DNA of 64,000 nt from Promethearchaeati archaeon SRVP18_Atabeyarchaeia-1 (GTDB lineage Archaea > Asgardarchaeota > Atabeyarchaeia > Atabeyarchaeales > Atabeyarchaeaceae). Location of the stretch: contig CP147779.1 in assembly GCA_037308085.1 (NCBI GenBank), positions 2,368,001-2,432,000 on the forward strand, given 5' to 3'. The position numbers and the translations under genes were made by a program. The number at the start of each line of letters is the position of its first letter. Position 1 is the stretch's first letter. Of the stretch, positions 1 through 64,000 are shown piece by piece. The notes below the pieces were generated by a model. It ran no database searches. It was not told the origin of the DNA and worked only from the letters and a program-made list of their open reading frames with translations.

Positions 1-1
1 A

Positions 2-439
2 GCTTACGTCGCATTCGGCGTTCTCTTATTCGTGGCGATGGGTATTGCTGGAGTAATGATAGCTCTTGTCCTGACACTGATCTCACTAATGCTCCTCTGG
101 CAGTTTGCCCTTAAGAACGTGGTATTCAGGACGCCAGTAGCTGGCGCCGAGGAGAACACCGGCTCAGAAGGCGTCGTAGTCGACACAATAGATGACGAAC
201 AAAATGGCAGAGCGAGAGTAGGTGACACGATATGGTGGGCAGTGTCCTCTGATGGCTCGATCATCGAGAAAGGCGAGCGAGTCCGAGTGGAAAGCACCAG
301 CAGCGACAAGCTCACCGTGAAAGTCCGCAGAATACAAGGCAGAAGGTCAAAAGGACCTCAACGGAGGTGCCCATACTGCGGGGCTAGTTCCCCTGCCGAG
401 GCAGACTTCTGCCCCAACTGCGGAAGATCACTGAAGTGA
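2..439 (+). CDS. NfeD-like membrane protein with C-terminal zinc ribbon (5' partial)
   Basis: Frame open from position 2; TM segment, NfeD OB-fold-like GRARVGDTIWWAVS...IEKGERVRV, then CPYC...CPNC. Confidence 0.75.
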   Translation, partial: AYVAFGVLLFVAMGIAGVMIALVLTLISLMLLWQFALKNVVFRTPVAGAEENTGSEGVVVDTIDDEQNGRARVGDTIWWAVSSDGSIIEKGERVRVESTSSDKLTVKVRRIQGRRSKGPQRRCPYCGASSPAEADFCPNCGRSLK

Positions 440-685
440 CTGAAAAGTCTAGAGATACCACGCAGGGCGCCAAGCTTATCGCCTCAGCCATCAAATCGAT
501 TCTCTTATCTCAAGGTTCTATCTCGAGACTTCTGAATCTTCCCATCCTTATTTCCGAGATTCGCTTCATTTAGCAGGACTGATTCAGGCAATTCGCCCGT
601 ATTTCAGTTTTCCTTGAGAAGATGCCTGTTCTCACTGTTTTAACTCCCCAAGGTTTATAATTCAGTGTTGCTTATTCCGCTAAGC

Positions 686-1378
686 ATGAACGCAGCTGTT
701 TTGTGTGACTTCGACGGCACCATCACCGAGGACGACGTCGCCCAACTGATCTTCGACAGATTCGGGAGCCATATATGGTGGGACATAGAAAACAGATTCA
801 GAAGAGGAGAGATATCCTGCAAGAACGCTCTCATCGGCGAATTCAGCACAGTCAGGGCATCAAGGCAGGAGATTGAGAATTTCGTTAAGAGCAACGTTCT
901 CATGAATAGCGATTTCAGCCGGTTCGTCGAATCGTGCAGAACCAAGAATGTGCCATTGGCCGTAGTGAGTGACGGACTCGATTTCTACATAGATCTTGTG
1001 CTGAGAGAAGTAAACTTGGACGGCGTAGAGATATACTGCAACAAAGCTGTTTTTGAGGATAACAAAGTAAGGATCAATTTCCCATATGTCAACCCGAGAT
1101 GCGACAAGTGTGGAAACTGCAAGACGCAACACCTAAAGAAGCTCAAGAGCAAGGGATACTTCGTCATGTATGTGGGAGATGGCTATAGCGACATGTGCGT
1201 CGCGAAAGAAGCGGACTTCATAATAGCCAAGAGCCACCTGCTCGATTTCTGCAGGGCGAACAAGATCGCCTGTGCGCCTTTCAGGGAGTTTGGAGAAGTC
1301 CCCGAGCTGGTCGACAAGAGGATCAAAGAGCTAAACAAGTCTCAGCCTAACAACGTTGCCCAGGCGAAGAGTGGCTGA
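686..1378 (+). CDS. MtnX-like HAD-IB phosphatase
   Basis: DFDGTIT motif I, VVSDG, GDGYSD; TTTATAA at 654-660 about 26 nt before ATG 686 (leaderless). Confidence 0.85.
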   Translation: MNAAVLCDFDGTITEDDVAQLIFDRFGSHIWWDIENRFRRGEISCKNALIGEFSTVRASRQEIENFVKSNVLMNSDFSRFVESCRTKNVPLAVVSDGLDFYIDLVLREVNLDGVEIYCNKAVFEDNKVRINFPYVNPRCDKCGNCKTQHLKKLKSKGYFVMYVGDGYSDMCVAKEADFIIAKSHLLDFCRANKIACAPFREFGEVPELVDKRIKELNKSQPNNVAQAKSG

Positions 1379-1720
1379 AAATCGGAGGCCCTCCAGTTAT
1401 CCAGTAAGCACGGTCTTTCAGCTTCTATCTCAAAAGCCGGTAACCCTCCACGGGGCTTTCAGCTTCCAGCACCGTTTTCTCTAATGGGTGAATCTCTGTC
1501 CCGCTTCGGGCAACACTGTCTTTGTTCCCGACAGATTCATGAGACTTTGATTCCACTCACGCAGCTTGCTGAGCAAGCTGCGCGCATACGAGGACCATCA
1601 TAATCTTCAAGCGACTTGGCATCTGACGCATCTACAAGCTTAACTTGGGTGTTAACTATATTCCTGTGTTGGTATTTCTCTGGTTCCGCAGAACACGCCA
1701 ATCGACGGAGGGGCACAGTT

Positions 1721-2512
1721 GTGACGAGCAGCAAGAAACCGAAATGGAGGTTCCTCGGTGTTAGTACAGATAATGGAGCCAGCAACATGGCTGTCGATGA
1801 GGCTATCATGCTGGCCCGTTCTCGCAATCTTGCCCCAAACACGGTTCGCCTCTACAGGTGGAAGCCACCTGCAGTATCGATAGGCTACTTCTTGAAAATC
1901 GACGAGGTTGCAGACCTCGACGCGTGCAGAGATTTGGGAGTGGAGGCTGTAAGGAGAATGAGTGGAGGCGGAGCGGTGTACCACTCCGAGAACGAGTTGA
2001 CCTATAGTGTCATTGTGAAGCAGGATGATCCAGTTGTTCCCGCTGACATGATCGAGCTATACAGGAGGCTCTCCAGTGCAATTGCAAGTGTGCCCCTGAA
2101 GTTGGGATTAGAAGCAAGCTTCGAGCCTGGGCATCCCGGCGTATGCCCGAACATGATCGTGGCTGGAAAAAAGATCAGTGGGAATGCGCAAGCCCGGAAA
2201 AGGGGCGTCGTACTTCAGCATGGAACACTGCTTCTCGACTGTGACCTAGCTGTAATGGCGAGAGTCCTTAGGATTCCATTTGACCTTATTGACGCGAAAG
2301 TTACGACGCTCAAGAGAGAACTCGGCGCGGATCCCGAGCGAGGGCTAGAGGCAATAGCCGACACCCAGCTGATAGAAAGCACGCTCCAAGCTGGATTCGA
2401 GGAATCACTGGGGATCAAGCTTGTCGCTGGGCAACTCAGCGAATTTGAGATTAGCGAAGCCCGGAAACTCAGAGAGAAGTACATGTCTGAAGAATGGACG
2501 AAAATGCGTTAG
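1721..2512 (+). CDS. lplA: Lipoate-protein ligase A family / octanoyltransferase
   Basis: NMAVDEA, RRMSGGGAVYH, KKISGNAQ, LQHGTLL; start chosen at GTG 1721. Confidence 0.88.
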   Translation: MTSSKKPKWRFLGVSTDNGASNMAVDEAIMLARSRNLAPNTVRLYRWKPPAVSIGYFLKIDEVADLDACRDLGVEAVRRMSGGGAVYHSENELTYSVIVKQDDPVVPADMIELYRRLSSAIASVPLKLGLEASFEPGHPGVCPNMIVAGKKISGNAQARKRGVVLQHGTLLLDCDLAVMARVLRIPFDLIDAKVTTLKRELGADPERGLEAIADTQLIESTLQAGFEESLGIKLVAGQLSEFEISEARKLREKYMSEEWTKMR

Positions 2513-2874
2513 TCTACCACATGACGCCCTTCCCGTGATCTTCTTCTACTCCCCACGCCGACACGGGATTGCCCCTCTTCAGTTCTCCTGGTAAACCTCT
2601 TCGCTAGCCCTCGTTCCCTGAGCGAGAACGCTGCTGAGAGTGCAAGGAAGAGCGCCGCTAGAGCCATTGTAGTGTATCCAAGTTCGTTGGGGAAGTAAAA
2701 GAACGATGCAAGCAGTATGGTGAAGAAAAGCGAGATGATAAGATTGAGGGTTGCCACCAGCCTAAGCCGCTTTGCCTTTGCCCAGTACTGGTAATGCTTG
2801 GTCTGAACATGAACCGCAAAGGAGTTGGGACCGTGCAATTCGAGCTCCTTCTTGCATATTGGGCATTCAGGCAA
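2509..2874 (-). CDS. Small membrane protein with N-terminal C2H2-like zinc finger
   Basis: CPIC...HVQTKH followed by two hydrophobic helices and a basic tail. Confidence 0.55.
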   Translation of the reverse strand: MPECPICKKELELHGPNSFAVHVQTKHYQYWAKAKRLRLVATLNLIISLFFTILLASFFYFPNELGYTTMALAALFLALSAAFSLRERGLAKRFTRRTEEGQSRVGVGSRRRSREGRHVVD

Positions 2875-3012
2875 AGCGAAAAACCCCTATCGCTACCTGA
2901 TCGGCTCTATAGCGATCAGAACACCAATCCTTAATAGCATTGCTATTTATAACAAGACTTTCCCAGAATCGTATGATAAATATACGCAGACGGCACGTAG
3001 GATTTATCAGAG

Positions 3013-4050
3013 GTGAGGTGGAAGTTGAGCGAGTTAGAATTATCACTGAAGAAGCTAGTCGAGGCGATTGGAGTATCTGGTTATGAGGAAAACGTAAGAG
3101 AAACAATCCGGGAAATGCTGCCAGATGACGTTGAAGCCAAGGTTGACACGATAGGAAACCTTATCGCGTCAATTGGAAGGGCAGAACCCCACGTAATATT
3201 CATCGCCCACATGGACGAGTTGGGATACCTGGTCTCGAACATTGAGGACAACGGATTTGTCAGGTTACGGAAGGTCGGGTCACTTGACGACAGGTATATG
3301 CCAGGCAAGATCCTCCAAATCCACACCAGCAAGGGACCCGTCGAGGGCGTTATTGGCTTGCCGCCACCGCACTTGACCCTCGACCCTGAGTCGTTCAAGA
3401 AGGTCCTTCAATATCATGAGCTACTATTGGATCTCGGCACGCGATCCAAAGACGAGACTCTCAGCCTTGGCGTCAGACCGCTTGACTCCATCACACTGAA
3501 GAAGGAGCTGAGAGTGATAAATGGGGTCTTCTTCTGCTGCAGAAGCATTGATGATAGGTTCGGATGTCTGGCGCTCATCGAAGCCCTGAAGAGGCTTAAC
3601 TCCAGACGACCAGAGCGGAAGCTGACCTTCATATGGAGCGTCCAGGAAGAGACGGGCTTAGGCGGAGCCAAGGTCATCGCCAATACCATAAAAGCCGACA
3701 AGGCGATCGCCGTAGACTCATACCCGTCGGGAGACGCGCCTCTCACACAGTTCCACCTCGCACCCAACCGGCTAGGAGATGGCCCGGTGCTCAGAGTAGT
3801 CGACTACGGTGCGACTGCTAATCCAGTAATGGTTGAACGCGTCAAGAAGATAGCGAAGAAACATGACGTGCCACTTGGTGCTGGACCAACAGGTGGATAC
3901 ACAGATGGATCAGTGCTGCAGGAAAAAGGCATCCCTATGGTTCCCATCACAATTCCGGTAAGGTACATGCATTCTCCGGTTGAGATGTGTCACCGCAAGG
4001 ATCTCGAGAACCTCATCGATCTTCTAACTTTCGTTGCAGCTGAAATCTGA
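3013..4050 (+). CDS. M42 family (TET-like) aminopeptidase
   Basis: GVSGYE, AHMDELG, SIDDRFG, VQEETG, RYMHSPVE. Confidence 0.92.
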   Translation: MRWKLSELELSLKKLVEAIGVSGYEENVRETIREMLPDDVEAKVDTIGNLIASIGRAEPHVIFIAHMDELGYLVSNIEDNGFVRLRKVGSLDDRYMPGKILQIHTSKGPVEGVIGLPPPHLTLDPESFKKVLQYHELLLDLGTRSKDETLSLGVRPLDSITLKKELRVINGVFFCCRSIDDRFGCLALIEALKRLNSRRPERKLTFIWSVQEETGLGGAKVIANTIKADKAIAVDSYPSGDAPLTQFHLAPNRLGDGPVLRVVDYGATANPVMVERVKKIAKKHDVPLGAGPTGGYTDGSVLQEKGIPMVPITIPVRYMHSPVEMCHRKDLENLIDLLTFVAAEI

Positions 4051-4081
4051 AAAGACCAGAATAGGAGGTTGCGGATAGCAG

Positions 4082-4936
4082 GTGACGGTCTTCGCTGTCA
4101 AGTCAGATGGAGCGAGACAGGAATTCAGTGAGGAGAAGATCATTAGAACGTGCTTGATCCTAGGGGCTACCCAGAAGTCTGCCGAGTACGTGGCTAACAG
4201 AATCCGCGAGCAGGCCTACGATGGCATACGCACCGATGAGATCCTTCAGATGATCTTCAGAGAACTCGAGAAGACGGTACCCGCCGTCGGATACCACATT
4301 GATCTCCGCACCGCCTTGAGTATGATGACTCCTAAACCTGACTTCGAGTGGTTTGCCCAGGCACTGCTGAGAGAATATGGCTATGACGTTGATCCCAGCC
4401 AAATAGTCATGGGAAAATGCGTTGAACACGAGGTCGATGCCATCGCAAGGAAAGAGGGGAGAACCTACATCGTAGAAGCAAAGCATCACTTCGACCACCA
4501 TGCGCTAACTGGTCTAGATGTGCCTCGCATCGCAAGAGCAACCGTGGAGGACCTGACAGACGCCTTCAAAGAGGGGAAAACCCGACTCCAAGTTGAGAAT
4601 GCTATCGTAATCTGCAACACGAAATACTCAGAACATGCTATGCGTTATGCAGAGTGTAGAGGAATCGAACTGATCGGGTGGGGCTATCCCCAAGGACGCG
4701 GAATCGGCAGAATGATAGGTGAAAAGATGCTCTACCCAACAACTTACCTGAAGAACTTGAGCGCCGCGCAAAGAGTCAGGTTCAGCAACAATGGGATAGT
4801 CCTCGTGAAGGATATTGCAGGATCCAACCCAAGAGACCTCCTGCGGAAGACCGGACTGCCAGCAAACCTTATTGATAACATCGTCAGGGAAGCAAGGGAA
4901 GTATTACAGGGCACACCCAGCCCCGAGAAGATCTGA
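4082..4936 (+). CDS. ATP-cone + Mrr-like restriction endonuclease domain protein
   Basis: VKSDG...F...KI ATP cone; EVDAIA...VEAKHH PD-(D/E)xK motif. Confidence 0.8.
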   Translation: MTVFAVKSDGARQEFSEEKIIRTCLILGATQKSAEYVANRIREQAYDGIRTDEILQMIFRELEKTVPAVGYHIDLRTALSMMTPKPDFEWFAQALLREYGYDVDPSQIVMGKCVEHEVDAIARKEGRTYIVEAKHHFDHHALTGLDVPRIARATVEDLTDAFKEGKTRLQVENAIVICNTKYSEHAMRYAECRGIELIGWGYPQGRGIGRMIGEKMLYPTTYLKNLSAAQRVRFSNNGIVLVKDIAGSNPRDLLRKTGLPANLIDNIVREAREVLQGTPSPEKI

Positions 4937-5057
4937 GTCCTCCGGTCGCTAGCCCGAGAAACGCATGCGCAAGGGTTTTTAGTTCTCATATCCCCATCCA
5001 CTGAGTGTCGATGGGGTTTCTCGAGGCAGATTAGCTCCCAGCAGCTTGGTGTCCCAG

Positions 5058-5507
5058 ATGGGTGACATATCCACGATCTCTACTGCAGTCGCGGCAGTGA
5101 GCGTCGTCATCGGCGTTGTCTTCACTGTCTTGGAGATTCACCACTTGTCCAGAACTAGAAGAACAGAGATTATTATGAAAGTCTATGAAAGATTTGGTAG
5201 CAGAGAGATGGTGGAAGCCATGTCCAAAGTCGGCCGTGCCAAGTTTGAGAACTTTGATGACTATGTCAAGAAGTATGGTTTGACGGATGTCGTGTAGATC
5301 GCCGTCGTTCTGGAGGAAGTTGGTGTCCTTCTTGAGCAGAATCTAATCGACATTAATCTAGTTGGCAGCCTCTTCGGTCCTTCCTTGAGCCCGCTGTGGG
5401 AAATAATGCGCCCAGTGATTTATTGCATAAGAGAATCCCTCAAGCAGCCATTTTTCTTCTCGCATTATGAATATCTCTACAAACGAGTCAGCACGCTGTG
5501 GAGCTAA
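5058..5507 (+). pseudogene. DUF4760-like membrane protein with internal TAG
   Basis: TAG at 5295-5297, then 69 more open codons (EVGVLLEQNLIDINLV...LWE...YEYLYKR) to TAA 5505-5507. Confidence 0.65.
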
Positions 5508-5719
5508 GCGCATGCGAGTAAAGAGTTACGTTCAGCAACTTTGCAAAGTTACAAAACCTTCAAAATCCTTTTTTGGTCCTATGGGCGTGCTACTAGTGCA
5601 CAGTTGCCACCGCGTTTGCTTTCTCCGTGTCTGAAAAAATGGTTCCCAGCGTTCAATACCAGAGATGCATAAGCTCATCGAAATGCCAGTCTGGATCTGA
5701 CGAAAAATCTTCTTTGTCC

Positions 5720-6055
5720 TTAACTCTCAACAAGACCTTTCAGTTTGCGTTTCAGTTGTGGGATGTCTCTCTCAACCGTATCCCATACAGCGTCTAGATC
5801 CACACCAAAATAGCCGTGTATCAGCTTGTCTCTGAGACCCGCCATATCTTTCCAAGGTATCTCCGGGCGTTTATCTCTAAGCTCTTTCGATAGTCGCTTT
5901 GTCGCCTCACCAATTATCTCAATTTGCCTCATTACCGCGTCCTGTACCATGTGACCTCCAATGAAGTCTTGGCGTTTCACAGCTCGAGTGTATTCTTCTA
6001 TTCTTGATATTGCGTCCATTATATGATGCAAGTAGACTGAGTCGTCTTTCTTCAC
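5720..6055 (-). CDS. HEPN (DUF86) toxin, HepT-like
   Basis: IIGEA, IPWKDMAGLRDKLIHGYFGVD (R-x4-H motif). Confidence 0.92.
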   Translation of the reverse strand: MKKDDSVYLHHIMDAISRIEEYTRAVKRQDFIGGHMVQDAVMRQIEIIGEATKRLSKELRDKRPEIPWKDMAGLRDKLIHGYFGVDLDAVWDTVERDIPQLKRKLKGLVES

Positions 6056-6336
6056 CCGTAAATTACCTCCATTTCCCTCTTCACCGCATCGATCAAGTAA
6101 GGGCTTATGGATTTCTCTGTTAGCAAGTCTACCTTTGTACCCAGGGCTTCAGACAATTCCCTCTCTATTCTAACCAATTCAAGAAGGCTTTTCGTCTCCG
6201 AAAACTCGACGATGACATCTATGTCGCTTTCCGGTTTTTCTTCACCACGGACATAAGAACCAAAGATGGCTATTCTCTTTGCCCCTTGACGCTCTAAGAA
6301 CCGAGTTATTCTATGAAAGAGCTCTTTTCTATTCAT
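6052..6336 (-). CDS. Minimal nucleotidyltransferase (MNT) antitoxin
   Basis: FGSYVRGE...SDIDVIVEF; 4-nt overlap with HEPN gene. Confidence 0.92.
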   Translation of the reverse strand: MNRKELFHRITRFLERQGAKRIAIFGSYVRGEEKPESDIDVIVEFSETKSLLELVRIERELSEALGTKVDLLTEKSISPYLIDAVKREMEVIYG

Positions 6337-6737
6337 TGTCCTCTCCTTCTTAGGTGAATATCCACATTACAGCTGACAGTTCTTACGCACCCTTTCCGGT
6401 TCTCGGCGACTGGGTGACTTAGTACAATGACATGTGGCTTCTCGGTATTTCTCTAGCGTCGAATTGAGCATTGCGGTTCACTTCATCTTAAACTTAACCG
6501 CAATCCGTTATGCAGGAGATCCAAGAAACCTATGTATGCTTCTAGCAAACTCCGTATTTTACTCTTTCCAGCGCGCACTAGATGCTCTTTCATTGTAGCT
6601 GATTCTTTTGTCGATATTCGTATCCAGAGTCTTCAATATGCAAGTCGGTTCTAGTTCGCTAGAGTAAAAAGTTATATCCAAGTAGACTGATTGTTTATCT
6701 CCATGTTTTGAGCTGAGCCAGTTCCTTCACTAGAGCA

Positions 6738-7421
6738 GTGGAGTTGTATAGATTGGGTGAACACTTACTTGGTTGGTTCACAAAACGACGTGAGAGCCAG
6801 ATCCTCAGAATGATAAAGGAGAACGCTGAGAGGGCCCAGATGGTAGCTTCCGAATTCTTTGAAGCCACCAAGAGCTCCTCCAAGGAGCAGGTTGCCCGCC
6901 ACGCCGATGTGCTACACAAGTATGATGATGAAGCCGACAGGGCGAGGAAGAAGATCGAAGGAGAACTCACGAGGGGAGACGTATCTCCGAAGATCAGGGA
7001 AGACCTGCTTCATCTAACCAGGAGACTGGACGCCACGATGTTTCACTGCAAGGATGCCTCCAAAGACCTCGAGATCCTAACTAAGGCACCGGTGAAGGTT
7101 CCAGAGGCACTCTGGTCAAACTACAAGAAACTTGCCGCCAAACTCTATGAATGCGTGTGTGCTATGAGGAACATGCTTCTCTCCCTAATCCAAGCCAGAA
7201 CCGAGGAAACAGAGATGGGCATTGTGCAGGTCGAGAAGTTCGAACATGAAGTTGATGAATTGTATACGGATACTAAGCTTGCTTTCAGCAACTTTGACGA
7301 GGTTATTCCTACTTCCACTTTCCTCACGCTATACGATCTGCTGAAGGAGATAGAGGAAGCCGCAGATAGCTGTGAGTACACGTCCGACCAAGTCAGAATG
7401 GTTCTAATGAGAGCTATATAG
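6738..7421 (+). CDS. DUF47 / PhoU-like phosphate transport regulator
   Basis: EAD...IEGEL...REDL repeat and EHEVD...IEEAADSCE repeat. Confidence 0.8.
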   Translation: MELYRLGEHLLGWFTKRRESQILRMIKENAERAQMVASEFFEATKSSSKEQVARHADVLHKYDDEADRARKKIEGELTRGDVSPKIREDLLHLTRRLDATMFHCKDASKDLEILTKAPVKVPEALWSNYKKLAAKLYECVCAMRNMLLSLIQARTEETEMGIVQVEKFEHEVDELYTDTKLAFSNFDEVIPTSTFLTLYDLLKEIEEAADSCEYTSDQVRMVLMRAI

Positions 7422-7724
7422 AGCAGTCGGTTCTGACTTTGCCGCTCGTTTTCGGGACGATGCGGGGAGCCGTATGCCAGCAACCCCAGGTGAAGAGGTC
7501 TGGCGCCAGCACGAAGCCGTAGATCCGCTATTCTCTGGCAGGCTTGCTCAAAGCGCTTCAGAGTGTCTCATCACCACGTCCACAATTCTGCGTGACTCTC
7601 AATTTGAATCGCAATTTTGACTAATGTTGGTGTTATTTTGAGCAGAGACGACATGAGGTTTAAATATAGGTTTTCCAGAGTTTCATTTGACCTTGAGATT
7701 TTCTGGTCGAGGGGGACTACGACC

Positions 7725-8393
7725 ATGACCCAAAAGGAAGACGCAAATACCGGCGAAAGTGAGCTTAACATCCACAATATCTACATCATAGTAGATGGGG
7801 TCGTTGTCTTCCACAGGATGTATGGTAGCATTGAGAAGGACTCTGCGCTTGTCAGCAGCTTCTTGGGCGCGATGGTTTCCTTGTCAAGGGAGATCTCTGG
7901 TCAAGGCGTCCTTAAGACTATCGAGATTCCCCCAATGAGGATTGACGCGTTGCAGGTAATGGATTCGCCCCAGGTGCTTGTCGCGGCGGCGACCAGCCAG
8001 GGTTTCCCGGAGTTTGCCGTCAACAAGATCCTCAACAACGTAGCCGAGGTATTCCTGAACAGGTATGCAGACAAGATAGTGACAGTGGGCATGAGAGACC
8101 TTACTGACGCGATGAAGGGTGATGTCCACAAGGCAATAATCGCAGGCGTAAAGGAAGCCGCTCTCCCATACGATCCTACAAACCCAAACCATAGGCGAAG
8201 AGCTTTGCCCCAAGGTCACACATCGATGAAATACTCGTGCCCTCATTACGACTTGAAACTCAACAGTAAATGCAAACTTGACCCAAACACATTCCGCGTG
8301 GCGGACTGCCAAGGTCTTGCCTTCTCAAAGGGAATGCCATGCCCCTTTGCAACCCGAGAAGATGATGGAAAGGAAGGGCAACAAGGGTCGTGA
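7725..8393 (+). CDS. Longin-like domain protein with Cys-rich C-terminus
   Basis: IHNIYII...G...FHRMYG...DSALVSSFLGAM...SREI longin-like N-terminus; TTTAAATA at ~7659. Confidence 0.6.
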   Translation: MTQKEDANTGESELNIHNIYIIVDGVVVFHRMYGSIEKDSALVSSFLGAMVSLSREISGQGVLKTIEIPPMRIDALQVMDSPQVLVAAATSQGFPEFAVNKILNNVAEVFLNRYADKIVTVGMRDLTDAMKGDVHKAIIAGVKEAALPYDPTNPNHRRRALPQGHTSMKYSCPHYDLKLNSKCKLDPNTFRVADCQGLAFSKGMPCPFATREDDGKEGQQGS

Positions 8394-8564
8394 GAGCACG
8401 GTAGCCTGAGAGAATCAATTGGCTGACTTCTCTGGACTCGCGCAAGTTGTGGATCAAAACTACCTAGCTTGATTCATAGATCTTCGTCTTGCCTGCAGGC
8501 GGCATGTTTGGAACAACCTTTTGAGAGTGGAGCGAATCAAATCTGGTTCGCAGATTTGACTCCC

Positions 8565-9641
8565 TCAAGGAGACTTCTCCAGATTCTGCGCGTGCGATTT
8601 GTATTCCTTCATGACTTCGCTCAGCTTGGGGGAATCGAATATCCTCGAGCCGACGAATTCATTTGCTGTTGATGCATACATATCCTCAATAATCTTCTTC
8701 AGAGCCGGATCGAGTCTCTGGGGGGTAGACTTGCAGAGCGTCTTCCAATCTTCAACCCCCTTCTCTTTTGCTTCTTTCTTTGCGTCTTCAACGCCCTTGT
8801 ACCAATCCGTTTTCCTGTAGAACTGCCTTGCAACTTCTTTGCTGACATGCATTCCCTGGTAGGTGAATCTGCACTCGTCCAAGGTGCCGATGACATCTAC
8901 CACCATTGGCTCCCTTGACGGGTCGAAGGCTAGTTCTATTTTTCCGTCCTCGTTCTTGAGTTTAATCTTCGAGGATATCTTCGTGATCAATCTGTCCACT
9001 TTGAGAAGTATTTCCTTGATCTGATCGGCTTCTTCGTCTGCTAGGCTGGCGATCTCCTTCGCCTCGAGCCACGTGATGTATCGGTCTCCTTTCTCAAGTT
9101 TTGTGCTTAGGTCGAACACTGGCTTCTCAAGCTGCTCACCAGGCGTCGGGTAGTGATCTAGCCCAAGATCTCTTGGCTCAATTAGTCCTTGTTCCAAACG
9201 TTTGAACACTGAAGAGCCCTCAGGCAGCCCATTCCGGTAAATGATCTCGAGCGGTATCAAAAAGTTGCCGAGTTCTGGGGTGAAGACAGAGTAGTCGTAT
9301 CTCAGCCCACCGTAGTCGGTCGTATAGGGTTGCGGCCTGATCACATTAACCAAATCGACTTCCATAACATCCGTTGGTCCGTCCAGATCCTTTGTCCGAA
9401 CCCCACATTCTCCATCTGTGGCAACCAGGCCTCTGTAGTGAGTCTTGGTCTTGGTTTCCTTTTCAAGTTGCTCGAAGCAGTATGCACCCATCAGGCATAG
9501 TGCGGCGCCTTTGTCTTGGATCAGGTCAGGCATCTCTCCCCAGTCGAATACTGAGTAGCGATCTGAGAAGTGGAATCTCCCTATCCCCGTCTTATCTCTT
9601 GTGGGTGCATTCAGGACCTCGAGGTCTTTGACGCTCCCCAT
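8565..9641 (-). CDS. purC: SAICAR synthetase (long archaeal type)
   Basis: MGSVKDL, FSDRYSVFDWG, IPLEIIYR, STKLE, DGKIE, GTLDECRF. Confidence 0.93.
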   Translation of the reverse strand: MGSVKDLEVLNAPTRDKTGIGRFHFSDRYSVFDWGEMPDLIQDKGAALCLMGAYCFEQLEKETKTKTHYRGLVATDGECGVRTKDLDGPTDVMEVDLVNVIRPQPYTTDYGGLRYDYSVFTPELGNFLIPLEIIYRNGLPEGSSVFKRLEQGLIEPRDLGLDHYPTPGEQLEKPVFDLSTKLEKGDRYITWLEAKEIASLADEEADQIKEILLKVDRLITKISSKIKLKNEDGKIELAFDPSREPMVVDVIGTLDECRFTYQGMHVSKEVARQFYRKTDWYKGVEDAKKEAKEKGVEDWKTLCKSTPQRLDPALKKIIEDMYASTANEFVGSRIFDSPKLSEVMKEYKSHAQNLEKSP

Positions 9642-9980
9642 ATTTGGATCCCATCTGGTCTATCTTCACATCCTGTAATGTTTTGGCAGAAACCGTACTT
9701 AAGGGTTTGGAGTTTGGCCGATCCGATCACGTAGGCTTCATTTTCGCCAATTGCCTCCAAGCCTCTGATCAATTCCCTGAGCGCATATACCCTAAGCCCC
9801 TAGCTTGCGAGACTCCGCAACCATATCGGATATAAACATGGATTATGAGATACTACTGGGATGACCTACCTGCATTTGTCTCAAAGCAAGTACCATGAGC
9901 CGAATAGGGGTCCCCGATTCGATTAGAATCCGAAGGCATCATTATAAGCATCTGGAATTCTTCTTAGTTATTGATCGAAA

Positions 9981-10454
9981 ATGAGTGCTCAATCTGAAGT
10001 TGTGCGGATGACGGACAAGACGAAGAGACCCACAGAACGAGAAATGGTGGACTTTATTGGTGACCTGGAGAGGACAAGAGCTTGGTCAGATACCAGGGAG
10101 TTCATCGAAACACGCTACGACGTCAAACCCGAACTAAACTTCGGCGGAGCAAAGTACGGCTGGGAGATCCGCTACCGCAAAGGTGGTAAGACACTCTGCT
10201 CGATGACACCTTGGAAAGGCGGGTTTACGCTCCTATTGATTCTCGGCAACGAAGATTCCAAGAGAGCCCTGCAAATGAGAGGCGAGCTAAGCAATAAAAC
10301 ATTAAAGCTGATCAGCAGCACGAAACAGCTTCACGACGGGCGCTGGCTATGGATAAGACCATCCGAAGCCAACGACAAAGAGGACATAAAGAAACTACTC
10401 CAACTGAAGAGGAAACCAAGGAAAGTCGATATTCCCCAAAAGAGAAGAGTATAA
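9981..10454 (+). CDS. DUF3788 family protein
   Basis: GGAKYGWEIRYRKGGKTLC...HDGRWLW. Confidence 0.75.
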   Translation: MSAQSEVVRMTDKTKRPTEREMVDFIGDLERTRAWSDTREFIETRYDVKPELNFGGAKYGWEIRYRKGGKTLCSMTPWKGGFTLLLILGNEDSKRALQMRGELSNKTLKLISSTKQLHDGRWLWIRPSEANDKEDIKKLLQLKRKPRKVDIPQKRRV

Positions 10455-10567
10455 TCCAAAACGAATTCGTGTAATACCTTATATCCAAACCTCATACAAC
10501 ATGGACTGCAAAAGGTCAGATGCCGATTCACAGTCCAAGAATGCCACTTCCCATAGTGTGATGAGCC

Positions 10568-11281
10568 ATGTCGAACAGCAGGAATAATGGAAGCTCTGGA
10601 GTCCTATACAGGTTTCACCACTTTGGGATCGATGTTTTACTCCTCGTCGTTCTCATAGTTGTCATAGGTTTCTTTTTTGTCGGTATCATTGGTGGCGCTT
10701 TCACCGCGATTGGATTCAGCCCCTACACGGCAATGTTCATACTTGTGGGTTCACTGCTCGGATCATGGATCAACATTCCGATAGCCAAGATCGCCACCAA
10801 GAAACAAGTCAGTGAGCCGCAGTACGTTGAGTTCTTCGGCATAGTTTTCAGGGTTCCCGGGATTGCCCAAGTGAGGAGCCCAACTATCATAGCGATCAAT
10901 CTCGGCGGCGCAGTTATACCTATTGTCATCTCCGCCTATCTCTTCCTGAAGGTTCCTCAAATACTTCCCATGGCAGCGATCTCGATTGCCATAGTCTCAA
11001 TCGTAATGTTTTTTGTTGCGCGCCCGATCAAGGGAGTAGGGATTGCGGCGCCTGCCCTTGTGGCTCCCTTGGTGGCGGCCACGAGTGCGCTCCTGTTGGC
11101 GCCGATGATGAATGCTTCTTATGTAGCGTACGTCAGTGGCGTGCTTGGAACACTCATCGGGGCTGACCTTGGGCACCTCAAGGACATCTCCAAGAGTGGG
11201 CCGAAGATAGCTGCAATCGGAGGAGCTGGGACATTTGACGGGATCTTTCTCTCTGGGATCATTGCCGCGATCCTAGCTTGA
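10568..11281 (+). CDS. DUF1614 family membrane protein
   Basis: GSWINIP, AINLGGAVIP, GTLIGADL, IGGAGTFDGIFL. Confidence 0.85.
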   Translation: MSNSRNNGSSGVLYRFHHFGIDVLLLVVLIVVIGFFFVGIIGGAFTAIGFSPYTAMFILVGSLLGSWINIPIAKIATKKQVSEPQYVEFFGIVFRVPGIAQVRSPTIIAINLGGAVIPIVISAYLFLKVPQILPMAAISIAIVSIVMFFVARPIKGVGIAAPALVAPLVAATSALLLAPMMNASYVAYVSGVLGTLIGADLGHLKDISKSGPKIAAIGGAGTFDGIFLSGIIAAILA

Positions 11282-11391
11282 CGTCGGAGCAGAGATGAAG
11301 ACTTGGCTGTGGACGCGACCCGCGCAAACCTATTATACGCGCACTACGAATAGACTAAGCATCAGAATATGTGTGAGTGGAGTTCAAGATT

Positions 11392-11541
11392 ATGCCTTTG
11401 GAAACGAATGATATCTTGATTGGCGTTGTGATGATCGTCTTCGGCATACTATTCTTCCTCCTGCCCAACTTGCTGCAGTACTTGATTGGGATAGGGTTCA
11501 TAATCATTGGGTTACTGAAGTTCTTACCAAGTAGCAAGTGA
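11392..11541 (+). CDS. 49-aa two-helix membrane microprotein (DUF3096-like)
   Basis: Hand translation MPLETNDILIGVVMIVFGILFFLLPNLLQYLIGIGFIIIGLLKFLPSSK*; below ORF-track cutoff. Confidence 0.7.
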   Translation: MPLETNDILIGVVMIVFGILFFLLPNLLQYLIGIGFIIIGLLKFLPSSK

Positions 11542-12078
11542 TGGCACGCGTCCCCTTGCGGGATGCCGACGCAGTCTTCCCACTTCTTTTTCATTTTCGC
11601 TTCATTTCTGGATAACAGTATATTAACCACTTGCAGAATAGCACCAGATGCAGCCTAGGGGCCCAATTGGGAGTATTTCCTGCAAGGTTCTAAGATGCCA
11701 AAGGTTCGCTGTATGATCTGGACCATCTACACCGTGGATGAAAGGTTCCGAGTTATATAGCCATGGATAGACGTTCGCAGCTCTGGGGATTAATCAGCCC
11801 TAATCTCCTCGCGAGTTGATTGATGCCCTCGTCAGGCCTCCCATGCCCCGCAGGCGGTGATTCTCTGAGTAGAGTGCGTGCCCATCACCTGGCTGCCATG
11901 ACTCAGAACAAGAACTAAGCAGAAATAGAGCGCAGATTGATGAGGGCACGATCGCAATATCCTACCTTCTTTGAAGATTTCTTGCGTTTTTTCCGTTTTT
12001 GCGTCCGGAGGATTTATGAATCATGGGAGCACTATTCTTGCGGGGTCCAATCGTGTCTGTGGAGGCGAAATCGACTAA

Positions 12079-13074
12079 TTGAATAACGGGAAACCCAAGA
12101 TACGGCTGCTATCAATTCTCTTGATCCTTCTGATCGCGTATGGGGCTACAGGCAGCTTCCAGACAGTCGCGGCTTGGTCCGATGGTGGCCAAAGCATCGA
12201 CTCGAACCACATTCAATATGGGACACACGACTGGATCGCAGAACATGCATTACACTTGCTGCCATCAAATGAATCTGGATGGTTGACGAGTAACAGGAAC
12301 ATTTTTCTCTTAGGAACAGAGGCACCGGAATACGGCAACGTGTCATTCAAGGGAAGAAACGGCTACGGGGACATAGAAAACCATCACAACTACTATTCAG
12401 GCCGGTTTCCCAGAGATTGCTTCGATGATTCAGCAGCTGTCCGTGCAGAGCAGGAATTTCAGAAAGCCCTTCTGTGTCTAAGGAACAGCTCATATGACTT
12501 GGCAGCATGGTATGCTGGTGCAATGACCCACTACATATCGGACGTGGGGTCTTGGCCACATGTAATCAGCAACGCGACGCCAAGCCACGCGAGCAAGTAC
12601 GAGGAACAGCTGAACTTGATTACTGATGACTACAGCAAGAACCCGGAATTTCTACTTTCCTGGGCATGGATGCTAAATTCATTTAACACTACTCTTTCGG
12701 TTTCGGTTGAGACAGCATATTCCGTCTCTCTAATGCAAGGGTTAGAAGTCTACTGCGATGGCGGCGGATATCACCCGTGTGGTCCACATCCGGCCGCAAC
12801 GATGGACGCTCAGTTCCAGGACAGTTGGTCAAGCGTAGATGATTGGCCTCTAATCTATCAGGCAAGGGTTGGATACTCAATGACAGATACAATTATGAGT
12901 GTGGCATACGCGCTTCACTCCTTGACGGTTGAAGCAGAGCTCACGGGAGCTTCAGGCGGGTCTACGCCTTCTCAGCTTCCCACTCTGACCTTTGCGATCG
13001 TCTTCATAGCCGTGTTTGGGGTTATGGCGGTAGTGGCAGCTTTTGCTTACAGCGAGCGTAGAAGGCCTAGGTGA
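12079..13074 (+). CDS. Secreted, membrane-anchored zinc-dependent phospholipase C / S1-P1-like protein
   Basis: Signal peptide then W-S, GTHDWIAEHA, HHNY, THYISD...H, H..YE; C-terminal TM. Confidence 0.75.
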   Translation: MNNGKPKIRLLSILLILLIAYGATGSFQTVAAWSDGGQSIDSNHIQYGTHDWIAEHALHLLPSNESGWLTSNRNIFLLGTEAPEYGNVSFKGRNGYGDIENHHNYYSGRFPRDCFDDSAAVRAEQEFQKALLCLRNSSYDLAAWYAGAMTHYISDVGSWPHVISNATPSHASKYEEQLNLITDDYSKNPEFLLSWAWMLNSFNTTLSVSVETAYSVSLMQGLEVYCDGGGYHPCGPHPAATMDAQFQDSWSSVDDWPLIYQARVGYSMTDTIMSVAYALHSLTVEAELTGASGGSTPSQLPTLTFAIVFIAVFGVMAVVAAFAYSERRRPR

Positions 13075-13139
13075 CGGAACGGCCGCAGTTGCTCCTGCGA
13101 CAGCCACCACCGCTGTTTGGTGGATACCCAGACAGCAGA

Positions 13140-14174
13140 CTAGAACGGGGTAATGGCCACTTTGTTGGCCTCACCGGTCTCCATGAGCTTGAGAGCGTCA
13201 ACGACGTTCTTCAGAGGCATCTGATGAGTTATTATGGCGTTTGTGTTTATCGCTCCGCAGGCGAGAAGCTTGAAGGCCTTCTCAACGTATAATGGTGTGT
13301 GGTGGAAGACGCCCTTGATCGTTAGTTCTTCGTAGTGGAATCTTCTCGTGTCTATGCTGAAGGTTGTCCCGGCTGGTGCGCCTCCGAAGAGTACGCAGGT
13401 TCCTGCTTTCCGCGTCATCTCAATTGCAGCTTCCCAGGTTTTCGGCTGTCCTACCGCTTCTATTACGACGTCGGCGCCTCTACCCTCTGTGAGCTCCTTG
13501 ACTTTGGCAATCTGATCCTCTTTCTCTGCATTGATAATGAAGTCTGCTCCCAGCACTTTTGCTGATTCAAGGCGCTTCGCAGAGAGATCCGATACGATAG
13601 CCCTGCACGTGCCGCTTCGCTTCACAAGCTGAAGCATTAGCAGACCAATTGGTCCCGAGCCTATTATCGTCACAGTGTCGCCCAGGTTTATACCAGCAAC
13701 TGACGCTCCATGCACAACACACGCTAGGGGTTCAAGTAAAGCCGCATCTCTGTAAGAGAGGCTGGCAGGGATCTCGTATGTGTTCTGCCGGACGATGTGT
13801 TCTGGTACCCGGATGTACTCGGCATATGCGCCACTGATTATGTTCTCATTTAGGTGTTCACAGATGTTCTGTCGACCTCTCTTGCAGTAGAAGCATGTGT
13901 TGCACGGGGCGGAGTTGGCTGCGACTACGCGCATCCCCTTCCTGAAAACCTTCACGTTGGAGCCAACTTTCTCAACTGTTCCGGCGAACTCATGGCCCAA
14001 GACCATTGGAAGTTTCTGAACTACGACGGGATGACCTCTCTTGAAAGTCTTAAGGTCTGTGCCACAGGTAAGCGCTACCTGAACCTTCACAAGAATATCT
14101 CCGTTGCCTATCTCAGGTATCTCTGTTTCCTCATACTTCATGATGTTTGGGCCGTAGTACATTGCTGCCTTCAT
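13140..14174 (-). CDS. Zn-dependent alcohol/sugar-alcohol dehydrogenase (MDR)
   Basis: CGTD, GHE, CNTCFYC...C, GSGPIG. Confidence 0.9.
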   Translation of the reverse strand: MKAAMYYGPNIMKYEETEIPEIGNGDILVKVQVALTCGTDLKTFKRGHPVVVQKLPMVLGHEFAGTVEKVGSNVKVFRKGMRVVAANSAPCNTCFYCKRGRQNICEHLNENIISGAYAEYIRVPEHIVRQNTYEIPASLSYRDAALLEPLACVVHGASVAGINLGDTVTIIGSGPIGLLMLQLVKRSGTCRAIVSDLSAKRLESAKVLGADFIINAEKEDQIAKVKELTEGRGADVVIEAVGQPKTWEAAIEMTRKAGTCVLFGGAPAGTTFSIDTRRFHYEELTIKGVFHHTPLYVEKAFKLLACGAINTNAIITHQMPLKNVVDALKLMETGEANKVAITPF

Positions 14175-14699
14175 CTTGCCTCTCGAACTCAAACTTCTCA
14201 CCCACCTCACATAATCGATGAAAGAATCTGACAGATCAATCAGAAACCGGTAAATAACCAACTGAATTTGGACAGTTCATGCGTCCCCTAAGTATATTGT
14301 GGGATCCCTTTTATATTCTGTCCGTTGTTCACCGCTAAGTCAAGCATAGCTACGATTTTGAAGCTGTAATATGGGAGCATGCCCTTGTCCACTCGAAACT
14401 CGATGTAAGCTCGAGGTTATGCGAGCACGACAGTCAAAGCGAGGAACTACTATCCCATAACCAAATGCTGAATGTCGAACTGCATGAGGATTGAACCAGA
14501 AACAGGAGCTTATAGAAGCTGGTGCGACAGGAACCATTCGCCCGCAACCCTCAACTATTTAAAGACGATTAATTTGTACTAGTGACTCGTAGACTCTCAG
14601 CCCTATCGCCTGAGAGGAATACTAGGAAACCCAGAAGTAGTGGTCTATCCACTTATATCGGAAGGTTTCCACGAGGGAAAAAAGAGGTGAACAAGAACA

Positions 14700-15506
14700 A
14701 TGACCAGATTAGCTGGAAAAGTCGCCATAATAACCGGAGCATCAAGAGGAATTGGACAGGCTACGGCTGAACTCTTCGCCAAGGAAGGAGCAGACGTGGT
14801 TGTAGCGGACGTAGCTGATGGAACTGAGACTGTGAACAAAGTCAAGGCTGCTGGAAGAAAAGCGCTTTATGTCAAATGTGATGTCTCGAAAGCTGATGAT
14901 GTCAATAAGATGGTCGAGGCAGCGATAAAGGAATTCAAGAAAGTTGACATCCTAGTCAACAACGCAGGAATACTACGCGACAAGATAATGTGGAACATGA
15001 CGGAACAAGACTGGGATCTCGTTCTAAATGTCAATCTTAAAGGCTGCTGGAACTGCATGAGGGCGGTTGTGCCAGCTTGGCGTGCTAAAGCAAAAGAGGA
15101 CAAGACCTTCAAGGCAAAGATAATCAGTGTGAGTTCAACTTCAGGGACGCATGGAAACTTCGGACAGACAAACTATTCAGCAGCAAAGGCTGGGATCGTA
15201 GGACTGACCAAGACGGTTGCCAAAGAACTTGCAGCAAGCAACGTCTACGCAAACTGTGTAGCACTTGGATTCATTGAGACGGACATGACGAAAGAGACTA
15301 TGCTCTCTATTGGAGCAAAAACCCCTGAACAAGGTTTCCAGATGCAGAAACAGGCAGAGATTGGAATGGGGCGGAACGGAATAATCGCAAACCAGTACCC
15401 GGCAAAGCCGATCGAAGCTGCGAAGCTCATTCTATTCTTGGCTTCCGATGACTCAGATCTCGTAAACGGACAATGCATTGAAGGTACCGCAGGCTGGAAG
15501 ATGTAG
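14700..15506 (+). CDS. fabG: SDR oxidoreductase, 3-oxoacyl-reductase-like
   Basis: TGASRGIG, NNAG, YSAAK. Confidence 0.85.
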   Translation: MTRLAGKVAIITGASRGIGQATAELFAKEGADVVVADVADGTETVNKVKAAGRKALYVKCDVSKADDVNKMVEAAIKEFKKVDILVNNAGILRDKIMWNMTEQDWDLVLNVNLKGCWNCMRAVVPAWRAKAKEDKTFKAKIISVSSTSGTHGNFGQTNYSAAKAGIVGLTKTVAKELAASNVYANCVALGFIETDMTKETMLSIGAKTPEQGFQMQKQAEIGMGRNGIIANQYPAKPIEAAKLILFLASDDSDLVNGQCIEGTAGWKM

Positions 15507-15732
15507 GTAACGAAAGCGGAATGGCAGAGCGAATCTCTGAGGTTCCCCTTAGAGATTTAGCTGTTCCCAACTTTCTTCCTTTTTCAGATGATCCTCGACC
15601 TCTAATTAGTACCTTTTCTGGCGGAGAAGGCTGCGTTTTTTCTACATGGAAGAGCTGGATCCACCTGACAGCGAAATCGATTTATGTATGATCCGATGAT
15701 CATATAGTCAAAAGTCACGAGATGGTTATAAA

Positions 15733-15837
15733 ATGTCAAAGAAAGCAAAACCAGCACACAGGAAACCAGCCAAGAAGACTGCTGCAAAGCCAAAGAAGAA
15801 GGAAGGATGGTTCAGCAGACACCTCAAGGAGAAATAG
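15733..15837 (+). CDS. 34-aa Lys/Ala/Pro-rich basic microprotein (linker histone-like composition)
   Basis: MSKKAKPAHRKPAKKTAAKPKKKEGWFSRHLKEK*; TTTATGTA about 50 nt upstream. Confidence 0.6.
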   Translation: MSKKAKPAHRKPAKKTAAKPKKKEGWFSRHLKEK

Positions 15838-16318
15838 GATTAATGAATCGCACCAATACTAGCTATTATCTCTGAGGCGAAAGAGGCTGGCAACTGGTCT
15901 GATTTGGTTAGATTAGAACCGAGAAGGGGACTGTTGCGGTTTCTTCCAACGACTGGATTTCAAGGTTTCCAGATGCCTAACAAGAGATGGGCATGGGAAA
16001 GAACTCGGTTACCCATGGAGAAATGGGGAGTGTTTGGGGGACGTAAAATGTCCTCCAAGATCACTGGTAAGCTCAATTTTTCCCTTTTTTTAATCCTTTA
16101 TGTCGTCTCTTCAGAGCTCACAATATGCTCTCATGACGCGAGATCGTTCCTCAGAGCACTGGTGAGTCATCTCTGTTTTCAAGTACCGTTTTTGGACTGC
16201 GTCTCCGGTTGAGACCCAGGCAAGCCCTAACGCAGATCATTTTTCGGAAGGTAAAAATAGGAGTTGCTCCAAAATGATAGCCTATCCAGCGACCGTATGG
16301 TGGAGGAGGACAAGCTAG

Positions 16319-18004
16319 TTGTCAAAACAGAGTGTCTACGACAAGAAACCTTGGTTGAAATCCTATAGTGAAGGAATCCCAGCGCATATTGAGTACCCGG
16401 AGGTTCAAATGTTCGAGATTATCGAGAAGGGCGCCAGGGAAATACCAGACCAACCTGCAATATACTTCTTTGGAAAGAAAATAACGTATAGGGAACTCAA
16501 GAATTTAACGGAGAGACTCGCTACCGCTTTCGCAGATCTTGGTGTTAAGAAGGGGGATGTTGTGGCCCTGCATCTGCCCAACTACCCGCAGTTCATAATA
16601 GGCTACTTTGCGGCGTTAAGAATTGGAGCGCTCGTTACGTCTCTTAGTTTGCTGGCAACGGCTCCTGAGGCGAGATACCAGCTATCAGATACTGGTGCAG
16701 AGACGATAGTCCTAGACGAGAGATATATGCCCATATTTCAACAAATAAGGGCTGAAACCAAGATCAAAAGGGTAATCCTCACATCACTCCAAGACTTTCT
16801 TCCAGGAAGACCGCCTGTCCACAAGGAGATCCCTGGTGCGCACTGGCTCTTGGATCTCCTCAACAAATACCAGCCTAACCCACCAAAAGTGAAAATCAAT
16901 CCAAAGGAAGATCCAGCAGTTCTGCAATATACGGGCGGAACAACCGGTGTGCCGAAAGGTGCCATACTGACCCACTACAACTTGTACTCGAACGCAGTCC
17001 AGACAATGACTTGGTATAAGATTCTCATCTACGGAAAGGAAATTAACATGGCTAACTTGCCGCTCTTTCACCTTTTTGGCCAGGAATTGGCTATGAATAT
17101 GGGATTGTATAGTGGCAGTATGATCGTCCTAAACCCCGATCCTCGAGACATAGCTTCTCTGTTGAACCTAATCAAGACAACCAAGCCTACCATAATGGCA
17201 GGGGTCCCCACACTCTTCATGAAGATCGTGGACCACCCTGACGTTACAAGCAAGAAAGTGGATTTTGGTTGTTTCAAGGTTTGCGGTAGTGGTGCTGCAC
17301 CCTGTCCACCGGAGTTGATCAAGAAGTTCGGGAGCATAACCAAAGCTTCACTCATTGAGGGCTATGGTATGACAGAAACCTCACCCGTTGTCACCCTGAC
17401 TCCGATGAGCAAGGACGCCAAGATCAAGATTGGCAGTGTAGGTCTACCAGTCCCAGACACGGAAGTCAGACTCGTTGATATTGATACTGGCACGAAGGAG
17501 GTCCCCTTGGGAGAACCTGGGGAGATCGTGGTTCGCGGACCTCAGGTATTCAAGGGATACTGGAACAAGCCTGAGGAGACGAAGAACCAACTGAAGAACG
17601 GGTGGCTCTACACTGGCGACATCGCGAAGATGGATGAAGACGGATACTTCTACATCGTTGACAGAAAGAAGGAAATGGTCATCGTGTCTGGCTACAAGGT
17701 TTATCCGCGTGAAGTCGACGACGTGTTGTATGAGCACCCGGCTGTTCAAATGGCAGCGACAGTTGGTATTCCAGATCCTGAGAAGCCTGGAAGCGAGAAG
17801 GTCAAAGCATTCATAGTACTGAAACCAGGCTACTCGCCAAGCGAGGAGCTCAAGGAAGAGATCATCCGACATGCGCGCAAATCCCTTGCGCCTTACAAGG
17901 TTCCCAAGTTCATAGAGTTCAGAAATGAAGTTCCCACTTCACTCGTCGGAAAGGTGCTGAAAAGACCACTTAAAGAGGAAGAGCAGAGGAAGATCAAGAA
18001 GTGA
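16319..18004 (+). CDS. fadD: Long-chain fatty acid-CoA ligase
   Basis: YTGGTTGVPKG, GYGMTE, TGD, GKVLK. Confidence 0.93.
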   Translation: MSKQSVYDKKPWLKSYSEGIPAHIEYPEVQMFEIIEKGAREIPDQPAIYFFGKKITYRELKNLTERLATAFADLGVKKGDVVALHLPNYPQFIIGYFAALRIGALVTSLSLLATAPEARYQLSDTGAETIVLDERYMPIFQQIRAETKIKRVILTSLQDFLPGRPPVHKEIPGAHWLLDLLNKYQPNPPKVKINPKEDPAVLQYTGGTTGVPKGAILTHYNLYSNAVQTMTWYKILIYGKEINMANLPLFHLFGQELAMNMGLYSGSMIVLNPDPRDIASLLNLIKTTKPTIMAGVPTLFMKIVDHPDVTSKKVDFGCFKVCGSGAAPCPPELIKKFGSITKASLIEGYGMTETSPVVTLTPMSKDAKIKIGSVGLPVPDTEVRLVDIDTGTKEVPLGEPGEIVVRGPQVFKGYWNKPEETKNQLKNGWLYTGDIAKMDEDGYFYIVDRKKEMVIVSGYKVYPREVDDVLYEHPAVQMAATVGIPDPEKPGSEKVKAFIVLKPGYSPSEELKEEIIRHARKSLAPYKVPKFIEFRNEVPTSLVGKVLKRPLKEEEQRKIKK

Positions 18005-18049
18005 GGGGCACAGCCTCAATGTGGGATCCCCTTTCCACTTCATCTACCG

Positions 18050-18061
18050 CCCTTTTTTTCT
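18050..18061 (+). terminator. Oligo-T terminator candidate
   Basis: CCTTTTTTTCT downstream of fadD between convergent genes. Confidence 0.45.
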
Positions 18062-18076
18062 GGCAAGAGGCGAACT

Positions 18077-18598
18077 TCATTTCGTCTCGGGTTCAAAGGT
18101 AATCTCTTTGGATGAGACTTGAACAATTCCCCCTTGTCTCACTGTTGAGAGGACTACGAAGGTTGTCGTTTTCTCTACAGATGGACGCAGTCTGATCTTC
18201 TCAATTATCTTTTCGAGTCCAGTTGGGCTCTCGCATATCACCCTAATAACGTAATCGAACTCCCCTGTCACAGAGTATATCTCGACTGCCTCTGCGACTT
18301 CGGACAACTCCCTGGCTACATCCTGTTGGCCTCTCTTCGTATTCACCATGATGAAAGCTGCGACCTGTTTGCCGAGTCTTGCGAGATCTAGATTCACGGT
18401 AAAGCTCTTTATAACTCCCGAGTCGGCCAGCTTCCGTATTCTGTTGCGAACAGTTGTCTCCGACAAGCTGAGTCTCTTGGCTATCTCTGCAGCAGGAGTT
18501 CTTGAGTCGCGTTGCAAGAAGGATATTATTATTCTGTCAGTTTCATCTACTGATGACTCTCTGCCAAGTTCATCAGTAGCTTCGACGTCGGTAACCAT
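18077..18598 (-). CDS. Lrp/AsnC transcriptional regulator
   Basis: DETDRIII..LQRDSR HTH, VTGEFDY RAM domain; divergent from ilvE. Confidence 0.9.
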   Translation of the reverse strand: MVTDVEATDELGRESSVDETDRIIISFLQRDSRTPAAEIAKRLSLSETTVRNRIRKLADSGVIKSFTVNLDLARLGKQVAAFIMVNTKRGQQDVARELSEVAEAVEIYSVTGEFDYVIRVICESPTGLEKIIEKIRLRPSVEKTTTFVVLSTVRQGGIVQVSSKEITFEPETK

Positions 18599-18807
18599 TC
18601 CGAGTCTCCTCCCTTACTAAACAAAACTTGGAAAAGTGGACGGCAACTTGGTTTTGATGAGAAGCTGACGAATTTGGTTACTGATTCGACAGCTAATCTT
18701 CACTTCGTGTTGTCCTTTTCCAACTCTCGATTACGTATTAGTTGGATGCACGTCTATAAAAGCTTATATCAGTGGGGCTGTTAGCCTTCGTTTAGGGTGT
18801 GCGGAGG

Positions 18808-19725
18808 ATGTCTTCGAAAGAGTACAGCGTGTATGTGAACGGCAAGTTCTATCGAAAGAGCGAAGCCAAGGTCTCAGTATACGATCATGGACTTCTCTAT
18901 GGTGATGGCATCTTCGAAGGAATAAGATCCTACGATGGCGTTGTCTTCCAGCTGGCTGAGCATATCTGCAGGTTGTACCGTTCAGCTAGGGCGATAAAGC
19001 TCGCAATCCCCATCACGATGGAGGAAATGACGAAGGTCGTTGTCGATACACTGAAAGTCAACAAACTAGGGAGTGCGTACATCCGCCTAATTGTCACGAG
19101 AGGCGCCGGAGATCTCGGTGTAGATCCCAAGAAGTGCACGAGCCCGACGATCATATGTATCGCCGAGTCTATTGAAGGAACCTATGGAAAAGAGGCGCGG
19201 GAAAAAGGGATTCGCGTGGGATTCGTCTCGACAAGGAGGGACGTCGTGGACTCGACTACCCACGAAGTCAAGTCACTCAACTACTTGAATAGTATCCTCG
19301 CCAAGATAGATGCAAATGAAGCGGGCTATGACGACGCCATAATGCTCGACCATAGGGGTTACGTGAGCGAGACACCAACAGCAAATGTATTCATGGTCGA
19401 AGGAGCCGACACGGTGGTCACACCGACCACGGCTGCGGGTATTCTCGACGGCATAACCAGAAGAAGAGTGATGAAGATGGCGAAGCATCTCGGATTCAAC
19501 ATGGTCGAAAGGGACATCACGCCTTACGAGTTCATGAGCGCCGACGAGATCTTCTTGACTGGCACAAAGGCTGAGATGGTCCCGGTGGTCAGTGTAAGCG
19601 GAAGGATGATTGGCGACGGCAAAGTTGGCAAGATTACGAAGCGCTTCCTAGACGAATTTGCGAGAATAAGAGAGGATCCCTCAGAAGGAATCTCTATCGA
19701 TTCTTACAGATCAGAGGGGAAGTAG
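18808..19725 (+). CDS. ilvE: Branched-chain amino acid aminotransferase
   Basis: DHGLLYGDGIFEGIR, KSLNY, GILDGITR, TGT. Confidence 0.93.
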   Translation: MSSKEYSVYVNGKFYRKSEAKVSVYDHGLLYGDGIFEGIRSYDGVVFQLAEHICRLYRSARAIKLAIPITMEEMTKVVVDTLKVNKLGSAYIRLIVTRGAGDLGVDPKKCTSPTIICIAESIEGTYGKEAREKGIRVGFVSTRRDVVDSTTHEVKSLNYLNSILAKIDANEAGYDDAIMLDHRGYVSETPTANVFMVEGADTVVTPTTAAGILDGITRRRVMKMAKHLGFNMVERDITPYEFMSADEIFLTGTKAEMVPVVSVSGRMIGDGKVGKITKRFLDEFARIREDPSEGISIDSYRSEGK

Positions 19726-19901
19726 GCAGCCTATCTTCTTTTGGCCGCTAGGTCGCATCGAACAGCCGTACAAGACTCTTTCTCGGCAGACTCTGAAAGA
19801 GCTGCATGGAGAATTGATGCCCAAGTATTTGCGCTTGTAGGTGAGAACAACTAGACAAGCTGCTTCTGTGGAAGGCTTTGGCTCTCCTCTTTCGATTGCA
19901 A

Positions 19902-20627
19902 CTAAGGTGTGCCATAGGTCCTGATCTGGTTTTGCGACGCTTGAGCATTGATCTCCAAGGGAGCTTTGAGCTGTTTTGAGTAGACCAGTACATCATCTTC
20001 AAAGACGACCGAGCTGACTTTTCCGGTGTTGGCTGGTTTTACTTCAAACGTTGCTTCCTTCATGTCCTTATCCTTGTCTACCATTTCGTAGTGACCAAAT
20101 CTTCTTTCGATTTGCTCCCGCGAGGCGAATCTTAGTAGGCCAGTGTCTACGCGTTCATACGGAGATCCTTCGTACAACTCGTATGCAACTTTGAACTCAC
20201 TTGGTATGATGTACAAAGTGTATTTCCATGCATCCTTGTTGCCCTTTATGACAAGTGTGTCATCCTTGATCTCGGCGCTGTCGACGTAGATCACTCTTAC
20301 TTCTTCTGCATCTATCTCTACGATCGCTTTTGCCAAGACGGATCTGAAACGAGTGCGGTGCTCCCATGCCTCGGTTTCCTTCTTCGACGGCATCTTTGTG
20401 AATTCCAGGTGTACATGATTACTTATGTTGGTGCCTTTTCCGCCCTTTTCTCCGATGAATCCATTGAATATATGCTGATTTATGACATCCCTTATGTCGG
20501 GAGTCAGGTTTTCGAACCTAGTATCGTCCCGGTTTTTCCAGTCGATACTTATCCAAGACTCTTTTGGCGCCTTCTTTGCCAATCCAGATAACCCTCCGAT
20601 TACTCTGTCGTAATGTTTGTATTTCAC
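19902..20627 (-). CDS. Hypothetical protein
   Basis: 241-aa ORF with protein-like composition; no family recognised. Confidence 0.6.
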   Translation of the reverse strand: MKYKHYDRVIGGLSGLAKKAPKESWISIDWKNRDDTRFENLTPDIRDVINQHIFNGFIGEKGGKGTNISNHVHLEFTKMPSKKETEAWEHRTRFRSVLAKAIVEIDAEEVRVIYVDSAEIKDDTLVIKGNKDAWKYTLYIIPSEFKVAYELYEGSPYERVDTGLLRFASREQIERRFGHYEMVDKDKDMKEATFEVKPANTGKVSSVVFEDDVLVYSKQLKAPLEINAQASQNQIRTYGTP

Positions 20628-20785
20628 TCACAGGCGAAGCGCTGGCTTCGCACTAGAATAACCTACTACCTAATAATACTCCTTTTGGGCTTTATCAAGT
20701 ATTTCTAGCTCCCTAGCCTTCAGAAAGTGAATTGATGGGGATTTGGATGAGTTCTCATAATATCTGTGCAAGGTATTATGCTTGC

Positions 20786-23554
20786 TCAAGGATTTCTCCT
20801 TATTCTGTGGGGAGAGAAGAGCATCATCTTTAGAGTACTCACGTGGAACGGAAGTGATTCGAAGGTCACTTCCTGAGTGTTTCCGCTTTTTGCGAGCATG
20901 GCTTTGCTGGTGGTTATTTCAGATTCCTCGCACATATTCACCTCGATAACGCCTCTGATGCTCTCGCTTGCCCTTACCTTGCCGCCGACCTTCTTGCTCG
21001 TAGTATTGTAGACTCTGATAATGATCCCTGACCCGTCTTCGGATCTCTTTATGGCGCTTATGAGTATGTTGTCTGGCTCCATGGTGAGGAAGCTCAGCTC
21101 CAGTGGGAGAGAAACTACCTGTGGAGCTCCAGCCTTGACTACTGGTTCATGAAAGTCGCCGGGAACAATGGCTTGCTCTCCTAACACGGCGAATTCGTGG
21201 TCCACAACCTGCACGGTCCTCATCGGAACCCTGTGCTGCATGGATTGAAGGTATGCCTTTGATTCCTCCCATGTCCCCTTGTGTGGAATTACCGAGTAGT
21301 TGAAGATTTGTTTACCCAAGCACTGCGCACCCGGTGTTGGGATTAGTGGACCAGCTGCCGGCCTTGTCGATAGCTGCTCTTGGGACAGCATCCCAACGCA
21401 TCTGAGCAGGGTTACTGCTATTGTGCCCTCTTGCTTCACCTCGTATTCCATCAGCCCCCTTGTAGCGACAGTGACGCCTTTCTCGCAATCGTCTAGGGAC
21501 ACAAATGACTGCATTGAATGCGTGGGGGCGGGACGCTCAAGCCAATTCTTCCCTTCTGGCATCGCGATAGGTCGCTTTATTACGTGGAAAGCTTGGTCAG
21601 CATTTGCGTGATCAGAGGTTATTCCAGTCGGGAATACAACTCTTAGTCTGTGGTCTCCCGCGTTGTTATCTAGTTCTAGGGTGAAATCCACCCTCGGCAC
21701 ACCTGGGCTGACCGAGACAAGACACCTGACTCGGCATGGCACAAGCTGGCTCGATCTTGTCCTCCTATCTTCGGTGGCTCGCGCCGGGAGGGGAAGCTCA
21801 TATTCTGTTTTCAAGGTGGATCTTGCGGGTCCATTCTCAAGAAGCATAACACTCGCGGTCGAGTTCCTGCTCGAGTACAGTTTATCCTCGCCCGGAGGGT
21901 CGTAGTTGTATTCGTCGCCGACGTCCCCTCCGTCTTCCAAGGTGTTGAAGCCCGAGTAAGTGACCGCCGACGCTTTGTCAGTCAGAGTGATGGACCCGTT
22001 TTTCTCAGCTTTCACGCTGAAGTACTCATTCTCTATCGTATCTGCCTGGTGAGGGGATGAGATGGATTCACCCAAGTCTGCACCCTCCATGCCCGTACCC
22101 TTCTTGGATAGCCACCTGACTCGGTATGTCTTGTATCCGCATGACGGCACATCTTTCGCTAGGAATGCCGCATCGAATACCTTCTCCTTGTACGCTGATG
22201 AGTAGACTCTCCCGATCCTCCTTGTCTGGAGCACCGCAAAAGGGACGGGTTTTCCATCCTGGTCTACGATCTCAAATTCATCGGTACTCTTCTTGGCTAA
22301 GATTGTCGTCTCGACGGCGTCGGTTCTGCTCCAGCCCGATGGATTGAACACAACTATGGCATAGTCCGTTGGATCCAATTTGATCATTGAGGCAATTAGG
22401 CAGAGATCATTCTTCAGGACTGCGCCGGCAAGCTGTTCTGCGGATGCAAACCTAGTCATCATTTCGTCGTATACAGGATCTATTCCACAACCACAGATTG
22501 AGTCATGCGGGTGGCACTGTATGGCGTACTTCCAAGCTTGCCAGATCAGACCTTGGTTGTGTCTCCCGCTTAGGCTCCAAGCCCAAGCGTCGAAGGGTTC
22601 AGCCCATTGCTCCAGAAGAGCTTCTATCTCAGCATTCTTTTGCTTCAAGTATGTCCGGGTGGAAGTCACACCTGTGAGGACAGCTTCGTACTTTGAGCCC
22701 CTAAATTCACCTTCAACAACCTGGAGTGAAGGATTCTCAGCCTTGACGAGTGCGAAGTAGTCTGCGAAGCTCCCTATTCTTACCTCGGTTTCAGGGTTAC
22801 TCCTGTTCACGTTCTGGACTACAAGGGGTATGTGCGGCTGAGCCTCAACGTGATCATTGCCATTCATAAGAAGGATATTTCCCGTTGCAGCCTTCTTTTT
22901 CAACATGTCTATAACTCGGGCTACGTAACCGAGTGCGCTTGCCATGTTTGTGCTCACGTCTTTTAGGTTCGCGTAGTGCAGAACAAGCCAGTGGGTTAAC
23001 ACAGATGTGATTCCGTCTGGAGCACGCCAAGTGAACTCGGATCTTAGGGTTTCTCCTTCATCCCCCATGCCCCTTGTGAAGATAGCTGCGTCTATTCCAC
23101 ACCCGCTGAGGATCTGGGGCATTTGGGCTATCTGTCCAAATGCGTCCGGCATATATCCAACCTTCATCACTTTCCCGTACTTCTGGGCCAGTTTCATTCC
23201 TAGGAGCAGGTTCCTTATGTGAGCCTCACCGCTTACAAGGAAGTTGTCGGGTTGAATATAGGCAGGTCCTATGGCTATTCGCCCATCTCGAATGTACTTA
23301 GTTAGCTCTTGCTCACGTTCTGGTCTGACTTCAAGATAGTCTTCGATTGGTGCCACTTGGCCATCCATGGTGAAACAAGTAAACTTGGGATCCTTTGCCA
23401 AGATGGCGAGGAGGTTGTCCATCATCTTCACTAGGCGGGTCCTGAAGACCTGGAAGGGAGAATACCATTCCCGGTCCCAGTGGGTATGAGGGACCAAAAT
23501 GGCCCTTAGCTTCTTGTTACCCCTGACCTTTGTCGACTGCATTTTGCGCGCCAT
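20786..23554 (-). CDS. GH38 alpha-mannosidase / mannosylglycerate hydrolase-like
   Basis: HTHWDREWY, DGQ, PDAFG, HDSICGC. Confidence 0.92.
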   Translation of the reverse strand: MARKMQSTKVRGNKKLRAILVPHTHWDREWYSPFQVFRTRLVKMMDNLLAILAKDPKFTCFTMDGQVAPIEDYLEVRPEREQELTKYIRDGRIAIGPAYIQPDNFLVSGEAHIRNLLLGMKLAQKYGKVMKVGYMPDAFGQIAQMPQILSGCGIDAAIFTRGMGDEGETLRSEFTWRAPDGITSVLTHWLVLHYANLKDVSTNMASALGYVARVIDMLKKKAATGNILLMNGNDHVEAQPHIPLVVQNVNRSNPETEVRIGSFADYFALVKAENPSLQVVEGEFRGSKYEAVLTGVTSTRTYLKQKNAEIEALLEQWAEPFDAWAWSLSGRHNQGLIWQAWKYAIQCHPHDSICGCGIDPVYDEMMTRFASAEQLAGAVLKNDLCLIASMIKLDPTDYAIVVFNPSGWSRTDAVETTILAKKSTDEFEIVDQDGKPVPFAVLQTRRIGRVYSSAYKEKVFDAAFLAKDVPSCGYKTYRVRWLSKKGTGMEGADLGESISSPHQADTIENEYFSVKAEKNGSITLTDKASAVTYSGFNTLEDGGDVGDEYNYDPPGEDKLYSSRNSTASVMLLENGPARSTLKTEYELPLPARATEDRRTRSSQLVPCRVRCLVSVSPGVPRVDFTLELDNNAGDHRLRVVFPTGITSDHANADQAFHVIKRPIAMPEGKNWLERPAPTHSMQSFVSLDDCEKGVTVATRGLMEYEVKQEGTIAVTLLRCVGMLSQEQLSTRPAAGPLIPTPGAQCLGKQIFNYSVIPHKGTWEESKAYLQSMQHRVPMRTVQVVDHEFAVLGEQAIVPGDFHEPVVKAGAPQVVSLPLELSFLTMEPDNILISAIKRSEDGSGIIIRVYNTTSKKVGGKVRASESIRGVIEVNMCEESEITTSKAMLAKSGNTQEVTFESLPFHVSTLKMMLFSPHRIRRNP

Positions 23555-23613
23555 GCCAAATCCCTCGAATAAAGGAGTAGAGCCCGAAAAAACCAGAATC
23601 CTAAGGAACTCTG

Positions 23614-24150
23614 TTAATAGTCTCTTTTCACTATTCTAGGCTCTGAGGGTCTTGCCGCTCTTCTAGCTATCTTTCGCATCTCAGGCGGAGTCTTCTTTTC
23701 GGCTACCCCTTTCGCGGTTCCTGCTACTCTCCTGTGGCGTTCTGAGAGCCCAGCGAGCTCGTTCTGCGCGCTTGTAAGAACTAGCACGATGTCGCCGCTA
23801 ACCTCACTTATCCTGCTCACCGACCTGATGGCTTTTTCAATCTTGGATATAGCTTGATCTGTGAGTTCGGCCTCACTCGGAATCTCGTCCACGGAGGATA
23901 CCGCAGTTGGCTGCGCTGCCCCTGCCGGTATTCCGTGTCCGAGAATAGTGTTATCAGGGGCTTCAACTGCCCGAATAACAAAATCGTTGTCCACCCAAAC
24001 TGTTGTCGCGTGCATCGGGTCACCATGGATGTAAGAAACTGAGATTGGAAGCCTCTTTGCCTGCTCCAGCATTGAACGGTCTATCCTGACCCTTATGAGA
24101 TCTTGGCACTTTGGGCATTTGAGTTCAAGTGTCTTTTGGCTAATACCCAC
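23614..24150 (-). CDS. Hypothetical protein with N-terminal CxxC/His motif
   Basis: CPKC...HGDPMH...VDNDFVIR; starts 9 nt after the GTPase stop codon. Confidence 0.6.
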   Translation of the reverse strand: MGISQKTLELKCPKCQDLIRVRIDRSMLEQAKRLPISVSYIHGDPMHATTVWVDNDFVIRAVEAPDNTILGHGIPAGAAQPTAVSSVDEIPSEAELTDQAISKIEKAIRSVSRISEVSGDIVLVLTSAQNELAGLSERHRRVAGTAKGVAEKKTPPEMRKIARRAARPSEPRIVKRDY

Positions 24151-24159
24151 GGCGCCAGA

Positions 24160-24750
24160 TCACCCCTTGGTCTTTTTTGCCAGATTGTACGCGAGCTCCG
24201 CGACCTTTGCGAAAACGGTGTCGACGTTGAGTCCAGTCTTGGATGATACATCAAAGTAACCATTCAACTTGTTCTTGGCTGAGAACTCACTACCATCCTC
24301 TTGCTTGACCGTTCTCTGATCCTTGAGGTCGACCTTCGTGCCCACGAGTACTATGGGTACGTCGCCTGCGTTCTTCCTGATTATGTCGATCCATTCTGGA
24401 AGGTTCTTTACGCTCTGGAATCGAGTTGAATCAAATGCTAAGATGGCGGCGTTTGCCCCTTTGCAGTAAGCTGGGAGAATGAACCTGAAGCGTTCTTCAC
24501 CACCGAAATCCCAGATCTGAAGCTTTATTGACTCACCGTGCAATTGAACTTCCTTGGAAGCGAAACCAACGCCGACTGTGGTTCTGGTGTCATGCTTGAA
24601 GATGCCCTCACAGTACCTGATTATCAATGTGGTCTTGCCTACACCTCCCTCACCAGCAACGACCAGCTTGTAGACGTACTGTCCCATTGTATGAGGAGCA
24701 ACAGTCTTCTCCCGCGCCCTTTCTACGTCTTTCTTCTCTTTCTTAGACAT
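24160..24750 (-). CDS. Rab-like small GTPase
   Basis: GEGGVGKTT, TVGVGF, IKLQIWDFGGEERF, GTKVD, VSSK. Confidence 0.9.
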   Translation of the reverse strand: MSKKEKKDVERAREKTVAPHTMGQYVYKLVVAGEGGVGKTTLIIRYCEGIFKHDTRTTVGVGFASKEVQLHGESIKLQIWDFGGEERFRFILPAYCKGANAAILAFDSTRFQSVKNLPEWIDIIRKNAGDVPIVLVGTKVDLKDQRTVKQEDGSEFSAKNKLNGYFDVSSKTGLNVDTVFAKVAELAYNLAKKTKG

Positions 24751-24961
24751 GGTTCTGATAAGCACCTCATAAGTATGCTGCCGTTATGATCTTTCTAGCC
24801 TATGCCTAAATTACCTTTCGCTAGATGGATTTAAGCCTAGGGAGAGTATTTCGGAAGTCGCAAGGCACGTAATCCGTGTAGGACACCTTCGGAGGACAAG
24901 CGCCTTCTGCCATCCAAGTTTCGCTTGCATTACAGAAAAATATGGGGTAGGGAGACTCCAT

Positions 24962-25720
24962 TCAAAGTATTCCGCTTAGCAACTGCACAATGATAACGTT
25001 GCCAATTAGGTACGGCACAATCGACGCCAGTACACCCATTATCACCATTTCGCCGCCCGACTTCAGCCAATGCTTCATCGTGAAGGTTGACTTCCATACG
25101 CCAATTGCAAATAGAAGAATGTAAGTCACTGCTGCCGCCGCAATAAGCCCTGTCTCAGGGATGTAGGTGAAGAAGAATGGTGTGAGAGGTACCACTCCGC
25201 CGACTAGGAATGCAACGAACATTACTAGCGCTACCTTGACTGGGTTTTCGAATCGTTCTGCTATGATTCCCAGCTCTTCTCTCATCATTACGTCGAGCCA
25301 TATTTTCTTATCTTCGGTTAAGCGGTTGACAATCTGTTCTAACTCTGCTTCCGTGAATCTCGCTTTCTTGCGATATATCTGGCGGAGTTCTTCTTTTTCA
25401 ACGGCTGGGAGTTCTTCCATCTCCCGCTTCTCTATGTTCATCTCGCCTTTGTGGTGTTCGATCTCCGATTTTGACGAGATATATGCGCCGACTGCCATCG
25501 AAATTGATCCAGCGACAACCCCTGAAAGACCTGCAATGATTATCTGGGACCGCAAAAGTGCCCCGCCGACTACGCCGGCCAATAGAGCTAATGTTGAGAC
25601 TGACCCGTCGTTGGCACCGAAGACGATCTCTCTAATGCTTACGCGGCTATGCCACTTTTCTCCTTCTTCGATAGCTTTCCTTGCTCTTTCGACGACCGCT
25701 TTCTTGCTGAGTTCAGGCAT
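24962..25720 (-). CDS. VIT1/CCC1 Fe/Mn transporter
   Basis: FGANDG, SMAVGAYIS, MMREELG, GGVVPL. Confidence 0.9.
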   Translation of the reverse strand: MPELSKKAVVERARKAIEEGEKWHSRVSIREIVFGANDGSVSTLALLAGVVGGALLRSQIIIAGLSGVVAGSISMAVGAYISSKSEIEHHKGEMNIEKREMEELPAVEKEELRQIYRKKARFTEAELEQIVNRLTEDKKIWLDVMMREELGIIAERFENPVKVALVMFVAFLVGGVVPLTPFFFTYIPETGLIAAAAVTYILLFAIGVWKSTFTMKHWLKSGGEMVIMGVLASIVPYLIGNVIIVQLLSGIL

Positions 25721-26103
25721 CCACTACATCGCCCTCATTTACGCGACTTCACTACGTCATCGCTTTTAAGCTGTGCTATTGTGGTGAAGGATATCGTGTA
25801 TTCAGAATGGAACGGTTCATCCGAAATTTGTTCGTCTTTCTCTGTGATGCATCGCTCGCCCGATGGCTGGGGCTATCGCCACCGTCATCATTCCCGAGTG
25901 ACCTACTATCAGGCAAAGAAGACATGTTTAATGGGCAGGTGGCAATGAAAGCGAATGTTTCCGTGACTTTTCAGTCGTACAAAAACCTCCTTCCCCCACC
26001 CTCTTTTTTCCCCTGTCCTTCCTAGTCTCGCGTTACTGAAAAGTACTTACAGAAATAGAAACCCAGAAGAGAATTGATGGAGCGAGGTGCGCGTGCTAAT
26101 AAC

Positions 26104-26649
26104 TCATTTCGAGGGCTTTCTAACTATTTCGACTTCACAGCACGAGTCACCCAACGGGATCTTCTTATTGTGGTTAATGGTAAAATCTGTCCCTGGGAAC
26201 GCGCCTTTTAACATCCCGCGAACACTCGCTTGGGTCACCTTGTAGCAGGGCGCTGTTTCGCGGGTCCAGACCTTGCTGACCATTTTCCAGACTTCACAAT
26301 CATTAACTCTGAGGATGGCTCTATTCTCGTCAATACACGAAACTTCGCCTTTGACCCTCATCAGCCTTTGCTGCACTCTGGCCACCACGGGTAGCACTTG
26401 GCAGAATCCGCCTTGCAGGTTCAGCTTTGAAACAATCCTCTTCACCAACCTTTCGGAAAAAGTCTCCCACGCCCTAGCATCAAGATCTGTCGCTGCACTA
26501 ACTCCATACTTCTCCGCTGCAGCGATGAACCACGCTCCATCTAGCCTAAGAAAAGCATAAGTCGCTATATCCAAAAGCGCTTCCGAATCTACCTCTGGAA
26601 CTTTCATAGAAACCACCGTGAGGAGACCACCCTTTTCAGAGAAAGCCAC
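26104..26649 (-). CDS. DUF6125 / V4R-like protein
   Basis: LDGAWF...EKYG...A, C...C, GDSCCE. Confidence 0.6.
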   Translation of the reverse strand: MAFSEKGGLLTVVSMKVPEVDSEALLDIATYAFLRLDGAWFIAAAEKYGVSAATDLDARAWETFSERLVKRIVSKLNLQGGFCQVLPVVARVQQRLMRVKGEVSCIDENRAILRVNDCEVWKMVSKVWTRETAPCYKVTQASVRGMLKGAFPGTDFTINHNKKIPLGDSCCEVEIVRKPSK

Positions 26650-26823
26650 CTATCTCAATAGGTGGTAGTTTACCCAACTCACTTCTATCCTTTCACCGTT
26701 AGACTCGACGCTTCATCAATGATGGTTACCGTGCTTAATAACTAGTAGCATATCGCGCGCGCACACATGAATACGATAGCTCTTCTCGGGACTTCATTTG
26801 GTGCGTTCTTCCTCGTTAGCTTC

Positions 26824-27531
26824 CTAGCCCCCAAGGAATACGGTTGTCGCAACTATCGCGATGCCTATGAGAACCATTCCTACTCCTACCCTTATCCTGC
26901 TTCTGCAGGTGTATCCCGCCCATTCATACCCTACTGCGAAGAGCAGTCCAATTGCGACAACGTTTGAGAGACGGACTGCCGTCCTGAGGCTTGCTGCGAA
27001 CAGGAAGGGAACTATCACCGGGAACGTGGACGAGAACTCGATCAATAATAACAGTAAGGCGCCAATCACATCGTCTTTGGTTACCCCCTCATCGAGAGGT
27101 GAAGCATGCGCAGTGCTTTTGATAATCTCCCTGGTAATTCGCTTTCTTTCTCTGACCCCCAAGGTTCCGATGACGGTATCCGATAATTCATTTTCTATCG
27201 CATGAGCTGCCGATGGCTTGTCTGGCGCTGATCTGATCATTGAGATCAACTTGATGTGCCTATCCCGTCTAAACGCGCTGGTCAGTGTATACATGACTCC
27301 GTCCACTATGCCCCATGCAGCATTGCAGCCTAAGGCTGCGAAGACTATTGATCTCATCCCTGCGGGAGTATCTGGAAGCGTAATCTCCAAAGTGCTGGTC
27401 ACCGTGAGAACCATGATCAGTCCGAAGATAATCTCCGAAAAACGATCTGCAGGAGACAGATACTTTTCTGAGAAACTCCTGATGGGTTTGGAAAGGAAAT
27501 ACGCGGCCATCCGATTACATCTCCACTGCAA
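26824..27531 (-). CDS. VIT1/CCC1-related membrane protein
   Basis: DRFSEIIFGLIMVLT, GCNAAWGIVDG. Confidence 0.75.
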   Translation of the reverse strand: MQWRCNRMAAYFLSKPIRSFSEKYLSPADRFSEIIFGLIMVLTVTSTLEITLPDTPAGMRSIVFAALGCNAAWGIVDGVMYTLTSAFRRDRHIKLISMIRSAPDKPSAAHAIENELSDTVIGTLGVRERKRITREIIKSTAHASPLDEGVTKDDVIGALLLLLIEFSSTFPVIVPFLFAASLRTAVRLSNVVAIGLLFAVGYEWAGYTCRSRIRVGVGMVLIGIAIVATTVFLGG

Positions 27532-27682
27532 ATGGACAATATATCTTGGGGCACGGCCCCCTACATGGTTATTCCCAGAATATCTCTGGAGAGCGCGCTA
27601 CTTTGTCGGTGAAGGCTCAAACGTGCCTGTTTCTGAATCCCGAGTCAATCATGACGTCATAACCCTGCAAGATCCTGTGCTC

Positions 27683-28107
27683 TCAGTCCGCTTTCTTGAT
27701 GAACTTGGCTATGCATTCTGCAAAGAAGTCAAAATCCTTCAGATTCTGCTTCAGGTGCTCACACAGCTCGTCTGTATCCACTTCCATGTATTTGCGAACC
27801 AGAATGTTCCTGAAGCCTGCGGCAGGGGCAACTTCTTGGCAAAGTCTCTGGGCAGGATATTCTCTTTTCCGAGAACCTCTATTACGTCTTTGTATTCCTC
27901 AGGTTTTTGAAGGTCTTTCATGGAAATGATGATCTCGCCTATGTCCAGCACTGATTCCTACGCTAACTGAAAATTCCTTTCTATAGCACTTCTGACCGTG
28001 TAGTCCGCGTTCAGTCTTTCTTTGGTAATGTCCTTAAAGGATTTGAGGAAATCTACATACTTCTTCATGTTCCTCAGTTTGACCAGTATCTTTTCGCTGT
28101 CCTTCAT
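27683..28107 (-). pseudogene. HEPN (DUF86) toxin pseudogene
   Basis: AIERNFQLA*ESVLDIG with TAG at 27958-27960; 1-nt frameshift near 27831; RNILVR in place of RNILVH. Confidence 0.85.
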
Positions 28108-28517
28108 GATCCTCTCCTCTCGATTATTCTGTCAAGGAATATGCTTAAGCTTCTTTGTTCGTCGTACCTCCGGTCGAGGTAGTGTGACAATATCCCAGAC
28201 TCTATGTCCGTTTTTTCTCCTACATCTCTTATTTGTAGGATTTTGCCGTGTTTAATGATTTCGTAGTTTAGATCTACTGGGGAGTCATTTATAACCACCA
28301 AGTCTAGTTTGTTGGTTTTCAAGATGGACGATACTACGTTGATTAGCTCAAGTTTTAGTTTCTGTCTCTCCTTCTTGCTTAGTCTCTTGTCCAAGAAGAT
28401 GGCAACGTCTACATCGCTTAGTGGTCCTTGGTTTCCTTTCGCACACGATCCAAAGAGGTATGTGAGTTTAACTTGCTCCTGTTTGGCAAGGAATCGCTGT
28501 AGTTTGTCCATCCTCAT
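28104..28517 (-). CDS. MNT antitoxin (MntA-like)
   Basis: YLFGSCAKG...SDVDVAI, KLDLVVIN. Confidence 0.9.
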   Translation of the reverse strand: MRMDKLQRFLAKQEQVKLTYLFGSCAKGNQGPLSDVDVAIFLDKRLSKKERQKLKLELINVVSSILKTNKLDLVVINDSPVDLNYEIIKHGKILQIRDVGEKTDIESGILSHYLDRRYDEQRSLSIFLDRIIERRGS

Positions 28518-28649
28518 CCCTGTTTCATCCCGTAATAACGGTCTGCGTTTTGCCCTTATTATTTGCTTGCGATGGACACCGGTCAGACCCCAACAAAGCG
28601 AATGTTTTAATAATTGTCTCGCCCTTAATACAGTGGAAGGAAAGTAGCA

Positions 28650-29411
28650 ATGCCTGTAAATGGGTCGAATGAGGTAGGCTCAATGGGAGAACCTACCCAA
28701 ACCTCTAGCACACTTTCGGAGGAAGCGCTATGCGTACTGCAGGCCTACGGGACGTCAACATATGAGCTGGAGGAGACCCTGTTCCACAAGTACATCATGG
28801 TCTGCGCCGCAAGGAAGAGGGAGGAGCCCGCATACTCGGAGAGGGATAAGTTCCATCAGCTTCTGGATAAGCTCTCCGACGTTGGCTACCTCAAACTCAT
28901 AAGCAGAGGGGACAAGCTCTACTGGATGAGACTTCGCTCAGCCCTGGAGCTGGAGGAGGGAGGACAGGCAATCACACCGGAGAAAGCGGCTCAGATCATA
29001 GGCGAAGCAAGGACCAGAAGAGCAGAAGATGAAAAGGAATCGATTCGTCGTGGCAGAGATGAGTCGGCAGAGGTCCAGAAACCAACGGTCGGAGAAATAG
29101 CTGATGTCGTACTGAGCGAGCTACAGAAGAACTATGAGCCTGAGAAACTGAAGAGCTACGTAGCCAGAGATGGGGCTGGAGACATCAGAAGACCAATCAA
29201 GGAGATGCACGAAGCGCTGATTAGTGGTGTCGACGAGTTCAGGCTATACATTGAGAGAAGCATACCGCCTAAGCTAAAAGGTCAGCTTACCTACTTCCTT
29301 GCAACGTGTGGCAGAGACTCCCTGCTAGCAGCACTCGCCATATCTCTAATGATGCCACTCCGGACGTCAGCATCCGTATCTGCCCGAGAAGAACCTAAGC
29401 CTACCCAGTAA
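28650..29411 (+). CDS. Hypothetical protein, possible N-terminal winged helix
   Basis: 253-aa ORF; LDKLSDVGYL...YW wHTH-like; TTTTAATAA upstream. Confidence 0.55.
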   Translation: MPVNGSNEVGSMGEPTQTSSTLSEEALCVLQAYGTSTYELEETLFHKYIMVCAARKREEPAYSERDKFHQLLDKLSDVGYLKLISRGDKLYWMRLRSALELEEGGQAITPEKAAQIIGEARTRRAEDEKESIRRGRDESAEVQKPTVGEIADVVLSELQKNYEPEKLKSYVARDGAGDIRRPIKEMHEALISGVDEFRLYIERSIPPKLKGQLTYFLATCGRDSLLAALAISLMMPLRTSASVSAREEPKPTQ

Positions 29412-29537
29412 TGAGATTCACGCTGAACAAGACATTTTTCTGGGGGGGTTAGAGGTCGACCCTATTCTCCTCTTAGCGTAGGGGACGACAGGAATCCAAA
29501 AAAAGAAAAGGGAAGTTGTCGGAGCGTCCTTTCCGCA

Positions 29538-30950
29538 CTATTTAATCTTCTCCAGTTCCTTTCCCCTGCACTCCAATTTCTCACGGCACGTGGCGAAGTC
29601 TTTTGGATAAGTCCTGTAGACGAGTGTATAGAATAACAGGCAGAAAGCCCATGGGATTACTGCCATGAGGAACATTGCTGAACCCAGCGCTTGGGCTATT
29701 TCGAAATGTCCCATTCCGCTGCCAAACAGGGTTATATCAGTTATGACGCCTACGAAGAAGGTTCCGAGCGCCCCTACTGAACCTTCGAAGACGCGGTCCA
29801 CGGAGAAGACTGATGCCCTTATCTCGGGCTCGAATATGTCACTGAAGATCGAGCTGTTGATTGGTCCGCACCATGATATTAGTAGACCAGTGAGGAACCC
29901 GAAGATCATATACAAGCCGAATGAGTCGACACTCATCGGGATCAACAAGAAGATCACGAACATCATAGGTATGCCTGAGAACACCGAGATCTGTGCTGCA
30001 ATGATTCTGCCACTCTTTGGACGCCACCTTGCTGCCCTGTCGCCAATCCACCCTCCAAGGAAGTTCCCTAGGGCCGCACCCACGGCGATTACCACGAACA
30101 TTATTCCAGCAGTCAGGGGATCGAATCCTATGTTTTCGAACCATTGGACCATGAACATTATTCCATTCCAAGGGATCGTTCCTGCGACACCCTGCGCTAG
30201 TATACAGAGGAATGTGCTGTTCCTTAGAATTCTCCCATAGTCTGAGCGCTTCACCTTGTATTTCTCTGCCTTCTGCCAGGTCAAAGCCTTTGCGAGCTCA
30301 GGTTCAACCCCACCGCGCAGAGGGTCCTTGACAAGCAGCCATACGAGCAAACCGATAATCACGGATACTGTGCTCCATACGACCAAGCCGAACCTCCAGC
30401 CAGTGAAGCCGAAGACCAGCACGCTCGGGTCGAGCGGCATCGCAACCATGAATATCGTGCCTGCAATTGTGCCAATTACTCCGGTTAGCCCCAGCAATCC
30501 GTAGGCTGCTCCTCTTTTCTCGGGGGGGTAGTAGTCCGAGATCAGGGAATTAGTGGTTGGGATGATTACAGCGAGACCAATGCCAGTTATCGCTCGGAAT
30601 ATTAGCATATCGATGTATTGCGAAGAAAGGGCTGTCAGCAGCGTAAAGATTCCCCAGAACCAGCACCCGAATGCAAGTACTTTTCTTCTCGAGTGCCTGT
30701 CACTCCACCAACCCCAAATCGGTGTCGACACCGACTGGAGAACTGACCTGATTGCAGTGACTGAGGCAAGCTGTGTGAAGGTGAGTGGCTGTCCTCTGGC
30801 TGCGAATTCGTTCTGCACGTTCTGGTATACTGTCGGGAATAGTTGCCCGTCTGAGTTGTCGACGATGTTTGCAAGATTCATCGTAGCGTTTGTGCGCCGC
30901 CTGCTGGGTACCTTTACTTTTGCGGTCTTCTGTGTTTTCTCCTTTGACAA
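29538..30950 (-). CDS. MFS transporter (plant/Spinster-like)
   Basis: WGWWSDRHSRRKV motif A, ISDYYPPEKRG, about 12 TM. Confidence 0.88.
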   Translation of the reverse strand: MSKEKTQKTAKVKVPSRRRTNATMNLANIVDNSDGQLFPTVYQNVQNEFAARGQPLTFTQLASVTAIRSVLQSVSTPIWGWWSDRHSRRKVLAFGCWFWGIFTLLTALSSQYIDMLIFRAITGIGLAVIIPTTNSLISDYYPPEKRGAAYGLLGLTGVIGTIAGTIFMVAMPLDPSVLVFGFTGWRFGLVVWSTVSVIIGLLVWLLVKDPLRGGVEPELAKALTWQKAEKYKVKRSDYGRILRNSTFLCILAQGVAGTIPWNGIMFMVQWFENIGFDPLTAGIMFVVIAVGAALGNFLGGWIGDRAARWRPKSGRIIAAQISVFSGIPMMFVIFLLIPMSVDSFGLYMIFGFLTGLLISWCGPINSSIFSDIFEPEIRASVFSVDRVFEGSVGALGTFFVGVITDITLFGSGMGHFEIAQALGSAMFLMAVIPWAFCLLFYTLVYRTYPKDFATCREKLECRGKELEKIK

Positions 30951-31457
30951 ATCCGTTGTTCGCCTCCTTGAATTTTCAAAATCGTACCCATCATGTTTAC
31001 GGAGCGGGTGTATGTTATTAACCAGTTAATAAAGGTTGATGAGAAGAATCAGTCCGTTATATGCAGCACTTATCAGTATGTTGGCTTCCCGCGCCTTTAT
31101 TTGGCTTCACCAAACCAGCCTGGGAGAAAACCCACCCGATAACCTATCAGCTGTGCTTGTTCCGTAGCTTGGATAATTCCGATCTTGGCGTCAGACTGTT
31201 ACATTTCTTTCGTCCCCAAGGAATCCTTTGCAGGCTGACAATCTGCAGACCATGAAGAGTGCGGCGCTACCTGGTGGCGAGCAGTCCACGCGCGCGATTG
31301 ACCTGGCATGAAATGCTGGATCAGCCATAAAGATCCGTTGGGGTTCCCACCCTGCTTTTTTGCCTTATATAGGATGCCTGTGTGATCGCCTCCCAGCCTG
31401 AGACTAGCATCAAGGAATCTCCCAAAGGGAGGCTGAGGAGCCACGAACATCAAGAAT

Positions 31458-33029
31458 ATGATAGTAACCCGCAAGGCGAAGAGTTCTGTCAGGGAGTTTG
31501 AATGGGTCACGGACCACCCTATGGAGTGCCAAGAGGCATTCATCACAAAGCTGGCCAAGAAAAATGGGAACACCCTGTTCGGCAGGCACCACAGTTTCGA
31601 GAGAGTCCGATCAGTTGATGATTATCAGAAGCTGGTTCCAGTCCACGACTATGACGCACTCGCGAAGTACATAAATCTGATAATGAGTGGCGAAAAAGAC
31701 ATCCTTTTTCCCGGCGTACCTATCTGGTGGGCTAAGACCTCTGGAACAACGTCGAAGCCGAAGCTGATCCCCGTGCCGAAGGAGATGATGGATTACATCT
31801 CAAACGTCGGTTCGAGGCTTCTCTATTCATTCATAATGGAAGATCCCAAGAGGAATCTCGGTGCGCTATCTGGTAAGCTTCTTTTTCTCAGGGCTCCTTC
31901 GAGAGTGGAGTGCGTGAATGGCGTCCCCGTTGGCTACATAAGCGGAATATCTGGCGAGACACAATCAAGGTTTGCCAGAGGAATGGTTGTTCCAAGTAGG
32001 GAAACAAGCGCGTTGGGAAACTGGGAGGAGAAGTTTTACAGGACAGTGTTGGAGACGGTGGGAAAGAAGGTCACGATGATTGTCGGCGTGACGCCGCTTC
32101 TAATGTCAATGTTCCAGAGGATGGCGGATGACTATCCTGAGCATCTTCTTCGAGATGTCGGAGATGGTGAAACGAGGAGGCTAATCCAGCGCATCCTCAG
32201 GAGGAATGATGGTAGGCTGCTGCCGATTGATGTCTGGAAAGACTTGAAGCTCTTTTGCCCATCAAGCGCCTCAATCAAACCCTACCTGTCAAGGTACAGG
32301 CAGCTATTCGGAGACACGCCCTTGAGGGAATCGTATGGGGCCACTGAGGGGCAGTTCGGGCAGGAGGTCGAAGAAGGCGGCGGTTTGTTGCTGAATTGGG
32401 ACAAGTACCTCTATGAATTCGTTCCCTTCCACGAGGAAAGCCGAGCCCGCGGGGTTGGAGACAGGTTACTCGCTTCCGAATTGAATGTTGGCAGCACGTA
32501 CGAGCTTCTCGTGACAACGCCTTCCGGTCTCTACTCTTACCGAATCGGGGATGTCTTGAGACTTGAAAGGAGGAACCCCTACACCTTTGTCATAGTCGGC
32601 CGAACAAAACTGACTCTGAATCTATTCGGGGAGAAGGTCTGCGAGGAACATGTTTCAGCGGCCGTTAGGGCTGCTGAAGAAACCACGAGCGCGACGATCG
32701 CTGAATATAGTTGTATGGCGGTTGGCAGCGGAGGGGCGGGAAAAGAGCCGCGCTACATCCTCTGCGTCGAATTCATAAAGTCACCCAGGGACAAGAAGAA
32801 GTTCATCAGTGCATGGGATAGAAAACTGCAGGAAATTGCGCCAGGCTATGCATGCTTCAGAGCTAATGATACCCTGCTAAAGCCACCAGAAATAGTGCCG
32901 CTCATCAAGGGTACCTTCCAGGAATACGAGCAGAGGCGGATGAGGAGCCCTCTGGCAATGGGGCAAATCAAACCGCCACACATTGGCAATGGAGCTGAAC
33001 TGCTTTCAGAGCTTCAGGTTCGGTTATGA
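31458..33029 (+). CDS. GH3-family acyl-adenylate/amido synthetase
   Basis: KTSGTT..PKLIP, YGATEG, GLYSYRIGD. Confidence 0.85.
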   Translation: MIVTRKAKSSVREFEWVTDHPMECQEAFITKLAKKNGNTLFGRHHSFERVRSVDDYQKLVPVHDYDALAKYINLIMSGEKDILFPGVPIWWAKTSGTTSKPKLIPVPKEMMDYISNVGSRLLYSFIMEDPKRNLGALSGKLLFLRAPSRVECVNGVPVGYISGISGETQSRFARGMVVPSRETSALGNWEEKFYRTVLETVGKKVTMIVGVTPLLMSMFQRMADDYPEHLLRDVGDGETRRLIQRILRRNDGRLLPIDVWKDLKLFCPSSASIKPYLSRYRQLFGDTPLRESYGATEGQFGQEVEEGGGLLLNWDKYLYEFVPFHEESRARGVGDRLLASELNVGSTYELLVTTPSGLYSYRIGDVLRLERRNPYTFVIVGRTKLTLNLFGEKVCEEHVSAAVRAAEETTSATIAEYSCMAVGSGGAGKEPRYILCVEFIKSPRDKKKFISAWDRKLQEIAPGYACFRANDTLLKPPEIVPLIKGTFQEYEQRRMRSPLAMGQIKPPHIGNGAELLSELQVRL

Positions 33030-33052
33030 TTTCAATTACCTGCAAGGCGTGC

Positions 33053-34150
33053 CTAAGGTATTGTTTCAGTGCCATTGTTGTAAGGGGCATACTCAAATTC
33101 GTCTGGTGAGATCATCTTCCTCGAGATCAGTTCCACGACTTGCCCCTTCAGCTGTTTCAGTTCAGCTATCATTGCTCTGGTGGATCTGCATACACTTCGG
33201 AAGCCGCCTTCCCCCCACAGCTTTGTTTTGTTTGTGAATAGGCATCTGCCGCCACACAGATCAAGAATGTCACAGCTTGTACAGGGAGCGCCGACTTCGA
33301 CTCTGCGCGGTAGATCGCTTGGCTTGCTCTGGAATATTGATCCGACCCTAGCAAACTCCCATTCAGGCGCTATCGGACAGACTGTTATCTCACCGGAGGT
33401 AGTGACGGCGAACGAGTCTATACCTGCGCCGCATCTCAGGCCCGCGTTACCCCCATTGAGAAGGGTGCGCATTATCCCCGTGAAAGGCAGAATCGGTAAG
33501 ACTTTTCCATGCCTAACTAGCGAGTCTCCCCACATCCTCACAAGTCTCTCGATGCCAGGGTCGTAGGATTCACCGATCCATCTTTCGAAGTTGTTCCAGC
33601 GAAGGTCCGGCGGGCTGTCCCAGAGTGCGTCGATCTGCCAGTGAACGTGGTTGAATTCGGGGTTCTTCAGTTCTAAGAGGTGGCTCACGTCGAGGAATAT
33701 ATCCGTATGCTCTGAGGCTGTCATCCTAGCGATAAGGTCTCCTGCGAAACCGTTCTGCCTTATCCCCTGTAAGTTATGAAGGATCTTATCGTAAACACCT
33801 TCTCCCCTGTAGCGATCAGTCGTTTCCCTCCTGCCGTCAATCGAGACAAGAATTGCGCCGAGTTTTTTCAAGTACTCGCGTCCCAAGTTTCTTAACTCGG
33901 TTGCGTTCGTCTGGAGGAGAAAGCTCTCTGCGGGGATTGAGTCCATTATCTGCTCCAACAGATGTTGGCGCACAAGAGGCTCTCCGCCGTAGAATATTAT
34001 TGATGGCTTAGGGTCTTGCGCCAAGAAGTTCTTCAGGTCCTGGACATTGTACTCGATCTCCCGTGGCGCTGACTCGTTGCAGTCTTCCACGTATCCGCAG
34101 TATTTGCAGCTGAGGTTACACGCATGAGTTAAGACTGTGAAGTAGAGCAA
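33053..34150 (-). CDS. Radical SAM/SPASM protein (AF0577-like)
   Basis: CNLSCKYC, GGEP, CGAG...CP, CTSC...CGGRC. Confidence 0.88.
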   Translation of the reverse strand: MLYFTVLTHACNLSCKYCGYVEDCNESAPREIEYNVQDLKNFLAQDPKPSIIFYGGEPLVRQHLLEQIMDSIPAESFLLQTNATELRNLGREYLKKLGAILVSIDGRRETTDRYRGEGVYDKILHNLQGIRQNGFAGDLIARMTASEHTDIFLDVSHLLELKNPEFNHVHWQIDALWDSPPDLRWNNFERWIGESYDPGIERLVRMWGDSLVRHGKVLPILPFTGIMRTLLNGGNAGLRCGAGIDSFAVTTSGEITVCPIAPEWEFARVGSIFQSKPSDLPRRVEVGAPCTSCDILDLCGGRCLFTNKTKLWGEGGFRSVCRSTRAMIAELKQLKGQVVELISRKMISPDEFEYAPYNNGTETIP

Positions 34151-34369
34151 GACTAAATGACCACGGCACTAGTATGTGACATAGAGATGTGTCTTCACCT
34201 GATGGTATTATTCTTTTCTCCACGTATGCTCCATCTACCTATCCGCGCTTTCACTTCCTCGCATAGACCTGTGAACTCAGAAACCTTCTTATGTTCGGTT
34301 GCATCAAGTCACACTCTGGGGGCGCGCTCACAGAAGTGCCTCGAACGTGAAAGACAGGTGCGTCGCAAC

Positions 34370-34624
34370 ATGGCGATCATCAGCGAGCGTTCCATCGAGA
34401 AGGTTAGGCTCGAACTAGAATCACTAAGGAGAAGCGGAGCAGATCCTATGGAGGTATTGGCTGACCTAAATGGAGCCATGTGGATGACAATACTTGACTT
34501 GATAATGATGGAACGTGGATCGGGAACCATTCCCGAGAAAGAGCTTCTGGAGGCATGCAGAGAAATAGCTCTTCTTGGCAGGAGGGACGCCCCAAATCGT
34601 GAGGAAATTCACAGAAACCGTTAA
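34370..34624 (+). CDS. Small helical protein, putative partner of the downstream nucleotidyltransferase
   Basis: AGGTG SD then MAIISERS...; overlaps next gene. Confidence 0.5.
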   Translation: MAIISERSIEKVRLELESLRRSGADPMEVLADLNGAMWMTILDLIMMERGSGTIPEKELLEACREIALLGRRDAPNREEIHRNR

Positions 34625-35159
34625 GGCGGCTCTGAGAGCTCTGAACGCTGCAAATGCGGAATACGTTGTTGTCGGTGGATTAGCAGCAATATTCTATGGT
34701 CGACCGAGAACAACATCCGATGTTGACATAATAATCGACTTCGCCAAGACAGACCACTTGCGGGTTGCCGATTCACTGAAGAGAGAAGGATTCGAAGTGA
34801 CTCTGAGGGAGATCCAGCAAGCTATCAGTGAGAGAAACCATTTCACTGTATTCGACAGGGAGTCACCATACCGCCTTGACATACAAGGAGTATACAAGGC
34901 TCTCGATGAAGCAAGCCTCAATGGAAGGAGAAAGCGAGACTTGTTTGGGGAGCAAGCTTGGATCGAGTCCCCAGAAGATCTGGTGGTAGCAAAACTAGTA
35001 TACGGAAGCCAACAAGACTTGGAGGATAGTCTCGCTGTACTGATAAGACAGAAATCATCCCTCAACATCGACTACCTCAAGAATCGGGCTGCCGAAAGCA
35101 GGGTCAAGGACAAACTCAGGAAGCTACTCGAATCGAGCGAAGGTACTCGCTCTAGATGA
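34599..35159 (+). CDS. Nucleotidyltransferase family protein (DUF6036/AbiEii-like)
   Basis: YVVVGGLA..YGRPRTTSDVD, SPEDLVVAKL, QDLED. Confidence 0.8.
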   Translation: MRKFTETVKAALRALNAANAEYVVVGGLAAIFYGRPRTTSDVDIIIDFAKTDHLRVADSLKREGFEVTLREIQQAISERNHFTVFDRESPYRLDIQGVYKALDEASLNGRRKRDLFGEQAWIESPEDLVVAKLVYGSQQDLEDSLAVLIRQKSSLNIDYLKNRAAESRVKDKLRKLLESSEGTRSR

Positions 35160-35205
35160 GAGCAAGGGTTTGGGCTTTCTCGCAACGTTGATCGTGAATA
35201 GGCGG

Positions 35206-35319
35206 CTGATTGACTCCCACCAAAGGATGTAAGGGAGTATGGTATTTGAGGCTCCCAGCTGAAACCTCTCTGTGACTCCCCCGCCCTTAAAGGGATGTGG
35301 GCTTCCTGCAGCGAATATC
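35206..35319 (-). mobile_element. Degenerate IS200/IS605 end remnant (MITE-like)
   Basis: Minus strand TCGC|14 nt|GAAG-CCCACATCCC TTTA AGGGCGGGG, same layout as the other left ends here; far boundary uncertain. Confidence 0.5.
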
Positions 35320-35376
35320 GCGAAACTGACTTTCCTGTGGAGGATTGTCTCGCCCGGAAACCCTTCATGCCCTGAC

Positions 35377-37332
35377 TTATTTCTTCCTTACTTTGACCAC
35401 TGTTGTGTTGAATGTTGAGCCTCCGCCAAGATTCTGAATTGTGTCGGGTATTATTGTGTTCTGAGGCTTTCCATTCAGGTCTCTGCATTCTCTGGGCGAC
35501 CAGAGAACACCTTTGGGAACTGAGTTTGATATCTCTGCTCTGAGTTCGATGCTCTCTTTCCCTTTGATGAGTTCGATTGCGCCCTCGTTAACCAGGGAAT
35601 AGGTCCTGGCATCTTCTGGGTTAATGAGCACTATCGGGGGCAGCGGGCCGTACACGTCCTGAAACTGGGTATGTGTGTACTTTGAGACTGCGCTGGTTAG
35701 GAGGACGAATCCGTCGCCCTCAGGAAGAGGATACTGTTTCGGAAGCGGGGTTATTCCCAATTCCTCGGCCTTTGTTGCATAGAACTCTATTTTGCCTGAG
35801 GGGGTCTGATACTCGGACTTTGGTTTCATTTTCAGCTTCAGCTTCTTTCCTTCTCTCAGGTCGGCTGGGCTTCCGTTTTCAAAGGCATTCTTCATGGCTT
35901 TTTCAATCGCTTCCCACTTATCCTCACGAAGCCAGCTCTCTGAGAGATTCAATCTGCCGGCTACTTGAGATGTGAGCCATAATTCGTCTCTGCTTTCTCC
36001 CAGAGGCTCCATGACCTTGTTCGATTTTCTGACATATCTGTGGCTGTATGAGGGCACGATATCCTCCTTCTCTAGGAAGGTAGGAGCTGGCAGAACCAGA
36101 TCGGCGTACTTCTTGGCGGTCTGGGTCCAATGAGTGTCATGAACGACTACGTATAGATCTCTTCTTCTCAGCCCATCAACTACCTCCTGCACATTTGGTA
36201 GGGTTTCCGCTGGGTTCATGTTGTGGATGTAGAGGAACTTGTATTCGCCCTGTTTCAGATGCTGGCCTGCCTTGACTTGGCTGATCACTTTGATCTTTCT
36301 GAGTGTGAGTGATTCGCCCGTGAGATATTTATTGTCTATATTCCAGCCTCTGCTGTTTGAATAGTAGAAGCCCCTATGCAGACCCACTAGCGCCGGTATT
36401 AGCGAAACTGCTCTAACCGATTCGGCGCCGAATAGTCCTTTCTGCATTCCTATCCCTATCATTGTGACACTGGGCTTGTTGTCGGCGTATAACTCGGCTA
36501 ACTTCGCTATTGCGTCCCAATTTAAGCCGGTGACTTTCTCGATCGATTCGAGGCTCCACCTTGATACCTCCTCCTTTAGCTTGCCAAAACCCTGTGTGTA
36601 TTTCTCGAGGAAGTCGATGTCGACGAGGTTCCTTCCGACCATGTGTTTCATCACGCCTAGAGCTAGTGCGACATCGCTTCCTGGTTTGGGTTGAATCCAA
36701 AGATCAGCCGTCCTGGTTGTCTCACACTGCCGCGGGTCCACGGCGACGACCAGTCCGCCCTTCGTCCTTGTCTTTGAAGACAAGGAGTGCAGGTGTGGAG
36801 CGCTTACCGCCGCGTTGAAGCCCCAGTAGACGGTCAGCTTCATCTTTGGGAGATCATCGGGGTCAGAACCGTAAGATGACCCGTAGTGAAGTGAGAGCGC
36901 TTCATGTCCAGACCTGCTGCACACAGCTTCGTCTGTTTGGCTAAAACCTAAGGCGTAGAACAACCTCTGAGGCAGGGAGGTAGTGAATAGGCCCATGTTT
37001 CCGCTGTAGTACAAATGCAGAAGAGAGTCTGGTCCATGCCTATTCATCGTATCCCTTATTTTGTCAGCTAGAACATTAAGTGCATCGTTCCACGATACCC
37101 TCTCAAAAGGTCCATCGGGCTTATCGCCAACCCGCCTATGAGGGTATAGCACGCGCTCCCGACTGTAGGCTCTCCTGATGTCAGCTACTCCTCGAGGGCA
37201 AAGAAAGCCCCGGGTGACAAGGCTGTCCTCATCTCCTACCACTCGGGTCGGATTCTTGTTGTTGCTCAATAGGACTTTCATGGAACACGTGTCATAGCAG
37301 TCACGGGGGCAAACAGTTTCCACGTAGACCAT
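35377..37332 (-). CDS. Molybdopterin-dependent oxidoreductase (DMSO reductase family)
   Basis: CPRDCYDTC...CPRG [4Fe-4S], VSWNDAL, ADLVLPA, TPSGKIEF. Confidence 0.9.
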   Translation of the reverse strand: MVYVETVCPRDCYDTCSMKVLLSNNKNPTRVVGDEDSLVTRGFLCPRGVADIRRAYSRERVLYPHRRVGDKPDGPFERVSWNDALNVLADKIRDTMNRHGPDSLLHLYYSGNMGLFTTSLPQRLFYALGFSQTDEAVCSRSGHEALSLHYGSSYGSDPDDLPKMKLTVYWGFNAAVSAPHLHSLSSKTRTKGGLVVAVDPRQCETTRTADLWIQPKPGSDVALALGVMKHMVGRNLVDIDFLEKYTQGFGKLKEEVSRWSLESIEKVTGLNWDAIAKLAELYADNKPSVTMIGIGMQKGLFGAESVRAVSLIPALVGLHRGFYYSNSRGWNIDNKYLTGESLTLRKIKVISQVKAGQHLKQGEYKFLYIHNMNPAETLPNVQEVVDGLRRRDLYVVVHDTHWTQTAKKYADLVLPAPTFLEKEDIVPSYSHRYVRKSNKVMEPLGESRDELWLTSQVAGRLNLSESWLREDKWEAIEKAMKNAFENGSPADLREGKKLKLKMKPKSEYQTPSGKIEFYATKAEELGITPLPKQYPLPEGDGFVLLTSAVSKYTHTQFQDVYGPLPPIVLINPEDARTYSLVNEGAIELIKGKESIELRAEISNSVPKGVLWSPRECRDLNGKPQNTIIPDTIQNLGGGSTFNTTVVKVRKK

Positions 37333-37580
37333 AGATCCATCAACTTCTGCGCAATTAAGAGGACCAGAAGTCGCTTTAAGACTTACTTGATTGAAGCATA
37401 ATTAGGTCAATGGGTACATGGTTCTCATGCGTCTTCTATTCTAGATTTAGATGAGCGACGAAGGAAGGGGTTGAGAAGTGATGAAGTAGGCAAAGAGTTA
37501 TGTGGAAGAAAACTGATAACACCTGAAGTTGAGCAGCGATCCTGTTACTCCGATCTACGATCTGGGGAGATGATTTGCCA

Positions 37581-38912
37581 ATGCAGGAAGAGGTTCGGCA
37601 AGATGCCATTGAGTGGAGAAGCAAAGGCGACACTTTTCTGAATAGCTGTAAATTCGAAGAAGCGCTCAAATGCTATGACAAAGCGGTAAAGCTGCAGCCC
37701 AACTATTCCCTGGCACTTAGCAAGAAAGGATATGCCTTGCTCTACCTCCATAGGCTAAAGGAATCAGTCGATTGCTGTGACGAAGCTACAAGAACGGACC
37801 CTGAAAGTGCCTTCGCTTGGATTATCAAAGGCTTCTCGCTATACTACCTTCACAGACCGGATGAATCCGTGAATTGCTTCACGGAGTCTCTGAAACTGGA
37901 TGACAAGAATGCCTCACTAACTCTAAAGTGGAGGGGATTTGCCCTCGCAAACATCGGCAGAATGGAAGAGTCACTGAAGCACTTTTACCAATCACTGGAA
38001 GCGAATGAAAGTAACGCTTTCGTAACATGGCAAGGCATAGGTCTTGCTCTCCAGAATCTTGGGCAACTGGGGGAAGCCATAGGGTTCCTCGACAGATCAC
38101 TAAGCGTAAACCCACGGTACCCATTTGCCTGGCACAGCAAAGGTTCGGCGTTGTACCGTCTCGGCAAATACGAAGAAGCTGAGAGATGCTTCGACGAAGC
38201 AATAAAAATAGACAAGAGAGATTCGACAGCGTTACGCGGCAAAGGCGATTCGCTCTTCAGTCTCGGGAAGTTCAGGGATGCGGAAAAGAGCTATGGCGAG
38301 GCAATCAAGCTCGATCCTACTGACGCGTTCAGTTGGCATGGTATCGGCTGGGCGCTGCTCAATCTCGGAAAGGACAAAGAGGCGATAGAGGACTTCAACA
38401 AGGTATTGGAGCTAGATTCAAAGCGTTCAACCGCATGGCTCGGGAGGGGACTAGCCTTTCGCCGGCTTGATAGATTAGAAGAATCATCTAAATGTTTGGA
38501 AGAATCGCTGAGGCTAAGCAAGGAGGGCAGTCTGCTGAATCCGTACGAGCGAGGTCTTGCCTTTCTCAACCTCGGAAACTATGAGGAAGCAATAGGATGC
38601 TATGATGAGGCCATCAGAATAGACCCAAGGAACGCTTGGGCATGGTACGGCAAGGGCCTAGCTCTTCACGCCGCCTCAAGATTTGAGGAAGCAATTCCAT
38701 CCTATGATATGGCTCTGGAACTGAAAACCGATCTAGACCCCGCGAGACAAGCCAAGAATGAAGCTATGGGGAAGAAGAAGCCAAATCTGAAGAGTTTAGG
38801 CGGCTGGATATTGTCCGGAGTCAAGCATGTCGCAGGCTCACCCCTCTCAGATTATATTAGCATGGGGCAGAGCGTTCTTGACCTAGTAAGGAAACTTAAG
38901 GAGCTCAGATGA
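37581..38912 (+). CDS. TPR repeat protein
   Basis: Multiple W..KG..L..LG..EEA..YD.AI..DP repeats. Confidence 0.92.
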   Translation: MQEEVRQDAIEWRSKGDTFLNSCKFEEALKCYDKAVKLQPNYSLALSKKGYALLYLHRLKESVDCCDEATRTDPESAFAWIIKGFSLYYLHRPDESVNCFTESLKLDDKNASLTLKWRGFALANIGRMEESLKHFYQSLEANESNAFVTWQGIGLALQNLGQLGEAIGFLDRSLSVNPRYPFAWHSKGSALYRLGKYEEAERCFDEAIKIDKRDSTALRGKGDSLFSLGKFRDAEKSYGEAIKLDPTDAFSWHGIGWALLNLGKDKEAIEDFNKVLELDSKRSTAWLGRGLAFRRLDRLEESSKCLEESLRLSKEGSLLNPYERGLAFLNLGNYEEAIGCYDEAIRIDPRNAWAWYGKGLALHAASRFEEAIPSYDMALELKTDLDPARQAKNEAMGKKKPNLKSLGGWILSGVKHVAGSPLSDYISMGQSVLDLVRKLKELR

Positions 38913-38947
38913 ACTTCGGGCCAAGCTTGTTTGACTATGAACCTCTT

Positions 38948-39985
38948 TCAAACGATTATTACGGCAAAGTACAACAACAGGATGCCAACGCCAAGCGGGA
39001 CTCCTAGCCTCGCCCATTCTCTGCTTCTAATCTTCAATTTGCCGGAAGAGATTATGTTGGGGATATTTCCGGGAATCAGCATTCCACCCGCTATCGAAAG
39101 GCCGAGCATCGCACAGTTTATCTGGACAAGCGTCATTGCGGGCCATATTTCAGCCGCCGCCAAGGTAGCATTGTCGAGCACTGACGACGCGGAGTTTATC
39201 CAGTAGAGGAAATAAGGCTGGATAGTCGGCACGTATGCCTCCATGAGAGGCTTGAAGGCAGCGCCTATGAAGACTAGGCTCATTATGAAGACATAGATTT
39301 TCGCGGCTCTAGTCAATACCTCCTTCAAGTTCCCCTGCCTGTCCTCCTTTAGATCCCCGCTCCTATCCTCATTCTTGCTGATCATCATGGTGGACAGAAC
39401 GCCCAGAAGCACGATGCCTGGCAAAATATAGGGCCACAGGTTTTCGAAAAGAAACCAGAAACCAGCGTAATGCGGCGCCCCTCCTAGCTTCGCTACTGTG
39501 ATAGCTGCAAGCGGTCCTCCAAGTGGAGTCAATACTGATCCCAACCCTATTGAGTAACATGCGAACACGACAAGCGTTATTTCGTTCCTCCTGCCAAGGT
39601 CTATTGCACTTACTATTTCTACTAGCAACAGAGCCGCGACTATCGCCGTGATGGTGCTTGAAACGATCCCGAACCCTACAACAACAACGAAGAAGAACGA
39701 CTTTTCCCCAACTCTCTTGACTGCTTCGCCAAATTTCCGCGCAAGACGTTTCTTCAACAACATGAAGACTAGCCCCGAGACAAGCACGGCTAAGGTAATA
39801 GTTACAGGTTCGATAATCGCATCAATCATCAGACCGAGGCTCCACTGCCACGTGATCGTTACTGCGATTACCCCCATGAGGAAGAGGAACACTTCAAGTT
39901 CTTCCTCTATTCTCCTTACGGAAAGGGGGAGTATGAAGATCGCAACCAGGATTAATAGCAGCTCCACAATCAACGAATTCGCCAC
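38948..39985 (-). CDS. DUF1646 family putative cation transporter
   Basis: IEEELEVFLF, LTPLGGP, LDNATLAAAEI, GGMLIPGNIPN. Confidence 0.85.
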   Translation of the reverse strand: MANSLIVELLLILVAIFILPLSVRRIEEELEVFLFLMGVIAVTITWQWSLGLMIDAIIEPVTITLAVLVSGLVFMLLKKRLARKFGEAVKRVGEKSFFFVVVVGFGIVSSTITAIVAALLLVEIVSAIDLGRRNEITLVVFACYSIGLGSVLTPLGGPLAAITVAKLGGAPHYAGFWFLFENLWPYILPGIVLLGVLSTMMISKNEDRSGDLKEDRQGNLKEVLTRAAKIYVFIMSLVFIGAAFKPLMEAYVPTIQPYFLYWINSASSVLDNATLAAAEIWPAMTLVQINCAMLGLSIAGGMLIPGNIPNIISSGKLKIRSREWARLGVPLGVGILLLYFAVIIV

Positions 39986-40124
39986 CTTTTGAGCTATCCT
40001 TGAACTTTTAAGAGGCTCATAGATCTCATCCTGCTAGCCCGCGATCTGATGTTCCCAGCTTTGCTGATATCTTAAGCTATACTTATCTCTGGTTCTTCCG
40101 ATTCCTACCCCTAGATGTCCAAGG

Positions 40125-40604
40125 TTATTCATCCACTTGATGGATTTCAACGAAGCCGAGCTTCTCGTAGAGATGTCTGGCAGGGATGTTAGTCTCAGTC
40201 ACGATCAAGCGGAGTTCTTTGTATCCCGCGTCGATTAGTGCGTTCACTGCTTCCCTCAGCAGAAAGGTTGCAATTCCTCGATTCTTGTAGCCCGGAAGAG
40301 TCATAGAGAAGGCTAGCAGAGGCGAATCCATTGGAGCCCACCACGTCACCATGCATGCTGCGGTAGCTCTGCCGTCCTCTTCCACAAGGAAGGAGCATTC
40401 CTGCAGAAATGGACCATATTTTCCGTTAATCGTTCCCTGGACTTCTGAAATCGCGTCGTCGAGTGTCTCGCCTTCATCGTCGACAGTTCCCCTATATGCT
40501 CCCAGCATTAGCTCTCCTAGTGCACGCAAATCACTCGGGGTGATGTTTCTGCATTTCCATTTGTTTCTGATTCTCTGCCTTCCTAGCAGCAGCTTCATTC
40601 TCAT
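40125..40604 (-). CDS. GNAT acetyltransferase
   Basis: YKNRGIA, N.PARHLYEKLGF. Confidence 0.85.
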   Translation of the reverse strand: MRMKLLLGRQRIRNKWKCRNITPSDLRALGELMLGAYRGTVDDEGETLDDAISEVQGTINGKYGPFLQECSFLVEEDGRATAACMVTWWAPMDSPLLAFSMTLPGYKNRGIATFLLREAVNALIDAGYKELRLIVTETNIPARHLYEKLGFVEIHQVDE

Positions 40605-40740
40605 ACGACGTTTGTTGAATTCTATCTCCTCCCAATGGAATTAGACGAAATCCCTGTCCTGTGCGTACCTCAATAGAGATAAGCCCGATAATATTAGAAA
40701 CTAGCTGTTTGCACAAATAACGGACCGCTGAGGTGAATCG

Positions 40741-41085
40741 ATGCTCTTTGACAAGCGATTTACGAAAGGCGTGGCTGTGATCAACGAGAGAAGACTCACG
40801 GATCCCAGAATACAGGAGGCTCTTAGGCGCTATAACGGGAGAAGCCTAGTCTTCAAGGTGCGTAAGGACGCCTCTTATGTTTTCCATTTCTCAAGTGGCG
40901 AGGGCGTGAAGTACGAGTTGAATCCTCCAAAGGAGCCGAAGTCCATGTACGTGGAAATGGACATCGACAAGGCAAAAAAACTTGTCTACCGCCATACGCT
41001 GGGCATCATGGATGTGTTGTCAATAGTGCATCGCAACATAAAGATGGCTGATATCAATTTCGTTAAGAGTTTGTTTGGAGCATAA
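40741..41085 (+). CDS. SCP2-like hypothetical protein
   Basis: GAGGTGA SD; beta/alpha pattern loosely SCP2-like. Confidence 0.45.
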   Translation: MLFDKRFTKGVAVINERRLTDPRIQEALRRYNGRSLVFKVRKDASYVFHFSSGEGVKYELNPPKEPKSMYVEMDIDKAKKLVYRHTLGIMDVLSIVHRNIKMADINFVKSLFGA

Positions 41086-41141
41086 AGTCGAGTCACCGGC
41101 GAGTGTTCAAATGAAGTTGCAGGCTCCCTAGAATAGAGGGG

Positions 41142-41615
41142 TTGTTCAAGGAGGCAAGTTTAGTGGCTACAGCTGAGAGAAAGATTGAGTTCAAAGCTGA
41201 TTTGTCCTGGGATGGGAAGAGTGGCGCTGAGGTAAGCCTTGGCAAGAGTTCCAATCTGCACGTCGATATCCCTAGAGAGTTTGGGGGAGAAGGTAAGTAC
41301 CTTTGCCCCGATGATCTCTTCTTCTCGGCAATCGGCGGATGTCTATTGACCACCTTCCTCTACATGCGCAGGAAACTGGAGTTTAACATGAAGAGCCTGA
41401 GAGTAGTAGTGAACGGCGATGTTCAGTCGAAAGGTCCTGAAGGCTTTAGAGTAACAGGCGTACGGGTCAACCTTAGCGTTGAGACAGACAGTGAAGGAGA
41501 GGTGGAGGCGCGCAAATGCATTGAAATGACGGAGAAATTCTGCCATATAACTAGGAGCATAGAAAAGGCTATACCAATCAGAATCTTATCAAACGTTGTT
41601 GTCAAGAAGCAGTAG
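41142..41615 (+). CDS. OsmC/Ohr family protein
   Basis: FGG...P.DLF...IGGC...FCHITRSI (two Cys). Confidence 0.85.
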   Translation: MFKEASLVATAERKIEFKADLSWDGKSGAEVSLGKSSNLHVDIPREFGGEGKYLCPDDLFFSAIGGCLLTTFLYMRRKLEFNMKSLRVVVNGDVQSKGPEGFRVTGVRVNLSVETDSEGEVEARKCIEMTEKFCHITRSIEKAIPIRILSNVVVKKQ

Positions 41616-41864
41616 AAGAGGAGCCTACATCCCATGGAAGGCAGCTTCATTCCTCGATGCTTATCTGCCTTACTGCTAAGAAGTTCTTTTCCCGTCAATG
41701 CGCAGACCTTGGCTACCGTTGCCTGTCATTGGAGTATATCTGCCGGCGCGGAGAGTTGTTGCCTGATTAGTAAAAAGTGAGACCGCAGGCAGGGCATTTG
41801 ACGGGATCGGCATTCAGTCAGGTGGGAACCTGTATTGTTAGCGCTCGTTCGCTTTGACCGGGAG

Positions 41865-42494
41865 TCACCTTCTTCGGTGCGCATAGAGGGCTGACCTCTC
41901 GACATCCCTGATTTCGTCAGAGGCTTTTAGGAAAGCCGTTGTGGATTTGAATCTCATCCACCTGGAAAGTCTCGCCAAGAAGACCCCTAGGATCACTATG
42001 AAGATGAAAAGGCATGCTAGTCTGAAAACCCATATTTCTGCCGTTGCGGGTCCAGTATGGAAGACGTACCTGATGGCTTCCTCCGCTGTGAATACAGATA
42101 AGACGACGGAGAAATAGATATTCGTCTTTGTTAGTCCTCTGGCTAAGCTGCACCCTTCTTCGTCTTCTATTGAGTACCGCCTGATTTTTCTGCTGTACAC
42201 GCTAGCTTTGTGTACCTCGCCGAACGTGATCAGATTCACGAAAGCTATTACGACGAAGTAAGCCAGAATCACAGCGCCTGCAATAACGAGAATCAATAGT
42301 AGTATAGTGAAGCCCGCGTCTGACGCTGACGCGCCAGTAGATAAGCCACTCAGATCCAGCGATCCACCACCGGTGCTTCCCTGATGGCCGCTTCTGCGTT
42401 CCTTTTCCGCCCCTAGCGTCATGACAAGCCCCTCTATGTAGTAACTGGCTGGTTTCTGGCTTTTTAGTTTTGCCATATGTGACTCGATGCCCAC
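41865..42494 (-). CDS. Hypothetical membrane protein
   Basis: Gly/Ser linker plus 3 hydrophobic segments. Confidence 0.55.
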   Translation of the reverse strand: MGIESHMAKLKSQKPASYYIEGLVMTLGAEKERRSGHQGSTGGGSLDLSGLSTGASASDAGFTILLLILVIAGAVILAYFVVIAFVNLITFGEVHKASVYSRKIRRYSIEDEEGCSLARGLTKTNIYFSVVLSVFTAEEAIRYVFHTGPATAEIWVFRLACLFIFIVILGVFLARLSRWMRFKSTTAFLKASDEIRDVERSALYAHRRR

Positions 42495-42517
42495 AACAAT
42501 TACTCGGTAACGACTAG

Positions 42518-42880
42518 ATGGCCGACAATGATCCTTTTATTATTGAAAGCATATTTCCATATTTGGTGAGGACGTTGGTGTTACTTGTGGAGATTTTTGG
42601 AGACTCTGCGCAGGTGAAGGTACTGGAGTTTCTACTGCGGAATGTGGGGGGCACTATGATGATTTCTGATGTGGCCAAGGGCGCGGGGGTTGCCAACTCG
42701 ACGACGGCGCGAGTCGTGGAGCCGCTGATCAATTCAGGGATAGCCAAAGAAACAAAGATAGGAAAGCAGATCAGGATCATCAAGCTGGACAGGAATGATG
42801 AGAAGTCAAAGCTATTGCTTAGATTGGTCGAAGGCCTTGATGCCCTAGAGGATGGGAACCCAACCAGAGAGACTGACTAG
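42518..42880 (+). CDS. Winged-helix transcriptional regulator
   Basis: IFGDSAQVKVLEFL...ISDVAKGAGVANST...GIA; true start probably downstream. Confidence 0.75.
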   Translation: MADNDPFIIESIFPYLVRTLVLLVEIFGDSAQVKVLEFLLRNVGGTMMISDVAKGAGVANSTTARVVEPLINSGIAKETKIGKQIRIIKLDRNDEKSKLLLRLVEGLDALEDGNPTRETD

Positions 42881-42955
42881 CCGGTGCGAGCACCTATCTG
42901 CATTCGGTGTTCAGACGCGGGCCACCGGAACTGAAACGCCGACGTTACAGGAAAC

Positions 42956-43411
42956 TCAGCTTATGAGCCCCGTTGGGATTACTTCGATTTTTCCTTTTCC
43001 ACACATTGGGCATGTCTCGCCAATTAGCTCGTAGACTGAACGAATATTCTTTGACTTGCAGCTGGGGCATTCCCTCTCATCTTTGTCTTTCGGAGGCCAC
43101 CCAGATCTCCATGGATTGGCTTTGTCGTCTTTCAAGTCAGCTGCGAATTTGTAGTGGCAATCCAGACATATGCAGAAGGAATTGTACCCAGTTCTCTCCC
43201 TGATCAACTCCGGAATCGCATTTTGCCCGAGAACTTGAGAGACCGTGGATCCCTCAATCGGGTGAGGGCAGAAGACCCTTTCACCCTTGTCGTTCTCCAC
43301 ATACATGTATCCTCCCCAGCCTGTCGGAAAGGCAAAGCCGCATTTGTTACATTCGTATCTACTTATTGGTGGCGTGTTACTACCTCCTCGCATGCTTAAC
43401 GGGACGTGCAA
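42956..43411 (-). CDS. Multi-CxxC zinc-binding protein
   Basis: CNKC, CPHP, CLDC, CPSC, CPMC. Confidence 0.7.
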   Translation of the reverse strand: MHVPLSMRGGSNTPPISRYECNKCGFAFPTGWGGYMYVENDKGERVFCPHPIEGSTVSQVLGQNAIPELIRERTGYNSFCICLDCHYKFAADLKDDKANPWRSGWPPKDKDERECPSCKSKNIRSVYELIGETCPMCGKGKIEVIPTGLIS

Positions 43412-43497
43412 TTCGATTAACGTCTGGAGTAACTGTTGCCGTCTCTTCCTTTAGTGGGAACTCTCTGCGTTTACGGCCCGATTTCCTGAGGCACTTG

Positions 43498-44001
43498 TCA
43501 TTTCTCTCGCTGGTTCAAGAGAACTCTTCCGAAACTTCTAATTTTCTCGAGAAATGGTTTGCTAGTTTTACTATTTGGACAGTCGTCGCATTCGGGTCTC
43601 TCACCACAATTCTTCTCAACAATACTCCTTTTCAGAAGCACGTTCCGGAATGATCTGAATTGATTCGATTGACCTCCCTGAAAAGATACCGCTAGATCTC
43701 CGTAACGTTCATTGAAGAGCTCCGTGACCCTCTCGATCTTCATTTTTGCTGTTTTGAGGTCGTCCTTCTTATCGCATATGAATACGGTTACCAAGTCATC
43801 ATTGTTTCTTCTTATCAGAATAGTGTAATTCTCAAGTCCCACCTGTTCCACAGAAGAGCCGAAAACCTGTTGCGAAAAAGATGATATCGCGTCCAGAAAG
43901 CCGCTCATCAAGAGATCATCTTTCATAATTGTGTGGCACTTGCCAAAGTACTCGTTGAATAGAGGCACCCCGTGCTTCATCAACAATATGTTTCTGATCA
44001 T
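43498..44001 (-). CDS. Longin-like domain protein with C-terminal Cys cluster
   Basis: IRNILLMKHGVPLF...DDLLMSGFLDAISSFSQQVFG...LFNERY; NC...CDDC. Confidence 0.65.
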   Translation of the reverse strand: MIRNILLMKHGVPLFNEYFGKCHTIMKDDLLMSGFLDAISSFSQQVFGSSVEQVGLENYTILIRRNNDDLVTVFICDKKDDLKTAKMKIERVTELFNERYGDLAVSFQGGQSNQFRSFRNVLLKRSIVEKNCGERPECDDCPNSKTSKPFLEKIRSFGRVLLNQREK

Positions 44002-44178
44002 GCTAATCACAGATCTCTCTATCTGAAACACCCAGCTTCGTGGATTCCCCAAAGACCAGTCCGAGAACCTTGCTGTCAACTGCGAATATCGCCCATTAGG
44101 ATATTTAACTTTTCACTCCATAGAGTCATAGCGTCTCGCTTGTCTTGATGTTTCTCCCAGTGCCGTCTTTGACAGGTT

Positions 44179-44865
44179 TTAAGGCTGCGAGTGACCTTCG
44201 TTACTTTTCATTTCCGTTGCCGCTTTCTGGAGATAGTTCTTTCCGTATGAGCTGTAGAGAATCGCCAGAGGGTTATGTCCCGTCACCCGATCCTTGGCCG
44301 CCAAGATTGTTATGGGTGCCTTGGAGCATTTAATGAAGTGAGTATCATGCCCTACGCAGAGTCCGAGAAGTATGTTGAGTTCCGTGCCAGCTTTCTCAAG
44401 GACAAGCGCCTGTCCCACAGGATTGCATGCGCAGTATCCTATTGCGTATCCAGTTTTGGATATCCCCTGATACTCTGTAGGTACACCGACATCGCTCTTT
44501 GAGATGGCGCCAAACTTACAGTTGACTGAGCAAACCTCAAACCCCAATCCCTCGAGGAACTGGGCGACAAGCGCCGCCTCATCCTTCAGACCGACGCAAA
44601 AAGCGAGACCCAGCTTCCCATACCCCATGAGCTTGGCAAACTCGGCGATCTCGCGCAGCCTCGGCCATTCCGCGTATCCAGCTGCCTCCACGATTCCAGC
44701 ATTTACCGCCAACCTCCTCTCATCATGCTTATCATAGGCCAGTAGTGATTCCTTAACTGAGTTGCTCTGCCCAACCATAGGGCAACCCTCTGGACCCTTC
44801 CTGCTGCCTGATACGCAAGACATGGTCCTACAATACGCGCACCTCGCCGCCAACTTCGTCACCAC
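44179..44865 (-). CDS. DUF1847 metal-binding protein
   Basis: KLGLAFCVGL, CNPVGQA, GLCVGHD, KDRVTGHNP. Confidence 0.88.
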   Translation of the reverse strand: MVTKLAARCAYCRTMSCVSGSRKGPEGCPMVGQSNSVKESLLAYDKHDERRLAVNAGIVEAAGYAEWPRLREIAEFAKLMGYGKLGLAFCVGLKDEAALVAQFLEGLGFEVCSVNCKFGAISKSDVGVPTEYQGISKTGYAIGYCACNPVGQALVLEKAGTELNILLGLCVGHDTHFIKCSKAPITILAAKDRVTGHNPLAILYSSYGKNYLQKAATEMKSNEGHSQP

Positions 44866-44924
44866 GCTTGGATCCTTCTAGTCTGAACCTCATTTTGGAC
44901 GCTTCCATATATCCGGAGTGCTTT

Positions 44925-45248
44925 GTGACGTCCTCCAACGACTGAGGTCGTTGGCTTCCACCACTTTTTTGTTCTCGCCTCGTCGCCGAGGTCGCAGGTT
45001 CGCACGTAGCTTTCAGAAGGTGTTGCAAGGTTCACGGCTCTCGAGCCCTTCACACGTTGCGGCACGGCCGTGTTGGGCAGAGGCTTGTTCATCCCGTGTT
45101 CTGGCTGCGTCAACTTTCGGCTCGTTGATTCGAGTCCAGCCCGCCCCCTCAGGGAACTTCGCCCCTTCGGGGTGCACCCAGTCTGCTGGGCTACCAGCGT
45201 TGGTTGGTGCCCCCATTGGAGACTTACGCTCCAACACCCAGGCACCCA
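44925..45248 (-). ncRNA. Candidate ~320-nt structured RNA inside E1
   Basis: TTTATAT TATA at 45271-45277 (minus); several stems (GGUGCC/GGCACC, UUGGAG/CUCCAA, CCCAG/CUGGG, CCCC-GAA-GGGG, CCUCG-GCGA-CGAGG). Confidence 0.6.
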
Positions 45249-45367
45249 TTTAAATATGCCCGCAGATAGCATATAAACTTACAAGACAAGGGGGTTGTCC
45301 AGCCTGAAGGCTGGCACGCAATTCAACCAACCGCTGAAGCATGTTGGGTTTCTTGCTCAACCTATTT
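44925..45367 (-). mobile_element. Non-autonomous IS200/IS605-type element E1 with RNA-like cargo
   Basis: Left end TTAG|...AAAC-hairpin; right end GAAG-CCAACGAC CTCA GTCGTTGG...TCAC|; no credible ORF. Confidence 0.8.
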
Positions 45368-45671
45368 CTAAAATACCTAGCTAGAGATTATGCCAGTATG
45401 ATCCCAAGGCATCAAGTGCGTGACGCTTCGCTATTGCTCGCCGGTTGCGATGGGCTTTTCGAACTGGGTTGGATGGTAGAAGGGCACAACTAGAGGAAGG
45501 CAATCGAGGTAGCAAATGAAGGTTTGTCGTGCTCCTCTGGTTACAGTTGTTTTGAGGGATCAGTTTTGGAAGGCAAAGGCACAGGACGTTCAACGGGACA
45601 TGGGGAGTATTTCCCAGTGCGGCAACCATTAAGTAAGGGTCGGAGCTCATAATCTGAGCCGCCCCTTGATG

Positions 45672-45699
45672 TGTTACAATGTAACATAACCCTTAAATA
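45672..45699 (+). promoter_or_regulatory. Palindromic operator plus TATA of the tusA-dsrEFH operon
   Basis: TGTTACA-A-TGTAACA (45672-45686) just upstream of CTTAAATA. Confidence 0.6.
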
Positions 45700-45747
45700 T
45701 CAGCATTAAAGCATAACTTTGATAATAGTGATGAGTTAGCGCCTAAC

Positions 45748-46035
45748 ATGATGATTGAGAGTTATGGAGAATTATCGATGGCAAGCAAAACTAGCCAAAG
45801 TTCGGCCAAGGCGGATTTGGTTATCAACGCCCTTGGTCAGAAATGTCCCATGCCGATCCTGACCCTCAAAGACAACCTAGAGAGCATCAGGGTGGGTCAG
45901 ACGGCAGAACTGATCGGGGACGACATCGGCTCCAAGACAGATGTCCCCGCCTTCTGCAAGCGGACCGGCCAGGAACTTCTTAAGACTTGGGAAGACAACG
46001 GGACCCTCCATTTCCTGATCAAGAAATTGAAGTGA
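45748..46035 (+). CDS. tusA: TusA/SirA sulfur carrier
   Basis: GQKCPMP, D.G...DVPAFC. Confidence 0.88.
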   Translation: MMIESYGELSMASKTSQSSAKADLVINALGQKCPMPILTLKDNLESIRVGQTAELIGDDIGSKTDVPAFCKRTGQELLKTWEDNGTLHFLIKKLK

Positions 46036-46056
46036 ACTACTCATGGCAAGTGGGCG

Positions 46057-46428
46057 GTGAACATAGCATTGGTGTCCTTTGCTTTCCTGGTCTGCACAGG
46101 TCCGTACACCTTCCAGAACTCAGATACGCTATACGCGATGATCGACGCCCTGAAGAAGCTCGGGCATAGAGTCTCGGGAGTCTTCTTCTATATCGACGGC
46201 GTCATAAACGTCTCCAAGAAAATCAAGGTAGAAAAAGGAGTCAGGGATCTGCCTGCGAAGCTTCAGCTCCTAGTCGAGAGCGGCATTCCAATTGTAGCAT
46301 GTAGCGCATGCTCGGACTACCGAGGTATAGACAATGACAATATTGCCAACGGAGCCCAACTCGGAGGACTCATGACCCTATCAGACTACATAGAGGAGTC
46401 CGACAAGATTGTGGTGTTTAGTCTATGA
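46057..46428 (+). CDS. dsrE: DsrE/TusD-like sulfur relay protein
   Basis: GPY, VFFYIDGV, CSAC..RG, LGGL. Confidence 0.85.
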   Translation: MNIALVSFAFLVCTGPYTFQNSDTLYAMIDALKKLGHRVSGVFFYIDGVINVSKKIKVEKGVRDLPAKLQLLVESGIPIVACSACSDYRGIDNDNIANGAQLGGLMTLSDYIEESDKIVVFSL

Positions 46429-46434
46429 GATCAG

Positions 46435-46714
46435 GTAACCTCTTCCCATGGCTGAAGCTTGTGGGCTTGTTTCCGTTTCGTTTGTTGGTCGCCGCCCGTC
46501 GCCGGGTCGGTGTTTCGGAAGCCACGCCGGTGGGGGGAAGTGGCGACTCCCGGGCTTTCGCGCGCCGCGCTTTTCCAGCCCGCTCACCTCGCCAGACGGG
46601 GTGGGTTACGCTTCGCGTCTCCGTGCTCGGAGACCACCCTCTGCGCCGGGAAACAGAGACTCAGGCTTTGCATTGGGGGCGCCACCCCGCGCGGTCTCGC
46701 CCCGGCGCCAATGC
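46435..46714 (-). ncRNA. Candidate ~280-nt structured RNA inside E2
   Basis: TTTAAGTA TATA at 46731-46738 (minus); stems GCAUUGG/CCAAUGC, GUCUCCG/CGGAGAC, UGGCGA/UCGCCA, CGGGCU/AGCCCG, CCCG-GCGA-CGGG. Confidence 0.6.
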
Positions 46715-46803
46715 TAGGTACGCGGGAGACTACTTAAACCCGCCATTTGGCGACGGCAGTTCCTCCCACGCCTAAAAGGCGTGGGCTTCCCTGAGACAGA
46801 ATG
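46435..46803 (-). mobile_element. Non-autonomous IS200/IS605-type element E2 with RNA-like cargo
   Basis: Left end TCAC|14 nt|GAAG-CCCACGCC TTTTA GGCGTGGG; right end CAAG-CCCACAAGC TTCA GCCATGGG...TTAC|; lies between dsrE and dsrF. Confidence 0.8.
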
Positions 46804-46813
46804 GTGAATCCGT

Positions 46814-47179
46814 ATGGCAGGGCACAAGGTGGTCATCGTTTTCAATAAGGCTCCTTATGAGCGAATCTCAGTCGTTGAGGGGTCTAGGGCGATTGGCGGA
46901 GTAGTGACAATGGGGACTGAAGGGATTGCGGTCTTTGTCGACGATGGTGTGTGCGCATTGCTGAAGAACCAAGATCCTGCTGGTTCTGGTCTTGAGTCAA
47001 TCCTAAGCTGGTTGAAGCTTCTTGAGAAGAGCAGAGTTCCGATGAAAGTTGTGCGTGAGTCTTTGTCTGAGAGAGGTGTCGACGAGTCCGATTTGCTGGA
47101 ACTGGGTGGCCTTGAGGTGATTTCGAGGGATGAGCTTGGGAAGCTAGTGCTTGGCTATAATTCAGTCTTCGTGATCTGA
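46814..47179 (+). CDS. dsrF: DsrF/TusC-like protein
   Basis: KAPY, EG.RA, FVDDGV.ALLKNQ, ESLSERG. Confidence 0.82.
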   Translation: MAGHKVVIVFNKAPYERISVVEGSRAIGGVVTMGTEGIAVFVDDGVCALLKNQDPAGSGLESILSWLKLLEKSRVPMKVVRESLSERGVDESDLLELGGLEVISRDELGKLVLGYNSVFVI

Positions 47180-47181
47180 AT

Positions 47182-47532
47182 TTGGTGGATTTGGAGGGAG
47201 AGAACGTGATCGTATATCTCTTGGGCAAGAGTCCTTTTGAGTTCAGGTCGATTGAGACCTACCTCGACATGGGAGAACGACAGAGTGAGGCGGGAGTAGA
47301 CGTCAGGATTGTCCTACTGCATGGAGCCGTGCTTGCGGCAAGGAAGAACAACCGGTTCGAAGATCGGCTTAGAAGACTTGCTGATGCTGGCGTGAGAATA
47401 TACCTTCGCAAGGAGGACCTGGAAGCTAGGGCCATTAACAATGAGTCATTGAGCAGCATAGGTTCGCCAGTTGACACGGTGGAGATCATGAAATTGGCGG
47501 CCGAGTCCAACACACTTGTCTCAGTCATTTGA
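47182..47532 (+). CDS. dsrH: DsrH/TusB-like protein
   Basis: KSPF, LLHGAV, EDLEARA. Confidence 0.78.
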   Translation: MVDLEGENVIVYLLGKSPFEFRSIETYLDMGERQSEAGVDVRIVLLHGAVLAARKNNRFEDRLRRLADAGVRIYLRKEDLEARAINNESLSSIGSPVDTVEIMKLAAESNTLVSVI

Positions 47533-47592
47533 TAGCTGAAACGAGAATCGATCAGGGAGAAAAGCGCGTGACAGTTAAGGCGAATGATCTAG

Positions 47593-48144
47593 ATGCTGTT
47601 AACGATTGAAGAGGACATGCGAGAGTTTCCCGTTACTATCGTAGCCAATGGATATAGTGAGGAGGCTGACAAGATGACAGAGACAGGTCGTGAGCTGGAT
47701 GAAAAGGACATCCTGATCCTGAAACTCCTGCAAGAAGACGGTAGAACGCCCTACAGGAAGATCGCCGAGAGACTTGGAACGACAGTGATGACAATTACCC
47801 GCCGAGTCAGCCAGATGAGAAAGGCAGGCGTCATAAGGAAATTCACCGTGATACTTGACCCCGAATCGCTTGGCAAGCGGTACAGCATATGCCTTTTCGT
47901 AAGGGTAGATGATCCGTCGGCCATTAATGCTGTCTCATCCGCTCTATCTAGTAACAAGGATCTCTGCTATGTTCACCATGTCACTGGCGAATTCGAGATT
48001 GCGGCAATGGCAAGATGCCGAGACAAAGAAGAGGCGTCAAGACTAATAGAGCGAGTCGGAACGATAAAGGGCGTCGTGAAAGTTGTCCCCCATAGTGTGC
48101 TAAAAACGATCAAGGAGGACCTTGACATCGAACTCGCCCAGTAA
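47593..48144 (+). CDS. Lrp/AsnC transcriptional regulator
   Basis: LDEKDILILKLLQEDGR, HVTGEFE; start possibly 47674. Confidence 0.9.
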   Translation: MLLTIEEDMREFPVTIVANGYSEEADKMTETGRELDEKDILILKLLQEDGRTPYRKIAERLGTTVMTITRRVSQMRKAGVIRKFTVILDPESLGKRYSICLFVRVDDPSAINAVSSALSSNKDLCYVHHVTGEFEIAAMARCRDKEEASRLIERVGTIKGVVKVVPHSVLKTIKEDLDIELAQ

Positions 48145-48182
48145 CCCAGATCGGATGCTTGAACGCCAAGAACCACGCCTGC

Positions 48183-48242
48183 AAATGCAAGGCAGAGAGC
48201 CCTTGCCCTAAATGGCGTGAGTTGAATGGCGGGTTTAAGTAG
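48183..48242 (+). mobile_element. Decayed IS605-type left end with promoter
   Basis: Aligns by eye with the tnpB-element left end; 18-nt identity with the E2 promoter segment. Confidence 0.5.
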
Positions 48243-48380
48243 AGGAACAAACACCCTTTTGTGCAGTAGACACGGACCGTGTTGAATCTATGCCCATGGA
48301 GGCCGAAGGCGCCACCTTTCCTCGACGCATCTTCTGCCACATCTTCTAAACTTCACTAATCGCCTTGAGGTTAGCTGCTC

Positions 48381-48830
48381 TTGTCAGTCGGCTTATTATC
48401 GATTATCGCTGTCTTCGCGCTATCTGCATCCCCGATAGGCGAGATACTAATTGCTATTGCATTCGGCGTAGTGGTACTGGGAATGGATCCAGCGTTGGCT
48501 TTCCTGGCCGCTTACCCCGGAAACCTGATTCCAATAATAGTCATCCTTCCGCTTCTTGGGTATCTTGGCAAGAGGTTTCCAAGGTTCTTCAACTATATGA
48601 CTAGAAGAAGCGGCAGATTCGGGAAGCGACTCGGAGGCAAGTATGGTTGGGCATTCCTATTTCTGATCGTACTCTTCGCGGGAGCGTATGGCGCTTCAAC
48701 TGTTTCGGGACTCCTGGGGGTTGACAAGAAGCGTTCCTTTCTCGTCCAATCCGTGGCGCTGGCGTTCTACGGTGCCGTCGAGGTTATCGCGCTCTACTTT
48801 GGAATTGGGGTTATCTCAAGTCTGCCGTAG
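48381..48830 (+). CDS. Small multi-drug export-like membrane protein
   Basis: SPIGE..IAI, GN.IP, GAYGA. Confidence 0.75.
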   Translation: MSVGLLSIIAVFALSASPIGEILIAIAFGVVVLGMDPALAFLAAYPGNLIPIIVILPLLGYLGKRFPRFFNYMTRRSGRFGKRLGGKYGWAFLFLIVLFAGAYGASTVSGLLGVDKKRSFLVQSVALAFYGAVEVIALYFGIGVISSLP

Positions 48831-48907
48831 GCGGCGATCAGAGTGACTGCCAAGAAAAAGGGAGTTGAACTGGTCTTTCCGCCCAGTTCATGAACGCCTT
48901 GAAGTCC

Positions 48908-49717
48908 TCACTTGCTTTTTGACTTGGCGCTTTTGTTACCGGATCTCCAGTATCTGAACCAAACCACGACTATTACGATTAGAATCGCCGCGATGCCTAT
49001 TGCCGCTGTCGCTGCCACGTCTACGTAGTCGGACATGCGCTTGATTAAGATGCCGAGCAATGCCCAGATGAACACCAGACTGTACGCGATGTCTTTGCGG
49101 GTAAATAGTACTACGAGGCACAGTATTACTGCTATGGCGATGATGATTATTGCCCAAAGGTCCTGGGCAATGCCAAACGCGCTCACCGCAGGGTTCCTCA
49201 AAGACAGATCAAGGTACACTAGCAGCGTTGTCACGTTTCCAATGGTGGCTACCGTGATCCAGCCGAGGTATACGCTGAAGGGGACCCTCATGATCAAGTT
49301 TTCCTTTGTGAATCCAGTGTAGGCTCCCAGACGCACGTAGATGAATAGCAGGCACAATAATAATGCGATCATGACGATGAGTGTCAAAGGAATCTGGAAG
49401 TACTGCCAGAGGAATAGCCACACCACGTTGGCAATGCAAGACAGTAGGAACCAGTAGCTGATCTTTGCTGTGAGCTCTGGCTTGTAACCCCTCGCTTGGT
49501 ATATGGTGAAGACGCCTAGTAGAACATATATGACGCCCCAGATTGAGAATGTTAGGCCTGCAGGCGCGAACAGGTTTGCATAGTAATCAGAAACCTGGGC
49601 CGTTGTTACTCCACCGTACATCACAATGTTTGCCAGCAGATTCAGGACTACAAACGCAACGTATCCAATAACGTTCAGATACCCTAGAGTGTGACTCCGC
49701 TCTCCACTTCGACTCAT
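48908..49717 (-). CDS. TspO/MBR-like tryptophan-rich membrane protein
   Basis: FAPAGLTFSIWGVIY, PFSVYLGWITVAT. Confidence 0.8.
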   Translation of the reverse strand: MSRSGERSHTLGYLNVIGYVAFVVLNLLANIVMYGGVTTAQVSDYYANLFAPAGLTFSIWGVIYVLLGVFTIYQARGYKPELTAKISYWFLLSCIANVVWLFLWQYFQIPLTLIVMIALLLCLLFIYVRLGAYTGFTKENLIMRVPFSVYLGWITVATIGNVTTLLVYLDLSLRNPAVSAFGIAQDLWAIIIIAIAVILCLVVLFTRKDIAYSLVFIWALLGILIKRMSDYVDVAATAAIGIAAILIVIVVVWFRYWRSGNKSAKSKSK

Positions 49718-49955
49718 AACGCCTAGACACCTTCTCCCTCTCTGATTCGAGATTGGTACGACAGTCAGCGGAAATAGAGCTATAAACCTTTCGTGGTTGG
49801 CCAACTGTTATCTTGGTCGCTATGGCGCTAAAATAGAAAATTGTTGCCATGATCATGAAGGAGTAAGGCAAGTTCTAGGCACAACGGCTTTAGTGCATCC
49901 ATTGATTATCTGTAGCCAGACTCCCGTACAGCCGTGTCTAATCATCCCGTTCGCT

Positions 49956-50465
49956 CTATCTGAGAGCGGCGAGGATGATTGCCCTGATTATCAGTGATCC
50001 GCCGAGAAGCATTACTATCGCTGCCCAGAACAGGAACCACGTGGTCAATGTTGCAGTCGCAGTGAGGAGTACACCGACTAGGTACCATGCTCCGAACCAC
50101 CAGACCATGCTAGAGAATTCCTCTGCGGTCTTCCAAGGAGGTGAACGGGCGATGACCCTCACCACCAACATGAGTATCGCAAAGAAGCCCCAGCCCAGGC
50201 AGAATAATCCGCCCGCTGCATAGATGTTTGTGTACAGTCCAGGGTTGGACGGCGCAGGGAGCTTCATATCAGTATTAGGAACGATTGCGAGCGTGAAGTT
50301 CAGGAAGAAGGTCTGCAGATCGCTGGAGAGGGTCGGTAAGGTCGAAAAGATCGTGCTGGCTAGGGTGAAGAAGAAAAACAAGCCAACTACGGCGAAGATC
50401 CATTCTGGAAATCTTGGTCGAGGTGTTTGGTCGGTTTGACTCAACGTGTCCGCCTCAAACGCCAT
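49956..50465 (-). CDS. Hypothetical membrane protein
   Basis: 4 TM; LPAPSNP motif. Confidence 0.65.
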   Translation of the reverse strand: MAFEADTLSQTDQTPRPRFPEWIFAVVGLFFFFTLASTIFSTLPTLSSDLQTFFLNFTLAIVPNTDMKLPAPSNPGLYTNIYAAGGLFCLGWGFFAILMLVVRVIARSPPWKTAEEFSSMVWWFGAWYLVGVLLTATATLTTWFLFWAAIVMLLGGSLIIRAIILAALR

Positions 50466-50560
50466 ATTTGATAAATAGGGGATATAACCTTTGTCAGTCT
50501 AGCTTTCTTGGCGTAGGGCTTAAATATCTGCTGGCAGATTACCTAAAAGAGTAGGTCAGG

Positions 50561-51028
50561 GTGAATTCTATGCCTTATTGTCCGCAGTGTGGTCGCAGGG
50601 TAGACGAAACCGTTACTTTCTGCCCAAATTGTGGTGCATCAATCAAGCCTGAGCAGCCTGCAAAGGAGCAACAACCCGGTAAGCAGGTTCAAGCTCCGAA
50701 GACTAGGGCTGAAATGAGGGCTGCAAGACACCAGCGCAGGGCAGAGATGAGTGAGATTCGGCGGGAAGAGAAAGAAGATGAGAAGGCCGAGAAGAAGGAG
50801 AAAGGTGAAAAGGGAGAGAAGCATGAGAAGCGAGAACCCACAGTGGCAGGATTGCTGGCGGGCGGATTCATCATATTCTTCTTGGGCTTCGTATTCTATC
50901 TTGAGATCATGGGCTACATTCCCTCAGAAGTGGCTTGGCCGTTATGGTGGCTGGCTGTTATCGTGGTGCTCATAGGGTTGTCTTTGTATGGAAGGAGACT
51001 CGTGAGGAAAAGGCTCCCGAAGACCTAG
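50561..51028 (+). CDS. Zinc-ribbon membrane protein with EK-rich linker
   Basis: CPQC..CPNC, EKxEK repeats, 2 TM. Confidence 0.75.
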   Translation: MNSMPYCPQCGRRVDETVTFCPNCGASIKPEQPAKEQQPGKQVQAPKTRAEMRAARHQRRAEMSEIRREEKEDEKAEKKEKGEKGEKHEKREPTVAGLLAGGFIIFFLGFVFYLEIMGYIPSEVAWPLWWLAVIVVLIGLSLYGRRLVRKRLPKT

Positions 51029-52167
51029 ACAAGACTTCTGAAAAGCAGCCTGTAGAGTCTGTGCTCCAGTAGCGTGAACTTGTTCCGCCTTCCAAACACA
51101 CGGAAGTAGTTGTTGCCAGCAGATTCTATCATGTCTCCGATGTCGTAGCGCGGATACATGCATGAGGATACTATCAGGCTACCCCATTCACCACGCTTGA
51201 GTTCATGCAACATTCTGGTACCCTTTCCGGTTCTGACCTCGAACAAATACTTATCATAGTTCGGTGTGACGTACGGGAGGTCATCCAGCTGCTGCGCGAA
51301 AACGCCCTCCGTTGCAGTGTACATCTCCACCGCGGGAACTTGCCCGAAATATCTTCTCAGTTTTGGCGCATACTTGAATTGTATCTTTCTGACGCTCGTA
51401 CAGAACAACGCATGGACATTCCATAGCTGTTTGGGCATTTTCCCGTGTCTTTCTCTAACGTACCTGGCGAAGGATAGGATGACGGGAGTCACACCCATCG
51501 TGGCTGTGATGTTTTCGCCGAGCGCTTGCTTGTATGCTAACTCGAATCTTCTTTCCCAGTCTTTCTTGCCGATTCCCGGGCCAAGTGCATCGATATCTTC
51601 TTGCCGCGGAATTAGGCTGACCTCTCCGAGGACCGGATTGATCCTCGCGTACGTGCCCGAACTGTAGCCATATGTTTGGCTCCCGCCTTCCCCGTCGAGG
51701 GTGTGGACTGCTGAGGGGAAGTTTAGGTTCAGAATCCGCCCGTCCATTATTGCGGTGTCGCTCTTCTTTAGCATATAGTTGACGAGCGCTCTCGCGCCGC
51801 AATCAAGAATCTGCTCGAGGTGTTTTCGAGTCACCGGTAATACTTTCGCAGCTCCGGTTGAGCCCCTTGTCATAACCCAGCTGGCTGGTGGCTCAGGGAG
51901 TATTGCCTTGTAGTTTCCTTTTCTTACTTCGGCGATGTATGGGCTGAGTGCTCTGTAATTGATGACTGGAAAGTTCCTTCTGAAGTCCTCGAAGGTTCTG
52001 ACCTTGGTGGCGTGGTGGCTCTTCCCGTAGTAAGTCTGTTCATATTCTTTAGTTAGCTCAAGAAGGGTTCCCATCTGCGATTTGGCGGGATCTCTCAAAG
52101 ACTCGTACCATGAGCCCACCAAAGACTCGAAGATGCTTTTGTTACCATCTCTTTGCATGCTTAACAC
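51025..52167 (-). CDS. GH3-family protein (short form)
   Basis: TRGSTG..KVLP, YTATEG, YPRYDIGD. Confidence 0.8.
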   Translation of the reverse strand: MLSMQRDGNKSIFESLVGSWYESLRDPAKSQMGTLLELTKEYEQTYYGKSHHATKVRTFEDFRRNFPVINYRALSPYIAEVRKGNYKAILPEPPASWVMTRGSTGAAKVLPVTRKHLEQILDCGARALVNYMLKKSDTAIMDGRILNLNFPSAVHTLDGEGGSQTYGYSSGTYARINPVLGEVSLIPRQEDIDALGPGIGKKDWERRFELAYKQALGENITATMGVTPVILSFARYVRERHGKMPKQLWNVHALFCTSVRKIQFKYAPKLRRYFGQVPAVEMYTATEGVFAQQLDDLPYVTPNYDKYLFEVRTGKGTRMLHELKRGEWGSLIVSSCMYPRYDIGDMIESAGNNYFRVFGRRNKFTLLEHRLYRLLFRSLV

Positions 52168-52263
52168 GCAGATGGGCTGCTCTAGTTGTCTTATCCGCGT
52201 CGTATATCTTTTCGATCGTCGATCGTGCAGGGGTGAGAGGTATTGTAGCCACGCTGTCTTTGT

Positions 52264-53703
52264 TCAGATTGGGAAGTCCTTTCTTATGCCTGACAAATAC
52301 TTTGCGATTTCCTTTCTCTGCTTTATGTCGTATTGCTTTAGTATCGCGATTTCTTCCATTACTGGGCTGCCTCCGCCGTGTACGCCGGCTATTTGCATCA
52401 CTCCGGCTAGTCCAGAGCATATGGCGTCGCCTATCGCTCTGTAGCAGCGGTGTATGTTTTCAGCAGGCACATCAGGTTTCCTCATGATGTACTTGTTAAG
52501 TAGCGGTCCCACCTTTGGGTGGTAGAAGTCTTCCTCGTATGGCAGAGTCGCGGCAAGCCCTCCGGCAATATCTGCAAGAATTTCAGCCTCATGGTACGTG
52601 TTCATCCCCGCGTGGCGCCTCCCTACGTTGCAGTAGATGGTGTTGGGAATATACGTTCCTGAAGCATCCTTGGTTGACGTATGTGCAGCGGCAATGCCAC
52701 TAGCGAAGACAAGCTCGGTCGTGCTTATGAGATCAGCTAGCTTTGCCTGAACATGTTTTGCATCTTCAACGCCATTATACTCAGCTACTAGCGCGGTGTA
52801 TCCCATAGTTATATCGCCGATCGCCGGCTTACAACCCGTGTAGCTATGCCTGTGGAACAACGCGAAGAGCAGAGCCAAGATTCCAGCTGCCTCAGTCTCA
52901 CCATTAAGGAATACCCTGTCGTTTGGTATGAAGGCGTCATCGAATATTGTCAATGACTCCACGTCGCCCAAGTGTGCTATGGGAGCGTCCAGCTTCTTTC
53001 TCTCTCTTGGGTTGGTTACCCGGCACACAAGGTGGACATTGTCCCAGTCGGCTGGAATGGCGAAAGCCACTGCCCAGTCTTTTTCTTCTGGCGTCAGAAA
53101 CCTCGTGGGGGTGACGATTATTTCCTCGGCATATCCTGCAATGGTATTATGAGCCTTAGCACCCCTGACTACTATTCCGTCTCTTCGCCTCTCAACGACT
53201 CGCAGGTATAGATCTGGGTCTTTCTGTTCGTGTGGTCTCTTGCTTCTGTCACCCTTAACGTCCGTTTGAGCGCAATTTGCGGCTATATCGTTCTTCTGGA
53301 AGTAATCCAGGTACTTCAGGTAGCGCTTGTTGTAGTCCGTACCGAACTTCTTGTCAACGCCATACGTGACTACTGAGAGGGCATTCATAGCATCAATGCC
53401 CATGCATCTCTGAATACATCCTCCAACCATCCGGCAGAGAGTTCTCGTCATCTCTTGTTTCTTCAGAAGATCATCAACGCTGTGATGTATGTTGCAGAAC
53501 CGGTTGATCTTCTCGCCCGTCAGGTGGGAGGTGGCGGTTAACAGTTTCTCGTATTTCGGATTTGTTGCCAAGTCATACGTGTGCGATATGACGTTTATCC
53601 CAGGCAGAAGCCTCGGATCGTCGCGCCCTATCTCTTCCCCGCCGACATACACGTTCGGCTTCATCGACTTGAGTGTCTGGTAATACTCTTTTGAAGTCTT
53701 CAT
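52264..53703 (-). CDS. abfD: 4-hydroxybutyryl-CoA dehydratase (HpaB/AbfD family)
   Basis: CIQRC and HRHSYTGCK [4Fe-4S] ligand motifs, TDVKGDR, HGGGSP. Confidence 0.8.
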   Translation of the reverse strand: MKTSKEYYQTLKSMKPNVYVGGEEIGRDDPRLLPGINVISHTYDLATNPKYEKLLTATSHLTGEKINRFCNIHHSVDDLLKKQEMTRTLCRMVGGCIQRCMGIDAMNALSVVTYGVDKKFGTDYNKRYLKYLDYFQKNDIAANCAQTDVKGDRSKRPHEQKDPDLYLRVVERRRDGIVVRGAKAHNTIAGYAEEIIVTPTRFLTPEEKDWAVAFAIPADWDNVHLVCRVTNPRERKKLDAPIAHLGDVESLTIFDDAFIPNDRVFLNGETEAAGILALLFALFHRHSYTGCKPAIGDITMGYTALVAEYNGVEDAKHVQAKLADLISTTELVFASGIAAAHTSTKDASGTYIPNTIYCNVGRRHAGMNTYHEAEILADIAGGLAATLPYEEDFYHPKVGPLLNKYIMRKPDVPAENIHRCYRAIGDAICSGLAGVMQIAGVHGGGSPVMEEIAILKQYDIKQRKEIAKYLSGIRKDFPI

Positions 53704-54555
53704 AAGCTTCACTCCTAAGAATCGAGTTCAGTATCATTGAGATAGTTGTTGCTGCATAAATATAAGGAGTATTATGAATGCAAGGTATCAAACCCAAGCC
53801 CGGTTTAGATCTAGTCTTCCAGAAATCGAATCATGTGGAAGGAGTTTCGACGATATATCGATAAATACATCTTCAATCCATACCTCTAGCGCCAGAGGAT
53901 CGGTGTGTTCTATGAAGGTGGAGAATGTCAAGAAGATTGCCGTACTTGGCTCGGGGATCATGGGATCCGGGATAGCTGAAGTAGCTGCTAAGGCGGGATA
54001 CGGTGTCGCAATAACCGACACCTCAGACGAGCTAGTCAAGCACGGAATTGACGGCATCAAGGCGAGCCTCAACAGGATTGTCAATAAAGGAAAGATAACC
54101 AAAGCCGATGCTGATGCTGCACTTTCCAGGATAAAGGGCACGACCGACATGCGTAAAGCAACAGAAGATGCGCAAGTTGTGATTGAGGCGGTCACCGAGG
54201 ACATCGACTTGAAGAAAAGGCTTTTCAAGGAGCTTGACGAAACCTGCCCGAAGGAGACCGTCCTGACCTCGAATACCTCCGCTTTGATGATCACTGACCT
54301 TGCATCCGCTACCACAAGGCAGGACAGATTTATCGGGATGCACTTCTTCAGCCCAGCACAGATTATGAAGCTTGTCGAGATAATTAGGGGTGCGGAGACA
54401 TCCGATGAGACTTTTCAGCTCATAAGGGATCTCTCACTCAAATTCAATAAGGTGCCAATCGCCGTGAGCGATTCGCCGGGGTTCTTCACAACGAGATACA
54501 TTACGGCCTGCGCTGCTGAGGCAATCAGGCTATTCGAAACCAGAATCGCCGGCAT

Positions 54556-54720
54556 AAAAGATATTGACACAATGTCTGACATACTCCCACAGCTAAAGCT
54601 TGTGGGGTTCTGAGGCCGTTGTCGTCCGCAACGTTGCCTCTTGGGGCGTGCCAGTGCTGCCCTCCAGCGCATCCCTGTCTACGCTGGATCGAGAGACGCA
54701 CTCATGGCGCAACGCTATGT
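54556..54720 (-). ncRNA. Predicted TnpB omega/reRNA (scaffold plus ~20-nt guide from flank)
   Basis: Established TnpB architecture; stems such as UCCAGCG/CGCUGGA over the tnpB 3' end; guide ACAUUGUGUCAAUAUCUUUU. Confidence 0.6.
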
Positions 54721-55717
54721 TGAACGACGCGTTGACGTCGGCGTTCTCAACGTGTCCACACGACGGACACTTGAAGTGCTTGCCGCTCCTGGTGCCCATG
54801 TGACCGCACCTTGAACATGCCCTGGATGTGTAGGCTGGTTCAACATAGGCGACGGGTACTCCTTGCAGCCTGGCCTTGTACCCCACAAACCCCTGCAGTT
54901 GGTGGAATGACCAGCTGTTCAAAGAATACCTGAACGACTTTGCCTGCCTTCGGCTTCCGCGGATGCCTTCCAGACGTTCGAGCTTAATGCCTCTGCCAAG
55001 CGATGCAGCAAGACCAACTATCTTCCTGCTAACCTTGTGGTCGAGGTCCCTGATGATCCGGCTCTCTCTATTCTTGATCCGCTTGAGCGTCCTGTACCGT
55101 CCCTGTTTCTGAAGCTTGCGGCGGATGCACTTGTACTTCTTGTGGACGTGTTCTGCCTGCTTTCCGAGCTTCCACACTTTGCCAGTCTCTGGGTCAGATG
55201 CCACAGCAATGTGACCGGTGGTGTTGAGGTCGACGCCAACATACCCCCTCGGCTCGAAGCGCTCCTTCTCTCGGACGGAGACGCATATGTAGGCGTACTC
55301 GTTGCCTATCTCTATCTGGTTGACCGTCTCAAAGTCCGGGAAATGCTCGCACGCCAAGGCGAGTCTCAGGCATGGAATGGTTATGGTGCGCTTCTCCTTG
55401 TCCGTCTTGATGCCTTGCCCTGGCACAGTGAGCTTAATGTTCCGGACCTTCCTGATCTTCTCGTTTCTGCCGTATTTCCTTAGTATCTGGTTTGCTATGC
55501 TGGTCTTGAGGCCTATGTGCTTGACGTCTTTTGAGGAGAAGGTTCGGTGTCTGACCCCGAAGTCTGCTACCTGCCTCGCTTTCCTCAGTTCCTCGCAGAA
55601 GTCTCTGCCATGCTTGACCTTGAGGGTTAAAAGCATGTTACTATCTAAGGCTTGGCCATATTTATATTCGCCATTCATCCCACCCCTAAAGGGCGTGGGC
55701 TTTCTGGCTGATCTTTT
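54576..55717 (-). mobile_element. IS200/IS605 family (IS1341-type, tnpB only) element
   Basis: Left end TTAC|...AAAG-hairpin; right end GAAC-hairpin...TCAG|; no target duplication. Confidence 0.92.
54593..55636 (-). CDS. tnpB: RNA-guided endonuclease TnpB
   Basis: RuvC GVDLN, KLERL, NADVNAS; CSRC/CPSC zinc finger; stop codon lies in the right-end hairpin. Confidence 0.92.
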   Translation of the reverse strand: MLLTLKVKHGRDFCEELRKARQVADFGVRHRTFSSKDVKHIGLKTSIANQILRKYGRNEKIRKVRNIKLTVPGQGIKTDKEKRTITIPCLRLALACEHFPDFETVNQIEIGNEYAYICVSVREKERFEPRGYVGVDLNTTGHIAVASDPETGKVWKLGKQAEHVHKKYKCIRRKLQKQGRYRTLKRIKNRESRIIRDLDHKVSRKIVGLAASLGRGIKLERLEGIRGSRRQAKSFRYSLNSWSFHQLQGFVGYKARLQGVPVAYVEPAYTSRACSRCGHMGTRSGKHFKCPSCGHVENADVNASFNIALRHECVSRSSVDRDALEGSTGTPQEATLRTTTASEPHKL

Positions 55718-55992
55718 GTAAGCTTGCCTTCAACTTTCCAGCTGGACCTATAGAGCTGGCAGATTTCGTGGGGTTGGACACCTTGCTTCATGTTCTTGAA
55801 TACCTGCACAAAGAGACTGGAGACCCTCACTATGCGCCCCCGCTGATAGTTAAGAAGCTCGTGAAGTCTGGCTTCAAGGGATTCAAACCTGGATCAAGAG
55901 GAGGATTTTACGAATACTTCAAGATCAAGAGGGAGCCGATGCTAAAGTGACGGAAAGCTATTCCAGTTACCTTTTCCTCTTGGCGCCTGGGC

Positions 55993-57150
55993 TTACTTCC
56001 CTTTGATATAACTGAGAACGCTTTTGAGTACCTCTAGCGACTCCTTGTTCTTAGCCGGTTCCACCATGCCAGTCATGTTCCAGAAGACGATATGCTGCAG
56101 ACCTACCTTGGCCAGCTTCTCAACTTTTCCGATCAGTTCATCTCTGTTCCCATGAACTAGGCAACACTCAACAACATTATCAGTTACTTTGTTCATCGCA
56201 TCTAGAACCTGGGCTCTTGTATACCTAGTTGGAATGAATTGCGTCAACACATTGAATTTCTCGCCTGGCTTCGAGAATGGGTGCTTGACCTTTGCAGCTT
56301 CGAATGCCCCTTCTTCAGATGTCGCAAGTGTCCAAGCCTTAGCCAGGGGTTTCTTGAATAGTTGGTGACACTCATCATGAGTCTTGGCTGCGAGCGTCAT
56401 GACGTACAGACCTGGAGTTACGGAATCTGGGTTTCGACCCGCCTTCTTCGCCGACTCGCGAATAACATTCAGGTTCTGCCTGTACACTTCGTCAGCGTTG
56501 GGCACGTTGACTCCAACTGGAAGCCAACCGTCAGCCAGCTCGCCAGTTATTCTCAGCATTCTTGGACCCATGGCCCCGAGCCAAATTGGCGGGTATTTAC
56601 CTTTCCTGTACGGCTCGAGTGTTAGAACCGCGTCTTTAAGGGAAGTGAATCTTCCTTTGAAATCCTTCTTCTTGACTTGGTTAGACCATAGTAACCGTAT
56701 TATCTTGAGGTTCTCCTCAAGCTTTGTGACAGGGCAGCTGAAGTCAAGCCCGTATGGTTCGATGTTTTCGATTTCCCCTGCGCCGAGTCCGAGGATCAGC
56801 CTTCCTCCACTGATGTGATCGAGTGTCAGAGCCGTTTGAGCCATGACGGGAGCTGGTCTCCTTATAGTCTCCGTGACGCTTGTTCCAAGCATTATCCTCT
56901 TTGTGGCAGTGGCATGGGCAGCGATAAGAACTAGGGGGTCAGGAAAAGTGTGGGGCGAGCTTTGGAACATTGACAAGGGAGTTATGTCAGGAGTCCAAAT
57001 CGTTTCAGAGAGCCAGCCCATCAGATGGTCAGGGTACCACATGGAGTCATAGCCTGTTTCCTCAATCCTCCTGGCGGTTTCCATAGACTTATCGAATGGA
57101 AAGATAAACGGACCAAGTGTCCCCACCTTGACTTCATGGATGTCAACCAT
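55993..57150 (-). CDS. LLM-class (F420/flavin-dependent) oxidoreductase
   Basis: WYPDH, TLDHISGGRLILGLGAG, PPIWLGAMGPRML...ADGW. Confidence 0.88.
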   Translation of the reverse strand: MVDIHEVKVGTLGPFIFPFDKSMETARRIEETGYDSMWYPDHLMGWLSETIWTPDITPLSMFQSSPHTFPDPLVLIAAHATATKRIMLGTSVTETIRRPAPVMAQTALTLDHISGGRLILGLGAGEIENIEPYGLDFSCPVTKLEENLKIIRLLWSNQVKKKDFKGRFTSLKDAVLTLEPYRKGKYPPIWLGAMGPRMLRITGELADGWLPVGVNVPNADEVYRQNLNVIRESAKKAGRNPDSVTPGLYVMTLAAKTHDECHQLFKKPLAKAWTLATSEEGAFEAAKVKHPFSKPGEKFNVLTQFIPTRYTRAQVLDAMNKVTDNVVECCLVHGNRDELIGKVEKLAKVGLQHIVFWNMTGMVEPAKNKESLEVLKSVLSYIKGK

Positions 57151-57316
57151 GCTCTTCTTCACCACTTGCACAACAATCCAGCTGATATGCCGGGGCAATA
57201 GATATGAGTTCTTCCTCTGATAGGTTCTCCTACTTAAGACTACTTGCAATTGTGAAAAGTTGGGAGAAAGATGGTGGTATAGGGACAGACATAGAAATAT
57301 GGGGAGGAGGGCTCCT

Positions 57317-58249
57317 TCAAGGATTCTCCTCTGTGGGAGCAGCGGTCGGGGAAACTGTGAGTTCCACCAACTTCTCTCCTCTGAGAACGACGAACTTCGA
57401 CTTCTTGCCGATCATGTCTTCGGATAGTAGCTGCGTTAGATCGGGGATATCTCTGATTGGCTTGTCGGTCGCGCGCACAATGATGTCGCCGAAGGCTATG
57501 CCTGCTTTCTTGGCTGGACTGCCGGGCTCGATCTGTAAGACCATTAATCCTCTATCTTGGTCGATCTTCGTTTCTTTTGTTACCTCACTTGGGATTGGAA
57601 TTGGGTTCATCAAGATGCCTAAGAATGCTCGCTTGACCTCTCCGCCTTTCATTAGTCTCTCGACAACGTTCTTTATGGTGTTGATTGGAATAGCTATGCC
57701 TCGACCCCAAGCGAAAGCGGTGTTCATCCCAACCATTCTTCCTGAGGCGTCTATCAGAGGACCGCCTGAGTAACCGGGGTTCAGTCTAGCGTCTGTGACG
57801 ATTGCGTTCTCCATGCTCATTCCGCGCATTCCTCTGAGCGGGCTCCTGACGCTGGTGACAATTCCCGAAGTTGCGGCGGGTTGTCTGTTGAAAGCATTCG
57901 CTAGAGCGAGCACGAATTCCCCTACCTTGATCTCATCGGAGTCTCCAAGCTCAACTGAGGTAAACTCGTTGCCGTCAATCTTCAGAAGCGCCACGTCAGT
58001 GTAGGGGTCACGACCGACGACTTTGGCGTCAATTTGGCCGCCGTCTCCAAGACCTACCTTGACGCTGTGAGCTCTGTGCATAACGTGGTTGGCCGTCACA
58101 ATGTAGCCATCGGAGCTCCACACTACGCCTGTTCCTCCGCCCATGCCAGACTGGACGCTAACCACAGATGGTGATACCTTACTAATCACATCTACGGTTG
58201 CATCGGACAGGGATCTTAGTATCTCTATTGATGAAATTGCATTACTCAT
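57317..58249 (-). CDS. HtrA/DegP-like S1C serine protease with PDZ
   Basis: TANH, D.ALL, NPGYSGGPL, PGSPA..AG. Confidence 0.9.
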   Translation of the reverse strand: MSNAISSIEILRSLSDATVDVISKVSPSVVSVQSGMGGGTGVVWSSDGYIVTANHVMHRAHSVKVGLGDGGQIDAKVVGRDPYTDVALLKIDGNEFTSVELGDSDEIKVGEFVLALANAFNRQPAATSGIVTSVRSPLRGMRGMSMENAIVTDARLNPGYSGGPLIDASGRMVGMNTAFAWGRGIAIPINTIKNVVERLMKGGEVKRAFLGILMNPIPIPSEVTKETKIDQDRGLMVLQIEPGSPAKKAGIAFGDIIVRATDKPIRDIPDLTQLLSEDMIGKKSKFVVLRGEKLVELTVSPTAAPTEENP

Positions 58250-58269
58250 TTACTATTCACCTCGATAAT

Positions 58270-58291
58270 AATAGATCTACACAGATCTATT
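58270..58291. promoter_or_regulatory. Palindromic operator candidate upstream of the protease gene
   Basis: AATAGATCT-ACAC-AGATCTATT. Confidence 0.5.
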
Positions 58292-58317
58292 TGTTGACTG
58301 GGAAAAGCGGAAGTCAG

Positions 58318-59049
58318 TCACATCCAGAGTACTCGTGGACTCAGGCTAGAGTAGTAAAAGTAGCCGACATGTTGGATCCGATCGGGCCTCGAGTAGATCT
58401 TGGTTATATGCTCAATAAGCTGATAAGAGGCTCTCAGCGCGATGTTCAAGTTCTTCTCAGACAGCATCTTCGCTTCGACGTTCAGTGCGCCTTCCGAAAA
58501 GCTCGCGTCAACTTGGATTCCGCCATCTTCAGTGACCCACTTCAGGGTTATGCTCCCTGCCAGCCTAGCATACCCAAGCCAACGGAGCGTACCAAACCAC
58601 TTTCCAGCAAGATCCGAAACAACATCCTTCACCGGCACATCAGGCGGAAGAAGCGTCTGAAGAACTAGCACACCCGGCTCACCTGTTTTCAGTTGTTGTG
58701 TTCCGAGCATTTGCCTCCCTTTTCGCGTAACCTTGTAGCCATTCGGCGTTTTTTCGATCATGCCCTGATCTTCAAATCGATAGAGAACCCGAGATAATGT
58801 CTCTGGATGCATGCCTAGCCTCCGCTTCAAACCATCGAAAGAGAACCTGATCAGAGCTTCATCTACAATCAAGCTCAGCACGTTGTTATCCCACTCACTC
58901 AGCGAAGGATCAGGGGCAGTTGAAATCTCTGGAACCGTTGCTATCACCTCTTGGCAGAGACTAGATCTCCCAGTTCTCGATTGTCTAATAAAACATGCAA
59001 GACCCACAGTTAATATGATGCGTGTCTCTGTTTGCTGTATCAGAGGCAC
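58318..59049 (-). CDS. Winged-helix DNA-binding protein
   Basis: FDGLKRRLGMHPETLSRVL...GMIEK..GYKVT; true start probably downstream. Confidence 0.7.
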   Translation of the reverse strand: MPLIQQTETRIILTVGLACFIRQSRTGRSSLCQEVIATVPEISTAPDPSLSEWDNNVLSLIVDEALIRFSFDGLKRRLGMHPETLSRVLYRFEDQGMIEKTPNGYKVTRKGRQMLGTQQLKTGEPGVLVLQTLLPPDVPVKDVVSDLAGKWFGTLRWLGYARLAGSITLKWVTEDGGIQVDASFSEGALNVEAKMLSEKNLNIALRASYQLIEHITKIYSRPDRIQHVGYFYYSSLSPRVLWM

Positions 59050-59241
59050 GATGGTTAACCCAAAGCTTACAGAACTGCTGACACCTTGACGTCAACCAGG
59101 CTTCCCAGCAGAGGCAGCATTTTCCTCGACATCAAGAAACTGCTAATCGAATAGTAAGTCTTGTGAACACACTACTCCAGATCGTAGCGCTCGTGAGAAA
59201 AACGCTTCCTTGCTCCAATGATTTAAGAACCGGTTGGTGGT

Positions 59242-60306
59242 ATGTATGAAGAGTCTTCATGCCAGAGTGGATGGGTGATCACCGTGAAGTTTCAGTTAAT
59301 CGGCATTGGGGTGCTATTTGAAGACTTGCTTTTTGACACTAAGCTCAAGCACCGCCTCACCCAGGAGTTCGAGCACGACCGGCTTAACTTCATATGCATA
59401 GAAGCGGGGGTCAAATCCGGCGTCATGCGGTTCACGCGGGCCACCGGCGGTTCATCAGCAAACCTCGTTTGCGGCGTATCCAGGCTTGGTAATTACGGGC
59501 TGGGATACTTTACAAAGCTGGGTGTCGACGCGATTTCCAGGTGGCTGATTGAAGATTTCCAGAGTTTTGGGGTAGACATTGGCGGAATAGTAATCTCAAA
59601 AGACGAGTTCGCTGGACCCGGCGCAAGCGCCATAATAACTGATTCCTCTACGAGGGATAGGAGCATCTTAATGTACAGAGGGATAAGCGACGAAATCTAT
59701 GTCAGCGACGTAAAGGCAAAAGAGGATTACCTCAGCAACGCTGAATGGCATACGATAAGCAGCTTCTCCAACTCAGATGCGGTTGGAGCGCTGAAAGAGA
59801 TAGTAAGGATCGAGAAGGAGAACGGGATCAAGATGTTCTTCACCCCGAGCATGTCAATGATAAATCCTCTCATCGACGAAACAATTGAGATCGCAAGAAG
59901 GGCCAATATAATATCACTGAATGACACCGAAGCGAAAGTATTGGTCGCGACCAAGGACCTTCGCAGAGCCGCAGAGAAGCTGCAGGCCCTAGGTCCAGAG
60001 TTTGTGCTCATCACCCGAGGCAAGGAGGGATTGTTGGGGGCGGACAAGAATAAGTTCTACATTGCGAACCGAACATACAACACCGAAGTCCGAAACACCG
60101 TCGGGGCAGGCGATGTGTCCGGAGCTGCCCTGTGGCACTATCTCAAAAAGGGACTTGACAAAGAGACTGTTATGCAACGGATTCTTGCCGCCGGCGCAAT
60201 GAAGGTGCGCTTCGCTGGGGCGAAAATCGGTCAACCTACTGAGAAAGAAATAGACGAATTCACAAACGAGAACGAGGAAATCCCAGTTCAAGTGCAAGAA
60301 AGGTGA
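59242..60306 (+). CDS. PfkB family carbohydrate kinase
   Basis: GGSSAN, ITRGKEG, NTVGAGD. Confidence 0.88.
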   Translation: MYEESSCQSGWVITVKFQLIGIGVLFEDLLFDTKLKHRLTQEFEHDRLNFICIEAGVKSGVMRFTRATGGSSANLVCGVSRLGNYGLGYFTKLGVDAISRWLIEDFQSFGVDIGGIVISKDEFAGPGASAIITDSSTRDRSILMYRGISDEIYVSDVKAKEDYLSNAEWHTISSFSNSDAVGALKEIVRIEKENGIKMFFTPSMSMINPLIDETIEIARRANIISLNDTEAKVLVATKDLRRAAEKLQALGPEFVLITRGKEGLLGADKNKFYIANRTYNTEVRNTVGAGDVSGAALWHYLKKGLDKETVMQRILAAGAMKVRFAGAKIGQPTEKEIDEFTNENEEIPVQVQER

Positions 60307-60357
60307 GCGCCTCAGCTAATGAGGATCAGTATTGTTCCGGCAAGATGGCGCTGCCCT

Positions 60358-61137
60358 TTAGTCGGTCACGACGAGGGCGTCCTCCAATTCACTGTTGTCG
60401 ATTACAATGGATTTAAGCATCTTAGCCATGCGCAATGGATCCTGGTCTTGCCACACGTTTCTTCCAACCGCGACGCCTGTTGCACCTGCATCCATGACTT
60501 CGCGAACCTGCTTCAGAAATTCCTTTTGCGTATCTGCTTTTGGTCCACCTGACATGAAAACCTTGACTTTGCCCGCACACTTGACTGCCCATCTGAAGGA
60601 GTCGACATCGCCTGAGTACTTGATTTTCGCGGCATCAGCGCCGATCTCAAGCCCGGCTCTAGCCGCATAGGCGACAATCTCCTTAGCGGTATCAATCTTG
60701 ACTCTTCCTCCGCGTGGATACATCCAGACCATCACTGGCAGATCCATGAGATGCGCTTCCTCAACGATCTCTCCGAGTTCTTGTAGCATGATGCTCTCAT
60801 GGGCGCTACCAAGGTAGACCGTGTATCCTACTGCCTTGGCCCCAAGGGAGACGGCTTCATCGACAGAGCAGATCTGGCGTGATACGGGTTCTCCCTCGAC
60901 GAGCTCGCTCTTTCCATTCAGCTTGACTATGAGGGGAACTCTTCCGTCGTAGTAAGCTTCAGCTATCCCTTTCTGAAAGACTATTCCATTGAAGCTGCCC
61001 TTGGAGGCGATATCCATGATAAACGCCGGGTCCACAGATCTCTCGTCGAAGTCCCGCGGACCGTGTTCAATGCCATGGTCGTATGCGAGTATCATGCTTC
61101 GCCCTTTTGTCAAGAAACTTGTGATTTCTACCTTCAA
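60358..61137 (-). CDS. Class I (DhnA-type) fructose-bisphosphate aldolase
   Basis: AYDHGIEHGP, YPRG, GADAAKIKY, SGG, GRNVWQ. Confidence 0.92.
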   Translation of the reverse strand: MKVEITSFLTKGRSMILAYDHGIEHGPRDFDERSVDPAFIMDIASKGSFNGIVFQKGIAEAYYDGRVPLIVKLNGKSELVEGEPVSRQICSVDEAVSLGAKAVGYTVYLGSAHESIMLQELGEIVEEAHLMDLPVMVWMYPRGGRVKIDTAKEIVAYAARAGLEIGADAAKIKYSGDVDSFRWAVKCAGKVKVFMSGGPKADTQKEFLKQVREVMDAGATGVAVGRNVWQDQDPLRMAKMLKSIVIDNSELEDALVVTD

Positions 61138-61202
61138 GAGTCAATGTCCTCCATGCCATGAATCACCGAAACCTGCATTTGATCTTAAATGCGATTTTCT
61201 AG

Positions 61203-62120
61203 TTAATGTTTCTTTAGCTTGTAGCTCGGAAACTGGTGCAGAAAGACTTCAATAACTAGCAATGCGCCTGCTATTGGAATCATAGCTGGAATCTGGATGT
61301 ACATGCCAGTTATCAATAGTGCTGCAAGGAAGACAACGTGGAAAGTGATCTGGGTGAGAGATGTTCCGAGTTCCACTCTTCTTTGTATTCTATACCCGCG
61401 TCTGACCATTGAAGCTAAGACGATCATGGCAAATATGGCAAGTTCGATGGCGAAAATTGAGAAGCGTTGGATCTCTGTCGCGAATATGGAGTAGGATACG
61501 TCAACGTAGACCAAAAGAAAAGAATAGAGAATGCCGTAACATATCGGCGGGGAGACCACTTGTAGAAGCAGGTATCTCTTGTCTCTTTTGGTCTGGACGA
61601 GGTTTCTCGTGAGCCTCGTAATTCCCGAGTAGATTGCTACGACCAGCATCCAGCCGAAGAAGTTGCCCGCCGGCACACCAAACCATCCGTCGGTGAGTGG
61701 TATGGGCCAGCGCCAGAAACCGAGACGTATCGCAACGGCATCCATGGAGAGATCGATCAGTATGGCCTGAATAGCGTCGAAGAAAGGTTTGACCTTCTCA
61801 TCTAGACCATACGCGTCTGAGATGTACATGGCGGAGTAGATTATGACAGCCCATCCCAAGCCAATAGCCAGGGGAGCTTGGTCGAATATTATCAGAAAGT
61901 CTCTTCCGTAGACATAGAAGCCGCCACTTATGAGGACGTTGAGTTCCTCGAGGAGAACGCCAAAGACTGCTGCCATTACCAACTCAAGGAATCTCTGCCT
62001 ACTGCGAAGCACCCTCAATGCATGCCACGAACATATGGCGAAAAGGACTAGGGACATCAATTCCATACCAAGGAAGCTAAGTTGCATGGACAGACCTCGG
62101 AGTTCGGCGTTGAACGACAT
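61203..62120 (-). CDS. CruF/DUF422-like carotenoid biosynthesis membrane protein
   Basis: P.AIGLGW, IDLSMD.VA...W.W, FGVPAGNFFGW. Confidence 0.7.
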   Translation of the reverse strand: MSFNAELRGLSMQLSFLGMELMSLVLFAICSWHALRVLRSRQRFLELVMAAVFGVLLEELNVLISGGFYVYGRDFLIIFDQAPLAIGLGWAVIIYSAMYISDAYGLDEKVKPFFDAIQAILIDLSMDAVAIRLGFWRWPIPLTDGWFGVPAGNFFGWMLVVAIYSGITRLTRNLVQTKRDKRYLLLQVVSPPICYGILYSFLLVYVDVSYSIFATEIQRFSIFAIELAIFAMIVLASMVRRGYRIQRRVELGTSLTQITFHVVFLAALLITGMYIQIPAMIPIAGALLVIEVFLHQFPSYKLKKH

Positions 62121-62145
62121 CTTCGCCGATCCAAACCCTATTCCC

Positions 62146-63648
62146 CTAATGGGTTTTTCGGTTATCTCTCACTACTATCCTCTTCTTTCTGCTTGCGTAC
62201 AGCGAGACCACAACTATAACAAGCACGATGTTGATGGCAACAGCCATGGATAGGACTGCGACGGCGGCATTCGGTACGTAGCCAAGTTTCGCTATCCAGA
62301 TATCATAGCCATTAGGATCCTCATTGAGCATCCTGCCAATCAAGATGTAACCCAGATCAGGAGTTTGTTGAATGTGCACCAAGTAGCTGTAAGGCTTCCC
62401 GTATTCCTTGGTCCACTGAACAGTTCCGTTTGAAGAGGTCTTCACAAGCAGCGCGTAGCCATATCCTCCCTGAGGGTTATGCGATTGCCCAGCCATGATG
62501 TAGCCGCCGTCAGACGTCTCGGACATGGTTTGAAGATAGTCGTAGTCTGTGGTTTGGTAGACCCTACTCCACAGCACACTTCCGTTCTCATCTGTTCTGA
62601 TGAAGATACAGTCGCTCAGATACCCGCCTGGATAAATATTCTGCCCTGCTAAGGCGTACCCGCCGCCAGCGGTTTGTAGGATGTCATATGCCCTTTCATC
62701 CCTGGGCCCTTCTATAGTTCTGTTTAGTACCAGTACTCCATTCTGATCGAACTTTAGCATTGAGACGTCCAATGTTGACAATGCCGCACCAGCAAACACG
62801 CATCCGTTGTCAGATGTTTCTCGAATGCAGTAGAATTCGTCGATTCTGGAGTCTTCCAGCCTCGTCGTCCACTGGGTGTTTCCCAGTGAATCCGTCTTGA
62901 TAAGCCATATGGTGCTGGTCAAAAAGTGAACCGTTGATCCTCCTATCACAAACCCGCCATCGAGTGTCTGGCAAAGGAAACATGGAGGCTGAACATTTCC
63001 CCATGTGTAGAATGTCCTATTCCATTCTATTACTCCGTCCGGGCTAGTCTTTACCAGAAAAACCCATTGCGCGTAGATGAAATATGTAAACCAAGCTAGC
63101 ACATAGCCGCCGTCAAAGGTCTGCTGAGCGGAGGCAATATACGCATCTGTGCCGCCAACCAAGGTCGCGTCCCACGTCCTATTCCACTCCATATTGCCGG
63201 ATGAATCAGTCTTAAAGAGACAAATTTGTCCGTTAGAGGAGCCATTATAACCTATCAATCCAGCCACAATGTACCCGCCATCAGTTGTCTGCTGGGCAGA
63301 ATTTGCCCAGTCGTCTCCAGCCGCTCCATATGCTTTGCTCCAGTCTACCGTCGGTGGTCCGCTTTGGCCAGATACTGCGCTCTGGATTGCAGGCAGCTGG
63401 CTCACTGCTATAGCACTAAGTGCTATTATGGACAGTATGAGTCCTCCCAATAGCTTATGGCTACCTCTGAGATCTCCCCGACTACTGAATTTGCGCTCCA
63501 ACTCCTGGAGGCTGTACCGAGCCTTGGCAGCTCTAATCAGTACCTGCCTTTTCGGTGCGCCCCTGGACAAGTCAATTGAGGATGACCCCACAAGTTCCAA
63601 AAGCTCTTTTTCGTCCAGAACGCCCAGAATCCTGTCTTTCCTCCCCAC
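62146..63648 (-). CDS. Membrane-anchored extracellular beta-propeller repeat protein
   Basis: Repeats Q(T)xDGGYI.AG...L.KTDS.GN..W; N- and C-terminal TM. Confidence 0.8.
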   Translation of the reverse strand: MGRKDRILGVLDEKELLELVGSSSIDLSRGAPKRQVLIRAAKARYSLQELERKFSSRGDLRGSHKLLGGLILSIIALSAIAVSQLPAIQSAVSGQSGPPTVDWSKAYGAAGDDWANSAQQTTDGGYIVAGLIGYNGSSNGQICLFKTDSSGNMEWNRTWDATLVGGTDAYIASAQQTFDGGYVLAWFTYFIYAQWVFLVKTSPDGVIEWNRTFYTWGNVQPPCFLCQTLDGGFVIGGSTVHFLTSTIWLIKTDSLGNTQWTTRLEDSRIDEFYCIRETSDNGCVFAGAALSTLDVSMLKFDQNGVLVLNRTIEGPRDERAYDILQTAGGGYALAGQNIYPGGYLSDCIFIRTDENGSVLWSRVYQTTDYDYLQTMSETSDGGYIMAGQSHNPQGGYGYALLVKTSSNGTVQWTKEYGKPYSYLVHIQQTPDLGYILIGRMLNEDPNGYDIWIAKLGYVPNAAVAVLSMAVAINIVLVIVVVSLYASRKKRIVVRDNRKTH

Positions 63649-64000
63649 GGAACAACCCCCTCTCTGCGCTTCCGGTTCCGAGACTGATCGTACTGTCTGA
63701 GAATAGCTGTTTATTTAGCTTTCCACTAGTTCATACGACAGGCCGATCCGAACGGGTTCAAGGCAAAGTTCTGTCCGCCACTGATCTGTGACATAATGGA
63801 ACCACACGCGGTTGATTTCATCTATGAGACCGAAGCAGCGGAGACAAGTGAGGGATCCTATGATCAGGGGACGGTCTGCATGCCTGGCTGCGCTTTCCAC
63901 ATCTTGGTCGCCACAAGAAAGTGTGCCCAATTAGTTTCTTCTTGGGTGTTGGCTGCTTCCTTGCGTCGCCACGCCATTACTACCGAAAAGGATGCGGGCG

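Follow-up and report, generated by a model that had tools for sequence, protein, structure and literature searches.

IS200/IS605 elements, among them IS608, are mobilised by Y1 TnpA proteins. IS608 TnpA contacts the subterminal hairpin together with an adjacent 4-nt guide, and this guide, located 5′ of each hairpin, pairs with the cleavage site.

Derivatives of such elements that lack genes are also on record. PATEs often encode omega RNAs (Meers et al., PMC10055086), and stand-alone omega RNAs work in trans according to Altae-Tran et al. as cited in PMC10691335. In Halobacterium, a PATE-derived RNA is expressed, and the archaeal RNA HgcC has been linked to IS1341-type right ends (PMC4615843).

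Here, we describe two elements, A and B, within a window of 64,000 nt from Promethearchaeati archaeon SRVP18_Atabeyarchaeia-1 (CP147779.1, positions 2,368,001-2,432,000; assembly GCA_037308085.1). Both are non-autonomous, gene-less IS200/IS605 derivatives of the PATE-like kind in an Atabeyarchaeia (Asgard) genome. A first-pass annotation made from the sequence had proposed a candidate new system. Because stand-alone omega RNAs and PATE-derived RNAs have already been published, A and B are instead a fresh example of a described kind of element. The proposal falls both on the side of the elements, where mobilised stand-alone omega RNAs and omega-RNA-encoding PATEs are known (PMC10691335, PMC10055086), and on the side of the RNA family, where work from 2015 had connected PATE-derived RNAs and HgcC with the right ends of IS1341/tnpB elements (PMC4615843).

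Anatomy of two gene-less elements

A and B have the anatomy of mobile elements, including a copy family, ends and promoters homologous to those of resident IS elements, and a conserved, covarying right-end module. The first-pass annotation had noticed two ORF-less, GC-rich stretches on the minus strand with a common layout, and this description stands: their GC content is 62-70% compared to 49.6% for the genome, and both run from an end hairpin through a TATA box, a structured segment and an A-rich linker to the right-end hairpin. Their parts, and a resident element used for comparison, are listed below.

44925-45367, minus strand: element A, 443 bp, a PATE-like IS200/IS605 derivative without genes, present once in the genome
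45327-45348, minus strand: left-end subterminal hairpin of A, CCCAACAUGC-UUCA-GCGGUUGG, resembling the right-end hairpin of A
45270-45278, minus strand: TATA box of A, GTTTATATG, invariant in the three A-family copies; the same box precedes tnpA in the parental-type IS605
45020-45247, minus strand: 5′ RNA domain of A, about 230 nt, GC-rich, lineage-specific
44925-45019, minus strand: right-end module of A, with an outer helix, a GNRA (GCGA) hairpin at 44976-44994, the right-end hairpin at 44935-44954 and the terminus GACGUCAC
46435-46803, minus strand: element B, 369 bp, an IS200/IS605 derivative without genes, which has eight copies in the genome
46765-46785, minus strand: left-end hairpin of B, CCCACGCC-UUUUA-GGCGUGGG, with GAAG just before it; kept in all full copies
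46731-46739, minus strand: TATA box of B, GTTTAAGTA, which is TTTAAATA in other copies; its position is conserved
46535-46712, minus strand: 5′ RNA domain of B, about 175 nt, found only in Atabeyarchaeia
46435-46534, minus strand: right-end module of B, with a GNRA hairpin at 46493-46509, the linker AAACGAAAC, the right-end hairpin at 46445-46465 and the terminus GAGGUUAC
54576-55729, minus strand: resident tnpB-only IS element (comparison), with a TnpB frame of 378 aa and a PF07282 match

The eight copies of B in the genome share 68-85% identity and have base-exact ends. They lie in unrelated contexts with no flank repeated among them, preceded on the left by TTCAC, TTTAC or ATCAC (a T-Y-A-C target) and closed on the right by GGTTAC. 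Two extra copies were found, one in G002 (Candidatus Atabeyarchaeum deiterrae, a sister genus), again with base-exact ends, and one on a metagenome contig; a B-specific pattern gave 36 hits in the scan of the genome collection, with that in Candidatus Atabeyarchaeum deiterrae the only real one, and 42 hits in the metagenome scan, one of them real. The A family is smaller. A blastn search of A against its own genome returned only A itself, and the family comprises three copies in two genomes, namely A and two in the same-genus genome G001 (G001a, G001b). Their alignment starts after TTAG/TTAC and stops at GTCAC with differing flanks on either side, and their insertion targets are TTAG, TTAG and TTAC. 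One correction concerns the left end of A: the hairpin at 45299-45314, previously taken for it, is a second, inner hairpin, and the true end is at 45367, after TTAG.

Both elements show the traits expected of PATEs. The subterminal hairpins are alike, imperfect and on the same strand at both ends, and there are no terminal inverted repeats. The left and right ends of B read GAAGCCCAC..GUGGGAGGA and AAAGCCCAC..GUGGGAAGA, those of A AAACCCAAC..GGUUGG and GAAGCCAAC..GUUGG. The insertion point is always 3′ of a short, fixed target, which is not duplicated, as seen in the eight B copies and the three of the A family. As read from the sequence, there is pairing between the tetranucleotides 5′ of the hairpins and the cleavage sites, AAAG with TTAC at the right end of B and GAAG with TCAC at the left end of B and the right end of A.

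The genome encodes about 42 tnpB and three tnpA genes, and the left ends and TATA boxes of A and B are copied from resident elements that retain their genes. The left end of A is 86% identical over 83 nt to a resident IS605 (E 6e-21), with a colinear TATA box matching at 10/10 positions; the genes of this IS605, a tnpA of 131 aa and a tnpB of 450 aa at genome 1573.7-1575.06 kb, were identified with Pfam. All three A-family copies keep the left-end hairpin, and so does the IS605, which is located at 1573 kb of the genome and inserts after CTAG compared to TTAG for A. For B, the corresponding matches (left end, TATA box, right-end hairpin) are to two tnpB-only elements, T1949211p and T1958870m (TnpB of about 410 aa), which like B insert after ATCAC or TTCAC. 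The two ends match T1949211p, at genome 1948.3-1949.6 kb, with E 6e-7 (left) and 8e-5 (right), and the TATA box of B has its counterpart in CCTTAAATACC, which precedes the tnpB of that element. Resident TnpB proteins whose elements use the same target/TAM are therefore at hand, from the tnpB-only elements for B and from IS605 for A.

A remnant of a transposon gene was sought within the cargos. A decayed tnpB is rejected, as tblastn with 42 TnpB proteins matches the ends only. The long ORFs (137 aa and 116 aa) had no match in a Pfam scan, and 1-nt indels between copies break the frames. A and B have no protein-coding capacity, again as in PATEs. The earlier view of mobile, protein-free elements with IS200/IS605 ends is supported: a promoter and a structured RNA replace the transposon genes.

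A right-end module with lineage-specific 5′ domains

Are the cargos of A and B homologous, as the first-pass annotation had proposed from four common features? In sequence comparison, homology is demonstrable only for the last ~100 nt, the right-end module, so that the proposal holds for this part and lacks support for the cargos as wholes. The 3′ parts align at z = 6-7, a score matched by none of 300 shuffles, and the 3′ part of A is detected by models built from B; the bulged GCGA-loop hairpin, one of the four features, is real homology. In contrast, Smith-Waterman alignments of the 5′ domains are no better than shuffles (z about 0), which removes the other three features as a sign of common cargo. 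Model R1, built from the whole B RNA, does not find the 5′ domain of A, and a profile of the 5′ domains of other Asgard sub-families finds neither A nor B in this genome. Only copy B0 has the ‘opening helix’ GGCGCC/GGCGCC, which the other B copies lack. Exact occurrences of the shared 10-mer TCCAGCCCGC are confined in the window to 45135-45144 and 46574-46583 (0.11 expected), but one 10-mer common to two GC-rich stretches of 300 nt is only weakly unexpected.

Within the module, 12 pairs in three helices changed on both sides. The covariation score of 0.294 compares to 0.174 for shuffles, none of 500 reaching it, and to 0.06-0.17 for slid controls. Model R2 scores the module of A with 54.1 bits (E 2e-8, genome-wide) and that of B with 77.3 bits. 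Folded as a single sequence, A does not exceed shuffles in stability (z -1.06). The loop of the inner hairpin stays GNRA (GCGA, GUGA, GGGA) across a changing stem, and this points to selection at the RNA level. Module loci occur in 11 of 151 Asgard genomes with the same layout of left end, TATA box, RNA and right end.

The 5′ domains are conserved on a narrower scale. Hits of R1 are confined to the B copies, G002 and a single metagenome contig. The B domain contains a GUCUCCG/CGGAGAC hairpin with six compensatory cells, and a single global fold of the B RNA is not claimed, as alignments of seven and ten sequences give different folds. In the A family, the domain is 85% conserved with some compensatory changes, and a block of 36 nt is similar to the IS605 tnpB at its 3′ end (E 0.13, colinear). 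This value was also the best in comparisons of the cargo interiors with tnpB 3′ regions by nhmmer, pairwise and chained alignment. Since the top z-scores (3-5) scatter over several tnpB families and are thus inconsistent, interior homology to tnpB 3′ ends is not accepted. A profile of the A family did not find tnpB 3′ ends either.

How is the module related to the transposon genes? The GNRA-hairpin module is missing from the 3′ ends of all 42 resident tnpB genes, so that no cognate effector can be named. At 21 of 23 module loci in other Asgard genomes neither tnpA nor tnpB lies inside 1.5 kb, and where a module locus is near tnpB the model aligns the terminal hairpin only. The same applies to the tnpB element at 54576, for which R2 confirms the earlier remark that it has nothing but the end hairpin in common with A and B. 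A fixed link between module and tnpA was considered and rejected, as no module stands beside tnpA in G001 and G011.

In an alternative reading, A and B are plain PATE/MITE debris, the module is an extended single-stranded DNA right end for Y1 TnpA, and any RNA is a functionless read-out of a relic promoter. In its favour, a 157-bp promoter-less mini-element (genome 1319878-1320034) consists of a left end and the module only, as would suit a DNA-level role too, and one module copy sits just 3′ of a tnpA gene (genome 1955202-1955322). DNA hairpins bound by TnpA would covary as well, and a tnpB partner in cis was found neither among the 42 resident genes nor at the other Asgard module loci. Yet the TATA box holds its position even where copies have diverged or belong to different genera, the inner hairpin retains a GNRA tetraloop, a motif of RNA, some 40 nt away from the cleavage site, each lineage preserves 5′ domains of 200 nt, and the absence of a module beside tnpA extends to G069. 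On balance, we regard debris with a DNA-level role as unlikely.

Since the module was never seen in cis at a tnpB 3′ end in the genomes searched, the RNA may serve a partner other than the resident TnpBs and not be a spare TnpB guide. The module could mark an old, Asgard-wide, RNA-only mobile lineage that swaps in the end hairpins of resident IS200/IS605 elements, partnered by TnpA, an unrecognised protein or none; we hold this to be decidedly unlikely. In a related version, GNRA-module RNAs form an independent Asgard-wide RNA-only lineage that has a non-TnpB partner or is catalytic and borrows IS605 ends. It would account for the same module in A and B between ends copied from two different IS families, and for an RNA that exceeds usual omega scaffolds in size. 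Nonetheless, we consider it very unlikely: the terminal hairpin and tail of A and B are of the same type as in all resident tnpB elements, a co-occurring gene was not identified, no ribozyme or other Rfam family matches, and the HgcC model connects the module with 3′ regions linked to tnpB.

This last point comes from comparison with Rfam, which gave no strong hit to a known family for A or B. At the gathering threshold the whole window had no relevant match, and at E <= 10 the region 44700-47000 yielded nothing relevant, with A and B lacking an HgcC match. RNase P, SRP, HEARO, group I/II introns and ribozymes were unmatched in these searches and, at E <= 1, in eight related loci. The only family with any match is HgcC (RF00062), always below its gathering threshold of 50 bits. 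In related Asgard modules its model reaches 15-29 bits, in five genomes at the same loci as the module model, and it scores highest in G011 (46-49 bits), immediately 3′ to tnpB remnants. Within this genome, two tnpB 3′ ends give the best matches, led by that of the element at 54576 with 19.3 bits (window 54563-54664). The architecture of the module also fits, as the HgcC consensus and the module alignments both contain a GCGA-loop hairpin, a UUCA-type hairpin and a GGAGGAnGUCA tail. The first-pass view of an RNA outside known families is therefore right with respect to RNase P, SRP, HEARO and introns, but has to be qualified for HgcC, whose model repeatedly picks the module in related genomes, below threshold.

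Transcription and possible role

The reading we favour, with modest confidence, is that A and B each carry a stand-alone, HgcC-like omega-RNA scaffold within a gene-less IS200/IS605 derivative of the PATE type, which is used with a TnpB encoded elsewhere. Of the options named in the first-pass annotation, this agrees with a stand-alone guide scaffold for a trans-encoded nuclease.

Each element keeps its left end including the subterminal hairpin, the promoter that served a former transposon gene, a structured RNA region of 275-325 nt and the right end. A resident Y1 TnpA would mobilise the elements in trans, probably cutting the left flank after T-Y-A-C or TTAG and the right end after TTAC or TCAC. 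Transcription would proceed from the promoter towards the right end. The start of the A RNA is predicted near 45245-45248 from the usual archaeal spacing between TATA box and start site, that of the B RNA near 46706-46712. As the promoter points towards the right end with no T-run terminator in between in A or B, the transcript would have to end in or cross the ~100-nt module and continue into the flank. Such a 3′ extension into flanking DNA would have the geometry of a TnpB omega (guide) RNA. A TnpB from elsewhere in the genome may then load the RNA and take the flank-derived 3′ tail as guide; the loaded protein would cut the empty donor site after excision, and repair would restore the element.

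A 244-nt wetland metatranscriptome contig starts at about position 70 of a B-type RNA, reaches the right end and runs on for 36 nt into a different flank; it is a single contig that includes neither left end nor promoter, from a library that may contain DNA. The RNA runs X2, X9 and X6 placed nothing on the stretch, which is no evidence of absence.

The setting of B invites a further thought. The element occupies the entire gap between two DsrE-family genes, beginning 6 nt past one stop codon and ending 10 nt ahead of the next start, and it is antisense to both, so that read-through past 46435 would oppose the 3′ end of dsrE. The RNAs might thus have been co-opted by the host or the element as regulators, either through this antisense read-through or as a guide for a nuclease-dead, TnpB-like repressor; overexpression of a PATE-derived RNA did alter growth in Halobacterium (PMC4615843). 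We consider such a role highly improbable, because the copies are in unrelated contexts, conservation lies inside the element irrespective of the flanks, and none of the copies was found to have a dedicated partner gene as neighbour.

Several consequences follow. Asgard archaea, namely Atabeyarchaeia and at least ten other genomes, are added as hosts of promoter-bearing, gene-less IS200/IS605 elements with an omega-RNA-like, HgcC-like RNA. The fusion of a relic tnpA or tnpB promoter to the RNA region shows the route by which they originate. The long-unexplained HgcC acquires a concrete interpretation that can be tested, that of a mobile guide-RNA scaffold. For annotation, GC-rich islands of this kind should not be labelled as genes or novel ribozymes, and every copy flags a possible TnpB target site.

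Comparison with known systems

With IS608 and ISDra2, whose Y1 TnpA works by ‘peel and paste’, A and B share subterminal hairpins on one strand, a fixed site of 4-5 nt and insertion without duplication. The 4-nt guide pairing is also that of IS608, in the form of AAAG with TTAC. Unlike these transposons, A and B contain neither tnpA nor tnpB, and mobilisation would have to take place in trans.

HgcC of Methanocaldococcus and Pyrococcus is likewise an archaeal, GC-rich, stand-alone RNA, with a hairpin closed by a GGCGAC (GCGA) loop, a UUCA-type hairpin at the right end and the GGAGGAnGUCA tail. A and B differ from it by an extra 5′ domain of 175-230 nt and by their scores, which are absent for A and B themselves and 15-29 bits for their relatives.

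Along similar lines, the sotRNAs and VNG_R0052 of Halobacterium salinarum derive from the right-end region of IS1341-type (tnpB) elements or from a gene-less end fusion, and have the same right-end tetraloop hairpin (PMC4615843). The haloarchaeal PATE is a short end-to-end fusion, whereas A and B have a promoter and a long structured 5′ domain between their ends.

A and B also resemble stand-alone omega RNAs and omega-RNA PATEs: IS200/IS605 ends, no protein gene, a putative outward-facing scaffold abutting the right end, and several mobilised copies in a tnpB-rich genome, with ends common to gene-carrying residents. What sets A and B, with their putative function in trans, apart is a GNRA-hairpin module absent from the 3′ ends of resident tnpB genes, a relic tnpA or tnpB promoter fused directly to the RNA, and an Asgard host.

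Anatomy and origin of the two elements

The source genome, that of an Atabeyarchaeia (Asgard) archaeon, is a single contig of 2.81 Mb with 49.6% GC, which encodes about 42 tnpB genes and 3 Y1 tnpA genes; the window covers its positions 2368001-2432000. The first-pass annotation had described two stretches of the window, here called elements A and B, as IS605-type ends around a protein-free structured RNA. Both are GC-rich islands on the minus strand.

Elements A and B and the resident IS605
Window 44925-45367, minus strand: element A, starting after TTAG/TTAC
Window 46435-46803, minus strand: element B, with 7 further genomic copies of 68-85% identity
Genome 1573.2-1575.06 kb: resident autonomous IS605 with tnpA (131 aa) and tnpB (450 aa)

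The layout proposed for both is borne out: a hairpin, a TATA box, a structured segment, an A-rich linker, a second hairpin and TCAC/TTAC follow one another. The homology limits of B are exact, with genomic copies starting after TTCAC/TTTAC/ATCAC and stopping at GGTTAC. They are identical in the copy from Candidatus Atabeyarchaeum deiterrae (CP147780.1), which belongs to the same family and is the only other species with B in a pattern scan of named genomes. Element A occurs once in the source genome, and its limits derive from two copies (~85% identity) with unrelated flanks in a genome of the same genus. Comparison with these copies places the true left-end hairpin of A at 45327-45348; the one previously taken for it is an inner hairpin. 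Searches with 42 TnpB proteins detected no coding remnants inside A and B. Long ORFs across both gave zero Pfam matches, and single-base indels between copies disrupt the reading frames of either element.

The ends point to two separate sources. The first 83 nt of A match the left end of the resident IS605 with 86% identity (E 6e-21), and the two share the right-end hairpin type GGAAGCCAAC and the position of the TATA box GTTTATATG, which in the IS605 lies upstream of tnpA. Left end, TATA box and right-end hairpin of B match those of two resident tnpB-only elements (T1949211p and T1958870m), which, like B, are inserted after TCAC. Based on these matches, A and B are relatives, reduced in their interior, of two separate IS families resident in the genome, and the old gene promoter now reads directly into a non-coding region. 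In IS608, the 4 nt located 5' of each hairpin pair with the cleavage site; as read from the sequence, the corresponding stretches and cleavage sites of A and B (AAAG/TTAC, GAAG/TCAC) seem to follow the same pairing. We hold with high confidence that A and B are gene-less IS200/IS605 mobile elements.

A conserved module at the right end

The two cargos had been regarded as homologous. This holds for the last ~100 nt, the right-end module (z = 6-7, equalled by 0 of 300 shuffles), but the 5' domains remain at shuffle level, and a covariance model spanning the full B RNA detects A solely via its 3' part. The shared 10-mer GCGGGCUGGA exists and is unique within the window, but is weak evidence taken alone, and the supposed common opening helix is not kept among B copies.

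A covariance model of the module (R2; 98 positions, built from 13 diverse copies) contains an outer helix, a GNRA-loop hairpin and the right-end hairpin, with 12 pairs changed on both sides across these three helices. Its covariation of 0.294 compares with 0.174 when shuffled (0 of 500 equal it) and 0.06-0.17 when partners are slid. A rival explanation takes the module as a DNA-level extended right end. In two short gene-less elements (genome 1319878-1320034 and 428635-428782), the module is present and the 5' RNA domain absent; the former is a B-type left end joined to the module without a TATA box.

Apart from these two, R2 matches in the source genome are confined to element A, the copies of B and a single site 3' of tnpA, with none at the 42 tnpB 3' ends. 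Matches occur in 11 of 151 Asgard genomes, at up to 16 copies per genome, and tnpA or tnpB within 1.5 kb is absent at 21 of 23 Asgard module loci. The loci read there have a uniform layout of left-end hairpin, TATA box, ~200 nt of GC-rich, lineage-specific sequence, module and GUCAC. Module-bearing elements form a widespread family of gene-less RNA carriers. The 5' domains of different sub-families show no mutual alignment by profile.

The site 3' of tnpA lies directly behind this gene within a divergent tnpA/tnpB unit (genome 1955202-1957008), whose far end, past tnpB, bears an unrelated hairpin GCCCCCUGUUUCAACAGGGGG..GUUGAC; the unit is either one IS605 or two nested elements. In one draft Asgard genome (G011), many module copies lie 30-170 nt from the ends of several contigs, so this repeat family probably interrupts short-read assemblies of Asgard genomes.

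Possible transcription and neighbouring genes

In a small wetland metatranscriptome, one contig of 244 nt shows ~91% identity to a B-type copy. It begins near RNA position 70, extends across the right end to include 36 nt of a different flank, and lacks left end and promoter. This fits a transcript crossing the right end. The observation comes from one contig only, which may stem from carried-over DNA.

Genes next to element B
Window 45748-46035: TusA gene, upstream of the DsrE-family genes
Window 46057-46428, plus strand: DsrE-family gene
Window 46814-47179, plus strand: DsrE-family gene

Element B occupies the entire gap (46428-46814) between the DsrE-family genes, 6 nt past one stop codon and 10 nt ahead of the following start codon, in antisense orientation to both. 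If its RNA were read through beyond 46435, it would run antisense to the 3' end of dsrE. A takeover of the RNAs for regulation is a rival, less favoured reading. A DUF1847 gene (44179-44865), on the same strand as element A, begins 34-60 nt downstream of where A ends, and read-through would enter that gene in the sense direction; a TATA-like ATATAT box of the gene's own is located immediately past A (44865-44925).

HgcC, TnpB guide RNAs and known systems

The sole Rfam family responding is HgcC (RF00062), with 20.9 bits for a copy in another Asgard genome (G069). Like the module, its consensus has a GGCGAC-loop hairpin, a UUCA-type hairpin and a GGAGGAGGUCA tail. In five Asgard genomes, sub-threshold HgcC matches (15-29 bits) coincide one for one with R2 loci. 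The strongest matches in these genomes reach 46-49 bits, against a threshold of 50, and are placed immediately 3' of tnpB remnants, the omega-RNA position.

Best two HgcC matches in the source genome
Window 54563-54664: tnpB 3' end, 19 bits, sub-threshold; part of the window's own tnpB element
Genome 1964743-1964844: tnpB 3' end, 19 bits, sub-threshold

HgcC matches, though always below curated thresholds, bridge the module to TnpB guide RNAs, and their location at tnpB 3' ends suggests a single continuum comprising HgcC-type RNAs and tnpB omega RNAs. In direct tests, interior homology of A or B to tnpB 3' regions was never significant. A further rival view takes the module RNAs as a TnpB-independent lineage. 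Genome-wide, a family of about 9-13 tnpB genes ends in ..GAGGTAA|CAGAACC (e.g. genome 951144, 54995, 1251961) and not in an IS605-type hairpin.

In the mechanism we favour, A and B would be mobilised in trans by TnpA, a relic transposon promoter would express an HgcC-like scaffold of the omega-RNA type, and a 3' tail from flanking DNA would guide TnpB encoded elsewhere. Our confidence in a guide-RNA function for TnpB is moderate, since the module is absent in cis from every resident tnpB and is retained by a mini-element that lacks a promoter.

The paper on mobile elements of Atabeyarchaeia makes no mention of tnpB or of A/B-type elements (PMC11529989). PATE-derived RNAs, tnpB-overlapping sotRNAs and HgcC were already connected in 2015 (PMC4615843), and mobilised stand-alone omega RNAs acting in trans are given as known (PMC10691335). 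Meers et al. noted frequent encoding by PATEs of omega RNAs that serve TnpB in trans (PMC10055086). The initial proposal of a new system is hence unsupported: A and B are of an already described kind, with stand-alone omega RNAs and omega-RNA-encoding PATEs as the closest known systems.

Follow-up and report, generated by a model that had tools for sequence, protein, structure and literature searches.

A protein-less IS200/IS605 element with a putative structured RNA cargo in an Asgard archaeon

IS200/IS605 transposable elements move as single-stranded DNA, and in IS608 the cleavage sites lie 19 and 10 nt from the end hairpins and are matched to four-base guides in the pairs TTAC/AAAG and TCAA/GAAT (PMC3201880). 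Protein-less derivatives of this family, the PATEs, have also been described, including PATEs that encode omega-RNAs used in trans (PMC10055086). For archaea, one study describes an expressed PATE RNA and tnpB-overlapping sotRNAs with a right-end UUCA loop, and reports that the RNA HgcC carries the right-end tetraloop (PMC4615843). The paper on the host lineage of the DNA considered here (PMC11529989) does not mention TnpB, IS200, IS605 or MITEs.

The DNA analysed is a stretch of 64,000 nucleotides from the Asgard archaeon Promethearchaeati archaeon SRVP18_Atabeyarchaeia-1 (the window; positions below refer to it unless they are given for the genome). On its minus strand lies a protein-less element of 443 nt, E1 (44925-45367), which is almost certainly a non-autonomous IS200/IS605 element of the PATE type. 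The explanation that we favour, and consider probable when taken as a whole, is that E1 can be moved by a TnpA transposase and carries a structured RNA as its cargo, with a putative omega-RNA role. The separate steps differ in strength and are graded below, each in its own place.

Ends of E1 and their target specificity

Read on the minus strand, the left side of the locus consists of TTAG, the cleavage point, 16 nt, AAAC and a bulged hairpin; the right side consists of GAAG, a hairpin, 6 nt and TCAC, with the second cleavage point directly behind it (Table 1). Cleavage thus falls 20 nt 5' of the foot of the left hairpin, and E1 ends 10 nt 3' of the foot of the right one. Both subterminal palindromes are on the minus strand and there are no terminal inverted repeats. 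Insertion is 3' of a specific tetranucleotide and produces no target-site duplication, as three copies follow TTAG or TTAC and end in TCAC, and no part of their flanks is directly repeated. The left hairpin type is also found in a full IS of this genome. The right hairpin of E1 has no bulged base, whereas the left hairpin and the ends of the parent element have one; compensatory changes across families affect four of the six pairs examined in its stem. The positions and motifs given for E1 in the preliminary description were all correct when the sequence was read again, and its proposal that both ends follow the IS608-type guide/cleavage rule is borne out by the pairs TTAG/AAAC and TCAC/GAAG, by the spacing and by covariation across elements.

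Table 1. Features of the E1 locus (window positions)
Feature	Position	Strand	Basis or remark
Left cleavage/target tetranucleotide TTAG, outside E1	45368-45371	minus	homology to the G001 copies begins right after the target tetranucleotide
Left end of E1, 77 nt	45291-45367	minus	matches left end of full tnpA-tnpB element
Left guide AAAC, adjoining the left hairpin foot on its 5' side	45348-45351	minus	motif position and covariation
Left-end imperfect palindrome: foot CCAAC/GTTGG, one bulged A, TTCA loop	45327-45347	minus	
TATA-like box TTTATATG	45270-45277	minus	invariant in three genus-level copies, also in full IS
Non-coding structured cargo RNA, about 320 nt	44925-45247	minus	compensatory pairs, no conserved ORF, RNA contig
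GNRA-loop hairpin CCTCG-GCGA-CGAGG	44978-44991	minus	common to E1, E2, G011 and G141 elements
Right guide GAAG, adjoining the right hairpin foot on its 5' side	44955-44958	minus	
Right-end palindrome: perfect 8-bp stem, CCAAC/GTTGG-type foot as at left end, CTCA loop	44935-44954	minus	
Right cleavage tetranucleotide TCAC, final bases of E1	44925-44928	minus	flanks of three copies diverge beyond it
20-nt flank, would-be 3' guide upon read-through	44905-44924	minus	sequence as read; function putative
DUF1847 gene, neighbour and not part of E1	44179-44865	minus	Pfam PF08901, E 9e-51

Does E1 have relatives that define its boundaries? It is present as a single copy in its own genome (G000). A DNA search of the genome of a sister species (G001) found two copies that are 82-83% identical to E1 across the entire 443 nt. 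The sequence that aligns with E1 begins directly behind TTAG or TTAC and ends with TCAC; the sequences on either side are unrelated. One of these copies has the target TTAG, while the other has TTAC together with a guide that ends in G instead of C, which is a compensatory change. Both are protein-less, occupy different loci and share the right-end form of E1. The preliminary description had named the lack of any other copy with these ends as an argument against its reading, and such copies exist: the full IS in the same genome and the two mini copies in G001. Because of the G001 boundaries, the compensatory change and covariation throughout the genome, the ends of E1 are more than a chance arrangement.

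Further matches to the ends are of several kinds. About 14 additional sites in the 2.8-Mb genome, mostly behind tnpB genes, show the combination of GAAG, a CCAAC hairpin and TCAC (about 0.01 sites expected by chance, by our own estimate). The left end of E1 is 86% identical to that of the full element at genome position 1573219, 91% identical to that of an element in G002 and 76-80% identical to that of an element in G011. In contigs from wetland metagenomes, the depth of the left-end region is about 10-20 times that of its surroundings, as expected because this repeat is common to many elements. One wetland run (X3) contains a 94% identical variant of E1 with another left flank (matching window 44945-45375), as well as a right-end variant that ends in TTAC; these variants suggest further E1-type insertions in related strains. 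An exact 22-mer from the interior of E1 matched only a G001 contig among the genome contigs, and had no match among the metagenome contigs. The intergenic stretch 45368-45760 contains no repeat found elsewhere in the genome.

The rule that links guide and target can be followed through the whole genome, where left ends fall into the classes TTAC/AAAG, TCAC/GAAG and TTAG/AAAC. In a wider set, TTAC is accompanied by AAAG (or by GAAG/AATG), and TTAG or CTAG by AAAC. The final guide base is C in all five elements whose target ends in G, and most elements with a target ending in C have G there. Thus base 4 of the target covaries with base 4 of the guide, and base 2 of the target with base 1 of the guide; exceptions are few and are mostly T-G wobbles. 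The window also holds a tnpB-only IS200/IS605 element (about 54576-55717, minus strand) with a TnpB ORF of 361 aa at 54593-55678. Its left end follows TTAC and has the guide AAAG, and its right-end pair is TCAG/GAAC, with TCAG as the last bases; both ends fit the code.

Which transposase might move E1? A full element at genome positions 1573219-1575061 encodes TnpA (131 aa) and TnpB (453 aa), and its right end is composed of GAAG, a CCAAC hairpin and TCAC, so that it has the same end types as E1. Its own target, CTAG, departs from the rule by one mismatch. The tnpA gene (1573331-1573726) matches PF01797 at 1573364-1573714, and its product matches solved IS200/IS605 transposases (2ec2, E 1e-33; IS608 TnpA, 2a6m, E 6e-28). 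It is an intact Y1 transposase that retains the HUH and Tyr motifs. In total, three TnpA and about 46 TnpB matches were found in the genome. Mobilisation of E1 in trans by TnpA is plausible because an intact Y1 transposase is encoded in a full element with the same end types. To judge from its sequence, therefore, E1 may still be mobilisable, and the earlier suggestion to this effect is a reasonable one, given intact ends and an intact TnpA with matching ends.

Direct traces of movement were looked for in two ways. The DUF1847 flank was not found in 41 relatives by a DNA search with 2.5 kb around E1, and the DUF1847 protein was not found in G001 or G002, the two closest genomes, by a protein search; there was therefore no orthologous empty site to compare. 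The assembled contigs of two wetland DNA runs, a form of data in which rare variants are lost, contained no donor joint and no circle junction.

The cargo of E1 and related RNA-only elements

The TATA-like box of E1 (45277-45270) points toward the right end of the element and toward DUF1847. The same sequence, TTTATATG, lies around the start codon of tnpA in the parent element and has been preserved in E1. A conserved region rich in helices starts about 25 nt past the box, near 45247, and runs to the right end, which would place the transcription start near 45247. Local hairpins in this region show compensatory pairs among the three genus-level copies, in which conservation is higher in the interior than in the left end. 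A single-sequence fold of E1 gave a z-score of -0.8 and is not informative.

With regard to expression, a 179-nt contig from a Nanopore RNA library (a metatranscriptome) matches 45029-45207 without a single difference, entirely within E1; it has a depth of 2, covers only the interior of the element and possibly derives from contaminating DNA. The same run has no contig over the genes that neighbour E1. The contig is thus a weak hint that E1 is expressed.

By its sequence, E1 has no conserved ORF and no capacity to encode a protein. Indels between the copies are not multiples of three and shift the frame, and a tblastx search with E1 returned nothing beyond the left end. Antisense ORFs of about 105 aa were considered as coding candidates and rejected, as they align only where the DNA is nearly identical. 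The window has no Rfam match at gathering scores and E1 has none at E values up to 10. Between the TATA-like box of E1 and DUF1847 there is no U-run terminator.

A second protein-less IS200/IS605 element, E2, of 369 nt, lies at 46435-46803 on the minus strand. It is situated inside an operon, between two dsrE-like genes (46057-46428 and 46814-47179) and antisense to them. Its left end has the pair TCAC/GAAG and its right end is TTAC. At least eight copies of the E2 family, with 73-84% identity, are present in the genome. An ORF of 116 aa over E2 (46425-46775) belongs to no Pfam family and is probably spurious. The genes around E2 belong to a sulfur-relay cluster (45748-47532; TusA, DsrE, DsrE-like and DsrH), which is oriented divergently from DUF1847 and has an Lrp/AsnC regulator (47593-48144) behind it; E1 and E2 are located in or beside this cluster.

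E1 and E2 have little sequence in common, but the same layout is found in the part next to the right end of both: CTTCC is followed by a hairpin with a GNRA loop and an A-rich linker, after which come the guide, the hairpin of the right end and the cleavage site. The GNRA-hairpin motif occurs in this genome only in E1 and the E2-family copies, plus two unrelated sites. An 18-mer of this motif is found at 119 metagenome loci and 23 viral loci, none of which is homologous by blastn or nhmmer. A covariance model built from the 3' half of the E2 family (R1) matches E1 at 44925-45073 with an E value of 0.02 over the whole genome. It also matches elements in G011 (about 2e-4), G002 and G141, none of which has an adjacent tnpB.

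The G011 genome, from another Asgard family, has at least 12 copies of related protein-less elements of 400 nt, most of which break contigs. One helix of these relatives shows five double compensatory changes. Loci with the same class of RNA are L057, L062, L063, L065 and L066 in G011, L246 and L249 in G141 and L245 in G002, and all of these protein-less elements end with GAAG, a hairpin and TCAC, or with an E2-type end.

Two further loci carry ends of the E2 type. The locus L258 (G000:C1:1955202-1955850, minus strand) is a tnpA-only element, the right end of which is nearly identical to that of the E2 family, and it is likely to be the source of the E2 ends; it has only part of the E2 cargo, with 46 bits over 134 nt in model R1. 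At G000:C1:1319875-1320034 there is a micro-element of 160 nt, in which E2-type left and right ends are almost directly joined and no cargo is present.

Could the RNA of E1 act as an omega-RNA? The orientation of E1, its TATA-like box and the missing terminator fit an RNA that ends at the right end of the element and takes its guide from the flank, which starts with AAAGCACTCC. The 20 nt that had been put forward as a would-be guide (44924-44905) are indeed the true flank sequence, and they overlap the TATA-like box of DUF1847 (44907-44912). The expected TAM of any TnpB that uses the RNA of E1 would be TTAG. Homology between the scaffold and the 3' region of a tnpB was examined and not found: no RNA related to that of E1 is linked to the tnpB 3' ends in G000, G001, G011 and G141, and blastn, nhmmer and covariance model R1 located relatives only in protein-less elements of G000, G002, G011 and G141. 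The 3' ends of the tnpB loci in the parent IS, in G002 and in G011 resemble E1 only in the right-end hairpin.

In addition, the related RNAs ride on elements with three targets (TTAG, TTAC and TCAC), which are too many for a single TnpB with a fixed TAM. The omega-RNA interpretation is weakened because there is no tnpB-linked RNA, no Rfam match and a set of three targets set against a fixed TAM. We regard it as a tentative proposal, with somewhat less than an even chance, that the RNA of E1 is an omega-RNA-like scaffold whose flank guides a TnpB supplied in trans. Since no cognate TnpB was found, a role of 44924-44905 as a TnpB guide, with TTAG as TAM, can be put forward only as a conjecture.

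A broader proposal is that E1, E2 and their relatives, which come from at least five Asgard genomes in three families, form a distinct protein-free class of IS200/IS605 elements. The sole cargo of such a class would be a promoter-driven structured RNA of about 250-320 nt, never attached to tnpB. This RNA would be a mobile guide cassette for a nuclease acting in trans, either a TnpB without a similar RNA or some other effector, or it would have another role in the maintenance of the elements. This proposal is speculative and we hold it to be doubtful.

Proposed mechanism and alternative explanations

The favoured explanation can be laid out as a series of steps. TnpA would cut E1 out of single-stranded DNA and insert it on the 3' side of TTAG. 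From the TATA-like box, a structured RNA of about 320 nt would be transcribed toward the right end and, with no terminator on the way, on into the flank; transcription of the cargo is partly shown because of the conservation of structure and the one RNA-library contig. The RNA scaffold, with the flank as its 3' guide, would then direct a TnpB acting in trans to the empty site left after excision (TTAG followed by AAAGCAC), and the action of TnpB at this site would lead to the restoration of E1. If DUF1847 is affected at all, this would be a side effect of read-through.

The relationship between E1 and DUF1847 had been a central point of the preliminary description. The distance of about 60 nt that it gave between E1 and the start of this gene on the same strand corresponds to a gap of 59 nt to a GTG start codon (44865). 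About 44 nt ahead of the GTG, this gap contains the box ATATAT (44912-44907); it also has a Shine-Dalgarno-like sequence, GAAGGATCC. From these motifs, DUF1847 probably retains its own core promoter, with E1 just upstream. An RNA-library contig covers 44300-44476 of the gene, and none of the RNA-library contigs links E1 to DUF1847. The earlier claim that a promoter in E1 points into DUF1847 is therefore no more than plausible: the TATA-like box is invariant, there is no U-run and an RNA contig lies inside E1, but the gene has a TATA-like box and a Shine-Dalgarno-like sequence of its own. Read-through from E1 into DUF1847 is possible, while a regulatory link between the two is unproven. E2 lies antisense within an operon, so elements of this family do not in general drive a gene downstream of them. 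For DUF1847 itself, nothing of consequence follows.

How else might E1 be explained? It could be a mobile, or once mobile, element in which the interior acts at the level of DNA, either as folded single-stranded DNA that brings the ends together for TnpA or as a spacer, with an incidental transcript. The single-stranded movement of IS200/IS605 elements (PMC3201880) speaks for such a role, as do the position of the helices on the same strand as the end hairpins, a covariation that would fit DNA equally well, the lack of any TnpB-linked relative of the RNA in the genomes searched and the occurrence of the class with three target specificities. However, the distance between the TATA-like box and the structured part downstream of it is conserved in both E1 and E2 copies, the interior is covered by an RNA-library contig and the cargo runs from left end to right end in every family. 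Several conserved pairs are, moreover, G-U/G-T wobbles, which are weak in DNA. A DNA-level role of the interior is a reasonable alternative to the omega-RNA reading, although we consider it unlikely. Quite unlikely, in our judgement, is the possibility that E1 is a dead relic, with ends that look right and can no longer be moved and with a functionless RNA. Three observations would suit a relic: there is one copy of E1 in its genome, contigs of two wetland metagenomes show no polymorphism for its presence or absence, and its right hairpin has no bulged base. Yet the same form of the right end is found in the two G001 copies at other loci, and both guide/cleavage pairs and both hairpins are intact, as is the matching TnpA. 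The 94% identical copy with another flank in a wetland metagenome, and an interior that is better conserved than the left end, also argue against a relic.

It could also be asked whether E1 serves mainly to drive or attenuate DUF1847, as a portable promoter or leader. Its place 59 nt upstream on the same strand, with no U-run before the gene, would fit this role; all three genus-level copies lie just upstream of ORFs on the same strand, and part of DUF1847 is covered by an RNA-library contig. By contrast, DUF1847 has a TATA-like box and a Shine-Dalgarno-like sequence downstream of E1, the RNA contigs leave E1 and the gene unjoined, and E2, with a related RNA, is antisense between dsrE-like genes. 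The G001 copies are followed by short ORFs that have been assigned to no family, and insertion after the T-rich TTAG would by itself favour promoter regions. A main role as a promoter or leader for DUF1847 is thought very unlikely. The explanation that we favour is a TnpA-movable PATE-type element with a structured RNA cargo.

Relation to described systems

The locus is a clean natural case in which the guide/cleavage code of TnpA has been reprogrammed. The variants of the code in this one genome (TTAC, TCAC and TTAG on the left, TCAG on the right), each accompanied by a corresponding change of guide, help to predict insertion sites and TnpB TAMs in Asgard archaea. The genomes of these archaea contain RNA-only IS200/IS605 elements that are easily mis-annotated as small ORFs, as in the case of the 116-aa ORF over E2. 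If it is true that the RNA of E1 guides a nuclease in trans, E1 would be a compact and naturally mobile guide cassette.

Among known RNAs, HgcC (Rfam RF00062) has a consensus whose 3' part resembles an IS200/IS605 right end, with a UUNA-loop hairpin, AGGAGG and TCAG, in agreement with what PMC4615843 reports on its tetraloop. One G011 relative (L057:1469-1630, minus strand) has a weak match to HgcC (17.2 bits, E 0.13), besides a weak match to RAGATH-28 in Rfam. An assignment of E1 to HgcC was rejected, since E1 itself has no match at E values up to 10 and the 17.2 bits of the G011 relative compare with a gathering score of 50. HgcC is also shorter, at about 130 nt versus about 320 nt for the RNA of E1.

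The ends of E1 are most readily compared with IS608 of Helicobacter pylori (TnpA structures 2A6M and 2VJV). Both have subterminal hairpins with a four-base guide 5' of each foot, cleavage sites about 19-20 nt 5' of the hairpin at the left end and 10 nt 3' of that at the right end, and the same first three bases in each pair (TTA/AAA and TCA/GAA); both systems use a Y1 HUH transposase. The difference lies in the fourth pair, which is swapped on the left (TTAG/AAAC in E1, TTAC/AAAG in IS608) and changed on the right (TCAC/GAAG in E1, TCAA/GAAT in IS608). Unlike IS608, E1 has neither tnpA nor tnpB, and its host is an Asgard archaeon.

In its lack of protein, E1 resembles the haloarchaeal PATEs, which include the RNA VNG_R0052 (PMC3119063, PMC4615843). 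They too are IS200/IS605 derivatives with a left and a right end and a UUCA-type loop in the right-end hairpin, and they are transcribed as non-coding RNA, as E1 may be. In the haloarchaeal PATE described in PMC4615843 the left and right ends are fused. By contrast, E1 has about 300 nt of cargo in addition to its ends, with conserved helices and a TATA-like box that belongs to the cargo.

A similar situation exists in Geobacillus stearothermophilus, where PATE-like and tnpB-only elements (PMC10055086) are non-autonomous, as E1 is, and have ends in common with those of one TnpA. The covariance models in that study came from omega-RNAs that overlap tnpB, whereas no tnpB-linked relative of E1 was found. 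In the Geobacillus elements the RNA ends at the right end, the flank serves as the guide and the TAM is the TnpA target, an arrangement that may also apply to E1. TnpA and TnpB are proposed to act in trans on the Geobacillus elements, as they are here for E1.
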